NCBI GenBank assembly: GCA_016186955.1
Contig: JACPKP010000003.1
Location: 258,290 to 322,289 of the forward strand
Length of the DNA stretch: 64,000 nucleotides
Reading direction: 5' to 3'
DNA from: Candidatus Daviesbacteria bacterium
GTDB taxonomy: Bacteria; Patescibacteriota; Microgenomatia; Daviesbacterales; UBA10151
Shown here: piece after piece, positions 1 to 64,000 of the stretch
Position numbering within the stretch: the stretch's first letter is position 1
Layout of the letters: every line of letters begins with the position of its first letter
The notes under the pieces: generated by a model
What the model was told of the DNA's origin: nothing
What the model saw: only the letters and a program-made list of their open reading frames with translations
Database searches by the model: none
Position numbers and translations under genes: made by a program

Positions 1-166
1 AAGACATTGAAGAAGAAAGTGATGGATTAAGCGCTGAAGCCTTGGATATTTTACACAATCTCGGTATGTAACGCGCCTGCCTGAGCGGTTTTTCCTTGGT
101 GGCATATGTACATCATGTACATATGGGGAATTCTTGGTGGCCTAAGGGTTGAAATTTGATCAGGTA

Positions 167-694
167 TTAATAATCTTTAGGGTTAGGGGGAGTTTTTCCT
201 CTGATGAATGCGATAGTCTGATCTTTCATAAATTTGCCCATTTGCTTGGCCAAATTCTTCATATATGTATCAGCTTCCAGGCTTAAAACATCTATCTCAA
301 TGATATGCCATGGAGGGTTTAACTCTTTTGATTCAGAGACAATGTATGTCTTAATGCCTTCTTCCGCAGGAGTTATTCTGCACTCATAAACCCCCGAAGC
401 CTTTCTTTTAAGAAAATAAAGAAGCCTTTTTTCTTCTTGGTCTCTTTCATCAAAAGCCAAAGCCACTGGTTGTTCAGGAAAAACAGGTAACAGGTTTCGT
501 CTGTCATTCTCATCCCATTTAAAAAACCTGGCTGATAAAGTAAAGCTTTTTCCCAGGATGACAACTTCCGGTTTTGCTTCAGTTTTTATTACTCTTTGGA
601 TAAACTTCGGACTTTCTGTCATAAGCAGAAATATTATAACATGGATGTCAAATTCCGGAAGTGAAATAGTTCCACCCTTAACCAAACTATACAC
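167..694 (-). CDS. hypothetical protein (175 aa)
   Basis: Long ORF on minus strand; no motif recognised. Confidence 0.4.
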   Translation of the reverse strand: MYSLVKGGTISLPEFDIHVIIFLLMTESPKFIQRVIKTEAKPEVVILGKSFTLSARFFKWDENDRRNLLPVFPEQPVALAFDERDQEEKRLLYFLKRKASGVYECRITPAEEGIKTYIVSESKELNPPWHIIEIDVLSLEADTYMKNLAKQMGKFMKDQTIAFIRGKTPPNPKDY

Positions 695-787
695 GGCCGT
701 AGTACTTTTGGCAAAAATAAAACTCCGTAGCTTTTCGCATATTGGTTTGGAGCAATTTTAAGCCTGATTTGGTATACTTATCAGGTT

Positions 788-2113
788 ATGCCATCAAAAA
801 TTTTTGATTTAATTGAGGCTGAAAAGCAGAGGCAGAAAAACGGGTTGGAGATGATCCCGTCTGAAAACTATGTCTCGGAAGATGTTTTAAAAGCCCTCGG
901 GTCTATTTTAACCGACAAATATTCTGAAGGCTATCCCGGCAGACGCTACTATGCGGGTAACAGATTGATTGATGAGATAGAGATAGAAGCCCAGAAATTG
1001 GCCAATAAAATTTTCGGGACAATTTATGCCAATGTTCAGCCTTATTCAGGTTCCCCGGCAAATTTTGCAGTTGACTTAGCACTGGCAGGGCCGGGCGGTA
1101 CTGTTTTGGGTTTAGACCTGCCTTCCGGCGGGCATCTGACCCATGGAACTAAGGTCAGCTTTTCCGGGGTATTTTTTAATGCGGTAAACTATCATGTTGA
1201 TAAAGATGGGCGGGTTGATTTTACAGAAGCTGAAAAACTGGCCCAGGAACATAAACCAAAGCTGATTTGGGTTGGAGGGACGGCATATGTCTACCGATAT
1301 GAATTTAAAAAGTTTGCAAAAATTGCACAAAGTTGTGGCGCATTTTTAGCAGCAGACATCTCCCATGTTGCGGGACTTATAGCAGGAGGATCCCATCCTT
1401 CCCCTACGCCATATGTTGATGTGATCACCACCACCACCCACAAAACCCTGCGGGGCCCCAGAGGTGCGGTGATTCTTATTACACCAAAAGGATTCAAAAA
1501 AGACTCGGAGATAACAAAAAGGATCGACCAGGCAGTTTTTCCCGGGCTTCAGGGAGGGCCACATAACCATCAGACAGCTGCGATTGCAGTAGCGTTCCAG
1601 GAGGTTTTAAAGCCGTCTTTTAAAAAATATGCCTCACAGGTTGTAAAAAATTCCAAAATATTAGCACAGGAGTTGATGGCAGGAGACATAAAATTGGTTG
1701 GTAATGGTACAGAGAACCATCTGATGCTAATAGACCTGACCAGCTTAGGGTACGGGTTGGGATATCAGGCGCAAGTTGCCCTGGAAACAGCAGGAATAAC
1801 AGTCAATAAGCAAAGCTTGCCTTTTTCTGACGAAAAAGGTAAAAATACCTCCCCCTTTTACCCTTCAGGGATTCGTTTGGGCACCCCTGCTTTGACATCA
1901 AGAGGTATGAAAGAAAAGGAAATGATAAAAATTGCCGGGTGGATAAAACAGGCGCTGGGAGAGGTCAAAGGACATGATTTGCCAAAGGAAAAAACAAGCC
2001 GGGCGGAATTCATACAAAGTTATAAAAGGGAAGCTTTAAAAAACAAGAATCTGTTAAGGATTAAAAAAGAGGTGGAGGAATTTGCAAAAAAATTCCCGGC
2101 GCCGGGGTTTTAG
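788..2113 (+). CDS. glyA: serine hydroxymethyltransferase
   Basis: 441 aa; SHMT hallmarks MIPSENYVS, TTTTHKTLRGPRG (PLP-lysine region), tetrahydrofolate-binding segments. Confidence 0.95.
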   Translation: MPSKIFDLIEAEKQRQKNGLEMIPSENYVSEDVLKALGSILTDKYSEGYPGRRYYAGNRLIDEIEIEAQKLANKIFGTIYANVQPYSGSPANFAVDLALAGPGGTVLGLDLPSGGHLTHGTKVSFSGVFFNAVNYHVDKDGRVDFTEAEKLAQEHKPKLIWVGGTAYVYRYEFKKFAKIAQSCGAFLAADISHVAGLIAGGSHPSPTPYVDVITTTTHKTLRGPRGAVILITPKGFKKDSEITKRIDQAVFPGLQGGPHNHQTAAIAVAFQEVLKPSFKKYASQVVKNSKILAQELMAGDIKLVGNGTENHLMLIDLTSLGYGLGYQAQVALETAGITVNKQSLPFSDEKGKNTSPFYPSGIRLGTPALTSRGMKEKEMIKIAGWIKQALGEVKGHDLPKEKTSRAEFIQSYKREALKNKNLLRIKKEVEEFAKKFPAPGF

Positions 2114-2118
2114 ATTGT

Positions 2119-2180
2119 CATTGCGAGGAGCGTAGCGACGTGGCAATCTCTTGTAAATAAGATCGCCACGCTCCGCTCGC
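2119..2180 (+). promoter_or_regulatory. long imperfect inverted repeat (hairpin) between glyA and folD; terminator/attenuator or palindromic repeat element
   Basis: tgtcattgcgaggagcgtagcgacgtggc ... gccacgctccgctcgcgatgaca; shares gagcgtagcga core with palindromic element at 3128-3196. Confidence 0.4.
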
Positions 2181-2181
2181 G

Positions 2182-3033
2182 ATGACAAAGGAAGTAGATA
2201 TGGATGAGCAAAGCTCTTCTTTGAATAAAATCATTGACGGAAAAACATTGGCGCTAGAACATGAGGAAAAGTTAAGGCAAACCCTGGCCCAATTTAAAAA
2301 CGGGCGCCTGCCAAAACTGGTCAGTTTTGTAAACAAAAACGATGAACCTTCCGTAAAATATACAAACATGAAATCAAAAAAAGCAGAGGCACTCGGGATC
2401 CAATTTATCACCAGGAAAATTTCCCCCGGGACAAAATACTCATTGATCACCAGGGAGATTAAAAAATATAATGTTGACCCTTCAATAGACGGGATAATGG
2501 TGCAGCTGCCTATCCCTGAGAGTGTTTTAGATGGGAAATTACCCAAGGAGTTGTTGGATAAAATTTTACCAGAGAAGGACGTGGATGGTTTAACTGAGAG
2601 ATCTCAATATCTGCCTGCCACAGTCAAAGGGGTGATGACAATTTTAGAATCCGAGGGGGTTTTGGGGAAGGGTAAAGTGATCAGAGTGTTGGGAGGGGTG
2701 CATGGGATGGTGGGTTCAAGTTTGGTAAAAGCGCTTCATGGAATGCATGAGAAAGTGATAGGGGTGTCCAAATCTGATCCGGCAATAAAGACTTTAGCCA
2801 GGTGGGCGGATATTTTAATCAGTGCGGTGGGACAGCCTAATCTTGTAACTGAAGATATGGTCAAACCCGGGGCGGTGGTGGTGGATGTCGGCAAAGATGT
2901 TGATACTGAAAATGTAATGAAAAAAGTTTCCAGGATTACCCCCAAGATTGGTGGTGTCGGCCCCATGACAGTTATCTCTTTGATGGAAAATGTGACTGAG
3001 GCATTTTGCCGAAGTCATCCTGAGCGATCCTGA
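2182..3033 (+). CDS. folD: bifunctional methylenetetrahydrofolate dehydrogenase/cyclohydrolase
   Basis: 283 aa; N-terminal IIDGK, C-terminal GGVGPMTVISLMENV typical of FolD; nucleotide-binding loop divergent. Confidence 0.85.
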   Translation: MTKEVDMDEQSSSLNKIIDGKTLALEHEEKLRQTLAQFKNGRLPKLVSFVNKNDEPSVKYTNMKSKKAEALGIQFITRKISPGTKYSLITREIKKYNVDPSIDGIMVQLPIPESVLDGKLPKELLDKILPEKDVDGLTERSQYLPATVKGVMTILESEGVLGKGKVIRVLGGVHGMVGSSLVKALHGMHEKVIGVSKSDPAIKTLARWADILISAVGQPNLVTEDMVKPGAVVVDVGKDVDTENVMKKVSRITPKIGGVGPMTVISLMENVTEAFCRSHPERS

Positions 3034-3127
3034 GCTTGCCGAAGGAGAGTCGAAGGATCTGATAAATTTTCCTAGCTCGTGATTTCGCGAACCGTTTTCT
3101 AGAAATTAATTAGTATTTACCAGTAAA

Positions 3128-3196
3128 CTGTCATCCTGAGCGTAGCGAAGGATATAATTAAATTATATTCTTCGGCTTTCAGCCTCAGAATGACAG
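3128..3196. repeat. long imperfect palindromic element (GTCATCCTGAGCG...CGAAGGAT family)
   Basis: ctgtcatcctgagcgtagcgaaggatataatt/aattatattcttcgg...cagcctcagaatgacag near-perfect hairpin; related fragment at 3030-3060; spurious minus ORF 3117-3353 spans it. Confidence 0.6.
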
Positions 3197-3284
3197 GTCC
3201 GCTGGGAAACACTGAATAGTTACGTTTTCTATGCTCGCAATAATTTATGGAACATGTTAAAATAAATGCTAGAAATTTTAGGAG

Positions 3285-3509
3285 GTGAAAATTATGATAG
3301 AAAAAGAAAAAAGGAATGAACAGGAGAGAGAGTTTTTTAAAGCGCTTGCACAAATTAAATCATTAGCTGAGTTGAGAGCGCTGATTGGTGAATTTACTCC
3401 AGAAGAGAAGGCATTAATTGATAGTTTGGATCTGGATACCCCACTAACAGAGGAAGAATTAGAGTTTGCTCATGCTTTTAGAGAAAGAATGATGCAAGAA
3501 TTTAATTGA
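3285..3509 (+). CDS. small hypothetical protein (74 aa)
   Basis: ORF only. Confidence 0.3.
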   Translation: MKIMIEKEKRNEQEREFFKALAQIKSLAELRALIGEFTPEEKALIDSLDLDTPLTEEELEFAHAFRERMMQEFN

Positions 3510-3548
3510 GAATCTGCAAATCAAGCAAAAATGATATAATCACACCAT

Positions 3549-3827
3549 ATGGGTTTAATGGATAATATAAAACAGCTTGGGGATTTAAAGAAAATGCGCG
3601 ACCAGGCGATGGAGGTGCAAAAAAAACTCGCCGGGATAAAAATCACTGTGGAGCACAAAGGTGTAACTGTGGTGATGACAGCTGACCAAAAACTTATATC
3701 CATCTCCGGCGAGCAGGATTTTGAAAAAATTACGGAGGCTGTCAATGAAGCATTGAAACAATCCCAAAAAGTAGCCGCTGAGGAGATGAAAGGTTTAATG
3801 GGCGGGATGGGACTTCCCGGAATGTAG
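3549..3827 (+). CDS. ybaB: nucleoid-associated protein YbaB/EbfC
   Basis: 92 aa, KKMRDQAMEVQKKLAG... typical YbaB; sits directly upstream of recR as in the classic operon. Confidence 0.85.
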   Translation: MGLMDNIKQLGDLKKMRDQAMEVQKKLAGIKITVEHKGVTVVMTADQKLISISGEQDFEKITEAVNEALKQSQKVAAEEMKGLMGGMGLPGM

Positions 3828-3831
3828 TTAA

Positions 3832-4428
3832 ATGGCTACAATTCCCAAAGTGGTGCGCGATCTAATAGAAGCTTTTGAGCGGCTGCCGGGTATCGGGCCT
3901 AAAACTGCCCAGCGCCTGACGTACTATCTGCTGCATGCCCCAAAAGAGGAAGCAAAAGCTTTGGCAGAGTCAGCGCTGGCTCTGAAAGAAAAGACCGTTA
4001 TCTGTTCGGTATGTTTTAATATTTCAGAAGCTGACCCTTGTGAAATAGACCAAGACAGCGCCCGTGAGAAATCAATTATCGCTGTTGTGGAGGATCCCCT
4101 GGATGTTTTGGCGCTGGAGCGGGCCAATTTTCAAGGACTTTATCATGTTTTGCATGGGAGCATCTCTCCCATGGATAACATCGGCCCTGATGAGCTGCAT
4201 ATCCGCGAGCTTTTGCCCCGTTTAAAAGACGGGATAGTCAAAGAGATAATTTTAGCAACCAACCCGACAATGGAAGGGGAAGCAACTGCTATGTATATTG
4301 ACAGGTTGATCGGGCCGCTGGGTGTAAAAGTGACCAGGATTGCCAGGGGGCTGCCTGTAGGCGGGGATTTAGAATATGCTGATGAGACAACCTTAACTAG
4401 GGCTTTAGAAGGGAGAAAAGAATATTGA
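3832..4428 (+). CDS. recR: recombination protein RecR
   Basis: 198 aa; RLPGIGPKTAQRL helix-hairpin-helix, C4 zinc finger CSVCFNISEADPCEIC-like, Toprim. Confidence 0.92.
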   Translation: MATIPKVVRDLIEAFERLPGIGPKTAQRLTYYLLHAPKEEAKALAESALALKEKTVICSVCFNISEADPCEIDQDSAREKSIIAVVEDPLDVLALERANFQGLYHVLHGSISPMDNIGPDELHIRELLPRLKDGIVKEIILATNPTMEGEATAMYIDRLIGPLGVKVTRIARGLPVGGDLEYADETTLTRALEGRKEY

Positions 4429-4475
4429 TCATTTTGACTACGTCGCTAGACAACCTTCTCTTTGGGTGGGTGGGG

Positions 4476-5159
4476 CTAGTTAAAATCCTCAGGATTAATT
4501 TCCCAGGGTAGTACAAAACCATCATTTTCTTTTGCCAACTCGTAAAGCTTTACATGATCTTCTAAACTTTTTGCCTGGAAGTAAATTTTCCCGTCACCTG
4601 TAAATCTATCCACCTTTAATTCTAATCCTCTCCAGGTACAGTTTAAGCCATACCCCAAAGGATGCCCCGCAGTATTTTGGTTTCTTTTCTCCAACTCTTG
4701 CTTTGCCCTTTCCGTAATGTCGCTTAGTATAACTATTTGGGGGTTTGTCTGATTGGGATAAAATTTTTGCAATAATCCTCTTGAAAATGCTTCATATATC
4801 GGCGAAAATATGCCTGCAACAAAACTATCACTTCCTGCAATCATACTCCAGTCTCTCCCGCAGGCTTCTTTAGCAGCGGCAGCTGAATAAAGGATTTTCC
4901 AGTATAACCTGTGATCATCCCTGCCCTGATCCCAAACAGGCCTGCCCTTACTCTTTCTTGCAGCTATCACTGCCGGATCAGTTGGCGCTATGTGATTAAG
5001 GATTCCATCATTCCAGAGAATTTCAATAAAATCTTCCCTGGTTTGTTCATCTAAGATGAAAAAAATGTCCAAGGATTCCTGCAAAGAATCTTGCCAGGTA
5101 TATTTAGTCCGTTCGTTAAACATGGGAAAAATTATATCAAATTTTTGCACCAAAGTCAA
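4476..5159 (-). CDS. hypothetical protein (227 aa)
   Basis: ORF only; no recognisable family. Confidence 0.4.
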   Translation of the reverse strand: MTLVQKFDIIFPMFNERTKYTWQDSLQESLDIFFILDEQTREDFIEILWNDGILNHIAPTDPAVIAARKSKGRPVWDQGRDDHRLYWKILYSAAAAKEACGRDWSMIAGSDSFVAGIFSPIYEAFSRGLLQKFYPNQTNPQIVILSDITERAKQELEKRNQNTAGHPLGYGLNCTWRGLELKVDRFTGDGKIYFQAKSLEDHVKLYELAKENDGFVLPWEINPEDFN

Positions 5160-5173
5160 CCTATAGTGCGCTG

Positions 5174-6388
5174 TTATGATCTTTTTAGAGGGAGTGCAAT
5201 TGTAAAAGTTGTGCCTTTGCCCAAGGCGCTTGAGACTTTAATTTTACCCCCATGCACTTTTATAATTTGAGAGGTGATAAAAAGCCCTATGCCCAGGCCC
5301 TTTTTATATTCACCTGAACCAGATGCGCGTTTGAACAGATCAAAGATTACTTTTTGGTCTTCGGGGGAAATTCCCATACCCCCGTCACTAATTATAAATT
5401 TTGCCCAAGACCGGTCCTGGGTAATTTTGATATTAACCGGTTTTCCCGCACCATACTTTATTGCATTAGAAAAAAGGTTAGTGATTGCCTGTTCGATTTT
5501 GACCCTGTCCCACTTTCCTTTAACAGCATCTTGGCCATGAACTGTTACTTTATACTTTTTCTGCTTTAACATTTCAGAAAAACTCTGTTTTACCTGTTTT
5601 GTTATTTTAACCAGGTCAGTATCTGTAAGATTTAAATTCATTCTACCGGTTGTGATCAAAGAGACATCAAGCAGCTCACTGATCATTGAATTGATCCATT
5701 TTATCTGCTGCTGGGAATTCTCTAAGACTGCTGTTAATTGCTGGATTGAAAAATCTGCCATTGAGACGTTTCTGATGCTATTTAACATATCAGAAAGCTT
5801 TAAAAGCATTACTGTAAGAGGTGTTTTTAGTTCATGGGAGATTATGGAGAGGAATTCATCCCTGGCTTTAATTTTCCAAAGCGCAGCTTTGTGTTCATCT
5901 GACAACTTTGTAAATGCTATTGCATAAGATCTTTCCCGCTCTTTTAACCGCCTTACCTCATCACTTTTTTTGGCTAATTGAATTAAGTAAGAAATTACAA
6001 CTGATACAGATATAAAAAAAATAAGTTGAATAAGGAGTATTAAATACCCGTTGGGATTACTGAGTAGAAAGTATAGCTCCAGTGAAATAATCCCGGAGAC
6101 AAGTAGCGCCATTTTAAAGTTGGACAAAAAGGCGCTGAGGGCTGCAATGAGTAAAGAAAAAAGAAGGATAGGTGTTTTATCAGGGTAGTTTTTAAATGAA
6201 GAAATTAAAATATATATTAAAGAAGCTGAAAGTATATTGAAGCCAGTTATGAGGGCAAACCAAGAAAATTTTTGCGGAGTTATATTTTTAATACCAATCT
6301 TAGCCAGCCATTTATATGGAATGTGTTTTTTTGAATGGTTATATAAACTGATATATAGTTTGTTTTCAAAAAAACGGCTGTTTTCCAT
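5174..6388 (-). CDS. membrane sensor histidine kinase
   Basis: N-terminal multi-TM region; HisKA H-box SHELKTPL; HATPase_c N/G boxes NLFSNAIKYG, GGMGISPED, GLGIGLFI. Confidence 0.85.
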   Translation of the reverse strand: MENSRFFENKLYISLYNHSKKHIPYKWLAKIGIKNITPQKFSWFALITGFNILSASLIYILISSFKNYPDKTPILLFSLLIAALSAFLSNFKMALLVSGIISLELYFLLSNPNGYLILLIQLIFFISVSVVISYLIQLAKKSDEVRRLKERERSYAIAFTKLSDEHKAALWKIKARDEFLSIISHELKTPLTVMLLKLSDMLNSIRNVSMADFSIQQLTAVLENSQQQIKWINSMISELLDVSLITTGRMNLNLTDTDLVKITKQVKQSFSEMLKQKKYKVTVHGQDAVKGKWDRVKIEQAITNLFSNAIKYGAGKPVNIKITQDRSWAKFIISDGGMGISPEDQKVIFDLFKRASGSGEYKKGLGIGLFITSQIIKVHGGKIKVSSALGKGTTFTIALPLKRS

Positions 6389-6463
6389 TGTAATTACAAA
6401 CTATGAAAAATATAACAGATCCTGCTTCAAAAATCCAAAAGCGCCTGTCTCTTTACACAAAAA

Positions 6464-6472
6464 TGGTATAAT
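6464..6472 (+). promoter_or_regulatory. extended -10 promoter element (TGgTATAAT) for response regulator gene
   Basis: tggtataat ends 7 nt upstream of TTG start at 6480. Confidence 0.35.
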
Positions 6473-6479
6473 TTAAAGA

Positions 6480-7403
6480 TTGCAAAAAACTATCCTTGTC
6501 GTTGAAGATGACGACGAGCTGAGAAATTATTTAAAAAAAATTCTGGCTACGCATCACTATAAGGTAGCAGAGGCGGCTGATGGGGCAGCAGCGCTTGAGG
6601 CTGTTGAAAAATTTTCCCCTGATTTAGTGCTGCTTGATTTTGGACTCCCAAAAGTTCCGGGGGAAACTGTTTGTGTAAGGATTAAACAAGACCATCCCGA
6701 GATTATTGTCATTGCGCTAACTGAGAAAAAGCAAAGTAAAGATGTAGTCCACGGGTTGCAAATTGGGGTGGATGATTATATAAGCAAGCCTTTTGTGCCG
6801 GAGGAGTTAATAGCCAGAATTGATACCAGATTTAAAACAGTTCCAAATGGGAATATGGTATCCGAAGAAGAATCAAATACAAAGCAAGGGGAGGAAGCCG
6901 TCAGCAAAGGCAAGATAACTTTTAGGGAGAGCCTGGCCTTAATTGTTATAAGGATTATTTTAACTGAAGCTATTTTTGGATTTTCACTGTTTCTTTTGAG
7001 TATGCTAGATTCCCTTGCAAGCTCTTACGTAAACTTTAACCTTTTTGGTTTGTATGCCCTATTTTTTATAGCAGGATTTTTGGTTAATTTAGTAGTCATA
7101 TGGTATATTGCTTTAAAATGGACTTCAGAATATACAGAAGTATCCAGGGATGGGGTTATCAGGTATAGCGGGATTTTACATAAAAAAGAACAAAAGTTTG
7201 CCTGTAACTTTGTGGAGGCTGTAACTATTGAACAATCATTTTTAGGCCAAATTTTCAACTATGGCACAATTGAACTATATGACCCAGCTTTAAAAGAGCG
7301 CGTATATTTAATAAACATCTCAAGTCCTAAGGTATATAGTAAAAGGATAGAAAAAATTGTAGAAAAACCTGATACCCAACCCATGCCATTTGTCGCTCCG
7401 TAA
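6480..7403 (+). CDS. response regulator: receiver (REC) domain fused to two TM helices and a bacterial PH (bPH_2/YdbS-like) domain, no DNA-binding domain
   Basis: REC: LVVEDDDELR...DLVLLDFGLP...DDYISKPF; then two hydrophobic helices and RDGVIRYSGILHKKEQKFACNFVEAVTIEQSFLGQIFNYGTIEL matching bPH_2 pattern; TTG start. Confidence 0.75.
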   Translation: MQKTILVVEDDDELRNYLKKILATHHYKVAEAADGAAALEAVEKFSPDLVLLDFGLPKVPGETVCVRIKQDHPEIIVIALTEKKQSKDVVHGLQIGVDDYISKPFVPEELIARIDTRFKTVPNGNMVSEEESNTKQGEEAVSKGKITFRESLALIVIRIILTEAIFGFSLFLLSMLDSLASSYVNFNLFGLYALFFIAGFLVNLVVIWYIALKWTSEYTEVSRDGVIRYSGILHKKEQKFACNFVEAVTIEQSFLGQIFNYGTIELYDPALKERVYLINISSPKVYSKRIEKIVEKPDTQPMPFVAP

Positions 7404-7405
7404 TA

Positions 7406-8368
7406 CTAAAAATTTTGGAGAACTTGGATTAAATGCTGCAAGCTTTCCCAATTGTGTACTGATACTTGCAAGATTTGTTTTTTTGTCCTGCTCAAAGCTT
7501 GAATTTTAATATCCAAATCAGTTTTTTCTACGAGGTCGGATTTGGTGAGAAGAATGATTTCTTGTTTCCCTAAAAGCTTAGGATTAAATTTTTCAAGCTC
7601 ATGGTGGATGATTTTATAATCATTTAAAGGATTGGGGGATTGGGAGGAGATACAATGGATTAGAAGATTTACTTTCTCAATATGACCCAAAAATTTATGT
7701 CCCAACCCTTTACCTGTCCAAGCACCCTCAATTAAGCCTGGTATATCTGCCAGAATTTTACCCTCTAATACTCCTAAGTTAGGTTCCAGGGTTGTGAAAG
7801 GGTAGTCTCCTACCCGGGCCTGCGCTTTGGTAAGCTCGTTTAATAGGGAACTTTTGCCAGCATTAGGCAGGCCAATTAAACCAATATCAGCAATTAATTT
7901 AAGTTTTAGTTTTAGCTTTTTGACCTGACTTTTCAACCCGGGCTGAGCATATTTTGGAGTGGTATTTGAAGAAGATTTAAAAAAATGGTTTCCTCTCCCG
8001 CCCAAACCCCCTTTTGCCAGCAACACCCTTTGGTTTAAATGATTTATTTCAACCGTTGTACCTTCCTGATCTGTTAGAAGTGTTCCTATAGGGACTTCCA
8101 AGCTTAAGTCTTTTCCATTGCCGCCTGATTTTCTATTACTTCCTCCGGGTTGGCCATTTTGTGCTTGCCAGATATTTTTTGTTGAGAATTTGCTTAAGGC
8201 ATAAAGGTCAGAAGTTGAATTCACATAAACATCCCCACCTTTGCCCCCATCTCCTCCATCCGGGCCGGCTCCTGATTTAGGATAAAAAGACACACGTCCC
8301 GGACCGCCATTTCCTCCTAAAACAGTAATTTCTACCTCATCAATCAACATAAAGGTATGGTAACACAT
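7406..8368 (-). CDS. obg: GTPase Obg/CgtA
   Basis: Obg fold N-terminal glycine-rich GGNGGPG..GGDGGKGG; G domain GLIGLPNAGKSSLL, DIPGLIEGA. Confidence 0.9.
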   Translation of the reverse strand: MCYHTFMLIDEVEITVLGGNGGPGRVSFYPKSGAGPDGGDGGKGGDVYVNSTSDLYALSKFSTKNIWQAQNGQPGGSNRKSGGNGKDLSLEVPIGTLLTDQEGTTVEINHLNQRVLLAKGGLGGRGNHFFKSSSNTTPKYAQPGLKSQVKKLKLKLKLIADIGLIGLPNAGKSSLLNELTKAQARVGDYPFTTLEPNLGVLEGKILADIPGLIEGAWTGKGLGHKFLGHIEKVNLLIHCISSQSPNPLNDYKIIHHELEKFNPKLLGKQEIILLTKSDLVEKTDLDIKIQALSRTKKQILQVSVHNWESLQHLIQVLQNF

Positions 8369-8453
8369 GCCCTTGTTGTGCTACACTTAGCAAATCAACA
8401 AACCATTTTATGTCAGCGGGTTTCTTTATAACCTAAAACTACAAAAGATTCTT

Positions 8454-8846
8454 TTGCTTCAACAAAAAGATGATATAATCTCTGATTGGTCTACCCTAGG
8501 AGGAGAAAGCATAGAAGGTGAAAATGCTCAAGCTGCATTCTTGCGGGTAGTGAAAGAACTTCTTAGCATTGAGCTTAAAATGAAACAGATTTATCCTGTT
8601 TATGACTATTTTCATAACACTCTGGGTAAAATTAATTATGTATTCTACGCTGAAGTTAAAAAATCTTTAGACTTCAATCCTTTAAAAGAGAATATTTCAT
8701 CATCTTGGGTTACTTTTTCAGATACTTTAAAACTTCTATTTTCTGTTCATACCAAACAGGATGTAATAGTGGGAGAAAGGGTTATACACTTAAAAGAGCG
8801 CCAAGATGAAGCCAGCCAACAGCTTGACACCCTCCGGGTGTATTAG
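8454..8846 (+). CDS. hypothetical protein (130 aa), possibly degenerate Nudix-like; C-terminal codons lie inside repeat B
   Basis: weak REx2EExG-like LRVVKELLSIELK; last 7 codons (QLDTLRVY) are encoded by repeat copy starting 8826. Confidence 0.3.
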   Translation: MLQQKDDIISDWSTLGGESIEGENAQAAFLRVVKELLSIELKMKQIYPVYDYFHNTLGKINYVFYAEVKKSLDFNPLKENISSSWVTFSDTLKLLFSVHTKQDVIVGERVIHLKERQDEASQQLDTLRVY

Positions 8847-8916
8847 CCATGCACTACGAAGAGTGCATGGCCCTGAACCCCTAGTGGTTCATGGGCTTTC
8901 CACCTTCTCTTTGGGT
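8826..8916. repeat. 91-bp dispersed repeat B copy 1 (three internal hairpins)
   Basis: identical to 9486-9576: tgacaccctccgggtgtattagccatgcactacgaagagtgcatggccctgaacccctagtggttcatgggctttccaccttctctttggg. Confidence 0.9.
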
Positions 8917-8920
8917 AAAT

Positions 8921-8958
8921 GGGCAGATTACAATCCTGAGCTTGCCGCAGAACTTACT
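8921..8958. repeat. 38-bp repeat A copy 1
   Basis: tgggcagattacaatcctgagcttgccg..., near-identical copy at 10080-10117; related atcctgagcttgccgaagg at 3035-3056. Confidence 0.8.
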
Positions 8959-8981
8959 TCTTGTGCAATGGTATTCCACAT

Positions 8982-9445
8982 TTAGTCTTGCCTGTCTTGC
9001 AAGGCCAGGCCTTGTGAACTTTTTAGATCTTCACATATGTCAATTGATAATCTTTTACCTGCCCAGCTCCCAACTCGTCTTATATGAACTATATCTCCAG
9101 GCTTTGGTGTTACTTTTTTTAGATCATCAAACCCTACAAGCTCTACATCCGTTAATGTCACGTTTTCATCTGAATATCGTGTCGGATTTAATGGGTATAT
9201 GGCGCCCAACCCATATGCACTCCATCTCTATCTTTCGGATGATATTCTTCAACTTTTCCAATAATATATATTTCGTGAAATACCATTTCTCTTCCCCAAA
9301 AAGTTTTTATAAGTTCCCCACTCTCATTTGCTTGAACCAACAATTCATTTGCTGTTTTTTGTTTTCTGAGTATCTCCTCTACCACTTCAAGAGGACTTTT
9401 ACCCTGATTCAATTCAGTCATGATATGGTATATTAACAGGAACAA
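8982..9445 (-). CDS. hypothetical protein, two overlapping ORFs (8982-9209 and 9188-9445) probably one frameshifted gene
   Basis: ORFs overlap by 22 nt in different frames inside repeat-rich cluster. Confidence 0.3.
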
Positions 9446-9457
9446 AACAAATTATCA

Positions 9458-9482
9458 ACCCTAATCACTACGTGGGCGACGA
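9458..9482. repeat. 23-bp repeat C copy 1
   Basis: ccctaatcactacgtgggcgacg vs 10036-10058 ccctaagcactacgtgggcgaag. Confidence 0.7.
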
Positions 9483-9485
9483 GTC

Positions 9486-9576
9486 TGACACCCTCCGGGT
9501 GTATTAGCCATGCACTACGAAGAGTGCATGGCCCTGAACCCCTAGTGGTTCATGGGCTTTCCACCTTCTCTTTGGG
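9486..9576. repeat. 91-bp dispersed repeat B copy 2
   Basis: 100% identical to 8826-8916; partial copy of its 3' end at 4453-4472. Confidence 0.9.
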
Positions 9577-9682
9577 GTGGGTTTAAGACCGCCAGACCGC
9601 AAGCTTTGCTGACTTCATACCTAATTACTCAGAAAAATATGCAGGACAATATGCCAGTGCCTAAAAAAACAGATTTGATTAG

Positions 9683-9951
9683 TTACAATGCCGAGGTGGC
9701 TTTTTGATCTATATTATTTACTCTTTTCTCTAAATTATCGAATTCATCCCTGGTTGGGGTATCATCCTCCAAATATGCAAATTGTTTACCCAGTTTGTCT
9801 ATTCTAGCTGTTAGATTTTTTTCTACCTGATCCAACTTTATATCCAAACCACCTACTTTTTTGTCAACTTTATCAATTTTGTTTAGTAATTCCTGTTGAA
9901 GGGCGCTTTAACCATTAATAATAACCTGAAGCATTTTTTGAGTGTCATTCA
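9683..9951 (-). pseudogene. frameshifted small coiled-coil protein gene
   Basis: Minus strand: ATG at 9951 gives MNDTQKMLQVIING then stop; a shifted frame continues open to 9683 (SALQQELLNKIDKVDKKVGGLDIKLDQVEKNL...). Confidence 0.3.
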
Positions 9952-10035
9952 TTACACAGAAAGTATATATTGATAAATAGTTATTTTCAATTACCAAATA
10001 TACAAACATTATCTCAAATATGGATAAAGCAGGCC

Positions 10036-10058
10036 CCTAAGCACTACGTGGGCGAAGC
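10036..10058. repeat. 23-bp repeat C copy 2
   Basis: see 9458-9482. Confidence 0.7.
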
Positions 10059-10079
10059 CGCATTTGACGCGGGGGTAGG

Positions 10080-10117
10080 TGGGCAGATTACAATCCTGAG
10101 CTTGCCGAAAGACTTAG
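10080..10117. repeat. 38-bp repeat A copy 2
   Basis: gggcagattacaatcctgagcttgccgaaagacttag. Confidence 0.8.
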
Positions 10118-10146
10118 TTTGTACCCAACTACCAGAATTCAAACCT

Positions 10147-10842
10147 TTAAAACATCATTAGTTTTCTAGCACGTTCAAAGTCACCTTGAGTATTCAAATG
10201 CTGGGCTGCTAAAACTATGGCTGTAGTGATTTTAGGATCAACTCCTATTCTGGGAAATTCCGGATTAAGGCGGTTTTGCATGATTGTAGACGTAAAAAGT
10301 AAAACTTCGTCAATCGGTATTGTGAAGGGGATTATTAGTTCACCCCTATCTAATTTCTGTTGACTTACATCAAATTCAATCCCATCCGCAAAATAGAAAT
10401 AAGTTTCCTGAGGAGATCTACCAGCCAAAACCGGGCCTATGCCGAGCTGAACCACTGATAATTTACCGGAAGCTCCAAGTTCATCCTTTAATTCCTGAAG
10501 CGCATTAATCATTGGTTTTCCGTTTTCAACAGAATCTGCTGGGAGTTCAACCTGATAAAGTCTCTCCAGTCCAGGGCGCAACTGGAGTAAAAGAATCACA
10601 TTGCCTTGTGGAGTTAGAGCAAACACGTAAGAACCATCCCCATCCTTTAGTATTGACCGATCGCTTCTTTGGACCCTTCCACCTAAAGTGGCATCATACA
10701 CAACCTGTCTCACCGGTCTCCATTTACTGGCTGTCTGAAGAACATCATCGGTTATAACTGAGTAACCAAATTCAGGTATTCTTGTTTCTAAACTGCTTAC
10801 TACTGCAAGGATGTGTTGTTCCCTCTCAGAGGTAAAATTCAT
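10147..10842 (-). CDS. hypothetical protein, possibly Nudix-family hydrolase
   Basis: 231 aa; degenerate Nudix box GKPMINALQELKDELG; weak. Confidence 0.35.
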   Translation of the reverse strand: MNFTSEREQHILAVVSSLETRIPEFGYSVITDDVLQTASKWRPVRQVVYDATLGGRVQRSDRSILKDGDGSYVFALTPQGNVILLLQLRPGLERLYQVELPADSVENGKPMINALQELKDELGASGKLSVVQLGIGPVLAGRSPQETYFYFADGIEFDVSQQKLDRGELIIPFTIPIDEVLLFTSTIMQNRLNPEFPRIGVDPKITTAIVLAAQHLNTQGDFERARKLMMF

Positions 10843-10859
10843 TGTTTAATTATACATTA

Positions 10860-11060
10860 TCAAATAGTGAATTCAATCCTTGGTGGGTGGCTGACGGGTA
10901 ATGCTCCCGCTGCCTCCTGTTCCACAAACAGGCGTTCTACTTTTGAACTACAGCCACCAATCGGAGGAAACTTCAACTGATTAAGACGCGAAGCGTCATA
11001 AAAGTTTCCAAGATCGCCTGCCCGCCTAAATTTCAATTTTGGCGGGACAGGGGTAAACAC
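10860..11060 (-). CDS. small hypothetical protein (66 aa), relatively GC-rich
   Basis: ORF only; contains hairpin cccgcc-N14-ggcggg. Confidence 0.2.
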   Translation of the reverse strand: MFTPVPPKLKFRRAGDLGNFYDASRLNQLKFPPIGGCSSKVERLFVEQEAAGALPVSHPPRIEFTI

Positions 11061-11093
11061 TTGCCACCCAACTAATTTTACCAGCTTTGGAAT

Positions 11094-12026
11094 TTAAATG
11101 CCAAAAGGGGAATTTTTTTCAAAAGCTTTGGAAAAAGCATTGTTTTTGCCCAAAAAGGCATTGGCGGTTTTGCCAACAGTTGGTATGACCACAAAATCCA
11201 AAAAACCCCGGCATTTTTTTGCCAGTTCATGGTCCTGCCCGATAATCTGTATCCCTGAACCGGGGTTTGCCGCCTCCATCTCCTCCCTTAAATTTTTCAG
11301 GAGAGTGGGGAAGTAATCAACCCTGGCGACTTGGCCACCTAAGTCAGCAAGTTGAACCGATAAAGCCACAATCATTGCATCCTTTTTTTCCTCAGGCGTT
11401 TTAAAATTATCCAGAAGCTTTTGCCTTTCCATTTTTCTTTCTTCAGTAAAGGGAAAATAGGTGTTATGAATTCCGATTGTCCCCAGCTTGATGACCTTTT
11501 CTTTATCAATTCCCTCAGGCAGCCCTAAAAAATTAACAGCTTGCTGAAAAGTTTTTTTGCTTGCTTCAACATGCACCGGAGTTAATGCAGCATAATTTTG
11601 AGGGTTTTTTTCTGCTGTTACATACCCGGTGTCATAGTAAAGTGCACCTAAAACTATCGCCAGCATCCCTTCTAAGGTTAAATTTTTTGACAAAAAATCA
11701 TGCCTCATCATAATCCCTCTTGCCACCTGTACGGCGTCAAACCCTGCCTGATAAACTGCATGATGTTTATTGTGGTAATACAAATTTGCAGACTTCCCAT
11801 CCAAAATCCTGCTGATTGCCTCTTTAGAAAACAGAGCTGTTGCAAAATCAAAATACTGAAGGATGATTGCAATAAGTTCGGTTTTAGGACTTTGCGGGTT
11901 TTCAATTAATAAGCAGAATCTTAGGAGCGCACTTTTAAAGTGGGAGGTTATGATTTCATAATCCTCCTTGTAAGCATCCCCGTAATGGCCAAGTCCAAGA
12001 ATTTTTTCTTTGTTTTCTTTGTTCAT
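11094..12026 (-). CDS. hypothetical protein with HD-domain-like motifs (putative phosphohydrolase)
   Basis: 310 aa; YHNKHH...MRHD...LYYDTGY resembles H..HD..D metal-binding pattern. Confidence 0.35.
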   Translation of the reverse strand: MNKENKEKILGLGHYGDAYKEDYEIITSHFKSALLRFCLLIENPQSPKTELIAIILQYFDFATALFSKEAISRILDGKSANLYYHNKHHAVYQAGFDAVQVARGIMMRHDFLSKNLTLEGMLAIVLGALYYDTGYVTAEKNPQNYAALTPVHVEASKKTFQQAVNFLGLPEGIDKEKVIKLGTIGIHNTYFPFTEERKMERQKLLDNFKTPEEKKDAMIVALSVQLADLGGQVARVDYFPTLLKNLREEMEAANPGSGIQIIGQDHELAKKCRGFLDFVVIPTVGKTANAFLGKNNAFSKAFEKNSPFGI

Positions 12027-12077
12027 GAGTAGATATTAGGATAAGTGAAGTTTAAGTTCTGTTCTTTGGGGAACAAA

Positions 12078-12722
12078 TTATTTTATGCGGATTTTACGGT
12101 GAGAGAGGATGATTTTACCTTCCTTTTGCAGTTTATCAAGCATTTCAGTCACCCTGGCCCTGGTTGCACCGATAATCTCTGCCAGCTCTTCATGGGAAAG
12201 GGTAATTCCACTTCCGGGAAAATAGCCGGAAAGGGTTTTTAAGGCTTTCCAGGTTCTTTCTTCAAGGTTTTTTGAAAATAAATCCTTCATCTGCTCTCCT
12301 GTTTTGCGCAGCCTTGCGGATAAAACCTTAAGCAGGGATAGGGCAATGTCAGGATGGTTTAGTAGAATCTGTTTGAAACTTATCCTGTTTAAAACAAACA
12401 CATCGGTAGGTTGCATAGTTTCTACACTTGCAGAGCGTGGCTGTTCATCCAAAAATGCCATCTCACCCAAAATTTCTCCAGGTCCACAGATTGCCAAAGT
12501 AACTTCCTCACCTTCCTCAGTCAACCTGTAAACCCTGACGCTGCCTTTTGTAATAAAAAATATCTCACCGCTGTTATTGCCCTGTTCTATAAAAACCCTT
12601 TTTTCGGGTAGCTTTATTTCCCGAACAGTCTCTGCAATAATTTTAACTGCATTTTGAGGCAGGTTTCTGAACAGAGGCAGCGAGCTGATAATCTCCTCTT
12701 TTGTTAAAGATGTCATAAGCAT
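12078..12722 (-). CDS. Crp/Fnr family transcriptional regulator
   Basis: cNMP-binding beta-roll GEILGEMAFLD..RSASV and C-terminal HTH LSHEELAEIIGATRARVTEML. Confidence 0.85.
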   Translation of the reverse strand: MLMTSLTKEEIISSLPLFRNLPQNAVKIIAETVREIKLPEKRVFIEQGNNSGEIFFITKGSVRVYRLTEEGEEVTLAICGPGEILGEMAFLDEQPRSASVETMQPTDVFVLNRISFKQILLNHPDIALSLLKVLSARLRKTGEQMKDLFSKNLEERTWKALKTLSGYFPGSGITLSHEELAEIIGATRARVTEMLDKLQKEGKIILSHRKIRIK

Positions 12723-12744
12723 TGCCAGTTTATTCTATACAGTC

Positions 12745-14493
12745 TTAGTTTAAAAACGGCAGTAACTTCCAGAGTTCTACCGGGTGCAGTATTGCTGATG
12801 GGATGTCCGGCTGCAGGGCGCCAAAATCCAGGGTGTTAATCCCCGAAGAAACCCTGCGCCTGATTGTTTTAGGTTTGTAGTAAGGCTTACTCAGCGTAAA
12901 ATCAAAGGTATAGTCAGGAAGAAGTGTTGTTTCGATCTCCTGAGAATTACCTAATGCCGACAATTGGATATTTTTTAGGATTTCACCCATTACACCTACA
13001 ACCTTCAGTGCGTAATTGCCTGCAAAATTTTTCTTCCAGTCAAGCGAGGAGTGAAGTTTCAAGATAACGGGCGCTTTGACCTGTGTTAAAAATTCAAAAG
13101 GCGGGCTGTCAAACTGTTGAGCGCCGCTAAAAAGCGTAAGTTTGACATTAAACGACCCGGAATTCGGCGCCTTTAAAGAAACATTAAAAGTATGCTGTTG
13201 CCCCGGCTCAACTTTTTGCTCCTTAGGAATCATAACATCTTCTATTCCAAGTTCTTTGCCTCCCTCAGCTGCCGAAAGCCTTACTTGAGCGTATTCATTC
13301 CAGATAGATTGGCCGGTATTTTTTACAGTGATGGGAATGTTGTATTCCTCCTTTAAGACAATGGTTGTATAAATCCCGCCTGAGGTAATTTCAGCTTTAT
13401 TTTCCTGCACAGGCCTGCCGGCTGTTTTCTCCAAATCCTTGATGGTTTCAAATTGCGGGTAGTATTCGGGGAACGCAGCTCCCAGGATTTTTTGGGGTTG
13501 TTTTTCACCGGTCAGTTTTTTAAATGAAAAGTGGTCAAAGGGGACCTCCTGATAATTTAAGAGAAAGGGTGTAATTGCTACAATATCAGCATTTGTCCAG
13601 GCGTTTGTAAATGCCTGTTTGTAATACCCGGCTGCAGTCTCAACCGGGGGGAGGGATTTATCATACACTACCCCCTCAGCATGCTGCCAGCCGGTTTCCG
13701 TAATAAAAACCGGAAGTTTTTTATTTACCCCAAGCTCAGCCAGTTTTTGCAGTTCCCATTGCCATGTTCTGACGGAGCCTTTTCCGAAGCCGTTCGGCGA
13801 ACCTACAAAGCCGGGGTTGGGGTATGAATGTGAAGCCCAGCCATCCAGCTTTTCAAAAATCCCGGGTACTGCTTCTTCCATTTTCTGCAAAAAGAGATTC
13901 TCGTCAAAATAATTAGGCGGGTTAAAAGGCGCCGAAGCGTCAAAACCGGCGTTTAAGACAAAAAAATCATCGCTTTTAAGCTTTAAGGCAGTGATTGTTT
14001 TATCAAGTATCCTGGCATAATCATCAGGATCTACACGGTTGCCCCATTCTTTGGCCTGGTTAGGTTCGTTATAAATAATGACGTAACGGTTTTTGACAGG
14101 CCAGTTAAGTTTACCCAAAAATGAGGCCCAGGCCTCTTCTTCGCCCTCATACGGCCTTTTCCAGAAACTTTTTTCAGGCTGGGTGGCAAGCCTGACCAAA
14201 GGGATCAGATGTCTATGCCTAAGATTATTAAAAAAAGCCTGCCACTTATTGACATCCCTGTCTTTGCTCTCGGCCAAAACTGTAATATAACCCCAATCGC
14301 CCCCGGACGAGTTAACCAGTGTAGCCGCAGGAGAGGCTTCATGGTCAGTTGCTGAGATGATATGGATGCCGAATTTGTTATTGGGGACAGAAAGAGGGTC
14401 ATAGATGGCATGGATGGGAGTGTAAAATGCAAAGAGAAAAGTGAAAAGTAAAAAACCGGATAGCAGAAATTTTGCAAACCTCATCTTTTGCAT
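12745..14493 (-). CDS. secreted clan GH-A (GH5-like) glycoside hydrolase with C-terminal beta-sandwich domains
   Basis: Signal peptide; GH5 signature residues IIYNEPN (acid/base), WASHSYP (His-x-Tyr), FITETGW (nucleophile). Confidence 0.65.
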   Translation of the reverse strand: MQKMRFAKFLLSGFLLFTFLFAFYTPIHAIYDPLSVPNNKFGIHIISATDHEASPAATLVNSSGGDWGYITVLAESKDRDVNKWQAFFNNLRHRHLIPLVRLATQPEKSFWKRPYEGEEEAWASFLGKLNWPVKNRYVIIYNEPNQAKEWGNRVDPDDYARILDKTITALKLKSDDFFVLNAGFDASAPFNPPNYFDENLFLQKMEEAVPGIFEKLDGWASHSYPNPGFVGSPNGFGKGSVRTWQWELQKLAELGVNKKLPVFITETGWQHAEGVVYDKSLPPVETAAGYYKQAFTNAWTNADIVAITPFLLNYQEVPFDHFSFKKLTGEKQPQKILGAAFPEYYPQFETIKDLEKTAGRPVQENKAEITSGGIYTTIVLKEEYNIPITVKNTGQSIWNEYAQVRLSAAEGGKELGIEDVMIPKEQKVEPGQQHTFNVSLKAPNSGSFNVKLTLFSGAQQFDSPPFEFLTQVKAPVILKLHSSLDWKKNFAGNYALKVVGVMGEILKNIQLSALGNSQEIETTLLPDYTFDFTLSKPYYKPKTIRRRVSSGINTLDFGALQPDIPSAILHPVELWKLLPFLN

Positions 14494-14543
14494 TTTAACA
14501 CGGATGTTGATTTTTTTCTAAACTTATAGTAAAATTTAAAACT

Positions 14544-15434
14544 ATGATTGAGCGGTATCCTAATAAAAGGATTAATGATGATTATTTTAATATTTCAGAG
14601 ATAAGACCATTGACAAAAAAGCATGAGGAAAATATAACTCCTTCTTATCTGTTTGCGGTAGAGAACTATACGCCTATTCCTTATATCCCGAGAAGGATTG
14701 AGCCGGTGATGCCACCGCCTCAACCTCCTCCGGTTCGGGAGTGGTTTTCGCAGGGATGGGCAGCATACTTACTAGCCAATCCCGAGTATACTCATTCTGT
14801 GGATTCTGGATCCTGGCCTATTGTAGAATTCTTTAGCAGGACTTTGATGTCAGATATGAGAATTGCTATGGGGATAACCCCCTCAGAAAGGGTCTATGCA
14901 GGCAGGTGGTATGGCCAGGGATATGCACCTACCTGTAGTCCGTGGTCCCTTGTGAATGCATGCAGCGTAGCGGGTATAGAACTTCCTTCCCGCTTTGTGG
15001 CAAAGATACTTAATTTAGCTTTCGAAGATGGATATGCGCTGGAATCTTTGGCTGATTTGACAGTTACAGCCGGGGTGGATATGAAAAAGCTGTTGCTATC
15101 TCTGGTGGGGATTAGGCATGAGTATGAACCAATGTCTACACCAGTGTATAATATTCGTTTAAAAACGAATGCGGTAGTTATAAAAAGACTGATAGACCAG
15201 AGGCATCCTCTTGTGCTTAGTGTAACAAGCAGATTGTTTTACCCGAGGCCAAATTCCTACTCACTATTCGGCTCTCATGCAATATGCATCAGCGGATACC
15301 AGGTAACAGGGGAGGGTTATTTTAATGTCCAGGTAATAGATTCAAACAACGGTATTGTTTGGATGTCACTTGAGCATCTATCCCAAGCGGTTCAAAGAGA
15401 AAGAACCTTCGGGATATCCAGGCTAATTGCTTAA
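14544..15434 (+). CDS. papain-like (clan CA) cysteine peptidase
   Basis: Gln-x5-Cys QGYAPTCSPWS, His in GSHAICISGY, Asn in VIDSNNG in papain-like order and spacing. Confidence 0.55.
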   Translation: MIERYPNKRINDDYFNISEIRPLTKKHEENITPSYLFAVENYTPIPYIPRRIEPVMPPPQPPPVREWFSQGWAAYLLANPEYTHSVDSGSWPIVEFFSRTLMSDMRIAMGITPSERVYAGRWYGQGYAPTCSPWSLVNACSVAGIELPSRFVAKILNLAFEDGYALESLADLTVTAGVDMKKLLLSLVGIRHEYEPMSTPVYNIRLKTNAVVIKRLIDQRHPLVLSVTSRLFYPRPNSYSLFGSHAICISGYQVTGEGYFNVQVIDSNNGIVWMSLEHLSQAVQRERTFGISRLIA

Positions 15435-15480
15435 ACTCTATATTGACTTCGGGTAATATTCGGGTTATAAATAAACTAAA

Positions 15481-15726
15481 ATGTTTGACCTTCATGAGCC
15501 TATCAATGTCTGGGTTTTTTTTAAGGGGACTGTGATACAGCCTTATCTGTTTTTTTGGAAAGGGAGACAAGTTAAGGTAGATAAAATAAACTTAGTACAT
15601 ACATCCCGTGATGACGGGTCAACTGTTTATCATTTTTCAGTTTCAGGCGGGGGGAATTTTTACCGGCTAAGGTTTGATTTAAAAAATTTAAAATGGTTTT
15701 TGGAAGCAGTAGAAGAATCGGATTGA
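15481..15726 (+). CDS. small hypothetical protein (81 aa) upstream of dinB
   Basis: ORF only. Confidence 0.3.
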   Translation: MFDLHEPINVWVFFKGTVIQPYLFFWKGRQVKVDKINLVHTSRDDGSTVYHFSVSGGGNFYRLRFDLKNLKWFLEAVEESD

Positions 15727-15731
15727 GCGAA

Positions 15732-15761
15732 ACAACAATTATAATTAAAACTAATTGTTGT
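15732..15761 (+). promoter_or_regulatory. palindromic candidate operator upstream of dinB (ACAACAATT-N12-AATTGTTGT)
   Basis: perfect 9-bp inverted repeat 60-90 bp upstream of dinB start. Confidence 0.35.
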
Positions 15762-15820
15762 AAGCGAAGGAGATCGCTTGCAAAAATTGTCTAAATGACA
15801 CTTTTTGACAAGGGCAACAC

Positions 15821-17161
15821 ATGAGAACCATTTTGCATATTGATTTTAACAGCTATTTTGCAACAGTTGAGCAACAGGCAAATCCCAGACTGAGGGGTAA
15901 ACCCATCGGTGTTACAGGCGGGGACAGAATGGAAAGGACTGTTTTGGGGGCAGCATCTGTTGAGGCAAAGAGACTTGGGGTGAAAACAGGTATGCCTATT
16001 TGGGAAGCTCAAAAACTTTGTCCTGATTTGATTTTAGTGAGAGGTGACTCTGATAAATATTTAGAATGCACCAAAAGGTTTTTAAATATTTTAAAAGATT
16101 ATTCCCCCAAACTTGAAGTTTTTTCTATTGATGAGGTGTTTTTGGAAACAGAATCCGGGAAATATAACTTCTTTCTTGACTCTGGACTCTTGCAACTTGC
16201 TACTCAGATCAAATCCCGCATCCGCTCAGAAATAGGCGAGTGGATTACCTGTTCTGTAGGGATTTCTTATAACAAACTGATGGCAAAGTTGGCAGGGTCC
16301 CTGTACAAACCTGATGGGTTGGCAGTCATCGCAGATGAAACTGCTGCTATGGTGGTTTTGGACAGGATTGAGCTTGATGAGATTTGCGGGATCGGCCCGG
16401 GAATTAAAAAAAGGCTAAACAACATGGGGGTTTTCAGTTTTAAGGCTTTAAGGGGAGTACCTTTGGATAGCTTGCTGGCCTCTTTTAAAAGTTACGGACA
16501 AACACTTTATAACATGGCCCGGGGAATTGATAACACCCCGCTTGTGCCTTTTTATGAAAAGGAAGAAGTAAAATCCATCGGACACAGGCATACTTTAGAT
16601 CAGGATACAGGGGATTTGGTAGGGATAAAACAGGCGCTTTTAAAGTTGGCGGAGCTGGTGGCAAGAAGGTTGCGTGCCAAAAGATTGGCGGGGAAAACAA
16701 TACACCTGTGGTACCGCTCGGCATTCCAATCCCAGTTTCACCCCCGGGGTGTCTTACACTATGCCCACCCCGGGGGTGAATTTGCAGGCGGGGGCATGCA
16801 GACAACAATACCATACACCAATGATGGGTTGGAGATTTTTCAAAATACCTGGAGAGTGTTTTTGCAAATTTGGGATAGGGAAAAAATCAGGATGGTGGGA
16901 GTGTCTGTTTCTAACCTGAAATCGGAAAGCCCCAAAAACCTGAGCCTTTTGGAGGAAGATCAAAAAAATGAACAGATCATGAATGTTTTGGATAAGATAA
17001 ATGATAGGTTTGGGGAATTCACCCTGGAGCGTGCGGCACTTCTATCATCACCCAAAGTTTGCAGGAAGCCCAACCCCTTTCTGTCTGACAGAAGGTTTAA
17101 ATTGTCAGATAATCAGGTAAAAGGGGATCGCCGATGTCTTTTAAGCACAGATTTGTTCTAG
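15821..17161 (+). CDS. dinB: Y-family DNA polymerase IV
   Basis: ILHIDFNSYFATVEQQ, SIDEVFLE, HhH GIGPGIKKRL; 446 aa with extended C-terminus and GC-rich in-frame palindrome. Confidence 0.85.
   Translation: MRTILHIDFNSYFATVEQQANPRLRGKPIGVTGGDRMERTVLGAASVEAKRLGVKTGMPIWEAQKLCPDLILVRGDSDKYLECTKRFLNILKDYSPKLEVFSIDEVFLETESGKYNFFLDSGLLQLATQIKSRIRSEIGEWITCSVGISYNKLMAKLAGSLYKPDGLAVIADETAAMVVLDRIELDEICGIGPGIKKRLNNMGVFSFKALRGVPLDSLLASFKSYGQTLYNMARGIDNTPLVPFYEKEEVKSIGHRHTLDQDTGDLVGIKQALLKLAELVARRLRAKRLAGKTIHLWYRSAFQSQFHPRGVLHYAHPGGEFAGGGMQTTIPYTNDGLEIFQNTWRVFLQIWDREKIRMVGVSVSNLKSESPKNLSLLEEDQKNEQIMNVLDKINDRFGEFTLERAALLSSPKVCRKPNPFLSDRRFKLSDNQVKGDRRCLLSTDLF
16737..16780. repeat. perfect 15-bp inverted repeat (GC-rich) inside dinB coding sequence
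   Basis: ttcacccccggggtg-N14-caccccgggggtgaa; encodes FHPRGVLHYAHPGGEF. Confidence 0.85.
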
Positions 17162-17669
17162 CGATGCTTTTTTGCAGAATATCCGCATATCCCGGTAAAC
17201 TGACATTCGGATTTCTCAAGATAATCAAACCTCCTGTTGCGGGATTAGTCCGGATATTTTGACTCCATAGTGTAAAAAAAAGTACATAGGTACTGTATTG
17301 TCCATCCGGAAGATAGATTTTAGCGCCTGCCTGGTCAAATGTTTCCCTTGATAATGTAAGCAAATTACCTTTTACTTTTATAGCCCTTAAATCTTCAAAC
17401 AGCGGTAGAATATCCTCTATGATAAAAAGCGGCATGGGCATTTTCCAGCTGTAAATCGAGCCTCCAAAAATTTGCAGCTGGTTGTTGTTAGGTTTTTTCC
17501 AGGATGATTCAGACCCAATCTCAATACTTGATTGGACACTTTCAGGAGTAGTATCGTCATCAGCTCCGAGGTCTATCTCCAGGTCAGGCAGATTTTGCCG
17601 CATTAAGCGCTCAAAATCAAATTTTTCAGGTTCCTTAGAATCTTGTTCAGCCATAAAAATATTATACAA
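17097..17669 (-). CDS. hypothetical protein (190 aa), acidic N-terminus
   Basis: ORF; 65-bp convergent overlap with dinB 3' end. Confidence 0.4.
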   Translation of the reverse strand: MYNIFMAEQDSKEPEKFDFERLMRQNLPDLEIDLGADDDTTPESVQSSIEIGSESSWKKPNNNQLQIFGGSIYSWKMPMPLFIIEDILPLFEDLRAIKVKGNLLTLSRETFDQAGAKIYLPDGQYSTYVLFFTLWSQNIRTNPATGGLIILRNPNVSLPGYADILQKSIARTNLCLKDIGDPLLPDYLTI

Positions 17670-17736
17670 AAACCCATAGTTAAAAGCAAGTATTAAAAGA
17701 AACTGCTATCTTATAGTTTGACAAGGTCTTTAAATT

Positions 17737-17970
17737 ATGGTATGTTTTCCACAGATTATGCCTATACGCGAATATGAGTGTAAAAGTTGTGGTAAGGTTA
17801 TAGAGTTTCTTGAAAGCTTTTCTGAGGCACCAAAAACAATACATACCTTCTGCGGGGGTGAGTTAAAAAGGCTATTAAGCCTTTGCGCCCCTCCGGAATT
17901 TAAAGGAAAAGGCTTTTTCAGTACAGACTACAAAACATCAAAATCTGAGCCGAACATTTCGGATGCTTAA
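17737..17970 (+). CDS. FmdB-family zinc-ribbon protein
   Basis: YECKSCGKVIE ... FCGGELKRL CxxC...C zinc ribbon. Confidence 0.55.
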   Translation: MVCFPQIMPIREYECKSCGKVIEFLESFSEAPKTIHTFCGGELKRLLSLCAPPEFKGKGFFSTDYKTSKSEPNISDA

Positions 17971-18118
17971 TGCATGAACCTTTGAGCAACTGCGGCTTCG
18001 GAGGGACAATATGCCCTCGCCCTTTAGGCTCGAGCGAACCCCCAAAGTATAGCGCTGGCACCCCCAGAGGGATAGTATACCCACCATCTTCGATGGTGAA
18101 CGAACCCCCTTCGAGCAG

Positions 18119-18194
18119 TGGCGGCCCAGGAGGGATTCGAACCCCCAACCTAATGCTTAGAACGCACTCGCTCTATCCGTTGAGCTACTGGGCC
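18119..18194 (-). tRNA. tRNA-Arg (anticodon TCT)
   Basis: Reverse complement folds as cloverleaf GGCCCAG/CTGGGCC acceptor, D-arm GCTCAACGGATAGAGC, anticodon loop GTTCTAA, T-arm GGGGGTTCGAATCCCTC, encoded CCA; plus-strand ORF 17970-18197 is its antisense artefact. Confidence 0.85.
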
Positions 18195-18240
18195 TAAACT
18201 ATATTTTACCAATTTCAGCTCCTTTAAGCAAAATGGGTCT

Positions 18241-18270
18241 TGACAAGAACTTTTTGGTTGGGTAAGCTTT
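18241..18270 (+). promoter_or_regulatory. candidate sigma70-like promoter TTGACA-N17-TAAGCT
   Basis: -10 ends 6 nt before ATG 18275 (leaderless-type spacing). Confidence 0.35.
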
Positions 18271-18274
18271 AAAT

Positions 18275-18865
18275 ATGCGGTATTTCGTAACTGCTTTAAT
18301 CCTTGTATTTTTTGCAGCGCCTTTTTATCCTGCATATGCGGTTGATTCGACATCTTCAACAAAACCAAAACCCCCTAAACTTGCAAAACTGGAAAACAGG
18401 ATGGAGAATATTGCCTCGAAGGCCGCAATGTTAAAAGAAAAGCTCAAGGGTTTTAAAGACCAAAAAAAGGCTGCAATGGTTGAAAAAATAAATGATAACC
18501 TGGCTAAACTAAATAAAAACAGGACAGAGGCAATGGCAAAACACCTGGACAGGATGTCACAAATCCTGGCAAAAGTTGAGGACTATGTCAATAAACTGAC
18601 AGATAAAGATACCGCAGAGGCCAAAACAGCCATTGAAGATGCCAAAACAGCCATCAGTACTGCAAAATCAGCAGTTGATGCACAGAGCAAAAAGGATTAT
18701 ACAATAGAAGCATCCAGTGAAGCTACCATCAGACAGGATGCAAAGATTGCCAGGGATAACCTGCACAAGGATTTACAAGAGACCAGAAAACTGGTTATTG
18801 CAGCGAAAAAAGCAGTTGCAGATGCCATTAAAGTAACAGCCACAACTGTGAGAGGAAATAAATAA
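18275..18865 (+). CDS. secreted coiled-coil hypothetical protein
   Basis: N-terminal signal peptide ALILVFFAAPFYPAYA; K/A/E-rich helical repeats. Confidence 0.45.
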   Translation: MRYFVTALILVFFAAPFYPAYAVDSTSSTKPKPPKLAKLENRMENIASKAAMLKEKLKGFKDQKKAAMVEKINDNLAKLNKNRTEAMAKHLDRMSQILAKVEDYVNKLTDKDTAEAKTAIEDAKTAISTAKSAVDAQSKKDYTIEASSEATIRQDAKIARDNLHKDLQETRKLVIAAKKAVADAIKVTATTVRGNK

Positions 18866-19206
18866 TGGAAGAAAAAACCGCCACTGCTGCCGCAGCTCTC
18901 GAACCCCAACAAACAGTCCAAACCCCTGTTGTGGAAGCGGTGAATGCATCGGTATCAGCACAATCCGCAGGTAACAAAGGCGGGTCAGGCATGAAAATTG
19001 TATTAATTGTGCTGTTTTTAGCTCTGATAGCAGGGGCGGGGGGCTATTTATATTTTAATATGCAAAACAGCGCAGTCAATAAAGAGTCACAAAAACAGGT
19101 TGAAGACCAGACAATGACTGCGCTGGAAAATGAGGTAAACGGTGTTGATACAGGCAGTGATACTGAAGGATTTTCAGCCATAGACCAGGATCTTCAGAGC
19201 CTTTAA
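18865..19206 (+). CDS. hypothetical membrane-anchored protein (113 aa)
   Basis: single TM MKIVLIVLFLALIAGAGGYLYF. Confidence 0.4.
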   Translation: MEEKTATAAAALEPQQTVQTPVVEAVNASVSAQSAGNKGGSGMKIVLIVLFLALIAGAGGYLYFNMQNSAVNKESQKQVEDQTMTALENEVNGVDTGSDTEGFSAIDQDLQSL

Positions 19207-19241
19207 GCTATCCGGTAGCTTCTTCAGATTAAAATGCTGAC

Positions 19242-20423
19242 ATGAGAAACATTTTTTTGCTAACAGTCATTCTAATTGTAATTTCAGGAGGGATTTTTTT
19301 CGCCTTTAAAAAGATTGGGGATATAAGGCCTGCTATTTTGCCTCCGGCTATAAAGACTGATAATACCCCTTCATCAAATTACCAAACAGGTGACAGCGTC
19401 AGTTTTTCAATTAGCTTGCCATCGGGTTTTGAAGCCAGGATTTTTGCAAAAAATTTAAACCAAGCCAGGGATTTGGAGTTTAGTGATGGCGGGACGCTTC
19501 TGGTATCAGACCTTTCAGGCCAAATTTATGCACTGCCTGATCGTGATAAAAATGGTCGGGCAGATCAGACAGTCACGCTTCTTTCAGGGTTAAACCATCC
19601 CCACGGTTTAGCATTTTATAAGAGTAAGCTTTATATAGCAGAAGAAACCAGGCTTGCAAGATATAACTTTGATGAAGAAAATTTAAAGGCTAATCTGGAA
19701 AAAGTATTATTTAAAATCCCCGGAGGAGGCAGACATTTTACCAGGTCTATCGTGATAGATGACTCCGGTAAGCTATACCTTTCGATAGGTTCAACATGTG
19801 ATGTTTGTAACGAGAAAAATCCTTGGTATGGCAGTATCATTGCTTCCGATACAGAGGGAAACAACCCGCATGTATTTACAACTGGTTTAAGGAATTCAGT
19901 TTTTTTGACTTTACACAATGATCAAGTTTGGGCAACCGAGATGGGTAGGGATTTTTTAGGCGATAATGCGCCACCCGATGAAATAAATATTATCTCAGCA
20001 GGGGACAATTATGGTTGGCCCAAATGTTTTGGAAATAAAATACACGATAATAGTTTTGACAAAAATGTTTATGTGCGTAACCCTTGTGATGATACTAAAG
20101 CGCCGGTTTTTGAAATCCCGGCCCATTCAGCGCCATTGGGGCTCACTTTCATCAAATCTGAACAGTTTCCCAAAGATTGGCAGGGGGATCTGATTGTTGC
20201 TTACCATGGATCATGGAATAAGTCAACGCCGACAGGTTATAAAGTAGTGCATATGAAAGTGGAAGGTGATAAAATTTTAAGCGCAGAAGATTTTATAACA
20301 GGATTTTTGCAAGGTTCACAGGCTGCAGGCAGGCCGGTTGATTTAATTTTTGACAAAGGCGGAAGTTTATATATCTCTGATGACAAATCCGGCACAATAT
20401 ACAAAATTACCCGTCAGGAATAG
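19242..20423 (+). CDS. PQQ-dependent soluble sugar dehydrogenase-like beta-propeller (sorbosone/glucose dehydrogenase family)
   Basis: signal anchor; GLNHPHGLAF, RHFTRSIVIDDSGKLY, TGLRNS, GWPKCFG motifs of SGDH family. Confidence 0.7.
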   Translation: MRNIFLLTVILIVISGGIFFAFKKIGDIRPAILPPAIKTDNTPSSNYQTGDSVSFSISLPSGFEARIFAKNLNQARDLEFSDGGTLLVSDLSGQIYALPDRDKNGRADQTVTLLSGLNHPHGLAFYKSKLYIAEETRLARYNFDEENLKANLEKVLFKIPGGGRHFTRSIVIDDSGKLYLSIGSTCDVCNEKNPWYGSIIASDTEGNNPHVFTTGLRNSVFLTLHNDQVWATEMGRDFLGDNAPPDEINIISAGDNYGWPKCFGNKIHDNSFDKNVYVRNPCDDTKAPVFEIPAHSAPLGLTFIKSEQFPKDWQGDLIVAYHGSWNKSTPTGYKVVHMKVEGDKILSAEDFITGFLQGSQAAGRPVDLIFDKGGSLYISDDKSGTIYKITRQE

Positions 20424-20431
20424 AGTATTAA

Positions 20432-21013
20432 TTATCTTCTGGCAGCTAAAACTTCCCGCACACGCCTATCCCTGTTTGGGTCTTCTTTGTCAAGATCCTC
20501 TGTGACTGTGATCATATGTACCAACAACCTGGCTAGTGTAAAATTAGGAGCCATACCGTCTTCCAACAGTTGTTGTGAAGCCACAGTGTGTTTGGCAGAC
20601 CTGAGCTCATCTTGTTCCATCATTTCATCAGGTGATTGAGGACCTCTCATTAGCCTTTCTTTAGAGCGTATTTTCTTAAGTTCAGTAAAATAGCCGTTAA
20701 GCTTGAAATTAAAATCTTGTGAAAAAAATACCGGGTCATATTTAAAGGGATTTTGCCTAAAGTATTGCCAGAATAAATCTTTAACCTCGTCTGTTCTCAG
20801 GTAAGCATTTGTTGCATCTTGTGTGTCTTCTTCATCAAGATTAGGGTTTCTTAAGCGGACCTGTTCAAGACGCTCTGCTTTTTTTTGTAAGAACTCAGAG
20901 GATCCTAAGAAACCGGAAAAATATTGCCTTGGGTTTAAAGGCCTTGGTTCCGCAACTTCCCGCTGTGATTTTTGTTCAACTGATTCTGTCATATCTTCTC
21001 CTGCAACCGACAT
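20432..21013 (-). CDS. hypothetical protein (193 aa)
   Basis: ORF only. Confidence 0.4.
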   Translation of the reverse strand: MSVAGEDMTESVEQKSQREVAEPRPLNPRQYFSGFLGSSEFLQKKAERLEQVRLRNPNLDEEDTQDATNAYLRTDEVKDLFWQYFRQNPFKYDPVFFSQDFNFKLNGYFTELKKIRSKERLMRGPQSPDEMMEQDELRSAKHTVASQQLLEDGMAPNFTLARLLVHMITVTEDLDKEDPNRDRRVREVLAARR

Positions 21014-21080
21014 CGTATTATCCTATAATTATAGCACTTAAAATGATTAAAAGCAAATTAATGGTATAATCTAACTTAAC

Positions 21081-21512
21081 ATGGCTGATGCTGGAATAAA
21101 AGGGGTTGTTGCGGAAGCCCCGAAAAATTTGTTTGGAGCAAGCAAAGACCTTGCCAAAGATACAGTTGGAGAGATGATAGAGGAGGGTAAACAACAAGTG
21201 CAAGGTTATCCCGGGGCGCAGACACCACAGCAGCAACAGCAAAAACAACAACAGGAACAGCTTGAACAGCAGAAAAAAGCAAAAGAGGTGGGAAGAATTA
21301 AGCAATTTTTTGCAACTATCAAACAGGACCAGGAGAGGTTGGCTCAGGAAAAAGAATTTTTTGAGAAAGAAGAAGAGCAAAAAGAGATTAAAGAAGAACA
21401 AAAAGTAAAACAGCTTGAGGTAGTTAAGAAAAATGAAAGGGAAGAAAAAGAGCAGATAGCGGTCCAAAGGAAAAGGGCCAAAGTAGAGAACAAAGGGGTA
21501 GGCGGAGGTTAG
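21081..21512 (+). CDS. low-complexity Q/E/K-rich hypothetical protein
   Basis: co-directional with cysS; antisense ORF 21018-21467 (F/L-rich) judged artefact. Confidence 0.35.
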   Translation: MADAGIKGVVAEAPKNLFGASKDLAKDTVGEMIEEGKQQVQGYPGAQTPQQQQQKQQQEQLEQQKKAKEVGRIKQFFATIKQDQERLAQEKEFFEKEEEQKEIKEEQKVKQLEVVKKNEREEKEQIAVQRKRAKVENKGVGGG

Positions 21513-21515
21513 CTC

Positions 21516-22448
21516 ATGTTAAAACTATTTAACTCACTTTCGCGCAAAATTGAGGAGTTTGTTCCGCTTAATCCCCCAAAAGTTGGCGTATATGCCTGCG
21601 GGCCCACTGTTTATGACTTCGCCCATATCGGAAACTTAAGGAGTTTTGTAATGTATGATATTTTGCGCAGGGTTCTGGAAGCAGATGGGTATGAAGTAAC
21701 TTTTGTAGAAAACATCACGGATATTGATGACAAAATTATTAAAAAAGCCAAAGAAAAAAACCTGGATATGGCAGAATTTACAAAGCAGTATACGGAATAT
21801 TTCTTGGAAGACTTAAACAAACTAAATATAAAACTTCCTGATGTCCAGCCCAAAGCGACTGAGCATATCAGCCTGATGGTTAAATATATAGAGGTTTTAC
21901 TAGACAAAGGGTTGGCTTATGCCGAAAAAGACGGGTCGGTATATTTTGACATCTCAAAATTTCCGGATTATGGAAAATTATCCGGGGTTGAAAAACGCGA
22001 GCTTAAAACAGGGACCAGGGTGCTTTCGGATGAATACACAAAAGAAAATATCCAGGATTTTGCACTATGGAAAGGAGTTGAGGCGGATGAGTTTGGTTGG
22101 GACAGCCCCTGGGGAAAAGGCAGGCCGGGCTGGCATATCGAATGTTCGGTGATGAGCCAAAAGTATTTGGGTGATACCCTGGACATCCATGCAGGAGGAA
22201 TAGATTTGATGTTTCCCCATCATGAAAACGAAATTGCCCAATCAGAGGGAAAAACAGGCAAACTATTTGCCAAATTTTTTGTTCATGGCGAACATCTTTT
22301 GGTTGATGCCCAAAAGATGAGTAAATCCTTAAATAATTTTTATACATTAAAGGACATTGAGGAGAAAGGCCTGCCTGCCCTGCCCTGCCGGCAGGCGGGC
22401 GGCAGGCAGGGTTTTGATGCCTTGGCTTACCGCTTCGTGAAATGGTGA
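21516..22448 (+). CDS. cysS: cysteine--tRNA ligase, N-terminal catalytic part (gene apparently interrupted by frameshift near 22440)
   Basis: HIGN (HIGH) and KMSKS class I motifs; stops after GC-rich palindromic insertion. Confidence 0.85.
   Translation: MLKLFNSLSRKIEEFVPLNPPKVGVYACGPTVYDFAHIGNLRSFVMYDILRRVLEADGYEVTFVENITDIDDKIIKKAKEKNLDMAEFTKQYTEYFLEDLNKLNIKLPDVQPKATEHISLMVKYIEVLLDKGLAYAEKDGSVYFDISKFPDYGKLSGVEKRELKTGTRVLSDEYTKENIQDFALWKGVEADEFGWDSPWGKGRPGWHIECSVMSQKYLGDTLDIHAGGIDLMFPHHENEIAQSEGKTGKLFAKFFVHGEHLLVDAQKMSKSLNNFYTLKDIEEKGLPALPCRQAGGRQGFDALAYRFVKW
22370..22410. repeat. GC-rich palindromic element inside cysS
   Basis: cctgcctgccctgccctgccggcaggcgggcggcaggcagg; same family as 40205-40244; coordinates +/-1. 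Confidence 0.85.
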
Positions 22449-22807
22449 GGGATTGGGAGAAGCCAAAAATTGGCTGCGCCCAGTATGAAGAAGATTTTTT
22501 TAAAGCGCTGGACAACGACTTAAACACACCTCAAGCCTTGGCTGTTATGTGGTATTTAATCAAATCCGATTACCCTACTTCCGCAAAGGCAGAAAGCCTG
22601 CTCAAGATGGACAAAGTTTTGGGGCTTGGGCTTGATAAATATTTGGGTAAACAAATTGATGTACCCGGTCAAGTACAGAAATTGGTTGATGAAAGGGAAC
22701 AGGCTAGAAAAGACCGCGATTTTGAAAAATCCGACCAGCTTAGAAAAAGAATAAAAGATATGGGATTTGAGATAGAGGATACACCTGAAGGTCCAAAAAT
22801 CAGATGA
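22442..22807 (+). CDS. cysS: cysteine--tRNA ligase, C-terminal part in different frame
   Basis: DNDLNTPQALAVMW matches CysS anticodon-binding helix motif; overlaps 5' ORF by 7 nt. Confidence 0.75.
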   Translation: MVRDWEKPKIGCAQYEEDFFKALDNDLNTPQALAVMWYLIKSDYPTSAKAESLLKMDKVLGLGLDKYLGKQIDVPGQVQKLVDEREQARKDRDFEKSDQLRKRIKDMGFEIEDTPEGPKIR

Positions 22808-22895
22808 GCCTCTACAGACTCCGCTTCGCTTCGCCCGTAGTTTCTCTTCCTGCTCGCCTTCGGCGAGATTCGCCTGTCGGCGAAGCAAACTTTAT

Positions 22896-22922
22896 CCACG
22901 GATTAGCATCCGTGGTTTTTCG
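22896..22922 (+). terminator. rho-independent terminator after cysS
   Basis: ccacggattagcatccgtgg + TTTTT. Confidence 0.6.
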
Positions 22923-22947
22923 TTTGAAAGAATAACCCTACGCACGC

Positions 22948-22970
22948 AAGGCGTCCCCTTTTGAGGCTAA
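22948..22970. repeat. 23-bp direct repeat copy 1 (with left and right extensions 22934-22981)
   Basis: aaggcgtccccttttgaggctaa; right extension encodes C-terminus IEDG-stop of transposase. Confidence 0.85.
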
Positions 22971-23647
22971 CCATCCTCAATTATGATATTTTGTATTTCC
23001 AATAGATCATCACTTTTTTCAACAAAAGCCTTGTACGATAGGGTAGGGTTTGTTTTTGAGAAATATGCCAATACCTCTTGTGGTTTGACCCAATCTGTTT
23101 TTCTTATTTCTAAGTACTCGGGGTAAGAAGACGGTTGCCCCTGCAAGGCGTCCCCTTTTGAGGCTAAAGCCTGTTTATGGATGTATTTGGACAGGTAAAC
23201 GAATTGTTGGTCAGTAACAACATTAACAGCTTTGTATACATCTTGATATAATCCGCCTACTCGTTTGTATTTACGGTTAAAATACATAGTGTATCTAGTG
23301 CAAAGGGAATTCATGAATTTGTCAATGGATTGTGCACTTCTTTGTTTGATCAAGAAATGGAAATGGTTCGGCATCAAACAATACGCCAATAAATTAATCT
23401 CGTCAGCAAAATTATTTAAACGGAGTAATTGTAAAATTTTTGCCCGTTCCTTATAAGAAATATTGGGATCAGACAATTTTTTCTTTAAATCAGTTTCGTT
23501 TTTGGGAAGCAAGTATTCCTTTAGATAATACAAAAAAACACCATAGTCTTGTTGGTCTGAAAAGATTAATCTTTTTTCAACTCCACGATTATAAATATGG
23601 TAATAACTATTTTCTAAGTATTGTTTATTTGAATTACGTGAAGGCAC
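22967..23647 (-). CDS. REP-associated tyrosine transposase (RAYT) / IS200-family Y1 HUH transposase
   Basis: YHIYNRG N-terminus, HUH motif LMPNHFHFLI, GGLYQ and KYIHKQ tyrosine motifs; 226 aa. Confidence 0.75.
   Translation of the reverse strand: MPSRNSNKQYLENSYYHIYNRGVEKRLIFSDQQDYGVFLYYLKEYLLPKNETDLKKKLSDPNISYKERAKILQLLRLNNFADEINLLAYCLMPNHFHFLIKQRSAQSIDKFMNSLCTRYTMYFNRKYKRVGGLYQDVYKAVNVVTDQQFVYLSKYIHKQALASKGDALQGQPSSYPEYLEIRKTDWVKPQEVLAYFSKTNPTLSYKAFVEKSDDLLEIQNIIIEDG
23145..23167. repeat. 23-bp repeat copy 2, in-frame inside transposase ORF
   Basis: encodes LASKGDAL on minus strand. Confidence 0.85.
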
Positions 23648-23696
23648 GTTGTGTTAATAGCATACTTAATTTTAAATTGCAAGCTTCTACGATCAC

Positions 23697-23719
23697 AAGG
23701 CGTCCCCTTTTGAGGCTAA
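23697..23719. repeat. 23-bp repeat copy 3 (+ right extension to 23730)
   Basis: cacaaggcgtccccttttgaggctaaccatcctcaat. Confidence 0.85.
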
Positions 23720-23730
23720 CCATCCTCAAT

Positions 23731-23759
23731 TTGACACGGGGTAACTATTATGGGATAAT
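23731..23759 (+). promoter_or_regulatory. sigma70-like promoter TTGACA-N17-GATAAT for exonuclease gene
   Basis: -35 abuts the repeat right flank; -10 ends 6 nt before ATG 23766. Confidence 0.45.
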
Positions 23760-23765
23760 GTTAAA

Positions 23766-24413
23766 ATGAAGGAAGAGCAATCTTTAGCTGAAAAGCGGCA
23801 GTTAATTTACGACCGTGGCCGGGAAATAGTGATGAATGCCCCTCAGCTTTATGTAGACGTAGATGTTGAAGCTGATGGGATAGCAGGTTATGGATCAATG
23901 CTATCCATAGGCGCCCAAAGCCCTACAGGTGAAGCGTTCTATAGTGAAATTAAACCTTTATTTGAAGAATTCATTCCAGGTAACAGGAAATTTTGCGAAG
24001 ATCATAATTTATCTCATGAACGTTTATTATTAGAGGCTTCGGATTATCAGAGTGTTATGGGTAATTTTTACAAATGGATTGAAGGATTAAAAAAAGCGGA
24101 TATTGGAAAATCCGCTGTATTTACAGCATTTAATGCGGCGTATGATTGGGCTTTTATTGATTTATATTTTACAAAAGCCGGATTTGAAAATCCCTTTGGC
24201 ATCGCCCCTTTTGATTTAAAATCACTGGCTTTACCGTTGACAGGGAATTGGGATTGGAAAATGACCTCTAAAAGCAGGTTACCAAGCATTATTATACCGG
24301 ATGGGGATTTTACCCACCATGCTTTAGAAGATGCCCAATACCAACAAAAACTGCATTTTGGTATGGCAGGATTATTAGGAAAAAGAAACTATCTCGATAT
24401 CGCCCATTATTAA
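23766..24413 (+). CDS. DEDDh-family 3'-5' exonuclease (DnaQ/RNase T-like)
   Basis: Exo I YVDVDVEADG, Exo II FNAAYDWAFID, Exo III HHALEDAQ. Confidence 0.7.
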   Translation: MKEEQSLAEKRQLIYDRGREIVMNAPQLYVDVDVEADGIAGYGSMLSIGAQSPTGEAFYSEIKPLFEEFIPGNRKFCEDHNLSHERLLLEASDYQSVMGNFYKWIEGLKKADIGKSAVFTAFNAAYDWAFIDLYFTKAGFENPFGIAPFDLKSLALPLTGNWDWKMTSKSRLPSIIIPDGDFTHHALEDAQYQQKLHFGMAGLLGKRNYLDIAHY

Positions 24414-24425
24414 CCCTACGCACGT

Positions 24426-24448
24426 AAGGCGTCCCCTTTTGAGGCTAA
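24426..24448. repeat. 23-bp repeat copy 4 (+ left extension from 24412 overlapping exonuclease stop codon)
   Basis: aaccctacgcacgtaaggcgtccccttttgaggctaa. Confidence 0.85.
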
Positions 24449-24458
24449 AAAATAATGC

Positions 24459-24782
24459 TTGACAAAACGCATTAATTATAAGATCATACTAACCATGGCA
24501 GAATGTAAATTTGATTGTCCGAATATAGATAATTGTCCACAATTAAAAGGTCAATGCCCTGCTTTTCCTACTGATACAACTGAAAGTGCCCTAGATTGGT
24601 GTAACCAGGTAGTTTCAGGGCGGAAGCAAGTCACTGAGCAGGTGGTAAGGAGAGAAGAAGTTATCGGCAGAAACCCTTTATTCCATAGTTTTACTGACAG
24701 TAGGATAGTTGGCAGACATACCCGGAAAATTTTTTTGGACGGCGATGTGGATGATTTGGAGCCTGACGATTATTTGAAATGA
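24459..24782 (+). CDS. Cys-rich small hypothetical protein (107 aa)
   Basis: ORF only. Confidence 0.3.
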   Translation: MTKRINYKIILTMAECKFDCPNIDNCPQLKGQCPAFPTDTTESALDWCNQVVSGRKQVTEQVVRREEVIGRNPLFHSFTDSRIVGRHTRKIFLDGDVDDLEPDDYLK

Positions 24783-24840
24783 GCTTCTTCAAATTCTAAT
24801 TACCTTGTTTGATTTTGGGTAATCTGTTAACATATCCTTC

Positions 24841-26115
24841 ATGTATCAGTTGGTAACCTTCAAAAACGGCCTGACGCTTATCACCATTGATCTTCCTCAC
24901 CTTGATTCTGTCACAACGCTGGTGGCAGTGGGGGCAGGCTCCAGGTACGAAACTAAAAACATTAATGGTATCTCCCATTTTCTGGAACACATGTTTTTTA
25001 AGGGTTCGCGAAAGTATCCTACTGCAGAGCAAATTGCAACCATAGTTGACGGGATGGGTGCGGTAAACAATGCTGCAACCGGCAAGGAATACACATTTTA
25101 TTGGATCAAATCCTCAGCCAAACATCTGGAAGTTGCCATGGATATCCTGTCCTCCCAGCTTAAGGAGTCGTTGCTTTTGGAGGAAGAGATAGAGAAAGAA
25201 AAAGGGGTGATTGCTGAGGAATTGAGGATGTACAGGGATAATCCTACCCGTTATATATGGGACCTTTATGAAAATTTACAGTTTGGTGACACGCCTTTGG
25301 GTTGGGATATCGGAGGAAAGGAAAAGATTATTCAAAAATTCGGCAGGCCGGATTTTGTAAAATATCTTGATTCTTTATACTCCCCCCAAAACATGGTGTT
25401 GGTTTTAGCCGGGAAACTGCCTCAAGATGTTAAAAAATTAGCGGAAAACTTCTTTTTGGATCTGCCAAATAGATCGGATTATGATTTTGTGCCATTTAAA
25501 AAATTAAAACAGCACAAACCCAAAATCAATGTTTTTTATAAAAAAACTGACCAGGCCAACCTGGTACTTGGTGTTGAGGGTTATGACAGATATGATGCGG
25601 AAAGGTATGCAGCCAGGGTTTTGGGTGTGATTTTGGGAGAAGGTATGTCTTCCAGGTTGTTTATTCAGGTTCGTGAGAAACGCGGATTGGCTTATCATGT
25701 CAGCGCAGGTTTTGACCCCTATAAAGACACCGGCGCTTTTACAGTCTATGCAGGATTAAAGCTGGAAAAAGTTGAGGAAGGCCTAGAGGTGATTATTGCA
25801 GAGCTTTTAAGAATTATTAAAGAAAAAGTTACAGAAGATGAGTTAAAAAAAGCAAAAGAGATGATCAGGGGAAGGTTGGCGATCAGGGCGGAGTCAACAA
25901 ACTTTTTAGCGGAATATTTTGGTACTAACTTTATTTTGGATCGTAAAATAGAGGAATTTGGGGACTTGCAAAAAAGGATTGATGGTGTTAGTCTCGAAGA
26001 TGTAAGGCTTGTTGCGGGCGAACTTTTCAAAGAAGAAAAGTTTAACTTACAGGTTATCGGCCCGTTTAAAAACAGCAAGTCTTTTGAGCGGATTCTGGTT
26101 GGAGGACCCCGATGA
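24841..26115 (+). CDS. M16-family zinc peptidase (insulinase-like)
   Basis: inverted zincin motif HFLEHMFFKGS, downstream E. Confidence 0.85.
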   Translation: MYQLVTFKNGLTLITIDLPHLDSVTTLVAVGAGSRYETKNINGISHFLEHMFFKGSRKYPTAEQIATIVDGMGAVNNAATGKEYTFYWIKSSAKHLEVAMDILSSQLKESLLLEEEIEKEKGVIAEELRMYRDNPTRYIWDLYENLQFGDTPLGWDIGGKEKIIQKFGRPDFVKYLDSLYSPQNMVLVLAGKLPQDVKKLAENFFLDLPNRSDYDFVPFKKLKQHKPKINVFYKKTDQANLVLGVEGYDRYDAERYAARVLGVILGEGMSSRLFIQVREKRGLAYHVSAGFDPYKDTGAFTVYAGLKLEKVEEGLEVIIAELLRIIKEKVTEDELKKAKEMIRGRLAIRAESTNFLAEYFGTNFILDRKIEEFGDLQKRIDGVSLEDVRLVAGELFKEEKFNLQVIGPFKNSKSFERILVGGPR

Positions 26116-27422
26116 AGAGGTCCCGTAACAACCATATGAAAGAAAACCCGTTTGAAAATGCTTTGGCACAACTTGCTGAGGCAGGCAAAGTAGCAAATAT
26201 TGACCCTGCTGTTTTAGAGATTTTATCAAAACCTGAGCGGGAAATATACTTTCATTTACCCCTTAAAAGAGACTCCGGAAAATTTGAGATATACGAAGCC
26301 TACCGGGTGGAATATAACAACTGGCTTGGCCCCTACAAGGGCGGTTTAAGATACCATCCTGATGTTGATATTGACGAGGTGAAGGCGTTAGCCTTGTGGA
26401 TGACGATTAAATGTGCTGATTCAGATCTTCCTTTTGGTGGTGGTAAAGGAGGCATCAAAGTTGACCCCAAAGCCTTATCGGCAGGGGAGTTGGAAAGGCT
26501 GACCAGGCTTTTTGGCCACGAACTTGCCCCAAACATTGGTCCCACCACAGATGTTCCGGCGCCTGATGTCAATACAGGTCCTAAACAGATGGATCAGATA
26601 GAAGAAGAATATGAAAAATATGTCCAAAGCCAAATCGATAAGCATAAATTTTCAAAGGATGAACTTAAAAGAGCGCCGGGGGTTATCACCGGTAAATCAA
26701 TCGGGCATGGGGGGTCTGAAGGCAGGGGTGTGGCAACTGCACTGGGTGGGTTTTATGTCCTGGAAGCGCTTGTTGAGAAATTGGGACTCAAAAAACCGTT
26801 GACTGTTGCTATCCAGGGGTTTGGGAACGCCGGGATGCATGAGGCTGAGTTCCTCTATGCAAACGGATATCAAGTAGTTGCGGTATCTGATTCAAAGGGG
26901 GGTATCTACGATAAAACGCATAAAGGGTTAAATATTGACTTGGTAAAAAAAGTAAAAGAGGAAAAAGGCAGCCTACAGGTAGGATATAATAAAGGACATA
27001 TCTCTAACGAGGAATTGCTGGGACTTAATGTCGATATCCTGGTTCCTGCTGCTCTGGAAGGTGTTATCACTAAGATGAATGCAGATAATATAAGGGCAAA
27101 AATTATCCTGGAATTGGCAAATGGTCCAACTACCCTGGAAGCAGATAAGATTTTAGGTAAAAAGGGTTGTATAATTGCACCGGATGTTTTGACTAATGCT
27201 GGTGGGGTAATAGTTTCATACTTTGAGTTTGTTCAGAATTTGGAAAATGAGCATTGGACAGAAGAAGAGGTTTATAAAAAACTTAAAACTAAAATGATTA
27301 AAGAGTTTAACACAATTTGGGATATAAGTCAGGAAATGAAAATAAATCTCCGTATGGCAGCTTATGTTTCAGCTTTAAGAAGACTTCAGGCTGCAGCCCC
27401 AATTTTTGCCAAAGCAGCCTAA
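26112..27422 (+). CDS. gdhA: glutamate dehydrogenase
   Basis: GPYKGGLRYHPDV, catalytic-lysine region FGGGKGGIKVDP, Rossmann GFGNAG. Confidence 0.9.
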   Translation: MKRSRNNHMKENPFENALAQLAEAGKVANIDPAVLEILSKPEREIYFHLPLKRDSGKFEIYEAYRVEYNNWLGPYKGGLRYHPDVDIDEVKALALWMTIKCADSDLPFGGGKGGIKVDPKALSAGELERLTRLFGHELAPNIGPTTDVPAPDVNTGPKQMDQIEEEYEKYVQSQIDKHKFSKDELKRAPGVITGKSIGHGGSEGRGVATALGGFYVLEALVEKLGLKKPLTVAIQGFGNAGMHEAEFLYANGYQVVAVSDSKGGIYDKTHKGLNIDLVKKVKEEKGSLQVGYNKGHISNEELLGLNVDILVPAALEGVITKMNADNIRAKIILELANGPTTLEADKILGKKGCIIAPDVLTNAGGVIVSYFEFVQNLENEHWTEEEVYKKLKTKMIKEFNTIWDISQEMKINLRMAAYVSALRRLQAAAPIFAKAA

Positions 27423-27463
27423 GAGTTGTTTTTATCAGCCAAATGCGCTAAATTATCCATAAC

Positions 27464-28738
27464 ATGCATACTATTGAAACTTTGGATAATGGGTTGACAG
27501 TGATCACAGAAAATAATCCCCATATTTTTTCTTTTGATACCCAGGTATGGGTTAGAGCTGGTTCAAGGTATGAAAATGAATCAAATAACGGAATTTCGCA
27601 TTTCCTTGAACACATGTTTTTTAAGGGGTCGGAACGCTTTCCTACACAAAGAATGATAGAACGGTTGGTTGAAAGAACCGGCGGCGCTTCAAATGCTGCC
27701 ACATCAAAGGAATGGGTATTTTACATGGTCAAGTCTCCATCAAGCCAAATAGAACTTGCCAGTGATATTCTCTCCTCAATGCTTAAAGAGCCTCTTTTTA
27801 GGGAAACAGATATAGAGATGGAAAAAGGTCCAGTTGTAAACGAACTAAAAGGAAACCAAGATAACCCTAGTAATTATATATGGATTTTGTACGATAAACT
27901 GCAATTTGGAAACCAACCTTTAGGTTGGAATATCGGAGGCGATGAAAAGCAAGTCCAATCTTTTACGCGCAGCGATATTGCAAAATATATGGATTCTTTA
28001 TACTCACCCGAAAATATGGTATTGGTTTATGCGGGCAATCTTCCTAAAAATATCCTTGAAATAGCCGGCAAATACTACGGAGAGTTTCCAAGAAGGTCAA
28101 GTTATAAATTCAATCCCTATAAAGCAAGGAAGCAAACTAAACCTAAAGTAAACATAAAACCTTTAAAGAGTGAAAAAGTTCAACTTATTTTAGGGGTTGA
28201 AGGTTATAACCGTTTTAGCCCCCGGATAAACAGTGTAAATATCTTAAGCAATATTCTGGGCGAGGGGGGTTCTTCCCGTTTATTCTACGAGATAAGGGAT
28301 AAAAGAGGCTTGGCTTATGGAGTTCATACCTCTCACTTTCAATATCATGATACCGGTTCGTTTGTAGCTGCAACCGCCGTCCAACCGGAAAATCTGCAAG
28401 AAACACTTGAGATTATTCTTGCGGAATTTAATAAGACCAAAAATGAGCAAATAACGCAGGAGGAACTTATAGATGCTAAGGAAATGATTAAAGGAGAAAA
28501 GGCGATATCAATGGAAAACAACCATTATTTAGCGTTATCTATGGGTAAAAGTTTTCTCTTAAAAGGGAAGATTAAGCCTTATGAAGAATTTTGCAAAGAG
28601 ATTGATGGGGTTAATGCAGAGGATGTGGCGGAAGCAGCAAACGATTTGTTTAAACCGGAAAAATACAACCTGCAATTGGTTGGTCCAATACGAAAAAAGC
28701 AAAAAGAGAAATTATACGAAGCCCTTGCTGCTGCTTGA
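27464..28738 (+). CDS. M16-family zinc peptidase, second paralog
   Basis: HFLEHMFFKGSERFPT; same length and architecture as 24841-26115. Confidence 0.85.
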   Translation: MHTIETLDNGLTVITENNPHIFSFDTQVWVRAGSRYENESNNGISHFLEHMFFKGSERFPTQRMIERLVERTGGASNAATSKEWVFYMVKSPSSQIELASDILSSMLKEPLFRETDIEMEKGPVVNELKGNQDNPSNYIWILYDKLQFGNQPLGWNIGGDEKQVQSFTRSDIAKYMDSLYSPENMVLVYAGNLPKNILEIAGKYYGEFPRRSSYKFNPYKARKQTKPKVNIKPLKSEKVQLILGVEGYNRFSPRINSVNILSNILGEGGSSRLFYEIRDKRGLAYGVHTSHFQYHDTGSFVAATAVQPENLQETLEIILAEFNKTKNEQITQEELIDAKEMIKGEKAISMENNHYLALSMGKSFLLKGKIKPYEEFCKEIDGVNAEDVAEAANDLFKPEKYNLQLVGPIRKKQKEKLYEALAAA

Positions 28739-28769
28739 TTAGTTACTTTTAAATACCTACACTTAAGTC

Positions 28770-29426
28770 ATGGAACTTTTTGTTTCTAAAATAGTCTCAC
28801 TAAAACGCGCCCTGGGTTTTAAAAAATTATTGGCTATCTTATTTACAGCATTCGCAACTTTAACTTTTTTTGCAAAGTTTAACCCTTATTTTTCTTTTGA
28901 CCTGCTTATTTCTCAAAATATACAGTATTTCAGAAATCCGCTTTTAGACTTTTTTATGGAGACAATTAGTATGTTGGGTAATAAATCCGTTGCTTTAGTC
29001 TCCCTGGTTTTTATTTCATCGCTTGTATATTTATTGAAAAAAAGAAAAGAAGCAATTTTTATTTTCATCTCAGATTTTGGTATATATGCAGCAGGTGAAT
29101 TTATTAAATTTATTGTAGCCCGCCCAAGGCCTGACCCTAATTTGGTGATACAGATGGTTACCCAAACCAAACCTGATAGTTTTCCTTCAGGGCATGTGCT
29201 GCATTTTATGGGATTTTATGGTTTTTTACTATTTTTAATCATCATAAAATTTCAAAAAAGCACAACACAAAAAATTTTGGCATGGTTTTTAACACTGCTT
29301 ATTGTATTAATAGGTATATCTAGAATCTATTTGGGAGCCCATTGGTTTTCAGATGTTTTGGGCTCATACCTTTTGGGGACTTTTTGGTTGCTTCTTATGA
29401 CCCATATATACTATAAAATTTCATGA
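28770..29426 (+). CDS. PAP2-family membrane phosphatase
   Basis: KFIVARPRP, PSGH, SRIYLGAHWFSD acid phosphatase motifs. Confidence 0.8.
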   Translation: MELFVSKIVSLKRALGFKKLLAILFTAFATLTFFAKFNPYFSFDLLISQNIQYFRNPLLDFFMETISMLGNKSVALVSLVFISSLVYLLKKRKEAIFIFISDFGIYAAGEFIKFIVARPRPDPNLVIQMVTQTKPDSFPSGHVLHFMGFYGFLLFLIIIKFQKSTTQKILAWFLTLLIVLIGISRIYLGAHWFSDVLGSYLLGTFWLLLMTHIYYKIS

Positions 29427-29476
29427 GAATTTTGCAGTATTGACAACGTTATCCGGAATTTGGTAATTTAACTATA

Positions 29477-30025
29477 ATGTCAAATTTATCAGACCAGTTG
29501 AAAAATGCTCTGTCTTCAGTAATTTCCGGGACAGGTGATGTAGTTGCAACTACGAGGGATGTTGCCAAAGAAAATGCAATTGGGGTCTTACATGCAGGAG
29601 GTGACATGGCTATGGCAACAGGAGATCTGGTAACCGATGGAGTTAAGGTTGTTTCGGAGGTAGGCGTTTCTGTGACAGAAGGGGTAGTGGGTTTGGTGAC
29701 TGGTGTCATTGAGGGCGCTAAAGAAGTAGGTGCAGATTTAGGGGGTATTACCCTAAGTGCTACCCATGGAGCGATTAAGGGCGCTTCTGAAGTAGGTGCG
29801 GATTTGGGGGAGACTGCAGTTTCCGCTGTGGATGGGTCTATTAAAGCGGCGGATGCGGTAGGAGCTGATGTAGGGGAGCTCGCCAAACATGCAGTGATGG
29901 GAGCCTTAAAAGCCTCAGACGAAATAGGATCAGAAGCAGGTGATTTAGTGCGTAAAGCGCTACTTAATGCCGCAGCGCTTCCGCATGATGTCATTGACGC
30001 CCTTCTGACCGGTAAAACAGATTAA
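29477..30025 (+). CDS. G/A/V-rich internally repetitive hypothetical protein (182 aa)
   Basis: ~25-aa repeats (GAKEVGADLGG.../GASEVGADLGE.../AADAVGADVGE...); locally GC-richer; antisense ORF 29449-29994 considered artefact. Confidence 0.4.
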   Translation: MSNLSDQLKNALSSVISGTGDVVATTRDVAKENAIGVLHAGGDMAMATGDLVTDGVKVVSEVGVSVTEGVVGLVTGVIEGAKEVGADLGGITLSATHGAIKGASEVGADLGETAVSAVDGSIKAADAVGADVGELAKHAVMGALKASDEIGSEAGDLVRKALLNAAALPHDVIDALLTGKTD

Positions 30026-30067
30026 AATCCCCCTAAACTTCCGGTATTATGATATAATTTCCAACCG

Positions 30068-30991
30068 ATGACGGAATTTAAAGGTATACAGGGTTTTGAT
30101 ATCTCTACCAGCGCGTATATTTTCAACCCGGAAAAACTTTTTAAGTTAACGGACAGACTTAATCAGGGAAAGGGTGAAAGTGAGTGGGTGGGGATAGAGC
30201 TATATCCGGTACAAGAGCGGAAAGTTTTAGGACGTTTTTCTCTTCCGCCAGTATCGGTTGACACTGTTCATCAGTGGCAATACAAATACAACCAGACTAA
30301 AGTTTCCAGAGTCCATCTGGAATTCGCTTATGATGAACATGAGAGGAAATTCATGATAGAAAAAGGCGATTTTCACAGGTCAAGGATAAGCCCAATCCAG
30401 CACAAAATTTTGTATCATTACATCAGGCAAGCAACTTCAGGATATGGTATAGATTTGGCAAGCGCGCTGGGGGTTGGTGCAAATATGCATACCAATGTTG
30501 CACTGGGCCTTATAAAAACCGGCCAGTTGGGTACTGTCAGAGAGCGGGTAAAAGATCTTATTGTAGAAAACAGCATCAATTATAACAGTCCTGTAGAGCA
30601 GGGGCCAATTTTGTATGACCCGGAGGCCATCATAGATGGAATTGTGGAAAAACACGGGTTTAAAAAATTCCTTTTGGGAGTTGACCACCTGATTGATTAC
30701 TTCGACAAACAGGGTATTGACCCGATGGATGTTATAAAAAATGAAAAAGTCAGGCATTATACTGTGGCTTTGCATATAGCAAACCCGGGCCACGGACCTA
30801 TCAAAATAGGGGATCCTTGTTACCAGAAATTTTTTGAAACAGTGGCAGGGTTGCAATTTGAATATCCGCTGAGGGTGGTGTTTGATTACAGCCCGGTAGC
30901 GCTTTTGAGATACCCCTTGTTTTTGCAACAGGTTAGGCTTTTTGAAAAAACAATCAAATGGATTCAGGGGATCAAAGATAGCGCCCGTTGA
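30068..30991 (+). CDS. hypothetical protein (307 aa)
   Basis: ORF only. Confidence 0.45.
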   Translation: MTEFKGIQGFDISTSAYIFNPEKLFKLTDRLNQGKGESEWVGIELYPVQERKVLGRFSLPPVSVDTVHQWQYKYNQTKVSRVHLEFAYDEHERKFMIEKGDFHRSRISPIQHKILYHYIRQATSGYGIDLASALGVGANMHTNVALGLIKTGQLGTVRERVKDLIVENSINYNSPVEQGPILYDPEAIIDGIVEKHGFKKFLLGVDHLIDYFDKQGIDPMDVIKNEKVRHYTVALHIANPGHGPIKIGDPCYQKFFETVAGLQFEYPLRVVFDYSPVALLRYPLFLQQVRLFEKTIKWIQGIKDSAR

Positions 30992-31446
30992 TGGGAAAAG
31001 TAGACAGGTCCAAGTTTAAAAATTTACCATACATTAAAAAAGTTCCCAAGCCCTGGGGTTTCGAACTGCATTTTACCCCCGGCAACCTTCCTTATATGGG
31101 AAAGATTTTACACATTGTAAAAGGTAAAAGGCTTTCTTTGCAACTTCATGATAAAAAAATGGAAAGCTGGTTTCTTTTAAAAGGAAAAGCAGTGATGATC
31201 ATTGAAAATAACACCGGTGAGATGAAAAATGTTGAGATGAAAATGGGTTTTGGCTACACCACTCATATTGGGCAAAAACATCGCTTAATGGGGACTTCAA
31301 CCTGTGACATTTTGGAAGTTTCAACCCCTGAAATTGGCAACACTTACCGGTTGGAAGATGATTATGCCAGGGGGACTGAAACAGATGAGAGTAGGAAGGA
31401 TCCGCACAGAGGATGGAATAATTTAAAAGTAAAAAGTAAAAAGTAA
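30988..31446 (+). CDS. cupin-domain protein (mannose-6-phosphate isomerase type II C-terminal-like)
   Basis: KPWGFE...SLQLHDKKMESWF cupin motif pair. Confidence 0.55.
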   Translation: MMGKVDRSKFKNLPYIKKVPKPWGFELHFTPGNLPYMGKILHIVKGKRLSLQLHDKKMESWFLLKGKAVMIIENNTGEMKNVEMKMGFGYTTHIGQKHRLMGTSTCDILEVSTPEIGNTYRLEDDYARGTETDESRKDPHRGWNNLKVKSKK

Positions 31447-31470
31447 AAAGTAAAAAGTAAAAAGTAAAAA
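31425..31470. repeat. heptanucleotide microsatellite (AAAAAGT)x~6 overlapping the cupin stop codon
   Basis: aaaagtaaaaagtaaaaagtaaaaagtaaaaagtaaaaaa; encodes C-terminal KVKSKK. Confidence 0.85.
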
Positions 31471-31472
31471 AT

Positions 31473-32291
31473 TTAATTCAGGTTCTGTTTCAGGTATTCC
31501 AGCGCTCCATAAAGGCCTGCGTCATCCCCTAGTTTGGATATTGTAAGTGGAGGAATAGCGGTTTTAATTTTCAGTAAATTTTTAAGATTATGTTTTACTT
31601 GCTCAAGAGAAATCTTATTCATTAAAGCGCCTCCTAAAACAACAACATCCGGTGACCATTCCACAATAATATTATTTAGTGCTATGGCCAAATATTTTGC
31701 CTCATCATCCCAAGCTTTTGAATTTTCAATATCAGGTGGTTTCCTGCCGTATTTTTTTTCCAGGGCTGTCCCGGACATAAGGTTTTCCAATTTCATTATT
31801 TTTCCGTCTAAACTAATAACCTGTTGTCCGGGTTCAAAGCCTAAAGAATGGGCATCGATCTTTCCGTTTACTATTTTTACTCCGCCAATACCTGTTGAAA
31901 CGGTTAGAAAAGCCACTATTTTATATCCATGTCCTGCACCAAAAATTGCCTCACCCAAACCGGCCAGTGCAGCATCATTTTCCAAAAATATTTTATTGCA
32001 TATTTTATTTTGCAGCGTATTTTTGAGAGGTTTATTAACCCAATCTTGTAAATTGGGCGCCCCAATAAGTTTTGTACGGTTTTTGCCAAGCAGTCCTGCT
32101 ATTCCTGCAACGCAGGCCTTTGGTTTTTTACCCTCGCTTAATTTCAAGGATTTATTATGGATCAATTGCATGCTTTCTGAAAATTTCTTTAGAGTCTTGT
32201 ATTTTTCTTTTTTGAGGATAGTTTTACCATCGGATAGTGCAATCCTGGTATGTGTCCCGCCGATATCAAACAGCAAATACATAGCCTTCAT
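31473..32291 (-). CDS. ROK-family sugar kinase (glucokinase-like)
   Basis: LLFDIGGTHTRIAL N-terminal ATP site, ROK glycine-rich core. Confidence 0.75.
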   Translation of the reverse strand: MKAMYLLFDIGGTHTRIALSDGKTILKKEKYKTLKKFSESMQLIHNKSLKLSEGKKPKACVAGIAGLLGKNRTKLIGAPNLQDWVNKPLKNTLQNKICNKIFLENDAALAGLGEAIFGAGHGYKIVAFLTVSTGIGGVKIVNGKIDAHSLGFEPGQQVISLDGKIMKLENLMSGTALEKKYGRKPPDIENSKAWDDEAKYLAIALNNIIVEWSPDVVVLGGALMNKISLEQVKHNLKNLLKIKTAIPPLTISKLGDDAGLYGALEYLKQNLN

Positions 32292-33885
32292 TTCCTTGTA
32301 GTATCAGTTTATTTAAATCTACTATTTTTTCATGCTTGGTATCAAGGTATGAGTTTATAAGCATTTTTCCTTTAGCAAAGTTTTTAAAATTAATTGTTTG
32401 TTTTTTTGCCGAAAAATTTAACACGACTAGTAATTTTCCCGTTTCTCCTGCCCTGATATAAGCAAATATATCAGTTGAAACAGGCAAAGAATAGTACTTT
32501 CCTTCCTGTAAAACTTCAGAATTATTTCTTAAATGTATAAGCTTTTTGTATAAACTCAGAATTGATTTTTTATCTTTTAACTCTGAAGAGACATTAAATT
32601 TTTTAAAATCCCCAGATACAGGCAGCCATGGGGTAACTTTTGAAAAGCCTGCATGAGGTTTGTTATCCCATTGCATTGGTGTGCGTTCCGGATCCCGTCC
32701 CAACCCTTTGCCGGGGATATTTTTTTCAAAAGGATCGAAAACCATTTTTTTGGGGATAGTGACGTCTTTCATACCGATCTCATCCCCGTAATAGATAAAT
32801 GGAACTCCCCTTAGTGTGAGAAGCATTATTGCTGCCACTCTGGCTTGCAGGGTACCTATCCTTGTTGCAATCCTGGAGCGGTCATGGTTTCCTAAAACAT
32901 AATTGGGTAGTTCGCCGTTGCAAAGGGTTGCATCATATTCATCTATAAAGGTTTTATAAGCAGAAGCCTTCCATGGTAAACTGATCAACTGTAAGTTAAA
33001 AGGACAAAAAGCGATACAACCCTGCTTTTTTTTGGGTAGTTTTTTAGAGCAAGCTTGGTAAAATTTCATTAGCTGATATATCTCACCATAAACTTCAGTC
33101 ACAACAAATTTGTCTTTGTATTTGTTGATAAAATGGCAAAGATTTGCTGTTTCTTCAAACATCTCCGGCTGCCATTTTATATATAATGGTGTAAATTCAT
33201 CAAACGGGTCGTCTTTTCCGGGTTTAAATGAAGGGTTTTTAGGATTATTCCGTAACAGCTTGTCTTTATAAAGATGATGGATCGCGTCTACCCTGAAACC
33301 GTCTACTCCTAAGTCCAGCCAGAATTTCAGGACCTGAAACATTAATTTCCTGACAACCGGGTTCCGCCAGTTTAAGTCAGGCTGTTCTTTTAAAAACGAG
33401 TGCAGGTAATATTCCCCGGTTTGTTTGTCCCATTCCCAGGCAGAACCGCCAAAAACTGAAAGCCAATTGTTTGGAGGATGCCCATTTTTCTTTGGTTCAT
33501 GCCAAATATAATAATCCCGCCAGGGACTATCTTTAGAAGCGCTCGATTTTAAAAATAAAGGATGTTTGTCTGAGGTATGGTTTGGGACAAAATCCATAAT
33601 TATTTTAATATTCTTTTGGTGGGCTTTGCCAATCAGTAGCTTAAAATCCTCAAGGTTGCCAAAAATTGAATCAATTACGTAGTAATCTGAAATATCATAA
33701 CCGAAATCAACCATCGGTGATTTATAGACCGGGGAAAGCCAGATTCCGCCAACCCCTAAATCTTTAAGGTAATCCAGTTTTTCGATGATGCCGTTTAGGT
33801 CGCCAATGCCGTCACTGTTGGAATCCTTAAAGGACCTGGGATAGATGTGATAAAAAACTACAGAATTAATCCAAGAGTTTTGCAT
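32266..33885 (-). CDS. GH13 alpha-glucosidase / oligo-1,6-glucosidase-like
   Basis: YHIYPRSF, GGIWLSP, DFVPNHTS, GFRVDAI catalytic regions of GH13. Confidence 0.85.
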   Translation of the reverse strand: MQNSWINSVVFYHIYPRSFKDSNSDGIGDLNGIIEKLDYLKDLGVGGIWLSPVYKSPMVDFGYDISDYYVIDSIFGNLEDFKLLIGKAHQKNIKIIMDFVPNHTSDKHPLFLKSSASKDSPWRDYYIWHEPKKNGHPPNNWLSVFGGSAWEWDKQTGEYYLHSFLKEQPDLNWRNPVVRKLMFQVLKFWLDLGVDGFRVDAIHHLYKDKLLRNNPKNPSFKPGKDDPFDEFTPLYIKWQPEMFEETANLCHFINKYKDKFVVTEVYGEIYQLMKFYQACSKKLPKKKQGCIAFCPFNLQLISLPWKASAYKTFIDEYDATLCNGELPNYVLGNHDRSRIATRIGTLQARVAAIMLLTLRGVPFIYYGDEIGMKDVTIPKKMVFDPFEKNIPGKGLGRDPERTPMQWDNKPHAGFSKVTPWLPVSGDFKKFNVSSELKDKKSILSLYKKLIHLRNNSEVLQEGKYYSLPVSTDIFAYIRAGETGKLLVVLNFSAKKQTINFKNFAKGKMLINSYLDTKHEKIVDLNKLILQGNEGYVFAV

Positions 33886-33968
33886 GAATTTAATTTAAAA
33901 TTACAACTTATACAGATTTCAATCAAGAAGCAGTAATACCGAGCAAAATTTTGTGTTAGAATATCTAT

Positions 33969-34553
33969 ATGAAAGTTGGTTCCATCAGAAAATTAGAGGA
34001 GTTAAAGTCAGTACTTAAAGACACTCATGCAATCGGGCCGGATCCTGTTTACTGGGTTTTTAGTGAATTATCAGACTTGAATTGGGCCAATATGACTGTT
34101 ATTGCCCCAGGCAGCTACAGCGGTGAATACCCTAAAACATTTGGCCATTACCATCCTGAAGATGCCGCAGATGAAACATATCATTTGGTAGAGGGTGAAG
34201 GTGTTTTGATGATTCAAAAAAAACACACCGAAAACGGGGTTTGGGTCCCTGATATGGTTGACGAGGTATATTTAATCAAGGCCAAGCCGGGGGATGAGAT
34301 AATTATTAAACCTCAGTGGGGTCATGCATGGTCAAATACAGGAAAAGGGCCATTCGTCTCGTATGATAATTGGAGGAGCGGGCATACGAAAGCTGATTAT
34401 GAGGCTATAGAGAAGCTTCAGGGTTTGGCCTATTATCTGGTGGAGGAAAATGGTGAGCCAAAACCCGTTCCCAACCCAAACTATAAAAATTTACCCGAGG
34501 TTGTTTGGATAACAGAAGAGCAGTTCCAAGGAGGTGTTTTTTATAAGCATTAA
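33969..34553 (+). CDS. cupin-type glucose-6-phosphate isomerase (cPGI)
   Basis: TFGHYHP...ETYHLVEGEG and QWGHAW metal-binding cupin motifs characteristic of archaeal-type cPGI. Confidence 0.55.
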   Translation: MKVGSIRKLEELKSVLKDTHAIGPDPVYWVFSELSDLNWANMTVIAPGSYSGEYPKTFGHYHPEDAADETYHLVEGEGVLMIQKKHTENGVWVPDMVDEVYLIKAKPGDEIIIKPQWGHAWSNTGKGPFVSYDNWRSGHTKADYEAIEKLQGLAYYLVEENGEPKPVPNPNYKNLPEVVWITEEQFQGGVFYKH

Positions 34554-34791
34554 AATTTACACAACCACTACCTGCCCTTATTGTAAACTGGAAAAAGAAT
34601 ACCTTGACTTAAAAGGTATCAAATATGAAAATATCTTTGTAGACCAAAATCCAAAAGCTGCAGAGGAGATGGTCAATATCTCAGGCCAAATGGGTGTGCC
34701 GTTTACAGTTATCACCGATGATGCCGGTAAACAGATTACTATTTTGGGTTTTGATAAGGAAAAAGTGAACCAGGCCTTAAATATACCTTAA
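34534..34791 (+). CDS. glutaredoxin-like protein
   Basis: CPYC active site, IKIYTTTTCPYC...GVPFTVI. Confidence 0.7.
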   Translation: MFFISIKIYTTTTCPYCKLEKEYLDLKGIKYENIFVDQNPKAAEEMVNISGQMGVPFTVITDDAGKQITILGFDKEKVNQALNIP

Positions 34792-34810
34792 AAGTTTTCC
34801 GGTTTTTAAT

Positions 34811-35245
34811 TTATGGCTTGGTTTTAACCAGCTGAAAATAGTTCCCGTCGATGTCCTCAAAAGTTGCAATATATCCGTAATTTTCTATATGATATATATC
34901 CTGGATTTTTTTAACACCCGCGTCTTCCAGTTTCTTGACTGCCTCCTCAATATTACCGCTGACTTCTAAATTAAACATGAACCTTTCAGGTTCCTGACTG
35001 GATCCTTTTACCTTTGAATGGTTCATCATATAAAGTCCGGGCCCTCCACCAAAATCAAAGCCATAAAGTGATGTGTTTTCCTCTCCCATCTCAGCTTCTA
35101 GGGTTAATTTCAGACCAACCTTTTCTTTGTAGAAATCAGCCAATTTTTTTGCATCTTCGCTGAATAAGATAATACTTTCTATTCCTTGAAACATTTTGTT
35201 TTCACCCCCTTTTTGGCGATCTTTTAAAGATACAGTAAAAGGCAA
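34811..35245 (-). CDS. VOC/glyoxalase-family protein
   Basis: glyoxalase-like beta-alpha-beta modules; likely true start MFQGIE at ~35194. Confidence 0.55.
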   Translation of the reverse strand: MPFTVSLKDRQKGGENKMFQGIESIILFSEDAKKLADFYKEKVGLKLTLEAEMGEENTSLYGFDFGGGPGLYMMNHSKVKGSSQEPERFMFNLEVSGNIEEAVKKLEDAGVKKIQDIYHIENYGYIATFEDIDGNYFQLVKTKP

Positions 35246-35274
35246 ATAAAAGCAAGGAAGAGGTCTGCAAGAAT

Positions 35275-36078
35275 TTAGACGGAGATATTTTGGTAATAGC
35301 CCCGCAAGTTTTCAGGCAGCAGATTGGCGATTTTAATGCCGACTGCATCTGCAATAGTTTGGTTGTCCAACAGACAATCAGTCCTTCCAAAAACTACAGG
35401 TTCGCCTATATTAACCCTATAAATGTTTTCTCTTTTGTCAAACCAGGCGCCTACTGGAATGATTGGTATATTACGTTTTCCGGCAATCAGAAAAAGGCTT
35501 CCTGCTTTTTGGTCCATTTCATTTAGTTCAAGGTCTGGTTTGGCGGAGGGAAATATTCCCAAAACATCACCGTTTCGTAATGTTTCAATAATCTCCCTGG
35601 TTTGAAAAGTAGTAATCCCATCGAAGACTTTAGCAAAATTAGACATAATACCTTTGCTAAGGTTGGTAAATTTATGGCCGTTCATTATAAACCTGAACTT
35701 GGTATCTCCTTTTGGGTCAATAATATTAGCAATTGCCTCAACCATCACCGGCGCTTGCCAAAGCCCCTGTAACCGTCCGCGGTTGTAATGGTTCGCCGCA
35801 ATTACAAACGGAGGATTGGTTAGGTTATCTTTTCCCTCTAAACAGGTAGGAAATTCACTAAAGGTTTTCCACCTCTCTTTTATAAGCGGTTTGGATTTTG
35901 GCAAGCCTTCCTCTACTGCCTTGATTACCGCCTTAAACTCCCTGCGGGATTTCTCATCCGCTATCCTGAATTCTGCCGGGTTAATCCAACCTTTTTTCAG
36001 ATTACCAAATTCCAGCAAAGTCATATAAGAGCGGAAAAGCACTTTTTCAAATTTTGTTAAAGGGGTATTTTCTATCAC
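35275..36078 (-). CDS. hypothetical protein, weak lysophospholipid acyltransferase-like
   Basis: degenerate motifs AANHYNR, IFPSAKP, IPIIPVG. Confidence 0.3.
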   Translation of the reverse strand: MIENTPLTKFEKVLFRSYMTLLEFGNLKKGWINPAEFRIADEKSRREFKAVIKAVEEGLPKSKPLIKERWKTFSEFPTCLEGKDNLTNPPFVIAANHYNRGRLQGLWQAPVMVEAIANIIDPKGDTKFRFIMNGHKFTNLSKGIMSNFAKVFDGITTFQTREIIETLRNGDVLGIFPSAKPDLELNEMDQKAGSLFLIAGKRNIPIIPVGAWFDKRENIYRVNIGEPVVFGRTDCLLDNQTIADAVGIKIANLLPENLRGYYQNISV

Positions 36079-36171
36079 TTAAGAATTTTACAACATTTTC
36101 CCTCAGGAGGCCACCTGAAACTTGACTATTGTAATTAGATGGTTCATATTTAAATAAGTAAGGTTTCTGAT

Positions 36172-37002
36172 ATGCCCGCAGAAAAAAAACATCATTACAG
36201 CTTTGTAAAAATTTTTATTGTCATACTTTCTTTAATTGGTGTAGGCATAATGAGTTATCTAACCTATATCCATTATACCAACACCAGGTCTTTTTGCGAC
36301 TTGTCAGAGACTGTTTCCTGCGATGTTGTTACAACCAGCATCTATTCTGAAATTTTCGGGGTTCCGATATCAATCATGGGCTTGGGTTATTTCTTAACTG
36401 TTTTACTAATTATCTTGCTTAGCAAATCAAAAAAAGTGTTTCAGCTTATTTTCTTCCTGACCATATTAATGCTTATTCCATCACTTTATTTCTCAATCCT
36501 GGAAATTTTTGTCATTAAAGCCGTATGTATCCTTTGTGAAGCGTCAAAAACCTTGATGATATTAATACTTCTTAGCTCCTTTTTTGCGGCCAGAAAGATA
36601 ACCCCGGTTACTTTCAGAATTTTGGCGCCACTTATTATTACCGGGGTTGTGATGAGTTTTGTAATTTATTTTATGCAGACAGGCAGCGTGGTAAAAAAGG
36701 ATTACAGCAGCTTTGTGGCATGTTTGAATAAAAACGGGGTTGTTTATTACAAGTCTGTAAAATGCAATAATTGCAAAAGGCAGGAAAAACTTTTGGGCGA
36801 AGCATATAAAAAACTAAATTCAGTAGAATGTCACCCGGAAGGGCCTAATCCAAAACCGGAACTTTGCCTGGAAAAAAAGATCAGTAAAACCCCGACCTTT
36901 ATAATAGAAAAGAATGGTGTTGAGGGAAAAAGAGTGGAAGGGCTTCAACCCCTTGAAAAATTAGGCGCTTTTGGAGGTTGCCCATTGGAAGAGAAAAAAT
37001 AG
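36172..37002 (+). CDS. VKOR-family disulfide oxidoreductase fused to thioredoxin-like domain
   Basis: loop Cys pair FCDLSETVSCD, TM CxxC CILC, C-terminal CNNC Trx-like domain. Confidence 0.7.
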   Translation: MPAEKKHHYSFVKIFIVILSLIGVGIMSYLTYIHYTNTRSFCDLSETVSCDVVTTSIYSEIFGVPISIMGLGYFLTVLLIILLSKSKKVFQLIFFLTILMLIPSLYFSILEIFVIKAVCILCEASKTLMILILLSSFFAARKITPVTFRILAPLIITGVVMSFVIYFMQTGSVVKKDYSSFVACLNKNGVVYYKSVKCNNCKRQEKLLGEAYKKLNSVECHPEGPNPKPELCLEKKISKTPTFIIEKNGVEGKRVEGLQPLEKLGAFGGCPLEEKK

Positions 37003-37043
37003 CCCTTGCGTACTTAAGTTTGTTTGGTGTAATGTAAAAATAT

Positions 37044-37763
37044 ATGGAGGGACAAGGTTTGACTTTAGGACTGGTAATTGCTGCTGCTGTTGTAGACAGT
37101 ATTAACCCCTGTATGTTTGGGGTGTTAATTTTTCTCGTAGCATTTATGACGAGGGTATACAAAAGCCCCAAGAAAATGCTATTTTTTGGGCTACTTTATT
37201 CGGCAGTTGTTTATGTTACATACTTACTTTTGGGGTTTGGTATTTTAAAAACCGCTATCAGTTCCGGTTTATCCTCCATCTTTTACTGGATAGGCGCTTT
37301 AATAGCAATTTTTGCCGGGCTTTTGGAAATTAAGGATTATTTTTGGTATGGGAAAGGGCCCTCACTGCAGATTATTCCCGGCGGAGGGGAGAGGATTAAA
37401 TACTACACAAACCAGATAGAAAAAATGGAAAAGCGCCATCCTGCGCTTTTAGTGCTGACAACGGCAGTTTTGGGGGTATTTGTTGTAATGGTGGAATTAC
37501 CCTGCACAGGGGCCCCATATCTTGCAATTTTAGCCATGCTTTCCAAAGGTCTTTTTGCGGCCGCAGTTCCGTTCCTGCTTCTTTACAATTTTATATTTGT
37601 CATCCCACTTTTTATAATAATTGGAATCTCATATTTTGGGACCTCTTCGGATAAGCTTGAAAGCTGGAGAAAAGAGCACCGAGGGATTATGAGGCTTGGT
37701 ATAGGCCTTTTCCTGCTGCTGCTTGGATTTTATATGATCTATTCTCTAAATCCAATATTTTAA
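37044..37763 (+). CDS. CcdA/DsbD-family thiol-disulfide transporter
   Basis: conserved TM cysteines DSINPCMFG and ELPCTGAPY. Confidence 0.75.
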   Translation: MEGQGLTLGLVIAAAVVDSINPCMFGVLIFLVAFMTRVYKSPKKMLFFGLLYSAVVYVTYLLLGFGILKTAISSGLSSIFYWIGALIAIFAGLLEIKDYFWYGKGPSLQIIPGGGERIKYYTNQIEKMEKRHPALLVLTTAVLGVFVVMVELPCTGAPYLAILAMLSKGLFAAAVPFLLLYNFIFVIPLFIIIGISYFGTSSDKLESWRKEHRGIMRLGIGLFLLLLGFYMIYSLNPIF

Positions 37764-38273
37764 ATGAGTGAGTTTTTGGAAAAAATAATTGCCATACCTT
37801 TCTGGAGCAAATTTGCCGAAAGCCATGGTTTTTTGGCGATGCTGTCTCTGATCTTGTTTGGTGCATCACTGTCACTGTATTTTTTTTCCGATAAAATCAA
37901 ATCAGCGCTGATTTGGTTTAAAGTGGCAGTGACAGCTCTTTTTGTAGACATATTGTTGCTTGATATGTTCGGGTTAACTATTTATGTACCGTACAGGGCA
38001 GAGGGTGGGCCCAGAACATTGCTTAAAGCTTCCGCAGAAAATTCCTGGCTGCATAATATTGTTTTTGAACACAAAGAGTTTTTAGCATTTGCACCGTTGA
38101 TATTGACACTTATTGCCTGTTTAATAGTTTGGAAGCTTGGGGACTCTTTTTCTGATAAAGGTAAGGTTTATTGGCTTAGGAAAAGCGTATTATCTGCGCT
38201 ATTTTTATCACTTGTCTTTGTGCTGATAGTAGCAGGGGAGGCAGTACTGGTAACCAAAACAGCACCGCTTTAA
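37764..38273 (+). CDS. hypothetical membrane protein
   Basis: multiple TM helices. Confidence 0.4.
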   Translation: MSEFLEKIIAIPFWSKFAESHGFLAMLSLILFGASLSLYFFSDKIKSALIWFKVAVTALFVDILLLDMFGLTIYVPYRAEGGPRTLLKASAENSWLHNIVFEHKEFLAFAPLILTLIACLIVWKLGDSFSDKGKVYWLRKSVLSALFLSLVFVLIVAGEAVLVTKTAPL

Positions 38274-38278
38274 AACTC

Positions 38279-38605
38279 ATGGATAAAAAAATAATTGAGT
38301 CAAATTCAATAATTTATTCCTCAGGTACTGCCCTGACTTTTTTTTGGATTTTAAATATTTTTAAGGAAAGTTTCAATGTGGTAAAAGATTTTTTAAATTT
38401 CTATCCACCTGTTGGTCCGCTGCTGGGCCTTTTTTTATCATCATCTTTATTATTTATACTTTGTTTTGTTATCATCCCCACTTTTAAACCCATCAACCAG
38501 AAATTCTCGTTTATATTTTTATGGGTTTCTGCAGTTGTCTTTTGTTTGATGGTTTTCCCGCCCATCTCAGAACTATTCATAAAATTAATCAAAGAAAGCG
38601 GATGA
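38279..38605 (+). CDS. hypothetical membrane protein
   Basis: TM helices. Confidence 0.35.
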   Translation: MDKKIIESNSIIYSSGTALTFFWILNIFKESFNVVKDFLNFYPPVGPLLGLFLSSSLLFILCFVIIPTFKPINQKFSFIFLWVSAVVFCLMVFPPISELFIKLIKESG

Positions 38606-38612
38606 AAAACTC

Positions 38613-39071
38613 TTGAATAAATCTTTAATTCTGATTTTATTTGTGGTAGATTATATCTGGCTGAAAAGCAGCTTTGGGAAACTAACAGAGGGTAAATTTG
38701 TCGGCAGCTTGGCGCCTACCTTAACAAAATTTGCCAGTAATAACCCCTACCCCCCTGTTAAAGATTTCCTGCAAAATATTGCCATACCGAATAGCCAAAC
38801 TTTTGCCTACCTTACTATGTGGGGGGAAACGTTTGTAACGGTTGCATTACTTGTTTCCGCGTTGTTCCTATTTTTTAGTACTAAGGTAAACAAGTTAATG
38901 TTGTTGCTTTTGGTTCCAGCACTTTTCGTAGGTATGTTATTAAATCTGGTTTTTTGGCTTTCATCAGGTTGGGTTTCATCAGCAGCTGACGGTTTAAATA
39001 TGTTAATGTTTGTGGTAGAGGTTGTAGGCCTATTTTTAGCAGTAAGGATTTTGGTCAAGAAACCGAAATGA
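38613..39071 (+). CDS. hypothetical membrane protein (DoxX-like?)
   Basis: TM helices. Confidence 0.35.
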   Translation: MNKSLILILFVVDYIWLKSSFGKLTEGKFVGSLAPTLTKFASNNPYPPVKDFLQNIAIPNSQTFAYLTMWGETFVTVALLVSALFLFFSTKVNKLMLLLLVPALFVGMLLNLVFWLSSGWVSSAADGLNMLMFVVEVVGLFLAVRILVKKPK

Positions 39072-39184
39072 AAGCTTAGGTTTAATTTTGAGTGGTGGGA
39101 TAGTTATCAGCCTGTGGAACTTCATCAACCCCTCTGGATTTTAAGATTAAAGGAGTGTAATAATTACCTTGACTTAAAAGAAAA

Positions 39185-40138
39185 ATGGTATTTAGAAGAG
39201 GGGCAAAAAAACGTCTTGTGCGGCTTATATTTATTATTCTTGGTGTATTTTTGGTGTATTTTTTACTAAAACATTTTTTACCACAAAAACAGGAAAATCC
39301 ACCACAGTTAGTTGTCCCGGTTACCTCAAACAAGCAAAAATTAAACTTGCCGCTAGCAATTGGTAATCTCACCAATGACAAACTAAGACAAGAGATCGAG
39401 GAAGCATTAAAAGATACGAAAGGCACGTATGGGATTGTTGTTAAAAATTTGAAGACTGAAGAAAACTACCAACTAAATGAGCATAAAACTTTTCAAGTAG
39501 GAAGCCTTTACAAACTTTGGATTATGGCAACAGTCTTCAATAAAATCCAATCAGGGGTTTTAACGGGAGACGAGGAACTCAGTTCAAGTGTCGATGTTTT
39601 GAACGGAAAATTTAACATTGACCCGGATTTGGCAGAAATGACAGAAGGTACAATTACCCTGACTGTGGGCAGCGCATTAAAACAGATGATTACTATTTCC
39701 CACAACTATGCAGCGCTGCTTTTGACTGAAAAGATCCGGCTTTCCAATGTGGCGGCTTTTTTAAAAGAGCAAGATTTTAAAGAATCAAAGGTTGGGGTAA
39801 ATGGGGAAGCGCCAGTTTCTACACCTTTTGACATAGCTTCATTTTTTGAAAAATTATACAAAGGTAAGCTGGGAAATGCTGAAAGTACTGGAAAAATGCT
39901 TGAGCTTTTAAAACAACAAACGCTGAATAATAAACTTCCTAAGGGTTTGCCCCAGGGAATTGCAATAGCACATAAAACCGGTGAGTTAGGTTATTTTACC
40001 CACGATGCAGGCATAGTCTTTTCAGAAAAAGGGGATTATATAATAGTCATTTTATCCGAAAGTGATTATCCCCCCGGGGCAGAGGAGAGGATTGGGATGG
40101 TATCAAAAGCAGTGTATGAATACTTCCAAAAAAATTAA
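39185..40138 (+). CDS. class A beta-lactamase-like serine hydrolase
   Basis: SxxK GSLYK, SxN ISHN, KTG AHKTGELG. Confidence 0.7.
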   Translation: MVFRRGAKKRLVRLIFIILGVFLVYFLLKHFLPQKQENPPQLVVPVTSNKQKLNLPLAIGNLTNDKLRQEIEEALKDTKGTYGIVVKNLKTEENYQLNEHKTFQVGSLYKLWIMATVFNKIQSGVLTGDEELSSSVDVLNGKFNIDPDLAEMTEGTITLTVGSALKQMITISHNYAALLLTEKIRLSNVAAFLKEQDFKESKVGVNGEAPVSTPFDIASFFEKLYKGKLGNAESTGKMLELLKQQTLNNKLPKGLPQGIAIAHKTGELGYFTHDAGIVFSEKGDYIIVILSESDYPPGAEERIGMVSKAVYEYFQKN

Positions 40139-40186
40139 TTCCAACCGTACTTGTAATCCGTAAATATTAGTGGAATACTTTAAGTA

Positions 40187-41197
40187 ATGCTCAAAAACCA
40201 AAAAGGCCGTGCCTGCCCTGTCCGTCCGGCAGGCTGGCGGCAGGTAGGATTTGCTCCAATAATTTTGATAGTAGCTTTAGTAGTTTTAGTAGGAACTGGA
40301 GTATTTGTGTGGAGATCACAAAAGAATTCGACAACCCCATCTTCAACCCCGTCACCAACATTACCTACTAATATACCAGCAGAAGCCAAAACTTTGGTTC
40401 AACTAGCAATTAATGAAGCGGCCAAACAAGCTTTAGTAGATCCTAGCAAAGTGCAAATAATCAGTGTTGAAAAAATGGAGTGGTCAGATGGTAGTCTCGG
40501 TTGTCCTAAGCCTGGAATGGCGTATACCCAAGCCATAGTTTCTGGTTATTTGATTACCCTTGAGGTCACTGGCAGGCGTTTAGAGTATCACACAGACAAT
40601 GGCCAATTATTGGAACTTTGTAGTCAAAGCCAAACTTCAGATATTTCTAGTTGGAAAACATTTACTACCCCAGGAATAAATTCTGGCCTTATGCTTAAAT
40701 ACCCCCAAAATTGGTATTTTAAAGACTATGAACCGGCAACTCAAAAGGCTCACGCTCTTTACCAAAATGAACCATTTGATAGTCAAGATAATATTTCAAC
40801 CAAGGATGGCCTAATATTTGGAGAAATAAAAGTTATGACCACAGAAGCAATAAGAGGTTTAGAGTGGGCCAAGATCAAAGAACCAGAATTCTACAATCCT
40901 AATAGTGATTTTTGGTTAAAAGGAAGTGGTATAGGTGGCGGTCCTGGTTTCACTCAAGATATACCCACAGAAATCAAATTAGGCAGCAGACGAGCCATCC
41001 TACAAAGAACCTATCCTGATAAATCCTACGAATTTGTCTATCCTGACCAAATTACAAATAATTACTATGCTTATTTAGGAAATAGTTCAAATGAAGTTTT
41101 AATGATTTCTTTGACTTACGATCAGAAAAATCCAAAAGCAAAAAATGATTTAGATACTTTTGACCAAATCCTCTCCACCTTTAAATTCACAAATTGA
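40187..41197 (+). CDS. membrane-anchored hypothetical protein (336 aa) with GC-rich palindrome in N-terminal codons
   Basis: TM IILIVALVVLVGTGVFVW; true start may lie downstream of palindrome. Confidence 0.45.
   Translation: MLKNQKGRACPVRPAGWRQVGFAPIILIVALVVLVGTGVFVWRSQKNSTTPSSTPSPTLPTNIPAEAKTLVQLAINEAAKQALVDPSKVQIISVEKMEWSDGSLGCPKPGMAYTQAIVSGYLITLEVTGRRLEYHTDNGQLLELCSQSQTSDISSWKTFTTPGINSGLMLKYPQNWYFKDYEPATQKAHALYQNEPFDSQDNISTKDGLIFGEIKVMTTEAIRGLEWAKIKEPEFYNPNSDFWLKGSGIGGGPGFTQDIPTEIKLGSRRAILQRTYPDKSYEFVYPDQITNNYYAYLGNSSNEVLMISLTYDQKNPKAKNDLDTFDQILSTFKFTN
40205..40244. repeat. GC-rich palindromic element, second copy of cysS-type
   Basis: gtgcctgccctgtccgtccggcaggctggcggcagg. Confidence 0.85.
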
Positions 41198-41272
41198 AAA
41201 CTATGATTAAAAAACCTCTAATTCTCATTATAATTATCTTTTTTAGTACTATTTTACTGTCATTTCAGAAAA

Positions 41273-41362
41273 CCCCAGCTTTTTAAAGCTGGGGATGAAT
41301 GAAATTATGGATTCCCGCCTTCGCGGGAATGACAGGAAGATGCACCGCTTTTTAAAGCGGTG
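41273..41362. repeat. three consecutive hairpins in 535-bp non-coding region
   Basis: ccccagctttttaaagctgggg; tcccgccttcgcggga; caccgctttttaaagcggtg. Confidence 0.7.
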
Positions 41363-41735
41363 TAGATTCACTTTTGTATTTAGGGTTAAGACTAAGTTGT
41401 AATGCAGTTTTAATATTAAGAACCCATAAGGAGGGATACAAGATTAACTTAATTAACCAGTACCAATATAATGACCCTTATGAACCCATAAATTGTGGTT
41501 CAATACTTATGATTGCCACTGAGTAAACGTATCGGATTGAATGCTCCATTAATGGTATTTGAGTCTATGGCTTTACACACAAAGCATCATTAAATGCTAC
41601 AAGCATTGATGATAACAATGGAGGCAGAACTGAGCTTAACCAAGACGGGGAAGTTATTTAAGAAGTAAGCCCTTGAACTCCTTAAATTAAAATCCAATTG
41701 TTGACTGACTTGATAATAAAAGTGGTACTATTAAA

Positions 41736-42059
41736 TTGGTTATGGATAAGACAAAATCAACACACAAACCACTACTTACCTGGGTTTTGCTTTGGGTACT
41801 AGGAACCTTTTTAATCGGCACGAGGAATGACTTAAAATTACAAGGGTATCTTTCATCTCTTCAAGACACCATAATTGCAGATATATATTTTAATATATTA
41901 ACTATTCCAATTGTGTTGACTGTTTGGTTTGTAATTAAATTTGTCCTTAGGAAAATGGGTAAATCGCAGGTTCTTAATGGAAATAACGGAGTGAGAAATG
42001 CATTTATATTTTGGGTTGTTTTGTTCTCATTACTGTTTGGATGGGGTTTTATCGGCTAA
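41736..42059 (+). CDS. hypothetical membrane protein (107 aa)
   Basis: TM helices. Confidence 0.3.
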   Translation: MVMDKTKSTHKPLLTWVLLWVLGTFLIGTRNDLKLQGYLSSLQDTIIADIYFNILTIPIVLTVWFVIKFVLRKMGKSQVLNGNNGVRNAFIFWVVLFSLLFGWGFIG

Positions 42060-42606
42060 GATAATATTTATGGGAGAAAAGAAATTAGTAATCATTATAG
42101 TGGGTGCTTTAATTATTGGAGCTATATTATTAGTGACTCTTGTATTTCATAAAGAGTACACAGATTATGCACATTTCCAAATTACTGGTGCAGCAATGGC
42201 CCCGAACTTTGTTGAAGGTCAATCTTACCGTGTCGATACAAATATATATAAAACAGGCTCTCCTCAAAGAGGTGATGTTGTGGCTTTTAAGGATGTAAAG
42301 GATCCATCTAAAACATTTGCAAAAAGAATAGTAGGGTTGCCTGGAGAAAAAATAATGCTAAAGCAAGGTAAAATCTATATTAATGGTAAAGTCTTAGAAG
42401 AATCCTACCTTCAAGCAGGAACTATTTCAAATCCTGGAGAATTTCTACCAGCCGATAAAGAAGTAACAATTCCTCAGGAAAATTATTTCATAATGGGAGA
42501 TAACAGGGACTACAGCTCAGATTCTCGTATTTGGGGGTTTTTACCAAGAGAAAACATAGTTGGAAAGCTAACCGACTGCTATCAAAATTGTTCTCCTTCA
42601 AAATAA
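41998..42606 (+). CDS. lepB: signal peptidase I
   Basis: Ser box GAAMAP, KRIVGLPGE, GDNRDYSSDSRIWGF; likely start MGEKK ~42070. Confidence 0.8.
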   Translation: MHLYFGLFCSHYCLDGVLSAKIIFMGEKKLVIIIVGALIIGAILLVTLVFHKEYTDYAHFQITGAAMAPNFVEGQSYRVDTNIYKTGSPQRGDVVAFKDVKDPSKTFAKRIVGLPGEKIMLKQGKIYINGKVLEESYLQAGTISNPGEFLPADKEVTIPQENYFIMGDNRDYSSDSRIWGFLPRENIVGKLTDCYQNCSPSK

Positions 42607-42720
42607 ACCCTAAACTAGCTTTCAATTTGAACTAGCTTGACACCTTTTCTTTTAAACTCACCTTCTCCAAGTAATTTAGCTTAATAGAAAATTAACATTT
42701 GAAGTGATAGAGTTAATTTA

Positions 42721-43998
42721 ATGGTTCGACTACACTTACCACAAGTGACCAGTCAAAAAGGGTCCATAGCTGTTTTGATGATTATCTTACTTATTGCAGG
42801 GATAGCAGTGGGGACACTATTGGTAGAGCAAAGAACAAATTTTTTACCCCATGCCAAAGAACCAAAACCCAACCCTTCAGCAGCCACCAGGATTTGGAAG
42901 CCTGATTTTTTCCCGGTTGGGGTTTGGCTGCTTCTAAATGATATCAATAGCAATAATTTTCCCGGAATTGCCCAGGAATTTAAAGATAATGGTATAGATT
43001 TAATCCACTTAGTCTGGTTTAATAAAAATGAATTACCACTTTTAGATATTGCAGATAAAGTTGGGATAAATGTAGAAATAGACGAGCTTTACCTGGATGG
43101 TTCCTGGTGGAAAATTAAAGACCCCTCATTAATTACTTTAGAGAGAGCTAGAAGCTTAATTTATCCCGTAGTGGATCTTTATAAAACCCATCCTTCTGTT
43201 AAATCTTATTTTGTGGTGGATGAACCTGAAATTCAGTCTAATTATCTGCCCCAGTTAACCAAAAAAATAACTTTTGCCACTCAAGCTTTCCAGGAAAGAG
43301 ACCCTGCCCGTCCCGCCTATGTTAACAACCTTTCTCCATACTCTGTCAGGGAATATTCTACCAATACCGCCTCAGATATTTTATCAGCTGATATTTATAG
43401 CTATGATTATACTAAACAATCATGTACAGGCAGGGATAATTCCAGAGCCTCTTTCATAAATTCTATCAAAGCTTTTAATAATGCCCGGCCACAAACAAAA
43501 CCATTTTGGGTAATTTTGCAGGCCTTTTCTAATCCTACCTCCAGAATGCCTACTAAAAGTGAACTTAGGACTCAGCAGTGGATCTCAATAGGTGAGGGGG
43601 TTAAAGGCATTATCTGGTTTATCTATAATGGGGATTCTAATTTAACAGGTTTTAGTAATAATCCTGAAATAAAGCAAGAAATTTATAAACTGGCCAAAAG
43701 AATTGCTCCATTTAAACAGCTTTTATTAAGCTTAGAAAAGACCTCAAGCTTAAGTGACACCTCCTTAAGGTTTGATAAAGAACCAGGTTATTTAGGATAC
43801 TTAAAAGATAAGATTACAGGTAAACAATATGTAGTGCTGCTAAATCCAGATTGTAGAAGTAACAGCTTGCTCAAGGTTACAATTAGGGTCAGAAGATCAA
43901 CCCCCACTTTAAAAGATCTGGAAACAGGCCAAATTTATTCCTCAGGTGATCTTATCCCTTTTGAAGCCGGAGATGGCAGGATATTTGAGATTAATTAA
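42721..43998 (+). CDS. membrane-anchored hypothetical protein, possibly TIM-barrel glycosidase-like
   Basis: signal anchor; YFVVDEPE resembles GH-A acid/base region; weak. Confidence 0.35.
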   Translation: MVRLHLPQVTSQKGSIAVLMIILLIAGIAVGTLLVEQRTNFLPHAKEPKPNPSAATRIWKPDFFPVGVWLLLNDINSNNFPGIAQEFKDNGIDLIHLVWFNKNELPLLDIADKVGINVEIDELYLDGSWWKIKDPSLITLERARSLIYPVVDLYKTHPSVKSYFVVDEPEIQSNYLPQLTKKITFATQAFQERDPARPAYVNNLSPYSVREYSTNTASDILSADIYSYDYTKQSCTGRDNSRASFINSIKAFNNARPQTKPFWVILQAFSNPTSRMPTKSELRTQQWISIGEGVKGIIWFIYNGDSNLTGFSNNPEIKQEIYKLAKRIAPFKQLLLSLEKTSSLSDTSLRFDKEPGYLGYLKDKITGKQYVVLLNPDCRSNSLLKVTIRVRRSTPTLKDLETGQIYSSGDLIPFEAGDGRIFEIN

Positions 43999-44043
43999 TT
44001 TTTTTTGTATGCTGGTAGTTGAAGGATATTTTTAAAATCTGCC

Positions 44044-45279
44044 GTGAAGACAAAAGTTTTAATGTTTGGCTGGGAGTTTCCGCCATATAACAGCGGGGGG
44101 TTGGGGACTGCCTGTTTTGGCCTGACTAAAGCCTTATCTTCAAAAAACATTGACATAGTCTTTGTTTTACCAAAACCCGTCAATATAAAATCCGACAAGA
44201 TCAAGATAAAATTCGCAGAGGATCAAGCCGGCATGACAATCAACCCCCAAGATTACCTTCTTGCCCCTTATAAAAGCCCGGATCAATATCAAAATGATAA
44301 GTTGCCCGGAAGAGAAAGTGTTTATGGAAATAGCCTGTTTGATGAAATTGGGCGGTACGGTAAAAATGCCCGGTTTATTGCAAAAGAGTATGAGTTTGAC
44401 ATTATTCACGCCCATGATTGGATGTCTTTTCCGGCCGGTATAGAAGCTAAAAAAGTTTCAGGAAAACCCCTGATAGTACATGTCCATTCAACGGAGATTG
44501 ACAGGACAGGTGGAAATAATATCAATTCGGAAATTTTCCGGATTGAAAAGACGGGGATGGAGACGGCTGATGCAGTGATTGCAGTCTCAAACCTGACCAA
44601 AAAAATAATCGTTGATAATTACCATATTAATCCTGGAAAAATTCATGTAGTGCATAATGGTATTGACGTTTATGATTATCCGTCCATTGATGCAGATAGT
44701 GCAGCGGTCATCAAACTTAAAGAGATGGGGAATAAAATTGTCCTGTTTGTCGGCAGGATTACTGTCCAGAAAGGCCCTGATTATTTCCTGAAGGCGGCAA
44801 AAAAAGTTTTGCAGTACAACAGGGATGTATTTTTTGTGATTGCCGGTTCAGGTGATATGGAACATCAGATTATCACCGAGGCTGCAGAGTTGGGCATCTC
44901 AGACCGGGTCCTGTTTGCCGGTTTTCTGCGCGGGGAAGAGTTAAATAAGGTTTACCGGATGGCAGACCTTTTTGTCATGCCTTCGGTTTCAGAGCCGTTT
45001 GGGATTACAGCTTTGGAGTCTGTAGTCAACGGTACGCCGGTTTTAGTCTCAAAACAATCCGGTGTCAAAGAGGTCTTAACCCATGTTTTGACAGCTGATT
45101 TTTGGGATACCGATGAAATGGCAAACAAAATTTTAGCAGTATTAAACTATAAATCATTGGAATTAACTTTAAAGGAAAATAGTATTGAGCAGGTCAAAAA
45201 CTTAAGCTGGCAGGAGACTGCCAGAAAATGCATTGATATCTACCGCCAAATTCTGGACAGCTATTTCTTGAGAGTATGA
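44044..45279 (+). CDS. glycogen/starch-synthase-like glycosyltransferase (GT4/GT5)
   Basis: N-terminal FGWEFPPYNSGGLG (KxGGL-like) and C-terminal EPFGITALESV..GTPVL. Confidence 0.65.
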   Translation: MKTKVLMFGWEFPPYNSGGLGTACFGLTKALSSKNIDIVFVLPKPVNIKSDKIKIKFAEDQAGMTINPQDYLLAPYKSPDQYQNDKLPGRESVYGNSLFDEIGRYGKNARFIAKEYEFDIIHAHDWMSFPAGIEAKKVSGKPLIVHVHSTEIDRTGGNNINSEIFRIEKTGMETADAVIAVSNLTKKIIVDNYHINPGKIHVVHNGIDVYDYPSIDADSAAVIKLKEMGNKIVLFVGRITVQKGPDYFLKAAKKVLQYNRDVFFVIAGSGDMEHQIITEAAELGISDRVLFAGFLRGEELNKVYRMADLFVMPSVSEPFGITALESVVNGTPVLVSKQSGVKEVLTHVLTADFWDTDEMANKILAVLNYKSLELTLKENSIEQVKNLSWQETARKCIDIYRQILDSYFLRV

Positions 45280-45363
45280 GCATCCTGCTACTTGTTAGAA
45301 AAACTTAAAGACTCTACAATGGTTTTAGGCCCGGGGAAAGGGTTTAAAAAGAGTACTTAAAAT

Positions 45364-46614
45364 ATGCCCAAAGTTTGTTGTTACTTTCAAGTTCATCAAC
45401 CCTTAAGGATAAAAAAATACAGAATATTTAATATCGGGGTTGATGGGGACTACTTTGATGATAGTTCCGAATCTGATTTAAACAACAGGAGGGTATTTGA
45501 AAAAGTTGCCGGGAAATGCTATTTTCCGGCCAATGCCATAATCCTGGAACTTTTAAAGCAGTATCCGCAATTTAAGGCCAGCTTCTCACTCTCAGGAGTA
45601 TTTTTAGGGCAAGCGGAAAAATTCTCACCGCAACTTATTGAGTCATTTAAGGCTTTGGTTGATACCGGTCGGGTTGAGCTCTTGAGTGAAACTTCGCATC
45701 ATTCTCTAAGTTTTATCTATTCTCCGGCAGAATTCCGCCGTCAAATCCAGCTCCACCGCCGGAAAATAAAAGAGCTTTTTGGGGTTGAACCTAAAGTTTT
45801 CCGCAATACTGAGCTTATTTTCAATAACAATCTGGCAAATGAAGTTGAAGGGTTGGGTTTTGGGGGAATTTTGGCAGAAGGTGCAGACCATATTTTGGGA
45901 TGGAGGAGCCCCAACTTTGTCTATAAAACTAAAGGCGCTAAAAATATCAAAACACTTTTAAAAAATTACAGGTTATCGGATGATATTGCTTTCAGGTTTT
46001 CCTCTAAAGATTGGTCAGAGTATCCACTGACAGCCCCCAAATTTGCAAACTGGATTTCCGCAATAAACGGGAATGGGCAAATAGTCAACCTTTTTTTAGA
46101 CTATGAAACCTTTGGAGAACACCAATGGGAAGACACCGGGATATTTGAATTTTTAAAAAGTTTACCCGGTGAGATTTTAAAAAATCCCGGTAACAGTTTT
46201 ATAACACCATCAGAGGCGGTATCGGAGCTTGAACCCGTTGGAGAGATTGATGTGCCGCAATTTACTTCCTGGGCGGATACAGAAAGGGATTTATCCGCCT
46301 GGGTTTCCAACCCGATCCAAAAGGATGCGTTATCAAAATTATATGCCCTTGAGAACCTATTGACGGAACTGGATAACCCGGAACTTTTGGAGGATTGGAG
46401 GAAGCTTACCACCTCTGACCACTTCTACTATATGTGTACAAAATGGTTTTCGGATGGGGATGTGCACAAATACTTTAACCCTTATGAGACTCCATATGAA
46501 GCGTTTATATCTTTTATGAATGTTTTAACAGACTTGGAACTGCGTGCTAAAAATCAGAAAAAAGCCCGGCAGGCGCATGTTGAAAAAATCAGGCAGGAGC
46601 TAAAATATGCCTAA
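45364..46614 (+). CDS. GH57-family alpha-glucan enzyme
   Basis: N-terminal CCYFQVHQPLR and overall GH57 pattern. Confidence 0.7.
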   Translation: MPKVCCYFQVHQPLRIKKYRIFNIGVDGDYFDDSSESDLNNRRVFEKVAGKCYFPANAIILELLKQYPQFKASFSLSGVFLGQAEKFSPQLIESFKALVDTGRVELLSETSHHSLSFIYSPAEFRRQIQLHRRKIKELFGVEPKVFRNTELIFNNNLANEVEGLGFGGILAEGADHILGWRSPNFVYKTKGAKNIKTLLKNYRLSDDIAFRFSSKDWSEYPLTAPKFANWISAINGNGQIVNLFLDYETFGEHQWEDTGIFEFLKSLPGEILKNPGNSFITPSEAVSELEPVGEIDVPQFTSWADTERDLSAWVSNPIQKDALSKLYALENLLTELDNPELLEDWRKLTTSDHFYYMCTKWFSDGDVHKYFNPYETPYEAFISFMNVLTDLELRAKNQKKARQAHVEKIRQELKYA

Positions 46615-48571
46615 ATCTTTAGTGCTTGGAAATGGAAATACCCTCATAGGGTTGGATAAATATGCCCAGGTGGCTGATTTTTATTTCCCTTATGTTGGTT
46701 TGGAAAACCAGGTTGGGGGACACCATGTACATAAAATCGGGGTTTGGGTTGACAATAAATTAAGCTGGTTTGATGACGGGAACTGGGAGATTGGGATCAA
46801 TTATGTTTTTGAATCTCTGGTGAGCCGGATAGAAGCGGTAAACCATAATTTAGGGGTTAAAATTACTTTCCGTGATGCAGTCTATAACGAAACAGACATC
46901 TTTATCAGGGAACTGAATATATACAACTTGAGTGAGGAAAAAAGGATTATTAAAGTTTTTTTCCACCAGAAGTTTGAAATAAACCAGTCCAGGCGGGCTG
47001 ATACCGCTTATTACGACCCGGAGAAAAATGTCATTATCCATTATAAAGGCAGGAGGGTTTTTCTGATAAATGCTGCTTCAGGAACGGAAAATTTTGACGA
47101 CTTCGGTATAGGTAATTTTAATATCGAAGGGAAAGAGGGAACTTACAAAGATGCGGAAGACGGCATACTGTCTAAAAACCCAATTGAGCACGGTTTGGTA
47201 GATTCAGTGATTGGTTTTACCTGTCATTTGGAGGGGTTGTCAACGCAGGAGCTTTATTACTGGATAACTGCAGCCAGGCAGGTAAAAGAAGCACACCAGC
47301 TGAATGGATACCTTTTAAAAAAATCGCCTAAGCATTTAATACAGACTACAGAAGATTTCTGGCGGGCTTGGGTTAATAAACAAAGGTTTGATTTTTGTGA
47401 TTTTGATAAACAAGCAGTAGACCTTTTTAAAAAATCACTTTTTATTATGAGAACCCAGGTTGATAACAGGGGGGCAATCCTTGCATCAAGTGATTCGGAT
47501 ATGTTAAAGCACGGCAAGGATAATTACAGTTATGTTTGGCCAAGGGATGGGGCAATAGTTGCACAGGCGCTTGACCAAGTGATGGATAACAATATTACCC
47601 AAACTTTTTACCAGTTTGCCAATAAAATTTTAACTGATGGAGGTTATTTTATGCACAAATACCTTGCAGACCAGTCCTTGGGGAGCTCATGGCACCCGTG
47701 GATCAGGGCCAATAAGATAGAACTGCCTATACAGGAAGATGAGACGGCGCTGGTTGTTGTTGCCCTAAAAGATTATTACGATATAGCCAAAGATTTGGAA
47801 TTTATAGAAAGTATCTATAATTCTTTAATTAAAAAAGCTGCAGATTTTATGGTTTCTTATAGGGATGATAAAACCAAACTGCCAAAACCCAGTTATGACC
47901 TGTGGGAGGAGAAATTTGGTGTCCATACCTATACAGCTTCCTCAGTTTTTGCGGCATTAAATGCGGCCAGCCAATTTGCCAACCTGTTGGGTAAAGGTGA
48001 TGCAGCCTTAATGTATATGCAAACCGCCCAAGAGATCAGGGAAGCGATCATCAAATACCTTTACTCTGAGGAAGAAGGCTATTTTTATAAAAGCATTAAT
48101 TTTGAAGGAGATCAGTTAAAAACAGACAAAATACTTGATTTGTCAAGTTGCTATGGGGTTTTTAAATTCAAAGTTTTAGATGCGGATGATGAGAGGTTGG
48201 TTAAGTCTTTCAAGCTGACAGAAGAGAAGTTGTTTGTGCAAGGAGGAGTCGGCGGTTTTGCCCGTTACTTAGGTGATGATTATTACCGGGTCAGCCAGGA
48301 TACCCCTGGCAATCCTTGGTTTATTACTACGCTTTGGTATGTCCAATTCCAAATTGCAAATTCTAAAACCAAAGAAGACTTGGAAAAAACCAAACATTGG
48401 TTTGGTTGGGTGGTAAAGTATGCCTTACCTTCAGGGATTTTATCAGAACAGCTGCACCCTTTTACCGGTGAACAGGTATCTGCAGCGCCCTTAACCTGGA
48501 GCCATGCAGAATTTGTCTTGACAGTACTCCAGTATCTTAAGAAAATGTCATACCTGGGCTTTTGCGGTTAA
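46607..48571 (+). CDS. GH15-family glucoamylase/glucodextranase-like
   Basis: YSYVWPRDGA and DLWEE catalytic regions. Confidence 0.8.
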   Translation: MPKSLVLGNGNTLIGLDKYAQVADFYFPYVGLENQVGGHHVHKIGVWVDNKLSWFDDGNWEIGINYVFESLVSRIEAVNHNLGVKITFRDAVYNETDIFIRELNIYNLSEEKRIIKVFFHQKFEINQSRRADTAYYDPEKNVIIHYKGRRVFLINAASGTENFDDFGIGNFNIEGKEGTYKDAEDGILSKNPIEHGLVDSVIGFTCHLEGLSTQELYYWITAARQVKEAHQLNGYLLKKSPKHLIQTTEDFWRAWVNKQRFDFCDFDKQAVDLFKKSLFIMRTQVDNRGAILASSDSDMLKHGKDNYSYVWPRDGAIVAQALDQVMDNNITQTFYQFANKILTDGGYFMHKYLADQSLGSSWHPWIRANKIELPIQEDETALVVVALKDYYDIAKDLEFIESIYNSLIKKAADFMVSYRDDKTKLPKPSYDLWEEKFGVHTYTASSVFAALNAASQFANLLGKGDAALMYMQTAQEIREAIIKYLYSEEEGYFYKSINFEGDQLKTDKILDLSSCYGVFKFKVLDADDERLVKSFKLTEEKLFVQGGVGGFARYLGDDYYRVSQDTPGNPWFITTLWYVQFQIANSKTKEDLEKTKHWFGWVVKYALPSGILSEQLHPFTGEQVSAAPLTWSHAEFVLTVLQYLKKMSYLGFCG

Positions 48572-48623
48572 AGCGGCAGAATAAAGTAAAAGTTAGGTTG
48601 GTTTTCTGCTACAATCTAATAGT

Positions 48624-51050
48624 ATGTCCCAAAACTTCATTAGGCTTTTTGAAGATGTTGGTATTTTAGATGTCAGTGAAGTTGGCGGGAAAAATGCATC
48701 ACTGGGGGAGATGATCCGCGAACTTGAGGAAAAAGGCATCAGTGTGCCCGGAGGCTATATCGTTACTGCAACTGCCTACAGGTTTTTTCTCTCCGAAACA
48801 GGGTTGGACGGTTTTATCAAAGAAACTCTAAAGGGGTTAAATACCGGGGATATGGAGGATTTAAAAGAGCGGGGAGGTAAAATCAGAGAAAAAATAAAGT
48901 CTATGGATTTTCCGGATTCCCTGCGCGATGATATCCTCAAAGCCCATGATGCTGCAGAAAAAAGATACGGCAAAGGGGTTGATTTTGCCGTCCGCTCATC
49001 AGCGACTGCGGAAGACCTGCCGGATGCATCCTTTGCAGGCGAACACGAAACATTCCTAAACGTCAGAGGGGAGGGTATTTTAAACGCCATCAGGTCTGCC
49101 ATGGCCTCACTTTTTACCGACAGGGCGATCTCATACCGGGTGGATAAAGGTTTTGACCACCTCAAAGTAGCTTTATCGGTTGGTGTCCAAAAAATGGTTC
49201 GTTCTGATTTAGGCTGCTCAGGGGTGATGTTTTCCCTTGACACTGAAACAGGTTTTCCGGGTGTGGTTTTAATCAATGGCTCTTGGGGTTTGGGTGAGAT
49301 GATTGTCCAGGGTGAAGTTTCACCGGATGAATTTTTGGTTTTCAAAAAAACCTTAAATGTCTCCAGGCACAGCCATTTTAAGGTTTTTAGGCGGGGGTGC
49401 TTTAAGCCGGTAATTGATAAGAAACTGGGGGAGAAGCACAAAAAGATGGTCTACGGTGAAGATCAGCCAACCAAAATTGTAGAAACTTCCCAAAAAGAAA
49501 AAATTAGTTTTGTTCTGACTGATGAGGAGATCCTGAAACTGGCCGGTTGGGCGGTTTTAATTGAGGACCATTATTCAAAAAAACACGGCAGATGGACACC
49601 GATGGATATGGAATGGGCCAAAGACGGCCGGGAAAATAAACTGTATATGATCCAGGCCAGGCCTGAGACAGTCCATGCCGCCCGTGATTTTTCCGTTTTT
49701 AGGGAATATTCAAGGACCCAAGAGGGTGAAAAAATCGTGACCGGCGCATCTGTCGGTAATAAAATTGCAGCCGGAAAAGCCCGGATTATCTTTGACCCTA
49801 AAGACATCGGTAATTTCCAAAAAGGTGAAGTGTTGGTAACTGGGATGACTGACCCTGACTGGGAGCCGATTATGAAGATAGCATCAGCGATTGTGACAGA
49901 TAAAGGCGGCAGGACTTCGCATGCGGCAATTGTTTCAAGGGAGTTGGGGATCCCGGCAGTTGTTGGGTGCAAAGATGCAACGGGTAAAATAAAAACAGGG
50001 GAGCAGGTGACAGTTGACTGCAGTAGCGAGGAAGGGGTTGTGTTAAAAGGTATATTGAAATTTAAAGTTATGGAACATAACGTTTCCTCGCTTCCCCAGA
50101 CCAAAACCCATGTAATGGTAAATATCGCCACCCCTCAGAGCGCATTTGAAAAATCCTTTCTGCCAAACAAAGGAGTTGGGCTTGCCAGGGAGGAATTCAT
50201 TATAGCCTCAGAGATCGGTATCCATCCAATGGCCCTGGTTAATTTTGAACATCTGCCGGAAAGTCTAGCCCACAAAATTGATGTAAAGACAGTAGGCTAC
50301 AAGGATAAAGTGCAATATTTCATCGATAAACTATCTTATGGAATAGCCAAAATCTCAGCTTCATTTTACCCCAGTTCGGTGATAGTGCGTTTTTCGGATT
50401 TTAAAACCAATGAATACCGGAAGTTGTTGGGAGGGGAAATTTATGAGCCGGAAGAAGAAAACCCGATGATAGGCTGGCGCGGGGCTTCCCGTTATTATGC
50501 TTCGGATTTTGCCCCGGCTTTTATTCTCGAGATTAAAGCAATTAAAAAGGTCATTGACGGGTTTGGGCTTACCAACACCATGGTGATGGTGCCGTTTTGC
50601 CGGAGTGTGGAAGAGGGCAGGAAGGTGATTAAAATAATTAAGGAGAACGGGTTATCCAGAAAAACCCATAAAGAATTAAAAATTTATGTCATGTGCGAAA
50701 TTCCTGTTAATGTAATACTGGCTGATCAGTTTCTTGATATATTTGACGGAATGAGTATCGGATCCAATGACCTGACCCAGCTTACTTTGGGGATTGACAG
50801 GGACGGAAATGAAAAGATCAGGGGTATTGCCAATGAAAATGATGAAAGCGTCAAGATAATGATTTCCGAAGTTATTAAAAAATGCAAAGACAGGGGGAAG
50901 TACATCGGGATCTGCGGCCAGGCGCCCTCTGATTATCCGGAGTTTGTCAGGTTTTTGGTTAAAAAGGGGATAGAGAGCATATCATTAAACCCCGATTCGT
51001 TAATTAAGACTTTGGTAATGGTGCATAAATTCGAGCAGGAGTTGCGATGA
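48624..51050 (+). CDS. ppsA: phosphoenolpyruvate synthase (pyruvate, water dikinase)
   Basis: 808 aa; N-terminal VGGKNASLGEM, phosphohistidine domain GGRTSHAAIVSRELGIPAVVGC, C-terminal PEP-utilising TIM barrel. Confidence 0.85.
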   Translation: MSQNFIRLFEDVGILDVSEVGGKNASLGEMIRELEEKGISVPGGYIVTATAYRFFLSETGLDGFIKETLKGLNTGDMEDLKERGGKIREKIKSMDFPDSLRDDILKAHDAAEKRYGKGVDFAVRSSATAEDLPDASFAGEHETFLNVRGEGILNAIRSAMASLFTDRAISYRVDKGFDHLKVALSVGVQKMVRSDLGCSGVMFSLDTETGFPGVVLINGSWGLGEMIVQGEVSPDEFLVFKKTLNVSRHSHFKVFRRGCFKPVIDKKLGEKHKKMVYGEDQPTKIVETSQKEKISFVLTDEEILKLAGWAVLIEDHYSKKHGRWTPMDMEWAKDGRENKLYMIQARPETVHAARDFSVFREYSRTQEGEKIVTGASVGNKIAAGKARIIFDPKDIGNFQKGEVLVTGMTDPDWEPIMKIASAIVTDKGGRTSHAAIVSRELGIPAVVGCKDATGKIKTGEQVTVDCSSEEGVVLKGILKFKVMEHNVSSLPQTKTHVMVNIATPQSAFEKSFLPNKGVGLAREEFIIASEIGIHPMALVNFEHLPESLAHKIDVKTVGYKDKVQYFIDKLSYGIAKISASFYPSSVIVRFSDFKTNEYRKLLGGEIYEPEEENPMIGWRGASRYYASDFAPAFILEIKAIKKVIDGFGLTNTMVMVPFCRSVEEGRKVIKIIKENGLSRKTHKELKIYVMCEIPVNVILADQFLDIFDGMSIGSNDLTQLTLGIDRDGNEKIRGIANENDESVKIMISEVIKKCKDRGKYIGICGQAPSDYPEFVRFLVKKGIESISLNPDSLIKTLVMVHKFEQELR

Positions 51051-52234
51051 GAGTGCACTCTGTTGAACTGAAGATAATAGATGATTCCCGCTTGGATCCG
51101 ACAATAGAGGCAAGCCTTAATTTAGACGGACAGGAAGCTTCAGCCAGCGTACCTTCGGGGAAAAGTAAAGGCAAAAACGAGGCAGTTGTTGTAGAGCCCC
51201 AGAAAGCCCTGTACCTTCTTGAAGATATAAAATCCAGGATAACCCAAACTGATTTTAATGCACTGGAAGAGTTTGACTTGTTTTTGAATAAATTGGATGG
51301 AACAGCAGATAAGCACCGGTTGGGAGGCAACCTGATATTGGCGCTAAGCAGCGCCTTTACCAAAGCCTGGGCTAAACTGCAAAAATTGGAGACATTCCAG
51401 CTTATTGCAAAAATTTCCAACCAGAAAGCCGCAAGATCACCGCTCTTATTTTTTAACCTGATTGAAGGGGGCGTACATGTAAAAAACGGGCCGGCATTTC
51501 AGGAGTATCTGTTTGTGCCGGATTTACCCGGTGCAGAGCAATCTTTAAAATCAGCCCAGGGGATGATTAAGGTTTTGGGGGGAATCATTCAGGAACGATA
51601 CGGGCAGTTGGTTTATGGGGATGAAGGAGGTTTTAGCATTGGATCAGATAATCCGGAAGCAGGCCTTCAGTTGCTTGATACAGCCAGGAAGCAGTTAGGA
51701 CAGGAGCAGTCATTTTTAAGTTTGGATGTAGCAGCGTCAACTTTTTACCGGGACGGAAGATATAAAGTAGGGCAAAACTTTTTAACCTGGTCAGAGCTTT
51801 TTAATTTATACGTTGGATTTGTTGACAAATATAACCTGCTTTCAATAGAAGACCCGTACGGTGAATCAGATTACGGGGGGTTTGAGAATATCACTGCAAA
51901 ATTAGGCGGAAAAATATGGGTGGTAGGCGATGATTTAACAACAACCAATGTCCAGCTGATAAAAAGAGCCCAAAAGGATAATTTAGTTAATGCAGTCATC
52001 ATTAAACCGACCCAGATAGGGTCGGTCTCGGAAGCTATCCGGGCTGCGCTGCTGGCTAAATCTTACGGATGGAAGATTATTATCAGCCACAGGAGCGGGG
52101 AAACGATGGATGATTTTATTGCGGATCTGGCGTTTGGTTTAGGGGCAGACGGGTTAAAAGCCGGCTCGCCGTCGCAAAAGGAGAGGTTGGTCAAATATGA
52201 AAGGGTGGTTAGAATTGAAGAGCTTAGAGCTTAG
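51047..52234 (+). CDS. eno: enolase
   Basis: IDDSRLDPTIEA, VPSGKSKG, SHRSGETMDDFIADLA, KYERVVRIEE. Confidence 0.9.
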   Translation: MRVHSVELKIIDDSRLDPTIEASLNLDGQEASASVPSGKSKGKNEAVVVEPQKALYLLEDIKSRITQTDFNALEEFDLFLNKLDGTADKHRLGGNLILALSSAFTKAWAKLQKLETFQLIAKISNQKAARSPLLFFNLIEGGVHVKNGPAFQEYLFVPDLPGAEQSLKSAQGMIKVLGGIIQERYGQLVYGDEGGFSIGSDNPEAGLQLLDTARKQLGQEQSFLSLDVAASTFYRDGRYKVGQNFLTWSELFNLYVGFVDKYNLLSIEDPYGESDYGGFENITAKLGGKIWVVGDDLTTTNVQLIKRAQKDNLVNAVIIKPTQIGSVSEAIRAALLAKSYGWKIIISHRSGETMDDFIADLAFGLGADGLKAGSPSQKERLVKYERVVRIEELRA

Positions 52235-53508
52235 AGCTTTAGGCTGAGCATTAGATCAGAGACATTTGAACCGGTGGGGCCGGTTATAATCAGATCCCCC
52301 AGCTTTTCAAATACAGGATAGGAATTTAAATTTTCTTTTTCATCTGTATAACTGAAATGTTCATTTATTTTTTCAATTGATTTTTCGTCTATAACCGCCC
52401 CGTCTGCATCCGAATTATCCACCCCGTCGCTAGCAAAAGCGATAAAAACCTGGTTAGGGGAGATATAAGGAATTGATTCCAGAGCGAGTTGTTGGCACCT
52501 GCCGCCCTTGCCGTATCTGCCTTTGTAAGCCGTCAGGGAAGGTTCTCCCCCGGCAATCCTGACCTGTTTTTGAGATAAGTTTTCATTGAGGCGCCTGGCG
52601 ATTTCAGATAGAGGACTCATTAAGGATTCCGAAACGATTTCTGTTGAGAATCCAAGCTCAGTAGATTTTTTAGCCATCGCCTCAACTGCTTCATGGTTTG
52701 ACACCATCAATATATTTGTAACTTTTTGAAAATACTTTTCTTCTTTGGGCGTTTCGGAAAAATTAATGCCCGGAAAATTTAAGTTATATTTACGGATTAA
52801 GGCTTGCACATCCCCCAGGGTTGATTTATCCGGAAAAGTCGGGCCGGAGGCGACATTTTCCATATCCCCGCCGGGGATATCTGAAAAGACCAAACCGATG
52901 ACAGTGGCAGGATAGAGTAATTTTGCCAAGCCCCCGCCCTTTAGTGTTGATGTGTGTTTGCGGAGCGTGTTTAATTCATTAATATTGCCTCCGGTTTTCA
53001 GGAAAACATCATAGATAGCGATATCCCAGGCGCATTCGGTTTCAGAAGAGCAAAGCAGGCTTGACCCTCCGCCTGATACAATGCAGATAACCAGGTCATC
53101 TTTTGTAACTCCTTTTGCAACATCCATGATTTGTTGTGTTGCTATAACATTTGCCGGAGTTGGTTTCGGATGGCTGCCCTCATAAATTTTGATGTTGGGG
53201 TTTTCGCAATGAGCAGTCCGGATATCTATAGCGATACCTGATGTGATATGGGCGCTTAAAAGGTCATTGATGGCGATTATCCCGTCACAAGAGGCTTTGC
53301 CAAAACCGAATACGTAAATCTTTTTAAAAGGTTTTAAGTCAATTTTTTTATCTTTAATTGTTAAAACATTGCCGTCAAGTTTTAAGCTTGTTTTGATGAT
53401 GCGTTCAGTATTGATTGCTGCCAAACCTGCTTCAGCTATTTTTAATGCAGCAGATCTTGGCTCTGATGTAGCCAGTTTAGCAAAGTTTTTAACAGTATGG
53501 TTATCCAT
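52231..53508 (-). CDS. glycerate kinase (MOFRL family)
   Basis: IVSGGGSSLL, LRKHTSTLKGGGLAKLL typical of glycerate 2-kinase MOFRL. Confidence 0.7.
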   Translation of the reverse strand: MDNHTVKNFAKLATSEPRSAALKIAEAGLAAINTERIIKTSLKLDGNVLTIKDKKIDLKPFKKIYVFGFGKASCDGIIAINDLLSAHITSGIAIDIRTAHCENPNIKIYEGSHPKPTPANVIATQQIMDVAKGVTKDDLVICIVSGGGSSLLCSSETECAWDIAIYDVFLKTGGNINELNTLRKHTSTLKGGGLAKLLYPATVIGLVFSDIPGGDMENVASGPTFPDKSTLGDVQALIRKYNLNFPGINFSETPKEEKYFQKVTNILMVSNHEAVEAMAKKSTELGFSTEIVSESLMSPLSEIARRLNENLSQKQVRIAGGEPSLTAYKGRYGKGGRCQQLALESIPYISPNQVFIAFASDGVDNSDADGAVIDEKSIEKINEHFSYTDEKENLNSYPVFEKLGDLIITGPTGSNVSDLMLSLKL

Positions 53509-54511
53509 TGACTATATTTTGGGGAGCGCCGGACAAAAATGAGTTAATATTGTCAACTGTTGTCTGTCTGATTGATTGTTCCGCTTCTTTTGTGTAGAAA
53601 GCCATGTGCGGGGTAATAATTACCTGTGGCAGGCTTATCAGCATATGGTCCTCCAGGATATTTTTGTATTTCTCCTGAGGAATGGCATTTTTACTCAGCA
53701 GTTCGATTTCTTCCTTCAACTCTTCCTCCTCTTCTAAAACATCTAAGGCAGCCCCGCTGATACGGCCGCCTGAAAGCGCTTTAAACAAAGCATCTGTTTC
53801 TACTACACCGCCTCTTGATGTATTTATCAACAGACTTCCTTGTTTGATAAGTTGCAGGTTGCTGCTGTTTAAAAGATGATGTGTTTCTTTATTGTATGGA
53901 ACATGGATTGTTACAATATCGGATGACTGGAGTACTAAATCAAGTGAACAATACCGGAATTTTAAGTCATTTGCCAGGTCATGGTTGGGGAAAGTATCAA
54001 AAGCCATTATTTCCATCCCAAAACTTTTAGCAATCCGCATCACATTGCTGCCGATTTTGCCTGTTCCGATGACACCTAAAGTTTTGCCGAAAAGGTCCAT
54101 ACCCCGGAACCCCTCAAAGGAAAAATTCTTCTCTGTTTTTACCCTGTTTATTGCCAGGTAAGTTTTGCGGGTTAAGTTTAATATTAGTGAGAATGTAAAC
54201 TCAGCAACTGTATGGGAGCCATAAGCCGGTACATTGGAAACCGGGATATTTTTCTGTTTAGCGGTGTTGACATCAATATTATCAAAGCCTGTTGAACGGG
54301 GGAAAACCGCTTTTAAGTTTGGCAGCTCATTTAAAGCGGCGGCATCAATTTTACTGCTTACAAATACCGAGATCAGGTCAAAATCTTTTGCATTGGAAAT
54401 TGGGTTTGCATCTAAGGGTTCTTTGGAGAAAAAAAGGTCATGTTGGGAGAGTTTTTCTTTGAAAAAATTAATCTCTTCATCGCGTGTTATTTCAAAGAAA
54501 GCAATCTTCAT
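53501..54511 (-). CDS. D-isomer-specific 2-hydroxyacid dehydrogenase (hydroxypyruvate/glycerate dehydrogenase-like)
   Basis: GKTLGVIGTGKIGSNV NAD site, catalytic R..E..H pattern. Confidence 0.8.
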   Translation of the reverse strand: MKIAFFEITRDEEINFFKEKLSQHDLFFSKEPLDANPISNAKDFDLISVFVSSKIDAAALNELPNLKAVFPRSTGFDNIDVNTAKQKNIPVSNVPAYGSHTVAEFTFSLILNLTRKTYLAINRVKTEKNFSFEGFRGMDLFGKTLGVIGTGKIGSNVMRIAKSFGMEIMAFDTFPNHDLANDLKFRYCSLDLVLQSSDIVTIHVPYNKETHHLLNSSNLQLIKQGSLLINTSRGGVVETDALFKALSGGRISGAALDVLEEEEELKEEIELLSKNAIPQEKYKNILEDHMLISLPQVIITPHMAFYTKEAEQSIRQTTVDNINSFLSGAPQNIVNG

Positions 54512-54541
54512 CCTGAATCAATATAATACCAAACAAAGATA

Positions 54542-55786
54542 TTATGCGTCAATAAATGTTAAAGCAATGCCTGTTTTGCCAGCCCTGCCAGTTCTGCCAA
54601 TTCTGTGGATATAATCATCATAACTTTCCGGTAAATCATAATTGATAACATGGGTGACATTTTCTATATCCAGGCCCCGGGAAGCCACATCAGTGGCCAA
54701 AAGAACCTGGATTTCATTTTGTTTAAAGCGGGCCAAAGCGTGTTGTCTTTGGGATTGGCTTTTATTTCCATGAATTGCTCCTGCCTTAAAACCCCTAAAA
54801 GTTAAATTTTTATAAAGTTTTTCTATGCCATGTTTAGTCCTTCCAAAAACTAAAACTTTGTCAAAACCATCTTTAATTAAAAGATCATGGAGCAGGTTAA
54901 TTTTTTTGGAAGGGTCAGTTACTTTAATAACGTCTTGGTCCACATTTTCACAAGTTTCCTGTTTTTTGACTGAGATGGTTACAGGGTTTGTAACAAATGT
55001 ATTTAAAATACTTTGAGCTTTTGGCGGAATAGTAGCAGAAAAAAATAAAGATTGCCTTATTTTGGGCAAAAGAGAGATAAAATATCTTACATCGTTTATG
55101 AAACCGATATCAACCATTAAATCTACTTCATCAAGGACAATATTTGAATAATCGCCCAAATATATTAATTTTCTTTCCACCAGATCTTTTAGTCTCCCCG
55201 GAGTAGCAACGACTACTTGTGGATTTTGTCTTATGCCATAAATTTGCCTGTTCATATTTGCACCCCCGATAACCAGAGCCGAATGCAGTTTCATATTTAA
55301 GCTAAAATTTCTAAACTCTTCATTTATTTGCACCGCCAGTTCTCTGGTTGGGGCGATAATCAGTATTTTTTGATTTTGGGATATAAATATCTTATTAATT
55401 AAAGGGATTAAAAAGGCAGCGGTTTTACCGGTGCCTGTTCCGGCAAGCCCGATGACATCCCTGCCTTCTAAAATTGGCCGGATAGCCTGGTCCTGAATTG
55501 GAGTTGGCACTTTATACCCATGGTTTAAAATATTTTGTTTAAGTACTGGGACAATTTCAAAATCTTCAAAACTGTTCCGGGGAATATAATTTATGTTAAC
55601 CTCCTCTAAATCGGTTTTTTTAATATATAAGTTAGGGTCAATTATAAGCTTTTGGACTTTACGCATATTACCCCTTGCCCCGCTGGAAAAACGTTTGGGG
55701 TTGTTGAGCCTGCCGCCTGGTGACGTCCTAAAACTTCTCATATAGCCTCCTCTTATGGAGGATCTGTTGTTTGTATACTGATACAT
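54542..55786 (-). CDS. DEAD-box ATP-dependent RNA helicase
   Basis: Q motif, GTGKTAAF, DEVD, SAT, HRIGRTGRAG; R/G-rich N-terminal extension. Confidence 0.9.
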   Translation of the reverse strand: MYQYTNNRSSIRGGYMRSFRTSPGGRLNNPKRFSSGARGNMRKVQKLIIDPNLYIKKTDLEEVNINYIPRNSFEDFEIVPVLKQNILNHGYKVPTPIQDQAIRPILEGRDVIGLAGTGTGKTAAFLIPLINKIFISQNQKILIIAPTRELAVQINEEFRNFSLNMKLHSALVIGGANMNRQIYGIRQNPQVVVATPGRLKDLVERKLIYLGDYSNIVLDEVDLMVDIGFINDVRYFISLLPKIRQSLFFSATIPPKAQSILNTFVTNPVTISVKKQETCENVDQDVIKVTDPSKKINLLHDLLIKDGFDKVLVFGRTKHGIEKLYKNLTFRGFKAGAIHGNKSQSQRQHALARFKQNEIQVLLATDVASRGLDIENVTHVINYDLPESYDDYIHRIGRTGRAGKTGIALTFIDA

Positions 55787-56083
55787 ATTTAGTTCTTCTG
55801 ATCCTCACAAAAATGGAGGATCAGGAAGACAAAAATTTAAATTGAAAAAGAAAAAAGTTGGATTGCTCCAATGGAGCGCATTAAAAGAATGTAATCCCAC
55901 TACCTATATAGTATTCTGCGTAATTTCTGCAGTAATTTGAAGGGAAGAATTTTCTAAATAGCTCAAATTCTTAAATCAAGTAATAATACCATAACACATC
56001 TGAATCCAAAAAGCAAGTCCTATAACGAAAAGGAGTTGTACGGTAGCTTGTTTTATTAGGAGTTTATATTTAGAATAAATAGC

Positions 56084-56851
56084 ATGGGAATTTTGGCATA
56101 CATTATTATCTTTACCCTAGTAGGCAGCGTGGTGTCTTTGGTTGGAGGAATACTGCTTTTAATCAAGCAAAAATTTGCTCTTTCTGTCTCCCATTATTTA
56201 TCTTCATTTGCCGCAGGGGCGTTGCTTTCCGCTGCTTTTTTTGATCTGCTGCCTGAAGCTATAAAGCATATGGAGGAGTTGAAGGTGGATATGAATTTGC
56301 CACTTTGGATGTTGTTTGGCATACTGGCGTTTTTCCTTCTGGAGCGGTTTATCCATCACCACCACAATCACGCCGGTACCCCCAAAGAAGAAAAAAAATC
56401 AATCATTCCTTTGGTGGTAATCGGAGATACGCTGCATAATTTTACCGATGGTATGGCGATTGCTGCTACCTTCTTAATTAGTATTCCCTTGGGTATTGTG
56501 ACATCTTTGGCAGTGGCAGCGCATGAGATTCCCCAAGAAATAGGTGATTTTGGGCTACTGCTTAACAAGGGCTTGGAAAGAAAAAAAGTGCTTTTAATCA
56601 ATCTTTTTAGTTCCTTGGCAGCTTTAGCAGGAGCGGTCCTAGTTTATCTTTATCAGGCAAGTTTTGAAAAACTTCTGCCTGTTATTTTGGCTCTTACGGC
56701 AGGTTTTTTTACTTATATAGCTTTGGCAAACTTGATTCCGGAGATACATAACCAGGACGATCAAAAGATGGCTTTCTGGGAAACTGTGATGTTACTTTTG
56801 GGGGTAGTAGTGGTATATTTTGCTATTTCAACCCTGGAAGGCATCCGCTAA
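56084..56851 (+). CDS. ZIP-family zinc transporter (ZupT-like)
   Basis: His-rich loop HHHHNHAG, HEIPQEIGDF signature. Confidence 0.8.
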   Translation: MGILAYIIIFTLVGSVVSLVGGILLLIKQKFALSVSHYLSSFAAGALLSAAFFDLLPEAIKHMEELKVDMNLPLWMLFGILAFFLLERFIHHHHNHAGTPKEEKKSIIPLVVIGDTLHNFTDGMAIAATFLISIPLGIVTSLAVAAHEIPQEIGDFGLLLNKGLERKKVLLINLFSSLAALAGAVLVYLYQASFEKLLPVILALTAGFFTYIALANLIPEIHNQDDQKMAFWETVMLLLGVVVVYFAISTLEGIR

Positions 56852-56880
56852 TACTACGTCTTGCCCAAAGTCTCAACTGT

Positions 56881-57246
56881 TTAACTTTGGACATGGATAA
56901 TTTTTAGTTCCTTTAAATCCTGTTCTTTTTTATCCCTGGCGATCAATCCAATTTCCCAATCTTCCTTTTCTTTACCCTCATCTTCTGAAACATAATTTAA
57001 AATCCCGGGTTGGTCACCCGAAACTATCCAACCTGGTAAACCCTCAAGTTTCATTACCTGAAAATCTGCTGAAGGTGTTCCCGGAGTGGATGTACCGTAT
57101 TTTTGCAAAACCTCTTTTGCCTCAGTTTCCAAATCTCCTTTAGGATGGTAGAGGATCACACAGGTTCCACTGCTAAAAACCACCCAATTTTTAATCTTTG
57201 GCTCAATAACTTTTCTGTAAATATCTATAATTTGGTTAATATCCAT
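56881..57246 (-). CDS. hypothetical protein (121 aa)
   Basis: ORF only. Confidence 0.4.
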   Translation of the reverse strand: MDINQIIDIYRKVIEPKIKNWVVFSSGTCVILYHPKGDLETEAKEVLQKYGTSTPGTPSADFQVMKLEGLPGWIVSGDQPGILNYVSEDEGKEKEDWEIGLIARDKKEQDLKELKIIHVQS

Positions 57247-57446
57247 ATTAAGTTACTGATTTGTACCTGCCACAGTTTGATGTTGAGCATATTGTGTATG
57301 TATATTCTCCCAGTGTTTTAGTATAGTTTCCCAATCAAAGGGTTTGCTCAGATAATAATAGCTTGCATGCCCATCTCTTTCTAACAACATATCGTATTTG
57401 AGTGCATGCATTGAACCAACTGAGATTACATCTGGTCTTTCTTGGT

Positions 57447-58109
57447 CTATTTGTTGAAGTCCATATATATATCTCTTCTTACTGCGGTATAGAATGGTTG
57501 TAAATCTGGCGCTTGCGCAAATCCAAATGATTCTTCCTCATCACCCAATGCAGTATCTCTAGCTCTATCCTCTTGTATCCACTTCTTCACATCTGGATGT
57601 TCTATAGATTTAACCTCAATTCCATTGTCCAAGCACCATAGTACAAGATGTTCAGCATTATTACTCTGAAGTCTTCGTCGATAATCTTGCATACGTTGTA
57701 GTTCATCTGGTCTTGTAGGTTTTCCGCCTACTGTCCCGCTAGATTTACATTCAATCTCAGCTTCTAAGAACTCTGTCATCCATTGCAATTGTTGAGGGTC
57801 AATTTCTTGTAAGACTTTTAATTGTGGATTCTGTTGTTTAAGCTCTGCAAGTTTTTTCTTAATTGCCTCAATCTCCTCAGTGTGACCCGTATGAGCATAA
57901 CCAATTATGACTGGATTATATCCATCAGTTCTCATTCTTTCGATTGGTTCTTGGGGATAAACTCCTTCGCTTAGTTTTTGGAATCTCTGCCTAAAATCTG
58001 CTGGTAGAAGATGAGGTGTATCTCCTCTATATCCAAAGAATTCAGTATGTGGAGAGTAAGTATTTATTTGTTCTTCTGTTTCAATTCTGCTTGCATCTAT
58101 ATCTGACAT
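57447..58109 (-). CDS. hypothetical protein (220 aa)
   Basis: ORF only. Confidence 0.4.
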   Translation of the reverse strand: MSDIDASRIETEEQINTYSPHTEFFGYRGDTPHLLPADFRQRFQKLSEGVYPQEPIERMRTDGYNPVIIGYAHTGHTEEIEAIKKKLAELKQQNPQLKVLQEIDPQQLQWMTEFLEAEIECKSSGTVGGKPTRPDELQRMQDYRRRLQSNNAEHLVLWCLDNGIEVKSIEHPDVKKWIQEDRARDTALGDEEESFGFAQAPDLQPFYTAVRRDIYMDFNK

Positions 58110-58238
58110 AGGTAAGTTAATTTTATCAAACTTTCTTTAACCTTTTCACAGACGCATACTTTACTATTTAAAATGATATACTTTCTTTATGGTTGAAGAC
58201 AAGAAGAAGATATTGATTTTGATATTCCATCAGAGTTT

Positions 58239-58556
58239 TTGGGTAAAAAGTACAGTGAAAATGATTTATTGAGAGAATACTGGACTGAGGATATGGATCC
58301 AATAGAACCTGGAGAAATGGTAAAGTTACTTTCTAGGGAGGATTTTGGGGAGAAAATTGCAACTGCTATAAAACAAACCACTAAAGCAACCGCTACAAGC
58401 TTTCGGGGGAGAGAGTACGGTTTTGTCGGACTGCGGGATTTGGGCACTGAGGACAAAGAATTCCATTTAACTTCTTTATTTGAGGGTGAAGAAAGAACTA
58501 TTCCACTTTGGTCTCAAGCTGATCAATACATATATGAAAATCCAGAGGAACCTTGA
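58239..58556 (+). CDS. hypothetical protein (105 aa); a -1-frame ORF continues 58553-58729
   Basis: ORF; possible split gene. Confidence 0.35.
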   Translation: MGKKYSENDLLREYWTEDMDPIEPGEMVKLLSREDFGEKIATAIKQTTKATATSFRGREYGFVGLRDLGTEDKEFHLTSLFEGEERTIPLWSQADQYIYENPEEP

Positions 58557-58745
58557 CTAAAGGATTTGCATTCCACACTCACCCAGGTTTCCTTAAAATA
58601 GACAGGTTATTAGATGCCATGTCTGGTATGAAATCTGGTCTGAAGGTAACATTTAGCGACTTATTTTCAGAAAATGATTTAAAAGGATACATGGAAATTG
58701 CCAAATCACTAGAAAGTGGAATCTTTAAATAGAACAAGCAAGTAG

Positions 58746-59372
58746 TTAGGGAGTTTTAGTGGTAATTACAGATTGAGGTTTTTGGTGTTTGTAGATATGG
58801 GTTAACAGGTCAGCTGCTGTTTTTAATCCTAAAAAGAAAAATAACTGGATTTGGTTGGCAAAAAATGCCCCTAAAACTATAACTAAATGCATAGGAATAA
58901 TTCTTTTGTAAGGGGCAAACATGAGCGTACCTATATTTGGTGTTTTTTGTTGATCAATAATCCTGTTATGGTAATAGGAAAAAAAGTGGTTAATAAAAAA
59001 TACCAGACCCCCTAAAAAAAGATAAGTAAAATCAAAGGCTTTTGTGGATTTAAAAAAGTTAAAAATAAAAATGGCATAAATAAAATGGGAAAAACCATAA
59101 TGGAATAGGAAGAAAAAAGCAGTAAAAGTTTTGGTCTGTAAAGTAGGGGAGACAGGCTGGTTATTTATGGTGAAATTTTCAGTAGAAAAGTTTTTTAAAC
59201 TTAAAATCCTCAAAAACTGAAAAAATCCAATGATAATGCTTTGCATCCAGTAAACCCAAAGCACTGTTGCTACATCCCACCCCTGAACTATAGCCAGGAT
59301 AATTACAATGATGTTGGAAACTATCAAGCTAATAGATGAAGAATCTGCCAGATAATTCTTATTAGATTTCAT
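58746..59372 (-). CDS. hypothetical integral membrane protein
   Basis: ~6 TM helices. Confidence 0.45.
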   Translation of the reverse strand: MKSNKNYLADSSSISLIVSNIIVIILAIVQGWDVATVLWVYWMQSIIIGFFQFLRILSLKNFSTENFTINNQPVSPTLQTKTFTAFFFLFHYGFSHFIYAIFIFNFFKSTKAFDFTYLFLGGLVFFINHFFSYYHNRIIDQQKTPNIGTLMFAPYKRIIPMHLVIVLGAFFANQIQLFFFLGLKTAADLLTHIYKHQKPQSVITTKTP

Positions 59373-59431
59373 AAATCAAAAGCAATCCGGGCTAACTTGT
59401 AACTGATTAAACTTTTATTCTTGAACCAAAA

Positions 59432-59510
59432 TACCGCGCAGCTTGCTGCGGGGATGAATGGTTCACAGAAGAACTTTCCCGAAGGGATACCCCGCAGTTT
59501 ACTGCGGAGT
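59432..59510. repeat. two near-identical 23-nt hairpin units separated by 33 nt
   Basis: taccgcgcagcttgctgcgggga / taccccgcagtttactgcggagt. Confidence 0.75.
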
Positions 59511-59784
59511 AGTTCATTTCCAAAGGAAAGAACTTGTTCATAACCTCCTTCGGCCATACTTTGAGTATAACACCTGGAGGACTACTGCAATATTTAAGAA
59601 GCTTGAAATAAAGGTCATGCCTCTCAGCGCCTCCCAGCATCAAAAATTTTAAAAATCCTCAGGTTCCCGCTCAAACCACCCCCGGGTAGGAACACATACT
59701 AATTAACTCCTTGGAACATCGCAAATTCCTTTTACAAAACTTGACAGTTGCAAGTCTAAAATATAGGTATATAATTTTACTGTT

Positions 59785-60471
59785 ATGACACTCAGTCCTG
59801 AAAATATGCAAACTGACCCAACAGGTAATGTCTTTTGCTATGCTCCCATGGAGGCCGATATCACCCATATGGACAAAGAGCAACTTGACAAATACATCCG
59901 CATGACTTTCATGGGAAGGACAGATACGAAGACGCTTCCCTATCCATTCTGGGGTACCTACTATGAAGCTGGATTTCTTGGAGGTAGTGACGGCCATAGT
60001 CCAGCAGGACCAAACCGTTTATTTGGAAATATCTATTCAGCTGTCGGGAGAATACAGAGGGAAGGAAAGACTAGCTTTACAGCCCAATCCAGGAATGAAG
60101 TATTTGAGTACCCTGCTGATTTTGGTTACAGATTAAGATTAGAAAAAGTTCTGACAGGTATCTTAGATGAAAGTCAAAACGTTGATGGTAATCCAACACC
60201 AGAGCAGGTGAGACTTGGTATTTTTGCTGCTGCCACTATTCAAGACATTGCTTTATCAGATGGCCCTAATAGTCCAGAACAACAGTTTGTAGGAATGCTT
60301 CAGGAAAAAGGAACAACGACAATTGGTGTAGTTCGACAAATGGTAGGAAAACTTAAGCATCCGAAATCAGAAGACAATCCATTATTTGCACGGGCGGATA
60401 CGTTTTTAAGAGATCCTCGGTTTGGCTCACTTTATCAAGCAGCAATGTCCTCTTATAATCCGTTTTCCTAA
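59785..60471 (+). CDS. hypothetical protein (228 aa)
   Basis: ORF only. Confidence 0.4.
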   Translation: MTLSPENMQTDPTGNVFCYAPMEADITHMDKEQLDKYIRMTFMGRTDTKTLPYPFWGTYYEAGFLGGSDGHSPAGPNRLFGNIYSAVGRIQREGKTSFTAQSRNEVFEYPADFGYRLRLEKVLTGILDESQNVDGNPTPEQVRLGIFAAATIQDIALSDGPNSPEQQFVGMLQEKGTTTIGVVRQMVGKLKHPKSEDNPLFARADTFLRDPRFGSLYQAAMSSYNPFS

Positions 60472-60625
60472 TCTACCTTCAGAATTGTTATACGCAAATC
60501 CCATCTCTCCTTTTGTTTTTACTCAAAACTCATACCTGCTTGGCTGTTTGCTCATAGCTGAATCCCTAATTTAGGAAAAGAATTACCTGAATTCTATCCG
60601 CCCGCTTTCTGAGCTTACTATCATA

Positions 60626-63600
60626 ATGGGCTTCCCTCAGAATGACGAGTGGTATATACTAAATTTAGTGGTAAATTTTGCATCCAAAAGATTGTTTAGA
60701 GTATATTTTTTAGGAGAGAGTGGTGTTATACATATTTTTTTGCTGCTACTGCTTCTTTTGGGCATTGGGCTGGGGGTTTATTTAGTACAAAATAAAACTA
60801 ATATTTTTCCAAAAGCTGCTTTAGAGCAACCAAGTTTGAATTGGAGTGTTGATACAGATTTTGATCCAAACAGGAATTTTTCAACAGTCTCTAAACTAAG
60901 CAGGAATATCTCTTCCGGGCTTATGGCTACACCACTGGCATTCCATAATGGAGATATATTAGCTTGCTTTATTTCTGAGGATTTAAAGACTATGGTGGCA
61001 AAATCTTCTGATGGAGGGAAAAATTGGAGTTATAACCAGGTATCAGTAAATGTGGGTGATGACCCTCACTTTTTTTGTAGTTTAGGGGTTGATAAGGATG
61101 GTTATATTCATATTGCATATGATATGCAAAATGTCCCTTTAAAATATAAAAAGTCTGATAACCCGAATGATATAAACTCTTTTTCGCCCTCCTCTATGAC
61201 TGGTACAGCAGAGGATAGGGTGACTTATCCAAGCTTTCATAAATCACCAAATGGAGACCTTTATTTTTTATATAGAAATGGCGGATCCGGGACTGGAGAT
61301 CTATATATTAAAAGATATGACAGTTTAAACAAGGTCTGGGAAAATTTTGCCACACCTTTGATTTTGGGAAGCAGTTCAACTCCAGCAAAAAGTCCTTATT
61401 GGGGCAACATAGTTTGGGATAAAAATGGGGATATGCATATTGCCTGGACCTTTAGGGATTCCCAGATGCAGCAAAACTCTAACCTTTATTATGCAAAATA
61501 TAACCAGAGTTTAAAAAGGTGGGAGAAATCAGATGGCAGTGTCTACACTTTACCAATCACTCCTCAGACAGCTGAAGCAGTTGTTGTGCTAGATTACAGC
61601 CAGAACCTGGCAGAGTCAAATGGGATTTATATAGACTCATTTAACCATCCCCATATTGCTTATATAAAAAATGCAGCCTCGGGAAAAACTGAGGTTTTTT
61701 ACACCAGCTTTAATGGTTCTTCCTGGGTGAATAAACAGGTCACAAATTTAAACCCTGACAGGGCATTTTATACCGGCTTGAATGCTCCTCAGCTTGTTGT
61801 TGATGATAAAAATAAAGTTTATATTTTTTACACTGATCCAATTGGTGAGGATCTAATTGCGCCAGGCGACCTTTATATTAGTGTCAGCCCTGATAATGGA
61901 GAAAGCTGGGATACTATAAAAACAAGTTATCCAAAAAGCCGGGGGTTTAATTATGATGTAGCAAGCTTTAGGGAGACTGGCAAGCTGTGGTTTTTATACC
62001 AGGAAACTTTAGATAAATTTGGCAACTTATTTCTTTTAGGAGGGGTTAGTCCAGAAGAGTTTGCTAATGTTTCTTCTTATGCTAATACTTCAAGCTTACT
62101 TGCTAAAAAGGGAGAAGTTAAACTTGAAAACAAATTAGTGGGGTTTTGGAAGTTTGATGAAACAGGTGGAGAAGCGTTAGATTCCAGTGGAAATAATTTA
62201 AATGGAATAACCCAGGTTGGAAGAGGGGTTTTGGGAAAGGTTTTAAATAGTTATAGTTTTGGAGGTTTTGGGTCTGTCAGGGTGGCTTCTGACCCTTTAT
62301 TAAACTTTGATAAGGCAGATTTTACTGTTGAGGCCTGGATTAAGACAACTACCCCAAGTGGAATAGTGGTATCTAAGTACCAACAAGGGAGAACACCAGG
62401 ATTTACCCTAGCTTTAAATAATGAAGGCAAGCTCCAGGCTCAGATTAGGGATGGTACGGGAACAGGTGATGGGCCTGATGAACTGGCTTATGTGAGCGGA
62501 GAGACTGCCTTAACAGATGATAATTGGCATCATATTGCTGCAGTTTTTGATAGAGGAGGAAGCTTAACTATTTACGTAGATGGGAGGCAAGATGCTGCAG
62601 CTTTGGATATATCAAAAATATCAGACAGCATTAGTAATACCAGAGCTTTGGTGATTGGAGCAAGGGATTCTGATCCGGAAGGGAATTATTATAAAGGTTT
62701 GATTGATGAAGTGGCGTTGGTACGGGGTGTTTTAACTCCTGAGGAGTTTAATTTTACTAAAGATTATTCTGTTAATTCTTTTATAAAACCGGATAAAGGC
62801 ACTTATACAAGTTATTATAAAAAGATGGCAACCGGCTTTTACAGAGATCTGACTGTTGATACTTTACTTAACGGGGGGAGTGTTAGGGCGGTTGTTGAAA
62901 CATCTACAGATAGGTTTAAAACCATCCTGGGTTCTCAAGAGATAATATTGTCAGAGGGAATAAAGGTTTATCCTTTAGCGCTGCAAGGCTCAGCAAATGG
63001 CGAAGAGGTAAGAGTGACATTTGAGCTAACGAGTTTAACAGGTGCCAGCCCGGTTATTAGATCTTTTATAGTGAGTAAAACTGTTTTAAGCAGTCCAACA
63101 CCATCTTTAGACAAAAAACCGCTTGGGTTATTTAAATTTGACGATAATAAGGGAGATGTCGCTATTAATTCGGGGTCTTTAGGCAGTGTGATAGATGGCA
63201 AGCTCACAAATATTAAAAATACAGATAAATCCGGATGGACTGATTTAGGGAAGATTAACGGTGCATTAATGTTTGATGGTAATGATGACTTTGTTGACCT
63301 GGGATCAAACTCTAATTTGGCAGTAGATAGTAGTTTAACTGTTGTTTCCTGGTTTAAAACTGCAAGCAAGAAGCCAGGGTTTATTATTGATAGAAATGGG
63401 CCAGTCAGCACAAATTATAGATTAATGGTTAACCAATATGGTGCAAAAAATACAGTTGGTTCTAAATACTGCAAGGTTAATAAAGTCTGTGGAAACCTTC
63501 ACTTTAGTAATGGTGTCAACTTAGTGCTGGAGAGCAAAAAAAATGTTAATGATGGAAATTGGCACCACACTGCGTTGGTGTATGATTCAACATCAAGAGC

Positions 63601-63817
63601 TATTTTGCTCTTTGTTGACGGAGTATTAGAGGCTGGACCAATACCAGTTGGAAAAAGTGGAAAGTTGGTTGATCTGAATAATAAAACATTTATTGGGGTA
63701 AGAGGAAATGGACAGAAAGCAACTGATGGAAATTTTGAAGGCATTTTAGATGATGTCAGAATTTATAACCAAGCCTTAAGCCAGCAGGAGATTAATAATC
63801 TTATTGGCAGTTTTTAA
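60626..63817 (+). CDS. large secreted/membrane-anchored protein: BNR-repeat beta-propeller region plus two LamG-like (concanavalin A-like lectin) domains
   Basis: BNR motifs SSDGGKNWS, SPDNGESWD; LamG_3-like DNWHHIAAVFDRGGSLTIYVDG and GNWHHTALVYDSTSRAILLFVDG; N-terminal hydrophobic anchor. Confidence 0.6.
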   Translation: MGFPQNDEWYILNLVVNFASKRLFRVYFLGESGVIHIFLLLLLLLGIGLGVYLVQNKTNIFPKAALEQPSLNWSVDTDFDPNRNFSTVSKLSRNISSGLMATPLAFHNGDILACFISEDLKTMVAKSSDGGKNWSYNQVSVNVGDDPHFFCSLGVDKDGYIHIAYDMQNVPLKYKKSDNPNDINSFSPSSMTGTAEDRVTYPSFHKSPNGDLYFLYRNGGSGTGDLYIKRYDSLNKVWENFATPLILGSSSTPAKSPYWGNIVWDKNGDMHIAWTFRDSQMQQNSNLYYAKYNQSLKRWEKSDGSVYTLPITPQTAEAVVVLDYSQNLAESNGIYIDSFNHPHIAYIKNAASGKTEVFYTSFNGSSWVNKQVTNLNPDRAFYTGLNAPQLVVDDKNKVYIFYTDPIGEDLIAPGDLYISVSPDNGESWDTIKTSYPKSRGFNYDVASFRETGKLWFLYQETLDKFGNLFLLGGVSPEEFANVSSYANTSSLLAKKGEVKLENKLVGFWKFDETGGEALDSSGNNLNGITQVGRGVLGKVLNSYSFGGFGSVRVASDPLLNFDKADFTVEAWIKTTTPSGIVVSKYQQGRTPGFTLALNNEGKLQAQIRDGTGTGDGPDELAYVSGETALTDDNWHHIAAVFDRGGSLTIYVDGRQDAAALDISKISDSISNTRALVIGARDSDPEGNYYKGLIDEVALVRGVLTPEEFNFTKDYSVNSFIKPDKGTYTSYYKKMATGFYRDLTVDTLLNGGSVRAVVETSTDRFKTILGSQEIILSEGIKVYPLALQGSANGEEVRVTFELTSLTGASPVIRSFIVSKTVLSSPTPSLDKKPLGLFKFDDNKGDVAINSGSLGSVIDGKLTNIKNTDKSGWTDLGKINGALMFDGNDDFVDLGSNSNLAVDSSLTVVSWFKTASKKPGFIIDRNGPVSTNYRLMVNQYGAKNTVGSKYCKVNKVCGNLHFSNGVNLVLESKKNVNDGNWHHTALVYDSTSRAILLFVDGVLEAGPIPVGKSGKLVDLNNKTFIGVRGNGQKATDGNFEGILDDVRIYNQALSQQEINNLIGSF

Positions 63818-64000
63818 AATCCTACATCCGCTGGCTCACCTACAAATCTATATTGACTTAGGGTTAGGGGTGAATAATACTTAAATTAATGCCCAAAAGT
63901 TTAAACCAAAAAGGTGTAATAAACCCCCTTTTAATAATCTTCATAGTTTTAATTTGTCTTGTTGGTTTGTGGTTTTTTATTGGCCAGGCAAAATTTAGCT

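Follow-up and report, generated by a model that had tools for sequence, protein, structure and literature searches.

We observe that a response regulator of Candidatus Daviesbacteria, a groundwater bacterium with a tiny genome, ends in a membrane-anchored PH-like module, with its receiver (REC) followed by a linker, a two-helix hairpin and a YdbS-like bPH_2 domain, and that a complete histidine kinase is encoded divergently beside it. The outputs of response regulators are nearly always DNA-binding, enzymatic or soluble protein-binding domains, and this regulator is unusual because its output is an integral membrane module. Phosphorylation of the receiver probably controls a YdbS-like membrane effector, bypassing transcription. 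Since the regulator ends in a membrane-anchored PH module and not in a DNA-binding domain, the signal is most likely to exert its effect at the membrane directly; that signaling takes place there, and not via transcription, can reasonably be inferred from the architecture.

This is not one odd gene but a kinase-regulator module that is conserved across Microgenomates. Among the CPR classes, Microgenomates have the lowest frequency of histidine kinases (0.16 per 100 genes; PMC10805038), and the pair may be one of only one or two two-component systems per genome, one that appears to bypass transcription. A literature search returned no paper describing a REC-bPH_2 regulator, and a 2018 archaeal census is likewise silent. 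The coordinates of the pair and its parts, within the 64-kb window (the whole stretch of DNA that was analyzed), are collected in Table 1.

TABLE 1 Features of the kinase-regulator locus, with positions counted from the first nucleotide of the window
Feature	Position	Strand	Description
Histidine kinase gene	5174..6388	-	404 aa; N-terminal cytoplasmic segment, 4 membrane helices, kinase core
HATPase_c	5183..5509	-	aa 294-402; N box 304-312, G1 335-340, F 349-354, G2 364-369
HisKA (DHp)	5648..5866	-	aa 175-247; phospho-accepting H185 in SHELKTPL
Kinase membrane sensor region	5966..6259	-	aa 44-141; about four hydrophobic helices, short loops
Divergent intergenic region	6389..6479	.	91 bp between kinase and regulator genes
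Extended -10 box TGTTATATT	6417-6409	-	20 nt upstream of kinase ATG
Extended -10 box TGGTATAAT	6464-6472	+	7 nt upstream of regulator TTG
Response regulator gene	6480..7403	+	307 aa; REC, linker, two-helix hairpin, bPH_2
REC domain	6492..6821	+	aa 5-114; Pfam Response_reg, E 1.7e-29; alpha5 to about aa 120
Disordered linker	6840..6905	+	aa 121-142, about 22 residues; pLDDT <50; variable
Short beta-strand and R149-E150-S151 motif	6906..6932	+	aa 143-151, just before helix 1
Membrane hairpin	6933..7127	+	helix 1, short uncharged loop, helix 2 (hydropathy, AF2)
bPH_2 (PH-like) domain	7128..7361	+	aa 217-294; six strands, short helix, C-terminal helix
C-terminal tail	7362..7400	+	conserved P-x-P-F motif (P303, F304)

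Receiver domain

The receiver is OmpR/PhoB-like, with the signature GxDDYIxKPFxxEELIARI, and the full-length AF2 model gives it the (beta/alpha)5 fold of five alternating strands and helices at a pLDDT of 80 to 90. Its closest solved structure is MtrA (3nhz, 2.9e-23), and the best NCBIfam matches, which cover the REC region alone, are to the OmpR family (MtrA, 1.1e-30); the receivers of MtrA, YycF, PhoP and PhoB are the nearest to it. The first-pass annotation had described a full acid pocket and the conserved lysine of KPF, and both are borne out: E9/D10, D53 (codon 6636-6638), T81, Y100 and K103-P104-F105 are all present, and in an alignment of 36 family members D53, T81 and K103 are invariant, Y100 is kept in at least 90%, and D or E always stands at position 9 and mostly D at position 10. 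Judged from these residues, the receiver is probably active. In a tentative alignment with PhoB, the hydrophobic core of the OmpR-family dimer face and the D99/R113 pair appear to be kept, and two peripheral salt bridges of that face appear to be lost.

No DNA-binding or enzymatic domain was found in the regulator in the Pfam and NCBIfam searches, and the Trans_reg_C winged helix (PF00486) gave no Pfam match even at E ≤ 1. Such a domain in the C-terminal half had been named in the first-pass annotation as the finding that would speak against a membrane output, and it is bPH_2 that is matched there instead. The NCBIfam OmpR-family matches stop at about residue 120 to 150 and reach 70 to 107 bits against cut-offs of 250 to 500. 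Some family members carry the NCBI name "response regulator transcription factor", which is unsupported because there is no winged-helix domain and the output is a membrane protein; for the fused family, these database names are wrong.

Linker, membrane hairpin and bPH_2 domain

The linker after the receiver has a mean majority-residue frequency of 0.29, compared with 0.74 to 0.90 in REC, and is followed by a short motif, R149-E150-S151, that is invariant in the fused family and common among standalone relatives (R149 in 121 of 145, S151 in 124 of 145). The two hydrophobic helices expected after the receiver appear both in the hydropathy profile (Kyte-Doolittle peaks of 2.2 and 2.5) and in the AF2 model, where helix 1 spans aa 152-181, with conserved R158 and E163, and helix 2 spans aa 188-216, with invariant N203 and W214. 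The polar residues of the helices are also kept in the 145 standalone relatives (R or K at 158 in 115, E, Q or D at 163 in 121, a polar residue at 203 in 129). Averaged over 36 sequences, K+R counts are about 0 in the hairpin loop and 2.5 and 1.9 in its flanks, which is a positive-inside pattern, and the orientation is fixed because the receiver must be cytoplasmic; the hairpin is predicted to be N-in/C-in, with REC and the PH domain both in the cytoplasm. The earlier description of a membrane-embedded PH-like module needs correcting for the PH domain itself, which the charge pattern would place in the cytoplasm, held at the membrane by the hairpin.

The bPH_2 match is real and not a product of chance. 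The consensus that had been recognized in the C-terminal half is recovered by Pfam, with PF03703 matching aa 221-282 (7140-7325) at 27.4 bits in the full protein, above the gathering cut-off of 22 (E 4e-6), and at 28.9 bits with the C-terminal module alone, and the predicted fold agrees. The bPH domain equals REC in conservation (mean majority-residue frequency 0.79), and a stretch of 15 residues within it, FNYGTIELYDPALKE (259-273), is invariant or nearly so. At the position of the P-x-P-F motif of the fused tail, the standalone family has a hydrophobic residue. A profile built from the C-terminal 165 aa matched 1,870 representative proteins, 500 of them at E ≤ 1e-10; nearly all are 165 to 200 aa long and align end to end, the standalone family being about 175 aa. 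PF03703 is matched by all 145 standalone relatives that were scanned (best 3e-15). As an example of a standalone protein, P0129 shares 35% identity with the module across 159 aa (E 2e-34).

Modeled alone by AF2, the C-terminal module has a mean pLDDT of 93.2, and its top Foldseek matches in the PDB are PTB/PH domains (ICAP1, CCM2 and Numb among the PTB domains), with the bacterial PH structures 3DCX, 3HSA and 3B77 matched as well. All these matches have probabilities of 0.84 to 1.0 and TM-scores of 0.4 to 0.5 per target over about 85 columns, at modest E-values (4e-3 to 0.2) that speak for the fold and not for the function. It is the fold comparison that carries the PH relationship among solved structures, since a PDB profile search with the C-terminal module had no match of any significance, the best being multicystatin at E 0.16. 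Given the conservation of the bPH domain, the conserved polar residues of the helices and the end-to-end matches to standalone proteins, the module looks like an effector rather than a simple anchor. The full-length AF2 model (pTM 0.44) does not place REC and the PH domain in confident contact.

Divergent kinase and intergenic region

As reported at first pass, the kinase gene is divergent, and the spacing given there as 90 bp comes to 91 bp. The regulator starts with TTG, and the same MQKTIL start is found in homologues. The two extended -10 boxes in the gap stand back-to-back, at positions that are kept across orthologous loci, and the regulator mRNA is predicted to begin without a leader; a promoter and terminator scan of 5100-7500 with a generic, two-hexamer promoter model gave counts that were not above those in shuffled sequence.

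According to Pfam and motif inspection the kinase is complete, with HisKA and HATPase_c domains and the H, N, G1, F and G2 boxes all there. Its cytoplasmic N-terminal segment (aa 1-43) holds a conserved LYxxxYxYSKK motif. The membrane sensor region that follows matches DUF4118 (PF13493) weakly and below the cut-off (E 0.001), and in an alignment of 13 orthologues some miss 52 aa of this region, so that only two helices are left. Neither an extracytoplasmic nor a cytoplasmic sensor domain was found by Pfam, hydropathy or the orthologue alignment. An orthologous kinase occupies the same divergent position at 15 of the 16 intact fused loci in species-representative genomes, and also at loci L001 and L002, while no kinase lies within 4 to 6 kb of the fused locus L003 or of the split locus. 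The divergent kinase is probably cognate to the regulator, as this conserved pairing suggests.

Distribution and natural variants

Full-length relatives fall into more than 120 sequence clusters at 50 to 84% identity, drawn from independent NCBI, ENA, JGI and Logan assemblies, and all those that are named belong to Microgenomates. On present sequence evidence the REC-bPH_2 fusion is uncommon and confined to one clade of Microgenomates, and this spread, together with the silence of the literature, agrees with the first-pass statement that it is not a common output class. When the module profile was run in a second, word-indexed protein search, most matches were to the fused family already described, and no new taxa appeared. 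Contigs titled "uncultured Gammaproteobacteria" would extend the fusion beyond the CPR; we set them aside because their loci have the same pair at 49 to 81% identity to the module of the window, a range shared by Microgenomates-titled loci, and the titles look like generic submitter labels.

With respect to natural variants, the gene is split within the linker in one Levybacteria lineage (14 contigs), where a 2TM-bPH gene in a different reading frame follows the orthologous REC gene after 7 nt. One genome, from Roizmanbacteria, carries a bPH gene without REC, whose LysM, LemA and Peptidase_M48 neighborhood is that of the fused gene in two other genomes; this synteny is seen in three lineages only and is absent from the window. 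Close relatives that are REC-deleted (P0124) or REC-less also exist, and locus L019 holds a deletion remnant and L005 a split gene. The split lineage, the REC-less syntenic gene and the REC-deleted and REC-less relatives point to a functional link between REC and the module, with REC apparently an add-on.

Besides the kinase, no conserved functional neighbor was found around the fused gene at the loci examined or around the standalone relatives, and no bacteriocin or transporter genes are conserved beside the pair at these loci. The gene upstream of one standalone relative (L026) and the alternative N-terminal extensions of 70 to 80 aa in some relatives gave no Pfam match. The window has no second response regulator, no second bPH_2-like open reading frame and no YdbT-like partner, and no YdbT-like neighbor is seen at L001 to L003.

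Proposed mechanism

We propose that the kinase would sense through its own two to four membrane helices and its short conserved cytoplasmic N terminus, autophosphorylate at H185 and hand the phosphate on to the regulator's D53. The flexible linker would join the OmpR-type receiver to a YdbS-like module consisting of a short strand, the hairpin and the cytoplasmic PH-like domain; since many bacteria also have this module as a free-standing protein of about 175 aa, the receiver would be a regulatory addition to a membrane effector that existed before it. Phosphorylation may alter the contact between the receiver and the PH domain, or the pairing of receivers via the alpha4-beta5-alpha5 face, and either change could switch an oligomeric bPH_2 membrane complex in its assembly state or its activity. 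For DUF304/bPH_2 proteins, a membrane protein whose PH domain is intracellular has been predicted, with a possible role as pores or transporters that assemble through PH rings (PMC2817789).

By analogy with the few bPH_2 proteins that have been studied, such an effector would most likely shield against membrane-active peptides or move them. A more general role in membrane integrity under envelope stress is possible, and it is our guess that the effector works through oligomeric assembly on membrane-active peptides or on membrane integrity. The peptide-related function leans on distant relatives, with about 20 to 30% identity at best: YdbST protects B. subtilis from amylocyclicin (PMC8144471), and DdE and DdF are required for the export of the leaderless bacteriocin EntDD14 (PMC8657885). 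We also considered an anti-phage defense system and rejected it, as the effector module has no PADLOC match and the receiver alone matches REC-containing models.

The domain family is very widespread, and a module under a phospho-switch bears on the older question of how bPH_2 proteins work. Together with the natural split and REC-less variants, it suggests that bPH_2 activity is switchable, and the regulator offers a tractable "on/off" form of bPH_2 for biochemistry and cryo-EM.

Alternative explanations

It is conceivable, if doubtful, that the hairpin and PH module form a ring-shaped membrane pore or peptide conduit whose assembly or opening is gated by phosphorylation of the receiver. If this were true, the output of a two-component system would be a channel instead of a gene, the pair may be among the very few signaling systems in minimal, host-dependent CPR bacteria, and it would provide the first experimental handle on the role of the large bPH_2 family. 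The fold comparison also bears on an adaptor that is tethered to the membrane, in which the PH/PTB-like domain holds a soluble partner, such as a transcription factor, an enzyme, or a sigma or anti-sigma factor, by one of its short peptide motifs and phosphorylation releases or recruits that partner, so that any transcriptional output would be indirect. We find this unlikely, even though peptide-binding PTB domains, along with bacterial PH domains that build rings by edge-strand pairing, head the structural matches, the near-invariant surface hairpin 259-273 and the PxPF tail could be binding site or ligand, and the natural split gene indicates that the parts can function without a covalent link. 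No candidate partner gene is conserved beside the pair at any examined locus, the same conserved motifs are found in the standalone family, which has no signaling domain, and the modest Foldseek E-values given above concern the fold.

Intramembrane-sensing kinases often rely on partner membrane proteins, as in BceS-BceB and LiaS-LiaF, and the regulator might be an accessory or feedback subunit of this kind, with its hairpin packed on the kinase helices as a co-sensor, insulator or phosphate sink, while a different regulator, encoded at another site in the genome, would deliver the real output. In favor of this, kinase and regulator are both membrane proteins, the kinase lacks a sensor domain, and the pairing of the two is very tightly conserved. 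We nevertheless hold such a role to be quite unlikely: the window is without a second response regulator, the conservation of the PH domain far exceeds the needs of an anchor or a sink, the module is kept and conserved in genomes and loci without the kinase or without REC, and a dedicated sink would be costly because Microgenomatia have very few kinases (PMC10805038). The strong constraint on the PH domain and on the polar residues of the helices, and the intact bPH gene that the split lineage retains beside a REC that is no longer anchored, make it very improbable that the membrane module merely places a CheY-like single-domain receiver at the membrane with the PH domain as a passive spacer, despite the long, flexible linker and the CheY-like annotation given to one member by JGI. 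Decayed forms do exist (the deletion remnant, the REC-deleted relative and the split gene L005), but it is scarcely credible that the gene is an assembly error joining two genes or that its receiver is a pseudo-receiver past signaling: the same architecture recurs in independent assemblies across the clusters described above with all phospho-transfer residues kept, and the widespread full-length fusions and the conserved kinase pairing effectively refute it.

Comparison with known systems

The single bPH_2 proteins YdbS (COG3402) and DdE of Firmicutes and Actinobacteria have, like the regulator, two N-terminal helices and one cytoplasmic PF03703 domain, in a module of similar length (about 160 to 180 aa), a likeness drawn from the PF03703 match and the alignment of standalone relatives. 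Unlike them, the regulator adds an N-terminal phospho-receiver and is paired with a histidine kinase, and unlike the YdbS/YdbT (DdE/DdF) pairs it has neither an adjoining gene for a partner of six membrane helices that carries three bPH_2 repeats nor a bacteriocin locus. In addition, control of YdbST is transcriptional, through sigma-W (PMC8144471), whereas control of the regulator would be post-translational.

The regulator has in common with the OmpR/PhoB family (MtrA, WalR/YycF, PhoP and PhoB) the GADDY-x-KPF-xx-EL-x-AR signature, a flexible linker after alpha5 and an adjoining HisKA-type kinase, and differs from it in having a membrane protein as its output in place of the winged-helix Trans_reg_C. 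The module shares a PH-like beta-sandwich and a C-terminal helix with PHb1 and PHb2 (PF08000; 3DCX, 3HSA and 3B77), although these belong to another Pfam family at about 10% identity and are soluble, without a membrane hairpin. PHb1 and PHb2 rings are pentameric or dodecameric, with paired edge strands (PMC2817789). Oligomeric assembly of the regulator is proposed because PHb1 and PHb2 form rings, which for bPH_2 are hypothetical.

The LiaRS and BceRS systems of the Gram-positive envelope stress response combine intramembrane-sensing kinases with DNA-binding regulators that act on target operons. The kinase described here appears to resemble theirs in having only short membrane helices and no extracellular domain. 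The output of the regulator is likely related to the cell envelope, as in LiaRS and BceRS, the difference being that effector and regulator are here one polypeptide.

Domain architecture of the regulator and its kinase

By every sequence-level criterion, the regulator is a true response regulator. Residues 5-114 form a receiver domain (REC; Pfam, E = 1.7e-29), residues 221-282 match bPH_2 (PF03703; 27.4 bits against a curated cutoff of 22), and the hydropathy profile places two strongly hydrophobic stretches between them, so that both domains and both helices read from the sequence in the first-pass annotation are recovered. A Pfam search of the full protein found no DNA-binding or enzymatic domain, in the C-terminal half or elsewhere, even at E ≤ 1. 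Every NCBIfam match is to an OmpR-family regulator, covers only the first 120 to 150 residues, and falls far under the family cutoff. The closest solved relatives of the OmpR-like receiver are MtrA, YycF, and PhoP.

Open reading frames (ORFs) of the regulator-kinase pair in the window
Feature	Position	Strand	Source
Regulator ORF, 307 aa	6480..7403	+	ORF in window
Kinase ORF, 404 aa, divergent from regulator	5174..6388	-	ORF in window

The divergent histidine kinase, described earlier as some 90 bp away, is likewise present, 91 bp from the regulator, with HisKA (175-247) and HATPase_c (294-402) domains and a complete set of H, N, G1, F, and G2 boxes. N-terminal to HisKA are about four membrane helices with a weak resemblance to DUF4118. 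Kinases of this family have two to four membrane helices, lack an extracellular domain, and share a conserved motif in the cytoplasmic N terminus; kinases with few membrane helices and no extracellular domain are tied to membrane or envelope signals. Among the orthologues, a 52-residue indel (loci L011, L013, L014, and L017 versus window positions 5966-6259) removes two of the four helices, and the motif LYxRxYxYSKKYxSYK is kept in all those compared. Since the motif is conserved and two helices are missing from some orthologues, the signal may be read by the motif or by the remaining helices.

The C-terminal module is a bPH_2 protein

Because a lone 27-bit match to bPH_2 is possibly marginal, the assignment was tested in three ways. 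A profile of the module (hairpin plus bPH_2; C-terminal 165 residues, built from 16 family members) retrieved 1,870 relatives among 1.84 billion representative proteins, 500 of them with E ≤ 1e-10. Almost all are 165 to 200 aa long and align over the full length of the profile, indicating that the whole C-terminal half, membrane helices included, is the counterpart of an autonomous protein family; PF03703 is matched by 145/145 aligned representatives (best, 3e-15). In an AF2 model with the alignment of these relatives as input (mean pLDDT, 93.2), a short strand is followed by two long helices (152-181 and 188-216, numbered as in the full protein), then by six strands accompanied by one short helix, and finally by a helix at the C terminus. 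With this model, Foldseek returned PTB and PH domains from the PDB, among them 3DCX, 3HSA, and 3B77, the three bacterial PH proteins with solved structures (probability, 0.84-0.99; ~85 columns); sequence alone gave no PDB match for the module, as expected for the bPH_2 family. The match to PF03703, the check proposed in the first-pass annotation, is thus above the cutoff and backed by the relatives, the AF2 fold, and Foldseek, and by profile, helices, and modeled fold the regulator is a true bPH_2/YdbS-like protein.

Lys plus Arg counts averaged over 36 family members are 2.5 before helix 1, 1.9 after helix 2, and 0.03 in the interhelix loop. From this pattern, and since the receiver must be cytoplasmic, the hairpin is predicted to be N-in/C-in; of the proposed membrane-embedded PH-like module, the membrane helices therefore stand, but the PH domain itself would be cytoplasmic and tethered at the membrane rather than embedded. 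A matching topology was predicted for DUF304 proteins in the first description of bacterial PH domains (PMC2817789).

Conservation and distribution

The identical NCBI protein is named "response regulator [Candidatus Daviesbacteria bacterium]," and full-length relatives form >120 clusters at 50 to 84% identity (NCBI, ENA, JGI, and Logan assemblies), with all named sources within Microgenomates (Daviesbacteria, Levybacteria, Curtissbacteria, Roizmanbacteria, or generic Patescibacteria). Several Microgenomates-type loci (L007, L008, L016-L019, L021, and L025) lie on MAG contigs titled "uncultured Gammaproteobacteria bacterium," a submitter label that is probably generic or wrong. Family members P0006, P0028, P0039, P0065, P0103, and P0282 are named "response regulator transcription factor" or "DNA-binding response OmpR family regulator" by NCBI/JGI; a DNA-binding domain is absent from them.

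In an alignment of 36 members, receiver residues D53, T81, and K103 never vary and Y100 almost never does, R149-E150-S151, R158, N203, and W214 are likewise fixed or almost fixed, and the PH domain, including the stretch FNYGTIELYDPALKE, is as conserved as the receiver. Linker residues 121-142 are hypervariable and disordered in the model. The PH hairpin is nearly invariant, and the C-terminal PxPF tail is conserved. Polar or charged helix positions persist in 145 standalone relatives, which carry the module without REC (R/K158 in 115/145, E/Q/D163 in 121/145, and a polar residue at 203 in 129/145).

Contigs from one genome per species held 19 loci encoding the module. The fused gene is intact at 16, with the orthologous kinase in the same divergent position at 15 of these; there are also one split locus, one deletion remnant, and two standalone genes. 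In two further long contigs with the fused gene and kinase, no conserved neighbor other than the kinase was found; a third fused locus inspected lacks the kinase. The kinase being the sole conserved neighbor, the conserved unit is the kinase-regulator pair.

Natural variants

In a Levybacteria lineage (14 contigs; loci L004/L005/L022, with L005 at ~4580-5510), the gene is split within the linker: a receiver gene of 129 to 137 aa ends 7 nt ahead of a 169-aa hairpin-PH gene in a different reading frame, and both halves are intact. The split receiver is clearly orthologous (shared motifs LPKVSGETVC...GADDYVTKPF...EELIARI), and no kinase was found within 4 kb. The intact halves show that the covalent link is dispensable, which argues for regulation of the module through protein contacts over a rigid mechanical link.

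A Roizmanbacteria genome (L024, 3971-6951) carries a REC-less module, 29% identical and without a kinase at the locus, upstream of LysM, LemA, and Peptidase_M48 (HtpX-like) genes, and the fused gene precedes the same genes in two other lineages (L001, 6001-11174; L016). These neighbors all encode envelope or membrane proteins. Further variants are one close REC-less relative and one REC-deleted copy. At L019 (3045-4456), a kinase without its N-terminus directly abuts a module from which the receiver and the first part of helix 1 are missing, which looks like a decayed copy with a ~1-kb deletion across the divergent promoter region. In a standalone subgroup (P0136, P0149-P0151, P0155, and P0156), another N-terminal extension of ~70 to 80 aa (no Pfam match; conserved motif F-x-x-W-L...L-Q-D-(V/L)-Y) takes the receiver's place, and it seems that add-on domains recurrently attach at the module N-terminus. 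Together with the broad standalone spread, the split and REC-less variants point to one history, in which a free-standing membrane effector gained a receiver and kinase in one Microgenomates clade and keeps its own function after receiver loss.

Proposed mechanism and function

As a two-component system, the pair is unusual in having a membrane-integral output, and we consider it probable that it works without a transcriptional step, by switching a YdbS-like membrane complex. The kinase would phosphorylate D53, and the phosphorylated OmpR-like receiver would alter its contacts with the PH domain, its pairing with another receiver, or both, switching assembly or activity of the complex. That the module is instead a membrane-tethered adaptor sequestering a soluble partner appears unlikely, and slightly more so that the regulator serves the kinase as an accessory or feedback subunit. 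We doubt still more that the hairpin and PH domain merely anchor a CheY-like receiver; the conserved charged and polar helix residues, the near-invariant PH hairpin, and the PxPF tail are easier to reconcile with a membrane machine that assembles than with a passive anchor. An artefact or decaying gene is effectively excluded by the conservation data.

Lacking a winged helix, the regulator is not an OmpR/PhoB-family transcription factor, and lacking a partner protein, it is not a YdbS/YdbT pair. We found no description of the REC-bPH_2 architecture in the literature, and independent fusions may exist in other phyla; databases attach both Pfam domains to some family members automatically. Kinases are reported to be very scarce in CPR bacteria (PMC10805038), which here carry a clear, conserved, so far unstudied module. 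The regulator may offer a route into bPH_2 family function.

The studied relatives of the module are distant. Bacillus subtilis YdbST, which belongs to the sigma-W envelope-stress regulon, confers protection from amylocyclicin (PMC8144471), and enterococcal DdE and DdF, with homologues in further leaderless-bacteriocin loci, are needed for export of the leaderless bacteriocin EntDD14 (PMC8657885). Soluble bacterial PH domains form 5- and 12-membered rings via edge-strand pairing, from which membrane-bound PH families were proposed to form pores or transporters (PMC2817789). Our guess would be that the module handles membrane-active peptides or protects the membrane. No YdbT-like partner or second bPH_2 gene was found nearby (64-kb window and L001-L003), nor a bacteriocin or transporter cluster near the pair, which counts against a peptide-specific role. 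PADLOC gives no support for a defense-system role.

Predicted promoters and probable leaderless starts

An extended -10, TG(G/A)TATAAT, lies 7 to 9 nt upstream of the regulator start (ATG, GTG, or TTG) in the window (6464-6472, plus strand) and at most of the 16 orthologous loci compared (L001-L023), the others carrying, about as far from the start, a -10 of the TATAAT or TATACT type. With the -10 so near the start, the mRNA is probably leaderless or nearly so, GTG and TTG starts included. A separate extended -10, TGTTATATT (minus strand, 6417-6409), is conserved for the kinase.

A near-consensus promoter (TTGACT-17-TATAAT plus TG, 11/12 matches; 5121-5159, minus strand) lies inside the listed TTG start of the 227-aa ORF 4476..5159, with an ATG at 5123(-), 7 nt past its -10. 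The product, for which no Pfam or NCBIfam match was found, is probably 215 aa, leaderless, and expressed from its own promoter rather than cotranscribed with the kinase. Of the 65 exact TATAAT hexamers on either strand of the whole window, 10 (15%, versus 0 to 9% for permuted hexamers) have an ORF of ≥80 aa beginning 4 to 10 nt downstream, the starts at 3549, 6480, 5123(-), and 10842(-) among them, a pattern suggestive of frequent leaderless genes in the genome.

Follow-up and report, generated by a model that had tools for sequence, protein, structure and literature searches.

The spacer that separates a Nudix-like gene from tRNA-His in a member of Candidatus Daviesbacteria (CPR) contains repeat modules that are best read as fairly ordinary genome scarring, not as a dispersed MITE family. 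Our tentative reading, to which we give slightly less than an even chance, is that recombination of short, partly broken genes into this spacer left copies of junction sequence, together with one small pair of inserted hairpins. On our best reading, the locus is a recombination hotspot downstream of tRNA-His whose mechanism we infer, and the analysis supports the suggestion of a preliminary description of this DNA that small insertions concentrate here. The analysis covered a 64-kb stretch (the window), within which the modules stand out as islands of 50–55% GC against a background of ~35% and are located at gene ends. Features are collected in Table 1.

Table 1. Genes, repeats, and related features of the spacer and its surroundings, in positions of the 64-kb window.
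Feature	Position	Strand	Remarks
A-like motif ATCCTGAGCTTGCCGAAGGA after folD	3027–3046	+	Second copy at 3133–3152, in 69-nt palindromic element 3128–3196
Compact diverged composite copy	4436–4493	+	C-like GACTACGTCGCTA, GACA, tail ACCTTCTCTTTGGG, A-like part
Nudix-like gene	8454–8846	+	130 aa; Pfam NUDIX 1.4e-4
Repeat B, copy 1	8825–8915	+	91 nt; 100% identical to 9486–9576
REP-like hairpin doublet	8847–8896	.	50 nt; hp2 8846–8871, hp3 8870–8896; insertion versus L029
Repeat A, copy 1	8913–8959	+	47 nt; 87% identical to 10073–10119; junction repeat
Cassette gene 1, frameshifted	8982–9445	-	Uncharacterized ~140–160-aa family; ORFs 9188–9445 and 8982–9209
Repeat C, copy 1	9459–9479	+	20/21 identical to 10035–10055
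Repeat B, copy 2	9486–9576	+	100% identical to copy 1
Displaced pseudo tRNA-His 3' end plus trailer	9563–9585	-	Minus strand CCCACCCCAAAGAGAAGGT; true end in L029 GCCACCCCAAGAGAAGGTG
Cassette gene 2, interrupted coiled-coil ORF	9683–9952	-	In-frame TAA at 9908–9910
Unsplit composite junction	10035–10119	+	C (10035–10055), core (10058–10072), A (10073–10119)
Cassette gene 3, intact	10147–10842	-	NudF/ADP-ribose pyrophosphatase-like, 231 aa; PDB sequence matches 2.7e-7
tRNA-His (GTG)	10885–10957	-	ARAGORN and Rfam; compared with L029

The origin of the modules is best seen against L029, the closest relative (Obg protein 86% identical); because it was the sole close relative in the comparison, the events are not polarized as insertions or deletions. 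In L029, the stop codon of the Nudix-like gene is followed by TGACACCCTCCGGGTGTATTAG-TTTCC, and the second and third hairpins of repeat B (hp2 and hp3) are absent. L029 lacks all three cassette genes and carries at the same locus two different genes that are absent from the window; these lie past TTTCC and are followed by TGACACCTTCTCTTGGGG, which abuts tRNA-His. More distant Daviesbacteria (Obg 69–72% identical) are not syntenic in the Nudix-like/tRNA-His region and were uninformative.

Repeat B proved to be as first described, with two fully identical 91-bp copies and three hairpins (8827–8841, hp2, and hp3); none of 100 shuffles held even one match to its 26-nt or 22-nt sub-patterns. Copy 1 comprises a head with hairpin 1 (8825–8846), the hairpin doublet, TTTCC, and the tail ACCTTCTCTTTGGG (8902–8915). 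The head aligns at 22 of 22 positions with the 3' flank of the Nudix-like gene in L029, and the tail with five further nucleotides aligns at 18 of 19 with the L029 tRNA-His end and trailer; none of 300 shuffles reached either score. Head and tail thus match two separate unique flanks in L029, the tRNA-His end being 1.6 kb away. B is not a free-standing element: its head and tail are orthologous to two unique flanks, and only the doublet is an insertion. The boundaries of the repeat were visible in Logan unitigs as well: unitigs from several samples end exactly k-1 bases into B, approached from either side (L001/L003 at 8854, L032 at 9547), and the repeat boundaries and junctions are therefore independently confirmed.

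The tail of the second B copy runs into a displaced tRNA-His end, where 9563–9581 matches the L029 tRNA-His end and trailer at 18 of 19 positions and just ~5–9 nt are tRNA proper (9577–9585). The idea that B carries a tRNA-His fragment was rejected, as the match covers only the final few tRNA bases plus the trailer. The intact tRNA-His gene faces the repeat region with its 3' end, encodes no CCA, and has a trailer that is new relative to L029.

At the other end of the spacer, repeat B supplies the C-terminus of the Nudix-like ORF, as had been proposed. The orthologue in L029 ends in ...SEGQ-TAG, two bases ahead of TGACACC; the window has CAG in place of that TAG, and the frame stays open until it meets the TAG of GTATTAG. 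It is this loss of the ancestral stop that puts the final six codons and the stop codon of the ORF into hairpin 1 of B.

The doublet is a precise insertion relative to L029 (GTATTAG^TTTCC), without target duplication. Both of its hairpins have 10-bp stems, that of hp2 closing a 6-nt loop and that of hp3 interrupted by one bulge; a covariance model of the family scores hp2 at 33–35 bits and hp3 at 14.6 bits. With filters off, this model found the family only in the two B copies across the 64 kb, and the family is missing from four other Daviesbacteria loci. Of the 26 nucleotides of hp2, 25 are identical to a hairpin of Thermodesulfobacteriota MAGs and of peat and sediment metagenomes, and other lineages carry this 26-nt hairpin together with a related second hairpin in five or more contexts, including overlaps with the GCCA ends of tRNA-Ser and tRNA-Asp, a position 3' of a pseudo tRNA-Ser end, and a yggS-maf spacer. 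In other bacteria the family (GCCNTGNAC...GTNCANGGC) forms tandem arrays of one to five units, for which Rfam holds no family. Among sequences that were chosen as hairpins, 98% of positions are paired and compensatory double changes occur at 5 of 10 pairs. In a scan of GTDB representatives with the hp2 stems, most matches were chance palindromes (Dyella and others); only two Thermodesulfobacteriota MAGs were related, the set being evidently without the source genome. The doublet belongs to a REP-like family found in other phyla and often fused to tRNA CCA ends. We infer that it arrived as a mobile or transferred unit; a remote side possibility, given its 25/26 identity in Thermodesulfobacteriota, is that it marks DNA from another phylum, perhaps a host. 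The family is apparently undescribed and near-unchanged across very distant phyla, and it lends itself to study as a unit that moves or is transferred.

Repeats A and C make up the remaining modules. Reported initially at 8921 and 10080, A extends to 47 nt at 87% identity (8913–8959 and 10073–10119) around an identical 27–28-nt core (8920/8921–8947 and 10080/10081–10107). Its 3' half holds a ATCCTGAGC...CGAAGGA-type motif with four matches in the window, where 0.15 would be expected. C, placed near 9458 and 10036, is a 21-nt repeat with one mismatch, and the reported order B-A ... C-B ... C-(gap)-A holds with a gap of 17 nt. Neither A nor C has structure of its own when folds are compared with shuffles. 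The unsplit junction at 10035–10119 has a short core (10058–10072) with a small hairpin, CCGCATTTGACGCGG, and the observed layout supports C, core, and A as one composite in a fixed order. A virtual C-core-A query recovered 4436–4493 as its best non-self match in the window (score 23; next unrelated match, 17; 99th percentile, 15). This compact copy sits where recR and a 227-aa gene converge, between their 3' ends. Its stretch 4453–4492 is 77.5% identical to 8902–8940, in keeping with the reported fragment of the B 3' end after recR: 4453–4466 is identical and continues into an A-like stretch, and recR itself is confirmed by Pfam. An A-like motif had likewise been placed after folD; the motif and the folD assignment (Pfam) stood, with the position corrected from 3035–3056 to slightly farther left. 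Local alignment of A with the 3' half of tRNA-His, of which A might have been a decayed copy, was no better than with shuffles (p 0.3–0.37). This similarity is not significant, and descent of A from the tRNA, and with it an att-type origin, is therefore no more than a conjecture.

Between 8846 and 10885, the ORFs comprise a frameshifted gene, a coiled-coil fragment, and a NudF-like protein, in agreement with the earlier impression that the intervening ORFs are broken: cassette gene 1 by a frameshift near 9190–9215 and cassette gene 2 by an in-frame stop. Homologues of cassette gene 1 (P0123, P0124, and P0126; 137–162 aa) span both halves in one frame. They were retrieved by an exhaustive search with the first ORF alone, while a word-based search with the frameshift-corrected pair gave none. 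Cassette gene 1 has no match in Pfam, NCBIfam, or PHROG, and the context of one homologue (L037) contains no A- or C-like repeats. The 54-aa ORF at 9683–9847 (minus strand) is a remnant of cassette gene 2, whose frame extends upstream to an ATG at 9952 and which has just a weak PHROG match (1.5e-4). Promoter-like sites in the cassettes are not in excess (9 versus 7.2 in shuffles). The locus and its immediate neighborhood contain no gene for an integrase or recombinase; ORFs there are Nudix-like or of no assigned function.

These observations can be accommodated by a model in which the region from the Nudix-like gene to tRNA-His is a variable spacer. Repeat B would be the spacer itself, in which the native hairpin 3' of the Nudix-like gene was joined to the native tRNA-His trailer and last tRNA bases, with the 50-nt REP-like doublet inserted between these two native parts. 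Short stretches of DNA, with a single small minus-strand gene apiece, would have recombined into the spacer, and B with the adjoining A and C would therefore recur as junction repeats; two of the three genes are now pseudogenes. A ~660-bp circle with a C-B-A junction, for example, could recombine with chromosomal B to yield B-A-gene 1-C-B, in which case 10035–10119 and 4436–4493 would represent the same junction in the joined state. A second insertion (about 9585–10884) would have displaced the old tRNA-His end and trailer, leaving the tRNA with a new trailer. Under this model, a site without cassette 1 should read Nudix-B-GTGGGTTT, the circle or tandem junction should read C-CGAGTC-B-TAAAT-A, and a genome with Nudix-hp1-TTTCC-ACCTTCTCTTGGGG-tRNA-His and nothing between is predicted. 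Whereas the repeats, the orthology of the B head and tail to L029 flanks, the doublet insertion, the gene breakage, and the absence of the cassettes from L029 are direct observations, recombination at the junction sequence, whether site-specific or homologous, would be the process behind the pattern, and the order of events is likewise presumptive. A 91-nt core with 100% identity is long for site-specific recombination; recent segmental duplication or gene conversion could equally account for it.

The modular arrangement had originally been taken for three decayed copies of a mobile, non-autonomous C-B-A element of ~155 bp, MITE-like in nature, transposed to several sites and eroded by truncation. 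The C-core-A order does occur three times, once at 4436–4493, 4.4 kb away, and the modules are GC-rich and placed at gene ends. Other small GC-rich insertions are present (the 69-nt palindrome at 3128–3196 and a palindrome inside cysS at 22369–22411), as is a Y1 transposase gene. Yet terminal inverted repeats are lacking, both at the two ends of B and for C paired with A. The proposed check for target-site duplications turned up none at B, whose copies are bordered by CAGCT and TAAAT and by GAGTC and GTGGG, and none at the doublet (TATTAG and TTTCC) or at 4436–4493. The head and tail of B are orthologous to separate unique flanks in L029, and B-A...C-B amounts to C-B-A circularly permuted about a gene, not a set of truncated copies. 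The repeats occur only at 4.4–10.1 kb of the window. Searches of GTDB representative genomes, JGI metagenomes, and IMG/VR (zero matches in the last for hp1, hp2, A, and hp3-type hairpins) yielded no additional copy, and neither did BLASTN against phage and plasmid records. Confinement to this locus, the outcome that the preliminary description had named as arguing for local duplication, thus holds within the window and the collections searched. A 59-aa ORF translated across B and A has no homologue among 5.8 billion proteins. A MITE origin is therefore improbable in our estimation. We consider a REP/BIME cluster, in which a Y1 (RAYT-like) transposase copied the hairpins and the mosaic as a whole is BIME-like, unlikely but a little less so. 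The doublet fits this description, since hp2 and hp3 are 26–27-nt GC-rich palindromes of a dispersed family with tandem arrays elsewhere, its insertion without target duplication is expected for Y1 transposition, and a Y1_Tnp gene lies at 22967–23647. However, the 64-kb window and four other Daviesbacteria loci hold no other family member, and a different repeat, D1, flanks the Y1 gene in place of hairpins of the hp2/hp3 type. The two hairpins fold separately and in tandem on both strands, with no inverted REP pair, while none of A, C, hairpin 1, and the tail is a palindromic unit. The REP/BIME view can thus account for the 50-nt doublet, yet it leaves the A/B/C pattern unexplained.

The structure of B invites a functional explanation, in which both copies were kept as a terminator-insulator that stops or stabilizes transcripts between convergent or tandem genes, or as a small RNA, an alternative that the preliminary description had also raised; we judge this as improbable as the MITE origin. 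The DNA fold of B reaches -21.4 kcal/mol, where shuffles average -10.3 (z = -5.1), and the fold is significant on both strands (z ~ -5). Both copies sit at gene boundaries, and related hairpins lie directly 3' of tRNA genes elsewhere. Against this, the Rfam search that had been suggested left A, B, and C unmatched at the gathering threshold and even at E <= 10, only two tRNAs reaching that threshold in the whole window. None of the three hairpins is followed by a U-tract, and intrinsic terminators at B were rejected after a terminator scan missed all of them. The 100% identity of the B copies provides no covariation evidence, and L029 manages with hairpin 1 alone. Recombination of short segments into the spacer remains our preferred reading. 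If it is right, the locus is a small worked example of gene gain and loss in reduced CPR genomes, in which a tRNA-adjacent spacer serves as a landing pad, the junction is copied with each event, and most arrivals become pseudogenes. Current views are not overturned; the value is descriptive, with a caution against labeling every modular repeat a MITE.

Several known systems offer points of comparison. Integron cassettes carry attC, an imperfect inverted repeat that folds to a hairpin with R''/R' cores, and dif modules are Xer-dependent. The locus resembles both in its single small genes, set in one orientation with a recurring junction site between them, and its circular-permutation pattern is consistent with circle integration. 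A bolder proposal along these lines is that C-core-A is the recombination site of integrase-less, single-gene mini-cassettes that stack integron-fashion in a CPR tRNA-His trailer, the site being trailer-derived and the recombinase encoded elsewhere; this we regard as a long shot. In contrast to attC, the junction has no imperfect dyad: C-core-A (10030–10125) folds no better than shuffles (z = +0.2 and +0.8 on the two strands), and attC-like folding was rejected. Likewise, no intI, attI, or dif-like XerC/XerD half-sites were recognized at the locus. Pneumococcal BOX elements have a modular boxA-boxB-boxC structure with more than 100 dispersed copies per genome. Three short modules in fixed order, partial combinations, stable hairpins, and intergenic placement are shared, but here a single ~6-kb zone contains all the modules, and unique flanking sequence is the source of two of them.

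REP, BIME, and REPIN sequences with RAYT (Y1) transposases are known from Enterobacteria and Pseudomonas (PMC3116915, PMC3337134), and REPIN-RAYT systems have been described as mostly vertically inherited (10.1101/2022.05.22.493013). REP units are GC-rich imperfect palindromes of 20–40 nt, and hp2 and hp3 resemble them in length, composition, and placement at gene ends, in their tandem clustering in other genomes, and in an insertion that duplicated no target; the genome also encodes a Y1 transposase. The differences are that the 64-kb window holds one doublet (duplicated with B), whereas REPs number tens to hundreds per genome; that two REPs in inverted orientation, as in a REPIN, are missing; that the repeat flanking the Y1 gene is unrelated, whereas a single-copy RAYT gene is flanked by its own REPs; and that the doublet family is near-identical across phyla, in contrast with the mostly vertical inheritance described for REPIN-RAYT systems.

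The final comparison concerns insertion at tRNA genes. Where tyrosine integrases target tRNA genes, integrative elements and tandem islands come to lie at the 3' ends of those genes and are bordered by att repeats. The present locus differs in having no integrase, in the size of its inserts (0.5–1.3 kb with single small genes), and in the few tRNA bases that are duplicated, the 91-nt repeat being mostly trailer and neighbor-gene flank. The likeness lies in the architecture: insertions are found downstream of the tRNA-His 3' end, direct repeats bracket inserts that are absent from L029, and a displaced copy of the tRNA-His end and trailer lies 1.3 kb off.

The locus lies in the gene order folD, ybaB, recR, followed by histidine kinase, response regulator and Obg, then a Nudix-like gene, the repeats, a NudF-like gene and tRNA-His. 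Obg shares 100% identity with a protein annotated as Candidatus Daviesbacteria (Microgenomates, CPR). When identity and coordinates were re-measured, repeats A, B, and C were present exactly as in the preliminary description, and their patterns had zero occurrences in 100 shuffles of the window. The repeat modules are islands of 50-55% GC in a background of ~35%. Because Logan unitigs, which reproduce the repeat junctions in several sequencing runs of the same organism, end exactly k-1 bases into B from both sides (8854 and 9547), B and its boundaries are independently confirmed.

Features of the repeat locus (window coordinates)
Feature	Position	Strand	Length	Remarks
Nudix-like gene	8454-8846	+	130 aa	
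Repeat B	8825-8915; 9486-9576		91 nt	copies 100% identical
Repeat A	8913-8959; 10073-10119		47 nt	87% identity; identical 27-28-nt core
Cassette gene 1	9188-9445; 8982-9209	-		N- and C-terminal halves, uncharacterized ~140-160-aa family
Repeat C	9459-9479; 10035-10055		21 nt	one mismatch
Cassette gene 2	9683-9847	-		coiled-coil ORF; frame continues upstream to ATG at 9952
Cassette gene 3 (NudF-like)	10147-10842	-	231 aa	intact
tRNA-His	10885-10957	-		

The origin of B emerged from comparison with one close relative (L029, GCA_964522265.1; Obg 86% identical). There, the Nudix-like orthologue stops with TAG, followed by TGACACCCTCCGGGTGTATTAG-TTTCC, in which TGACACCCTCCGGGTGTATTAG equals the first 22 nt of B (hairpin 1) and TTTCC the bases after hairpin 3 in the window. 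Next come a pair of genes that the window lacks, one for a NUDIX protein of 166 aa and one for a protein of 326 aa, and beyond them TGACACCTTCTCTTGGGG directly adjoins tRNA-His. The relative thus has one unique site for the head of B (22/22) and, at a distance of 1.6 kb, another for its tail extended by five bases (18/19), with scores each reached by 0 of 300 shuffles. Because head and tail match separate unique sites, B is the Nudix-to-tRNA-His spacer itself and no independent element. By the same alignment, positions 8847-8896 (50 nt, hairpins 2 and 3) are a precise insertion compared with the relative, without target duplication. The last part of the Nudix-like ORF is indeed coded by B, as had been proposed; the cause is that the stop codon was lost (the relative has TAG, the window CAG), and the frame reads on across the native flank with hairpin 1 until it meets another TAG.

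The other end of the spacer retains an older tRNA terminus. Just right of the second B copy, the minus strand reads ...ACCCACCCCAAAGAGAAGGTG, the old tRNA-His end (CCACC-C-CCA) plus trailer, and this CCA-bearing end persists as a pseudo-end at 9577-9585. The present tRNA-His has another trailer and no encoded CCA (CAGCCACC followed by CAC), while that of the relative (38-112) encodes it (CAGCCACC followed by CCA). A further insertion of ~1.3 kb (9585-10884) at the tRNA-His 3' end would fit both the displaced end and the new trailer. Repeat A was also considered as a decayed tRNA 3' half, but the alignment was not significant.

The suspicion that C and A belong together with a short core between them in one fixed-order composite was borne out, because the virtual junction C-TGACACC-tail-A aligns at two sites. 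One is 10035-10119, which it matches from end to end, though with a core reduced to TGAC-GC-GGGGG. The other, 4436-4493, scores highest among the non-self matches in the window (23, against 17 for the next unrelated one and 15 at the 99th percentile) and lies where recR and a gene for 227 aa converge. The latter gene (4476-5159) has recR and the histidine kinase gene as neighbors; in the relative it lies between Obg and the response regulator (3240-3917), a local rearrangement whose window-side breakpoint bears the compact composite. Around cassette gene 1, the order B-A-gene-C-B is the composite circularly permuted round the gene. A ~660-bp circle carrying C-B-A would produce this order upon recombining with chromosomal B; equivalently, cassettes would be stacked with one junction sequence between. 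None of the three cassette genes occurs at the relative's locus, and no integrase or transposase was found at the locus in the window. The intervening ORFs had been described as frameshifted, which holds for gene 1; gene 2 is instead cut by TAA. The gene 1 domain has seven copies in P0122, a giant protein of 2754 aa, and four in another protein of 887 aa, and is apparently an undescribed repeat domain, since a Pfam scan of four single-domain homologues (P0123, P0124, P0126, P0127) was empty.

Other repeats were observed elsewhere in the window. Another cassette-like cluster spans 22938-24460. A repeat of 33-45 nt (CCCTACGCACGCAAGGCGTCCCCTTTTGAGGCTAA...), present there in four direct copies, encloses two genes, one for an IS200-like Y1 transposase (22967-23647, -) and the other for an Rv2179c-like 3'-5' exonuclease (23766-24413, +). 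The copy at 23135-23179 falls within the transposase ORF, and the repeat opens with 10 nt (CCCTACGCAC) similar to those at the start of C (CCCTAAGCAC). A cysteinyl-tRNA synthetase-like frame (21516-22807) is interrupted by a palindromic insertion of 43 nt with 84% GC (22369-22411), which leaves two ORFs. In the region 3013-3196, a GTCATCCTGAGCGATCCTGAGC repeat contains the end of the folD ORF, and 3128-3196 is a 69-nt near-perfect palindromic MITE-like element. The motif ATCCTGAGCNNNSCGAAGGA occurs four times in the window, both A copies included, versus 0.15 expected.

The locus is a genuine hotspot of small insertions, as first proposed, and its best-supported reading, tentative and at slightly under even probability, is a recombination hotspot in the tRNA-His trailer. 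The spacer and its neighbors would be copied as junction repeats as small gene segments came and went, and one REP-like doublet would be picked up on the way; site-specific or homologous recombination, by whichever enzyme, is the mechanism we infer. Recent duplication of the segment together with gene conversion would account equally well for the two identical B copies. The original interpretation, decayed copies of a MITE-like C-B-A element, fails because terminal repeats and target duplications are missing, because no copies are dispersed through the rest of the 64-kb window or the collections scanned, and because both ends of B have orthologous sites in the relative. B may also be read as a candidate functional RNA. 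Both of its strands form three hairpins (about -21 kcal/mol, shuffles -10; z about -5). Folding of A, of C, and of the C-17 nt-A stretch does not exceed that of shuffled sequence, and Rfam returned two tRNAs only for the window, with no match to the repeats even at E <= 10.

A REP/BIME reading covers the 50-nt doublet only. In collection scans, which report exact matches to query patterns only, the hairpin 2 stem mostly retrieved chance palindromes from GTDB representative genomes; two Thermodesulfobacteriota MAGs have GCCATGCACTACGTAGAGTGCATGGC, 25/26 identical to hairpin 2, followed by a second, hairpin 3-like hairpin. In JGI metagenomes, the same hairpin is present on ten contigs that represent five or more contexts, with one to four related hairpins behind (10-bp stem, 6-nt loop, consensus GCCNTGNAC..ACGTRG..GTNCANGGC). 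These contexts are overlap with the G73-CCA end of tRNA-Ser and tRNA-Asp, a yggS-maf spacer, and a position following a pseudo tRNA-Ser end with GIY-YIG genes alongside. On one contig (L019, Ga0315287_10119588, 650-2100), GIY-YIG endonuclease-like ORFs alternate with three genes for tRNA-Ser, and the same doublet is joined to the 3' end of a pseudo tRNA-Ser, an arrangement resembling homing-endonuclease-driven duplication of tRNA ends. Pairing in the family is held by compensatory changes, which are weak alone given that the sequences were picked for being hairpins. A covariance model of the family found only the two B copies in the whole 64-kb window and nothing in the other Daviesbacteria loci. 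As far as can be seen, the doublet in this genome was a single arrival, later duplicated together with B. The locus is put together from known kinds of parts, and in other lineages the doublet behaves like REP-type units.

Follow-up and report, generated by a model that had tools for sequence, protein, structure and literature searches.

Two copies of a palindromic element lie inside genes of the window

The window, which is the whole 64-kb stretch of DNA analysed here, belongs to Candidatus Daviesbacteria (Microgenomates, Candidate Phyla Radiation, CPR) as judged from its CysS and the protein of ORF 40187, and the CPR-like lineage suspected in a preliminary description of this DNA was thereby confirmed. 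It carries two copies of a GC-rich palindromic element, both intragenic, one in cysS and one in ORF 40187, as well as a Y1 transposase ORF (Table 1). The element is about 80% GC against 40% for the window, and its copies are the two longest GC-rich islands present. A 19-nt core pattern, allowing up to three mismatches, matched two sites only in the 64 kb (the copies at 22370 and 40207), where shuffled sequences give an expectation of 0.01, and a profile built from 39 external copies recovered the same two sites alone, both on the + strand.

Table 1. Features of the window discussed in the text, with coordinates counted from its first nucleotide
Feature	Position	Strand	Evidence or remark
cysS 5' part, 310 codons	21516..22448	+	Pfam tRNA-synt_1e, E = 1.7e-112
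Element copy 1, Q 'CCCTGCC'	22370..22410	+	41/41 to subvariant, profile E = 7e-13
Junction of ~82-nt out-of-frame deletion	22430..22437	.	Protein and DNA alignments to orthologues
cysS 3' part, other frame	22433..22807	+	Pfam DALR_2, CysS_C (DALR and anticodon-binding domains)
Y1_Tnp ORF	22967-23647		560 nt downstream of cysS
Hypothetical membrane-anchored protein HYW46_02200, host of copy 2	40187..41197	+	Exact database protein, Candidatus Daviesbacteria
Element copy 2, decayed Q 'TCCGTCC'	40207..40248	+	38/41 to subvariant, profile E = 2e-10

The preliminary description had placed two GC-rich palindromes inside open reading frames, and both were found there. Its near-perfect palindrome of about 40 bp corresponds to a unit of 41 nt and describes copy 1 well, whereas the hairpin of copy 2 has decayed. 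Folding the RNA, as it had suggested, gave a strong hairpin for copy 1 (-38.8 kcal/mol, z -3.4 as RNA; -19.8 kcal/mol as DNA) and no significant one for copy 2 (z -0.75 as RNA, -0.3 as DNA). The exact subvariant found in copy 1 is also present in 11 unrelated metagenome contigs, and copy 2 is the third of the Q subvariants described below, with three substitutions. From these sequences copy 1 appears young or intact and copy 2 decaying.

Copy 1 and an extra G at 22411 make a net insertion of 42 nt in cysS, translated as G-LPALPCRQAGGRQ-G. The 5' part of the gene runs from the catalytic domain through KMSKS into the element, continues with FDALAYRF and ends at a premature stop; its residues 1-292 are 81% identical to the nearest orthologue. 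With tblastn, residues 321-444 of the orthologue map to 22433-22804 in another frame. By alignment to its orthologues, cysS appears to have lost about 27 codons (LVLTAHYRDKLNFTW...ALNN) through a deletion of about 82 nt that lies 25 nt downstream of copy 1. The peptide had been described as lying just before the point where the gene breaks frame, which is correct as to position; the break itself is the separate deletion, outside the element. The gene and the left part of copy 1 were recovered in independent assemblies of SRR12113430 and SRR12113424. The Y1 gene downstream is flanked by a different repeat, D1 (AAGGCGTCCCCTTTTGAGGCTAA), and short-read (Logan) contigs from sister runs end either inside the palindrome or at D1. 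No database record was found for the two cysS ORFs or the Y1 ORF.

Copy 2 likewise adds a net 42 nt to its host and is read as G-RACPVRPAGWRQVG-F, where RACPVRPAGWRQVG forms codons 8-21 in the N-terminal tail of the ORF 40187 product; the span of codons 5-18 given earlier is to be corrected to codons 7/8-21. In one of two possible alignments of its junctions, a 1-nt G insertion in the left arm keeps the frame. The copy is identical in independent assemblies of SRR12113420 and SRR12113422. The host protein matches no Pfam family and has no close orthologue in the database besides itself, and in its homologues the tail that precedes the membrane helix is short. That the phase of reading differs between the two copies points to an element at the DNA level rather than a protein motif.

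Architecture and variants of the element family

The feature that defines the family is a pair of terminal, inverted 10-nt arms (CCTGCCTGCC ... GGCAGGCAGG). Its minimal member, P (CCTGCCTGCCGGCAGGCAGG), is a perfect 20-nt palindrome made of the arms only, with an inner part of 0 nt. The member found in the window, Q, is 41 nt long and carries the arms of P around a 21-nt inner hairpin (consensus CCTGCCTGCCCTG(C/T)CC(G/T)(T/G)CCGGCAGGCGGGCGGCAGGCAGG). Across members the inner part is 0 nt, 21 nt, about 30 nt or an unrelated hairpin, with the 10-nt arms constant; arm length is fixed and copies show no length ladder. The predominant forms of Q are three exact subvariants, of which 14, 11 and 7 copies were counted, set in unrelated flanks of 0.34-0.65 GC. 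Since copy 1 matches the second ('CCCTGCC') and copy 2 the third ('TCCGTCC'), the window copies derive from different subvariants. Other variants breed true within contigs, such as the CATGCCTACC and CCTGCCTACC forms, and nested (P within P) and merged forms occur. Peptides derived from the element include LPAGRQ and LPAARLPAGQGRQ. No Rfam family overlaps the element in the window and 18 loci.

A candidate third copy at 1117-1136 of the window was rejected as a native SHMT motif (GLDLPSGGHLTHG). A second hairpin word, GGATTCCCGC-N4-GCGGGAATGAC, is also present in the window.

Recurrent insertion at one codon of cysS

Among the 120 closest CysS orthologues, 115 read ...EEKG-FDP... without an insert (two of these 115 could not be scored by the KMSKS-based script), and in the solved CysRS structure 8qhp the insert site falls in an alignment gap downstream of the KMSKS motif. 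The proposal that the cysS segment is an insertion was thus upheld, and the position of the site is consistent with a loop in CysRS. Four other CysS have inserts at precisely the glycine codon that is occupied in the window, three of them reading LPAGRQG or MPAGRQG and one LPAGPLRRSFSEASRQG. The short insert is encoded by P plus one G, and in the fourth orthologue the arms of P enclose a different hairpin of about 30 nt. Orthologues sharing the segment without a palindromic DNA signature, which the preliminary description had named as evidence against its reading, were not encountered, as the carriers show P or the arms. The second point named there, that the genome might hold the two copies alone, was not borne out either, as far as the window and the external loci go.

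The five carriers fall in scattered positions of a neighbour-joining tree, the nearest relatives of each being insert-free, and the flanking synonymous sites differ between carriers. The latter led us to reject a recent spread of one cysS allele by recombination. Together the two observations imply either a hotspot that has been hit repeatedly or an old insertion that has been precisely lost many times. An ancient insertion with many precise losses could explain the recurrence at this codon, and this counts against the reading that we prefer below.

Distribution across genomes, viruses and metagenomes

A scan of one genome per species for the arms 0-30 nt apart returned at least 119 loci, and exact P was present in 99 of those listed, at 102 sites; these counts and the taxonomic range are therefore minimum values. 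Each of two composition-matched control palindromes had no match. With these controls and the shuffles, chance and low sequence complexity were rejected as the origin of the matches. Among the matches listed, carriers of P within the CPR include Parcubacteria, Saccharibacteria, WWE3, Peregrinibacteria, Uhr-, Doudna-, Wolfe-, Davies-, Giovannoni- and Yanofskybacteria, and those outside it include Omnitrophota, Planctomycetota, Thermodesulfovibrionales, Elusimicrobia, Ignavibacteria and Bacteroidota. The last group includes the cultured Winogradskyella echinorum KCTC 22026, Flagellimonas yonaguniensis, Longitalea luteola, Flavivirga sp., Aquiflexum lacus, Aestuariivivens sediminis and Agriterribacter humi. 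These taxa are given as in the titles of the deposited records, some of whose labels are unreliable. The assembly with the closest Daviesbacteria-like cysS, for instance, is labelled 'uncultured Gammaproteobacteria'. One record of a complete chromosome, and contigs named in the manner of tig... or contig_..., suggest that some of the assemblies are of long-read origin.

In viral contigs, arms 0-30 nt apart were found at 55 loci, and exact P at 35 of the loci (42 sites); the flanks are unrelated and the GC content of the contigs is 36-72%. When metagenomes were scanned with the inner part of the window element, 72 loci were obtained, most with the full Q and again with unrelated flanks. P was absent from 50,697 genomes of cultured phages, and 72,556 plasmids yielded no full-length match, every match covering less than 80% of the 42-nt query and the top ones showing about 85% identity over 28 nt. 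The core palindrome P is therefore not specific to a lineage, as it occurs across phyla and in viral contigs.

Letter-perfect identity across phyla fits poorly with vertical decay and might point to a process that specifies the sequence rather than to copy-and-paste. The window holds two copies in 64 kb, and each long contig appears once among the genome matches listed. Such an apparently low copy number per genome is unusual for a proliferating repeat and counts against the mobile-element reading.

Copies inside coding sequences are kept in frame

Exact P from the genome scan lies mostly in intergenic DNA of AT-rich loci. Q, and P in the same contigs, which are AT-rich too, lie within long read-through ORFs. 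The in-frame palindrome family in coding sequences that had been proposed from the window alone was thus recovered in dozens of unrelated contigs. One phase is shared by 22 of the 26 distinct in-frame cases (binomial p = 1e-7); in it, P yields x-LPAGRQ-x and the two orientations of Q yield LPAARLP(A/D)GQGRQ or LPAL(PC/SV)RQAGGRQ. The presence of Q in both orientations argues against insertion through host mRNA. The coding copies are frame-neutral, the element plus 1 nt amounting to 21, 42 or 51 nt, and the derived peptides are 7-14 aa long. Where it lies in coding DNA, the element is retained in frame and with a strong phase bias.

By Pfam the hosts include PheS, ThrS, a ProS-like class II synthetase, RecF, TatD, YchF and Obg-like GTPases, an ATP-dependent DNA ligase, a T2SS ATPase and a sugar dehydratase. 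When TatD is aligned to a solved structure, a gap of about 14 residues coincides with the element. P and Q also replace one another at the same site, both in two paralogues of a single contig (L192) and in orthologous DNA ligases (L181 and L184), and among 120 Daviesbacteria DNA ligases the peptides derived from P/Q occur at two separate sites. The variable linker of these ligases further carries ...DSRLRGND...-type peptides, which we take to be other GC-rich hairpins in translation. Judged from the peptides, the second word of the window may likewise be translated in Daviesbacteria DNA ligases.

We infer that the phase bias and the location in loops result from selection. The phase bias could instead reflect targeting, which counts against the reading preferred here.

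Insertion sites and local rearrangements

Three tRNA loci (L157, L099 and L051) each contain an intact tRNA next to a 5' fragment of that tRNA in which P is embedded, and the filled and empty forms differ by exactly +20 nt with no duplication. Across the flanks of 140 sites, direct repeats that would indicate a target-site duplication were not above chance save at a few tandem-repeat sites. New copies are thus precise insertions without target-site duplication. About 11 of the 145 exact P sites are in or adjoin tRNA genes, typically in the D-loop.

No strong target motif or conserved tag was found in the flanks of the 140 sites, in which position -1 is A in 41% and G in 27% and the enrichment of purine tracts is modest. 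Coding copies typically have AAAAGG or AAAGA as the 5' flank, and both window sites read AAAGG|...|(G/A)TTT. A complementary flank stem of at least 6 nt surrounds 14% of P sites vs 5% of control positions (p = 4e-5), and many intergenic copies lie among other hairpins. The target preference is thus weak, towards A or G before the element, purine tracts and the loops or centres of hairpins, among which are tRNA D-loops and P, itself entered at its centre. Short tandem duplications adjoin the copies in L017, L110, L154 and L156, and a deletion adjoins that in L006.

Search for a mobilising gene

In an all-against-all clustering of the ORFs in the 3 kb around the element, every family was present in at most 4 of about 170 loci, and the element is considered non-autonomous because no gene family recurs within this distance. 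GIY-YIG cassettes adjoin a handful of copies. IS200-like Y1 ORFs occur in 9 of about 250 element loci, the window included, with 4 of the 9 at less than 600 nt from the element; Y1 transposases are mildly enriched at element loci. Other hairpins flank the Y1 genes of L243, L094 and L232, and in L243 the element lies inside the Y1 ORF as it does in any host gene. A linked mobiliser gene was rejected on these grounds, namely the lack of a recurring family, the few GIY-YIG neighbours and the Y1 genes with repeats of their own. We also looked for a longer element with the same ends, and no consistent pair of arms was found 50-6000 nt apart in the fetched loci; within these loci the copies do not appear to be solo ends of a longer transposon. 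No mobilising enzyme thus emerged from the loci, which counts against the mobile-element reading.

What the element is likely to be

We consider it likely that the sequences in the window represent two copies of a mobile DNA element, one that is palindromic, ultra-short and non-autonomous. What carries this reading is the family itself, with its constant 10-nt arms, variable inner hairpins and spread across phyla and viral contigs, together with the precise insertions and the in-frame persistence described above. The element would be mobilised in trans by a putative enzyme that recognises its arms or hairpin, and copying would be templated by existing copies, because subvariants breed true. 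Phages or other mobile DNA may ferry it between phyla. Inside genes its copies would be translated as a tolerated extra loop of the protein, and it is this in-frame reading as a short extra loop that would let them survive in essential genes. After insertion, copies may stay intact, as copy 1 has, or decay by point mutation, as copy 2 seems to be doing. Strong hairpins may also destabilise their surroundings and cause local slippage, leaving short duplications or deletions adjacent to them, and such instability is a plausible cause of the 82-nt deletion in cysS.

The main rival to a mobile element is a patch laid down during break repair, in which a widespread putative enzyme writes P at breaks or nicked hairpin loops without copying it from P. 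It might add a fixed 10-nt tail (CCTGCCTGCC) to each 3' end, the joining of two capped ends giving a perfect palindrome, or a fixed 20-bp blunt duplex might be ligated in. A patch of this kind fits the perfect palindrome without target duplication, the identical sequence whatever the host, the enrichment at hairpin centres and tRNA D-loops, the position of some copies beside GIY-YIG cassettes, the nested P-in-P forms, and the deletions or short duplications beside copies (L006, the window cysS, L017 and L110). We regard it as improbable all the same, for the arm length is fixed with no ladder, Q, its three exact subvariants and the members with unrelated inner hairpins need a template, and the CATGCCTACC and CCTGCCTACC variants breed true within contigs. 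To our knowledge, no enzyme writes the fixed tail or duplex that is needed, which also counts against it. A similarly low probability attaches to the view that P and Q are repetitive extragenic palindromes moved by the Y1 (RAYT-type) transposase downstream of cysS. The Y1 gene in the window, those at the other loci (four of the nine within 600 nt), and a hairpin that inserts without target duplication, as in single-strand HUH transposition, speak for it. They have to be set against the facts that the window Y1 gene is flanked by D1 and other Y1 genes by hairpins of their own, that the element of L243 sits inside Y1, that most copies have no Y1 gene nearby, that copy number appears low and the position is often intragenic, and that the GTAG or CGTC tag is absent from the 140 sites (PMC3733652).

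Selection of the hairpin for a regulatory or structural role, for example in termination, RNA stability or protein binding, with spread by convergence or by transfer of the carrier genes, is very unlikely. Exact conservation, a strong fold and the many intergenic copies among hairpins would agree with it, but the element interrupts tRNA D-loops and essential coding sequences, copy 2 has lost its fold with no sign of constraint, orthologues lack the element, no Rfam match was obtained at the loci searched, and gene transfer cannot explain the spread since the flanks are unrelated. That one 20-mer turns up in very different samples, and that short-read contigs break inside the palindrome, could raise the suspicion of an artefact of sequencing, assembly or synthetic DNA. 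We give this almost no credence, as the insertions in essential genes have net lengths that keep the frame (21, 42 and 51 nt) and show the phase bias, decayed and variant copies exist, isolate genomes, several assembly pipelines and independent read sets carry the element, the flanks are contiguous in the filled and empty tRNA pairs, and the sequence is absent from the 50,697 cultured phage genomes with no full-length match in the 72,556 plasmids.

Going beyond the mobile element as such, we put forward a wider proposal tentatively, as it is doubtful that all of its parts hold together. P/Q may be the smallest mobile DNA yet seen, inserted by a sequence-specific activity into hairpin loops, tRNA D-loops and coding DNA. 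This activity would be common to, or shuttled among, the CPR, Bacteroidota, Omnitrophota, Planctomycetota and viruses, and the element would be one of several cross-phylum hairpin 'words' that remodel the proteins of reduced genomes.

Implications

Unexplained protein insertions are common in the CPR. If the mobile-element reading is true, translated selfish palindromes in essential genes, in the style of Rickettsia, extend to this radiation, and a 20-nt sequence apparently acts as a horizontally spreading element across phyla, the puzzle being what writes it. Co-occurrence across genomes could then reveal the enzyme responsible. The elements could also mark recent DNA exchange between environmental bacteria and viruses. 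On the practical side, they would interrupt short-read assemblies and give rise to apparent frameshifts and pseudogenes, as with cysS here, and spurious low-complexity peptides (LPAGRQ and similar) would enter protein databases.

Comparison with known systems

In the literature covered, which leaves subscription journals aside, no description of the DNA sequences or of their derived peptides was found, and topic searches returned analogues only. The closest of these in behaviour are the Rickettsia palindromic elements (RPEs), to which the preliminary description had likened the window copies. RPEs are palindromic selfish repeats that lie in frame in unrelated housekeeping genes, encode a conserved peptide judged compatible with the fold of the host protein, and coexist as several families in a reduced genome (PMC10969869). 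The likeness holds for these habits, the in-frame position, the translation and the housekeeping hosts, but does not extend to membership, as P/Q measures 20-41 nt and its host lies outside Rickettsia. RPEs are about 100-150 bp long with a peptide of about 50 aa and are confined to Rickettsia (PMC10969869), whereas P/Q yields 7-14 aa, is a perfect or near-perfect palindrome and occurs in several phyla and viral contigs; it is by size and host as described that the two are set apart.

The GC clusters of yeast mitochondria (e.g. GC42) resemble the present family in that units of about 40 nt, GC-rich and hairpin-forming, are set in an AT-rich genome, merge and nest, are exchanged horizontally and move by a mechanism that is unknown (PMC4478555). 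They are mostly intergenic with a putative AG target-site duplication (PMC4478555), whereas P/Q makes no 2-nt duplication, has bacterial and viral hosts and includes many in-frame genic copies. REP/REPIN-RAYT systems share with it palindromes of 20-40 nt, single-strand hairpins, the absence of target duplication and, in the window, a Y1 gene nearby. REPs have a conserved GTAG or CGTC tag (PMC3733652), but P/Q is tagless, is not species-specific and does not flank Y1, and in the 64 kb of the window it is present in two copies, both intragenic. MITEs are comparable in their terminal inverted repeats around a variable inside, their non-autonomy and their occasional in-frame fusions; they differ in that P, at 20 nt, is far below their usual size and inserts without duplicating its target, and the fetched loci yielded no parent insertion sequence sharing its ends. 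Repetitive hairpin-forming elements of sponge mitochondria and coding palindromes of Nematomorpha mitochondria are reported as further hairpin repeats that have invaded genomes, coding regions among them (PMC2800124, PMC6649704). They differ from P/Q in being organellar and lineage-restricted, with other sequences and sizes. On our best reading, P/Q behaves like the RPEs and the yeast GC clusters and is a member of neither.

Break in cysS and its closest relative

The cysS gene is split at window positions 22430-22437 by an out-of-frame deletion of ~82 nt, through which the conserved LTAHYR...NALNN segment is lost. A second cysS was not found within the 64-kb window. The split may mark a genuine pseudogene or a minority allele, or it may stem from an error in the assembly. 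The closest Daviesbacteria-type cysS, with 81% identity to that of the window, is held by assembly CAZFVS01 (loci L003 and L130), where the gene lacks the insert and a 29-nt variant of the 20-nt perfect palindrome P lies in frame in another gene (DLPALTAGRQG). The record is, however, titled 'uncultured Gammaproteobacteria'; taxon labels on such third-party metagenome-assembled genome records should not be trusted.

P at tRNA genes and in tandem

In two of the external element-bearing loci, L099 (2090-2470) and L051 (500-870), small GIY-YIG nuclease genes separate an intact tRNA gene from a partial duplicate upstream of it. The duplicate consists of the first ~30 nt of the tRNA gene and has P in its D-loop. 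The same arrangement of tRNA gene and duplicate was also present without the GIY-YIG cassette in L063, L090 and L157. More than 10 copies of a 21-nt unit, composed of the P variant CATGCCTACCGGCAGGCAGG followed by C, are arranged head to tail where a viral contig ends (L055, 3916-4125).

A second hairpin word and the DNA ligases

The pattern GGATTCCCGC-N4-GCGGGAATGAC, present in the window as the intergenic hairpin GGATTCCCGCCTTCGCGGGAATGAC, is a second GC-rich hairpin 'word' that crosses taxa, as at least 120 viral-contig loci matched it in a pattern scan. The loops of its relatives in L167, L079, L137 and L091 hold nested copies of P. Some Daviesbacteria DNA ligases contain in-frame DSRLRGND peptides which, judging by the peptide itself, look derived from this word. 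The Daviesbacteria-type ligase of locus L181 encodes P near its C-terminus and appears to contain a large intein-like insertion besides; Pfam intein or LAGLIDADG domains were detected in related hits (P0244, P0267 and P0268). The hairpins and other repeats of the window are listed with this ligase in the table.

Coordinates of repeats, hairpins and genes in the window and in locus L181
Feature	Location	Strand	Remarks
Repeat pair, 91 nt	window 8825-8915 and 9486-9576		100% identical, 661 nt apart
Additional repeat pair	window 8913 and 10073		87% identical
IS200-like Y1 transposase ORF	window 22967-23647	minus	
Three repeat copies	window 29701-29876		66-nt period, 64-80% identity, within coding region
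Further hairpins	window 41272-41298 and 41343-41365		neighbours of the GGATTCCCGCCTTCGCGGGAATGAC hairpin
Intergenic hairpin GGATTCCCGCCTTCGCGGGAATGAC	window 41310-41335		downstream of ORF 40187
ATP-dependent DNA ligase	L181 768-3623		Daviesbacteria-type, 952 residues

The Y1 transposase and the repeat around it

Four repeat copies, in which CTACG is followed by the invariant 23-nt core AAGGCGTCCCCTTTTGAGGCTAA, enclose the Y1 transposase ORF together with the gene next to it (window 22938-24460). This repeat looks like a REP-like element belonging to the RAYT-type Y1 gene of the window.
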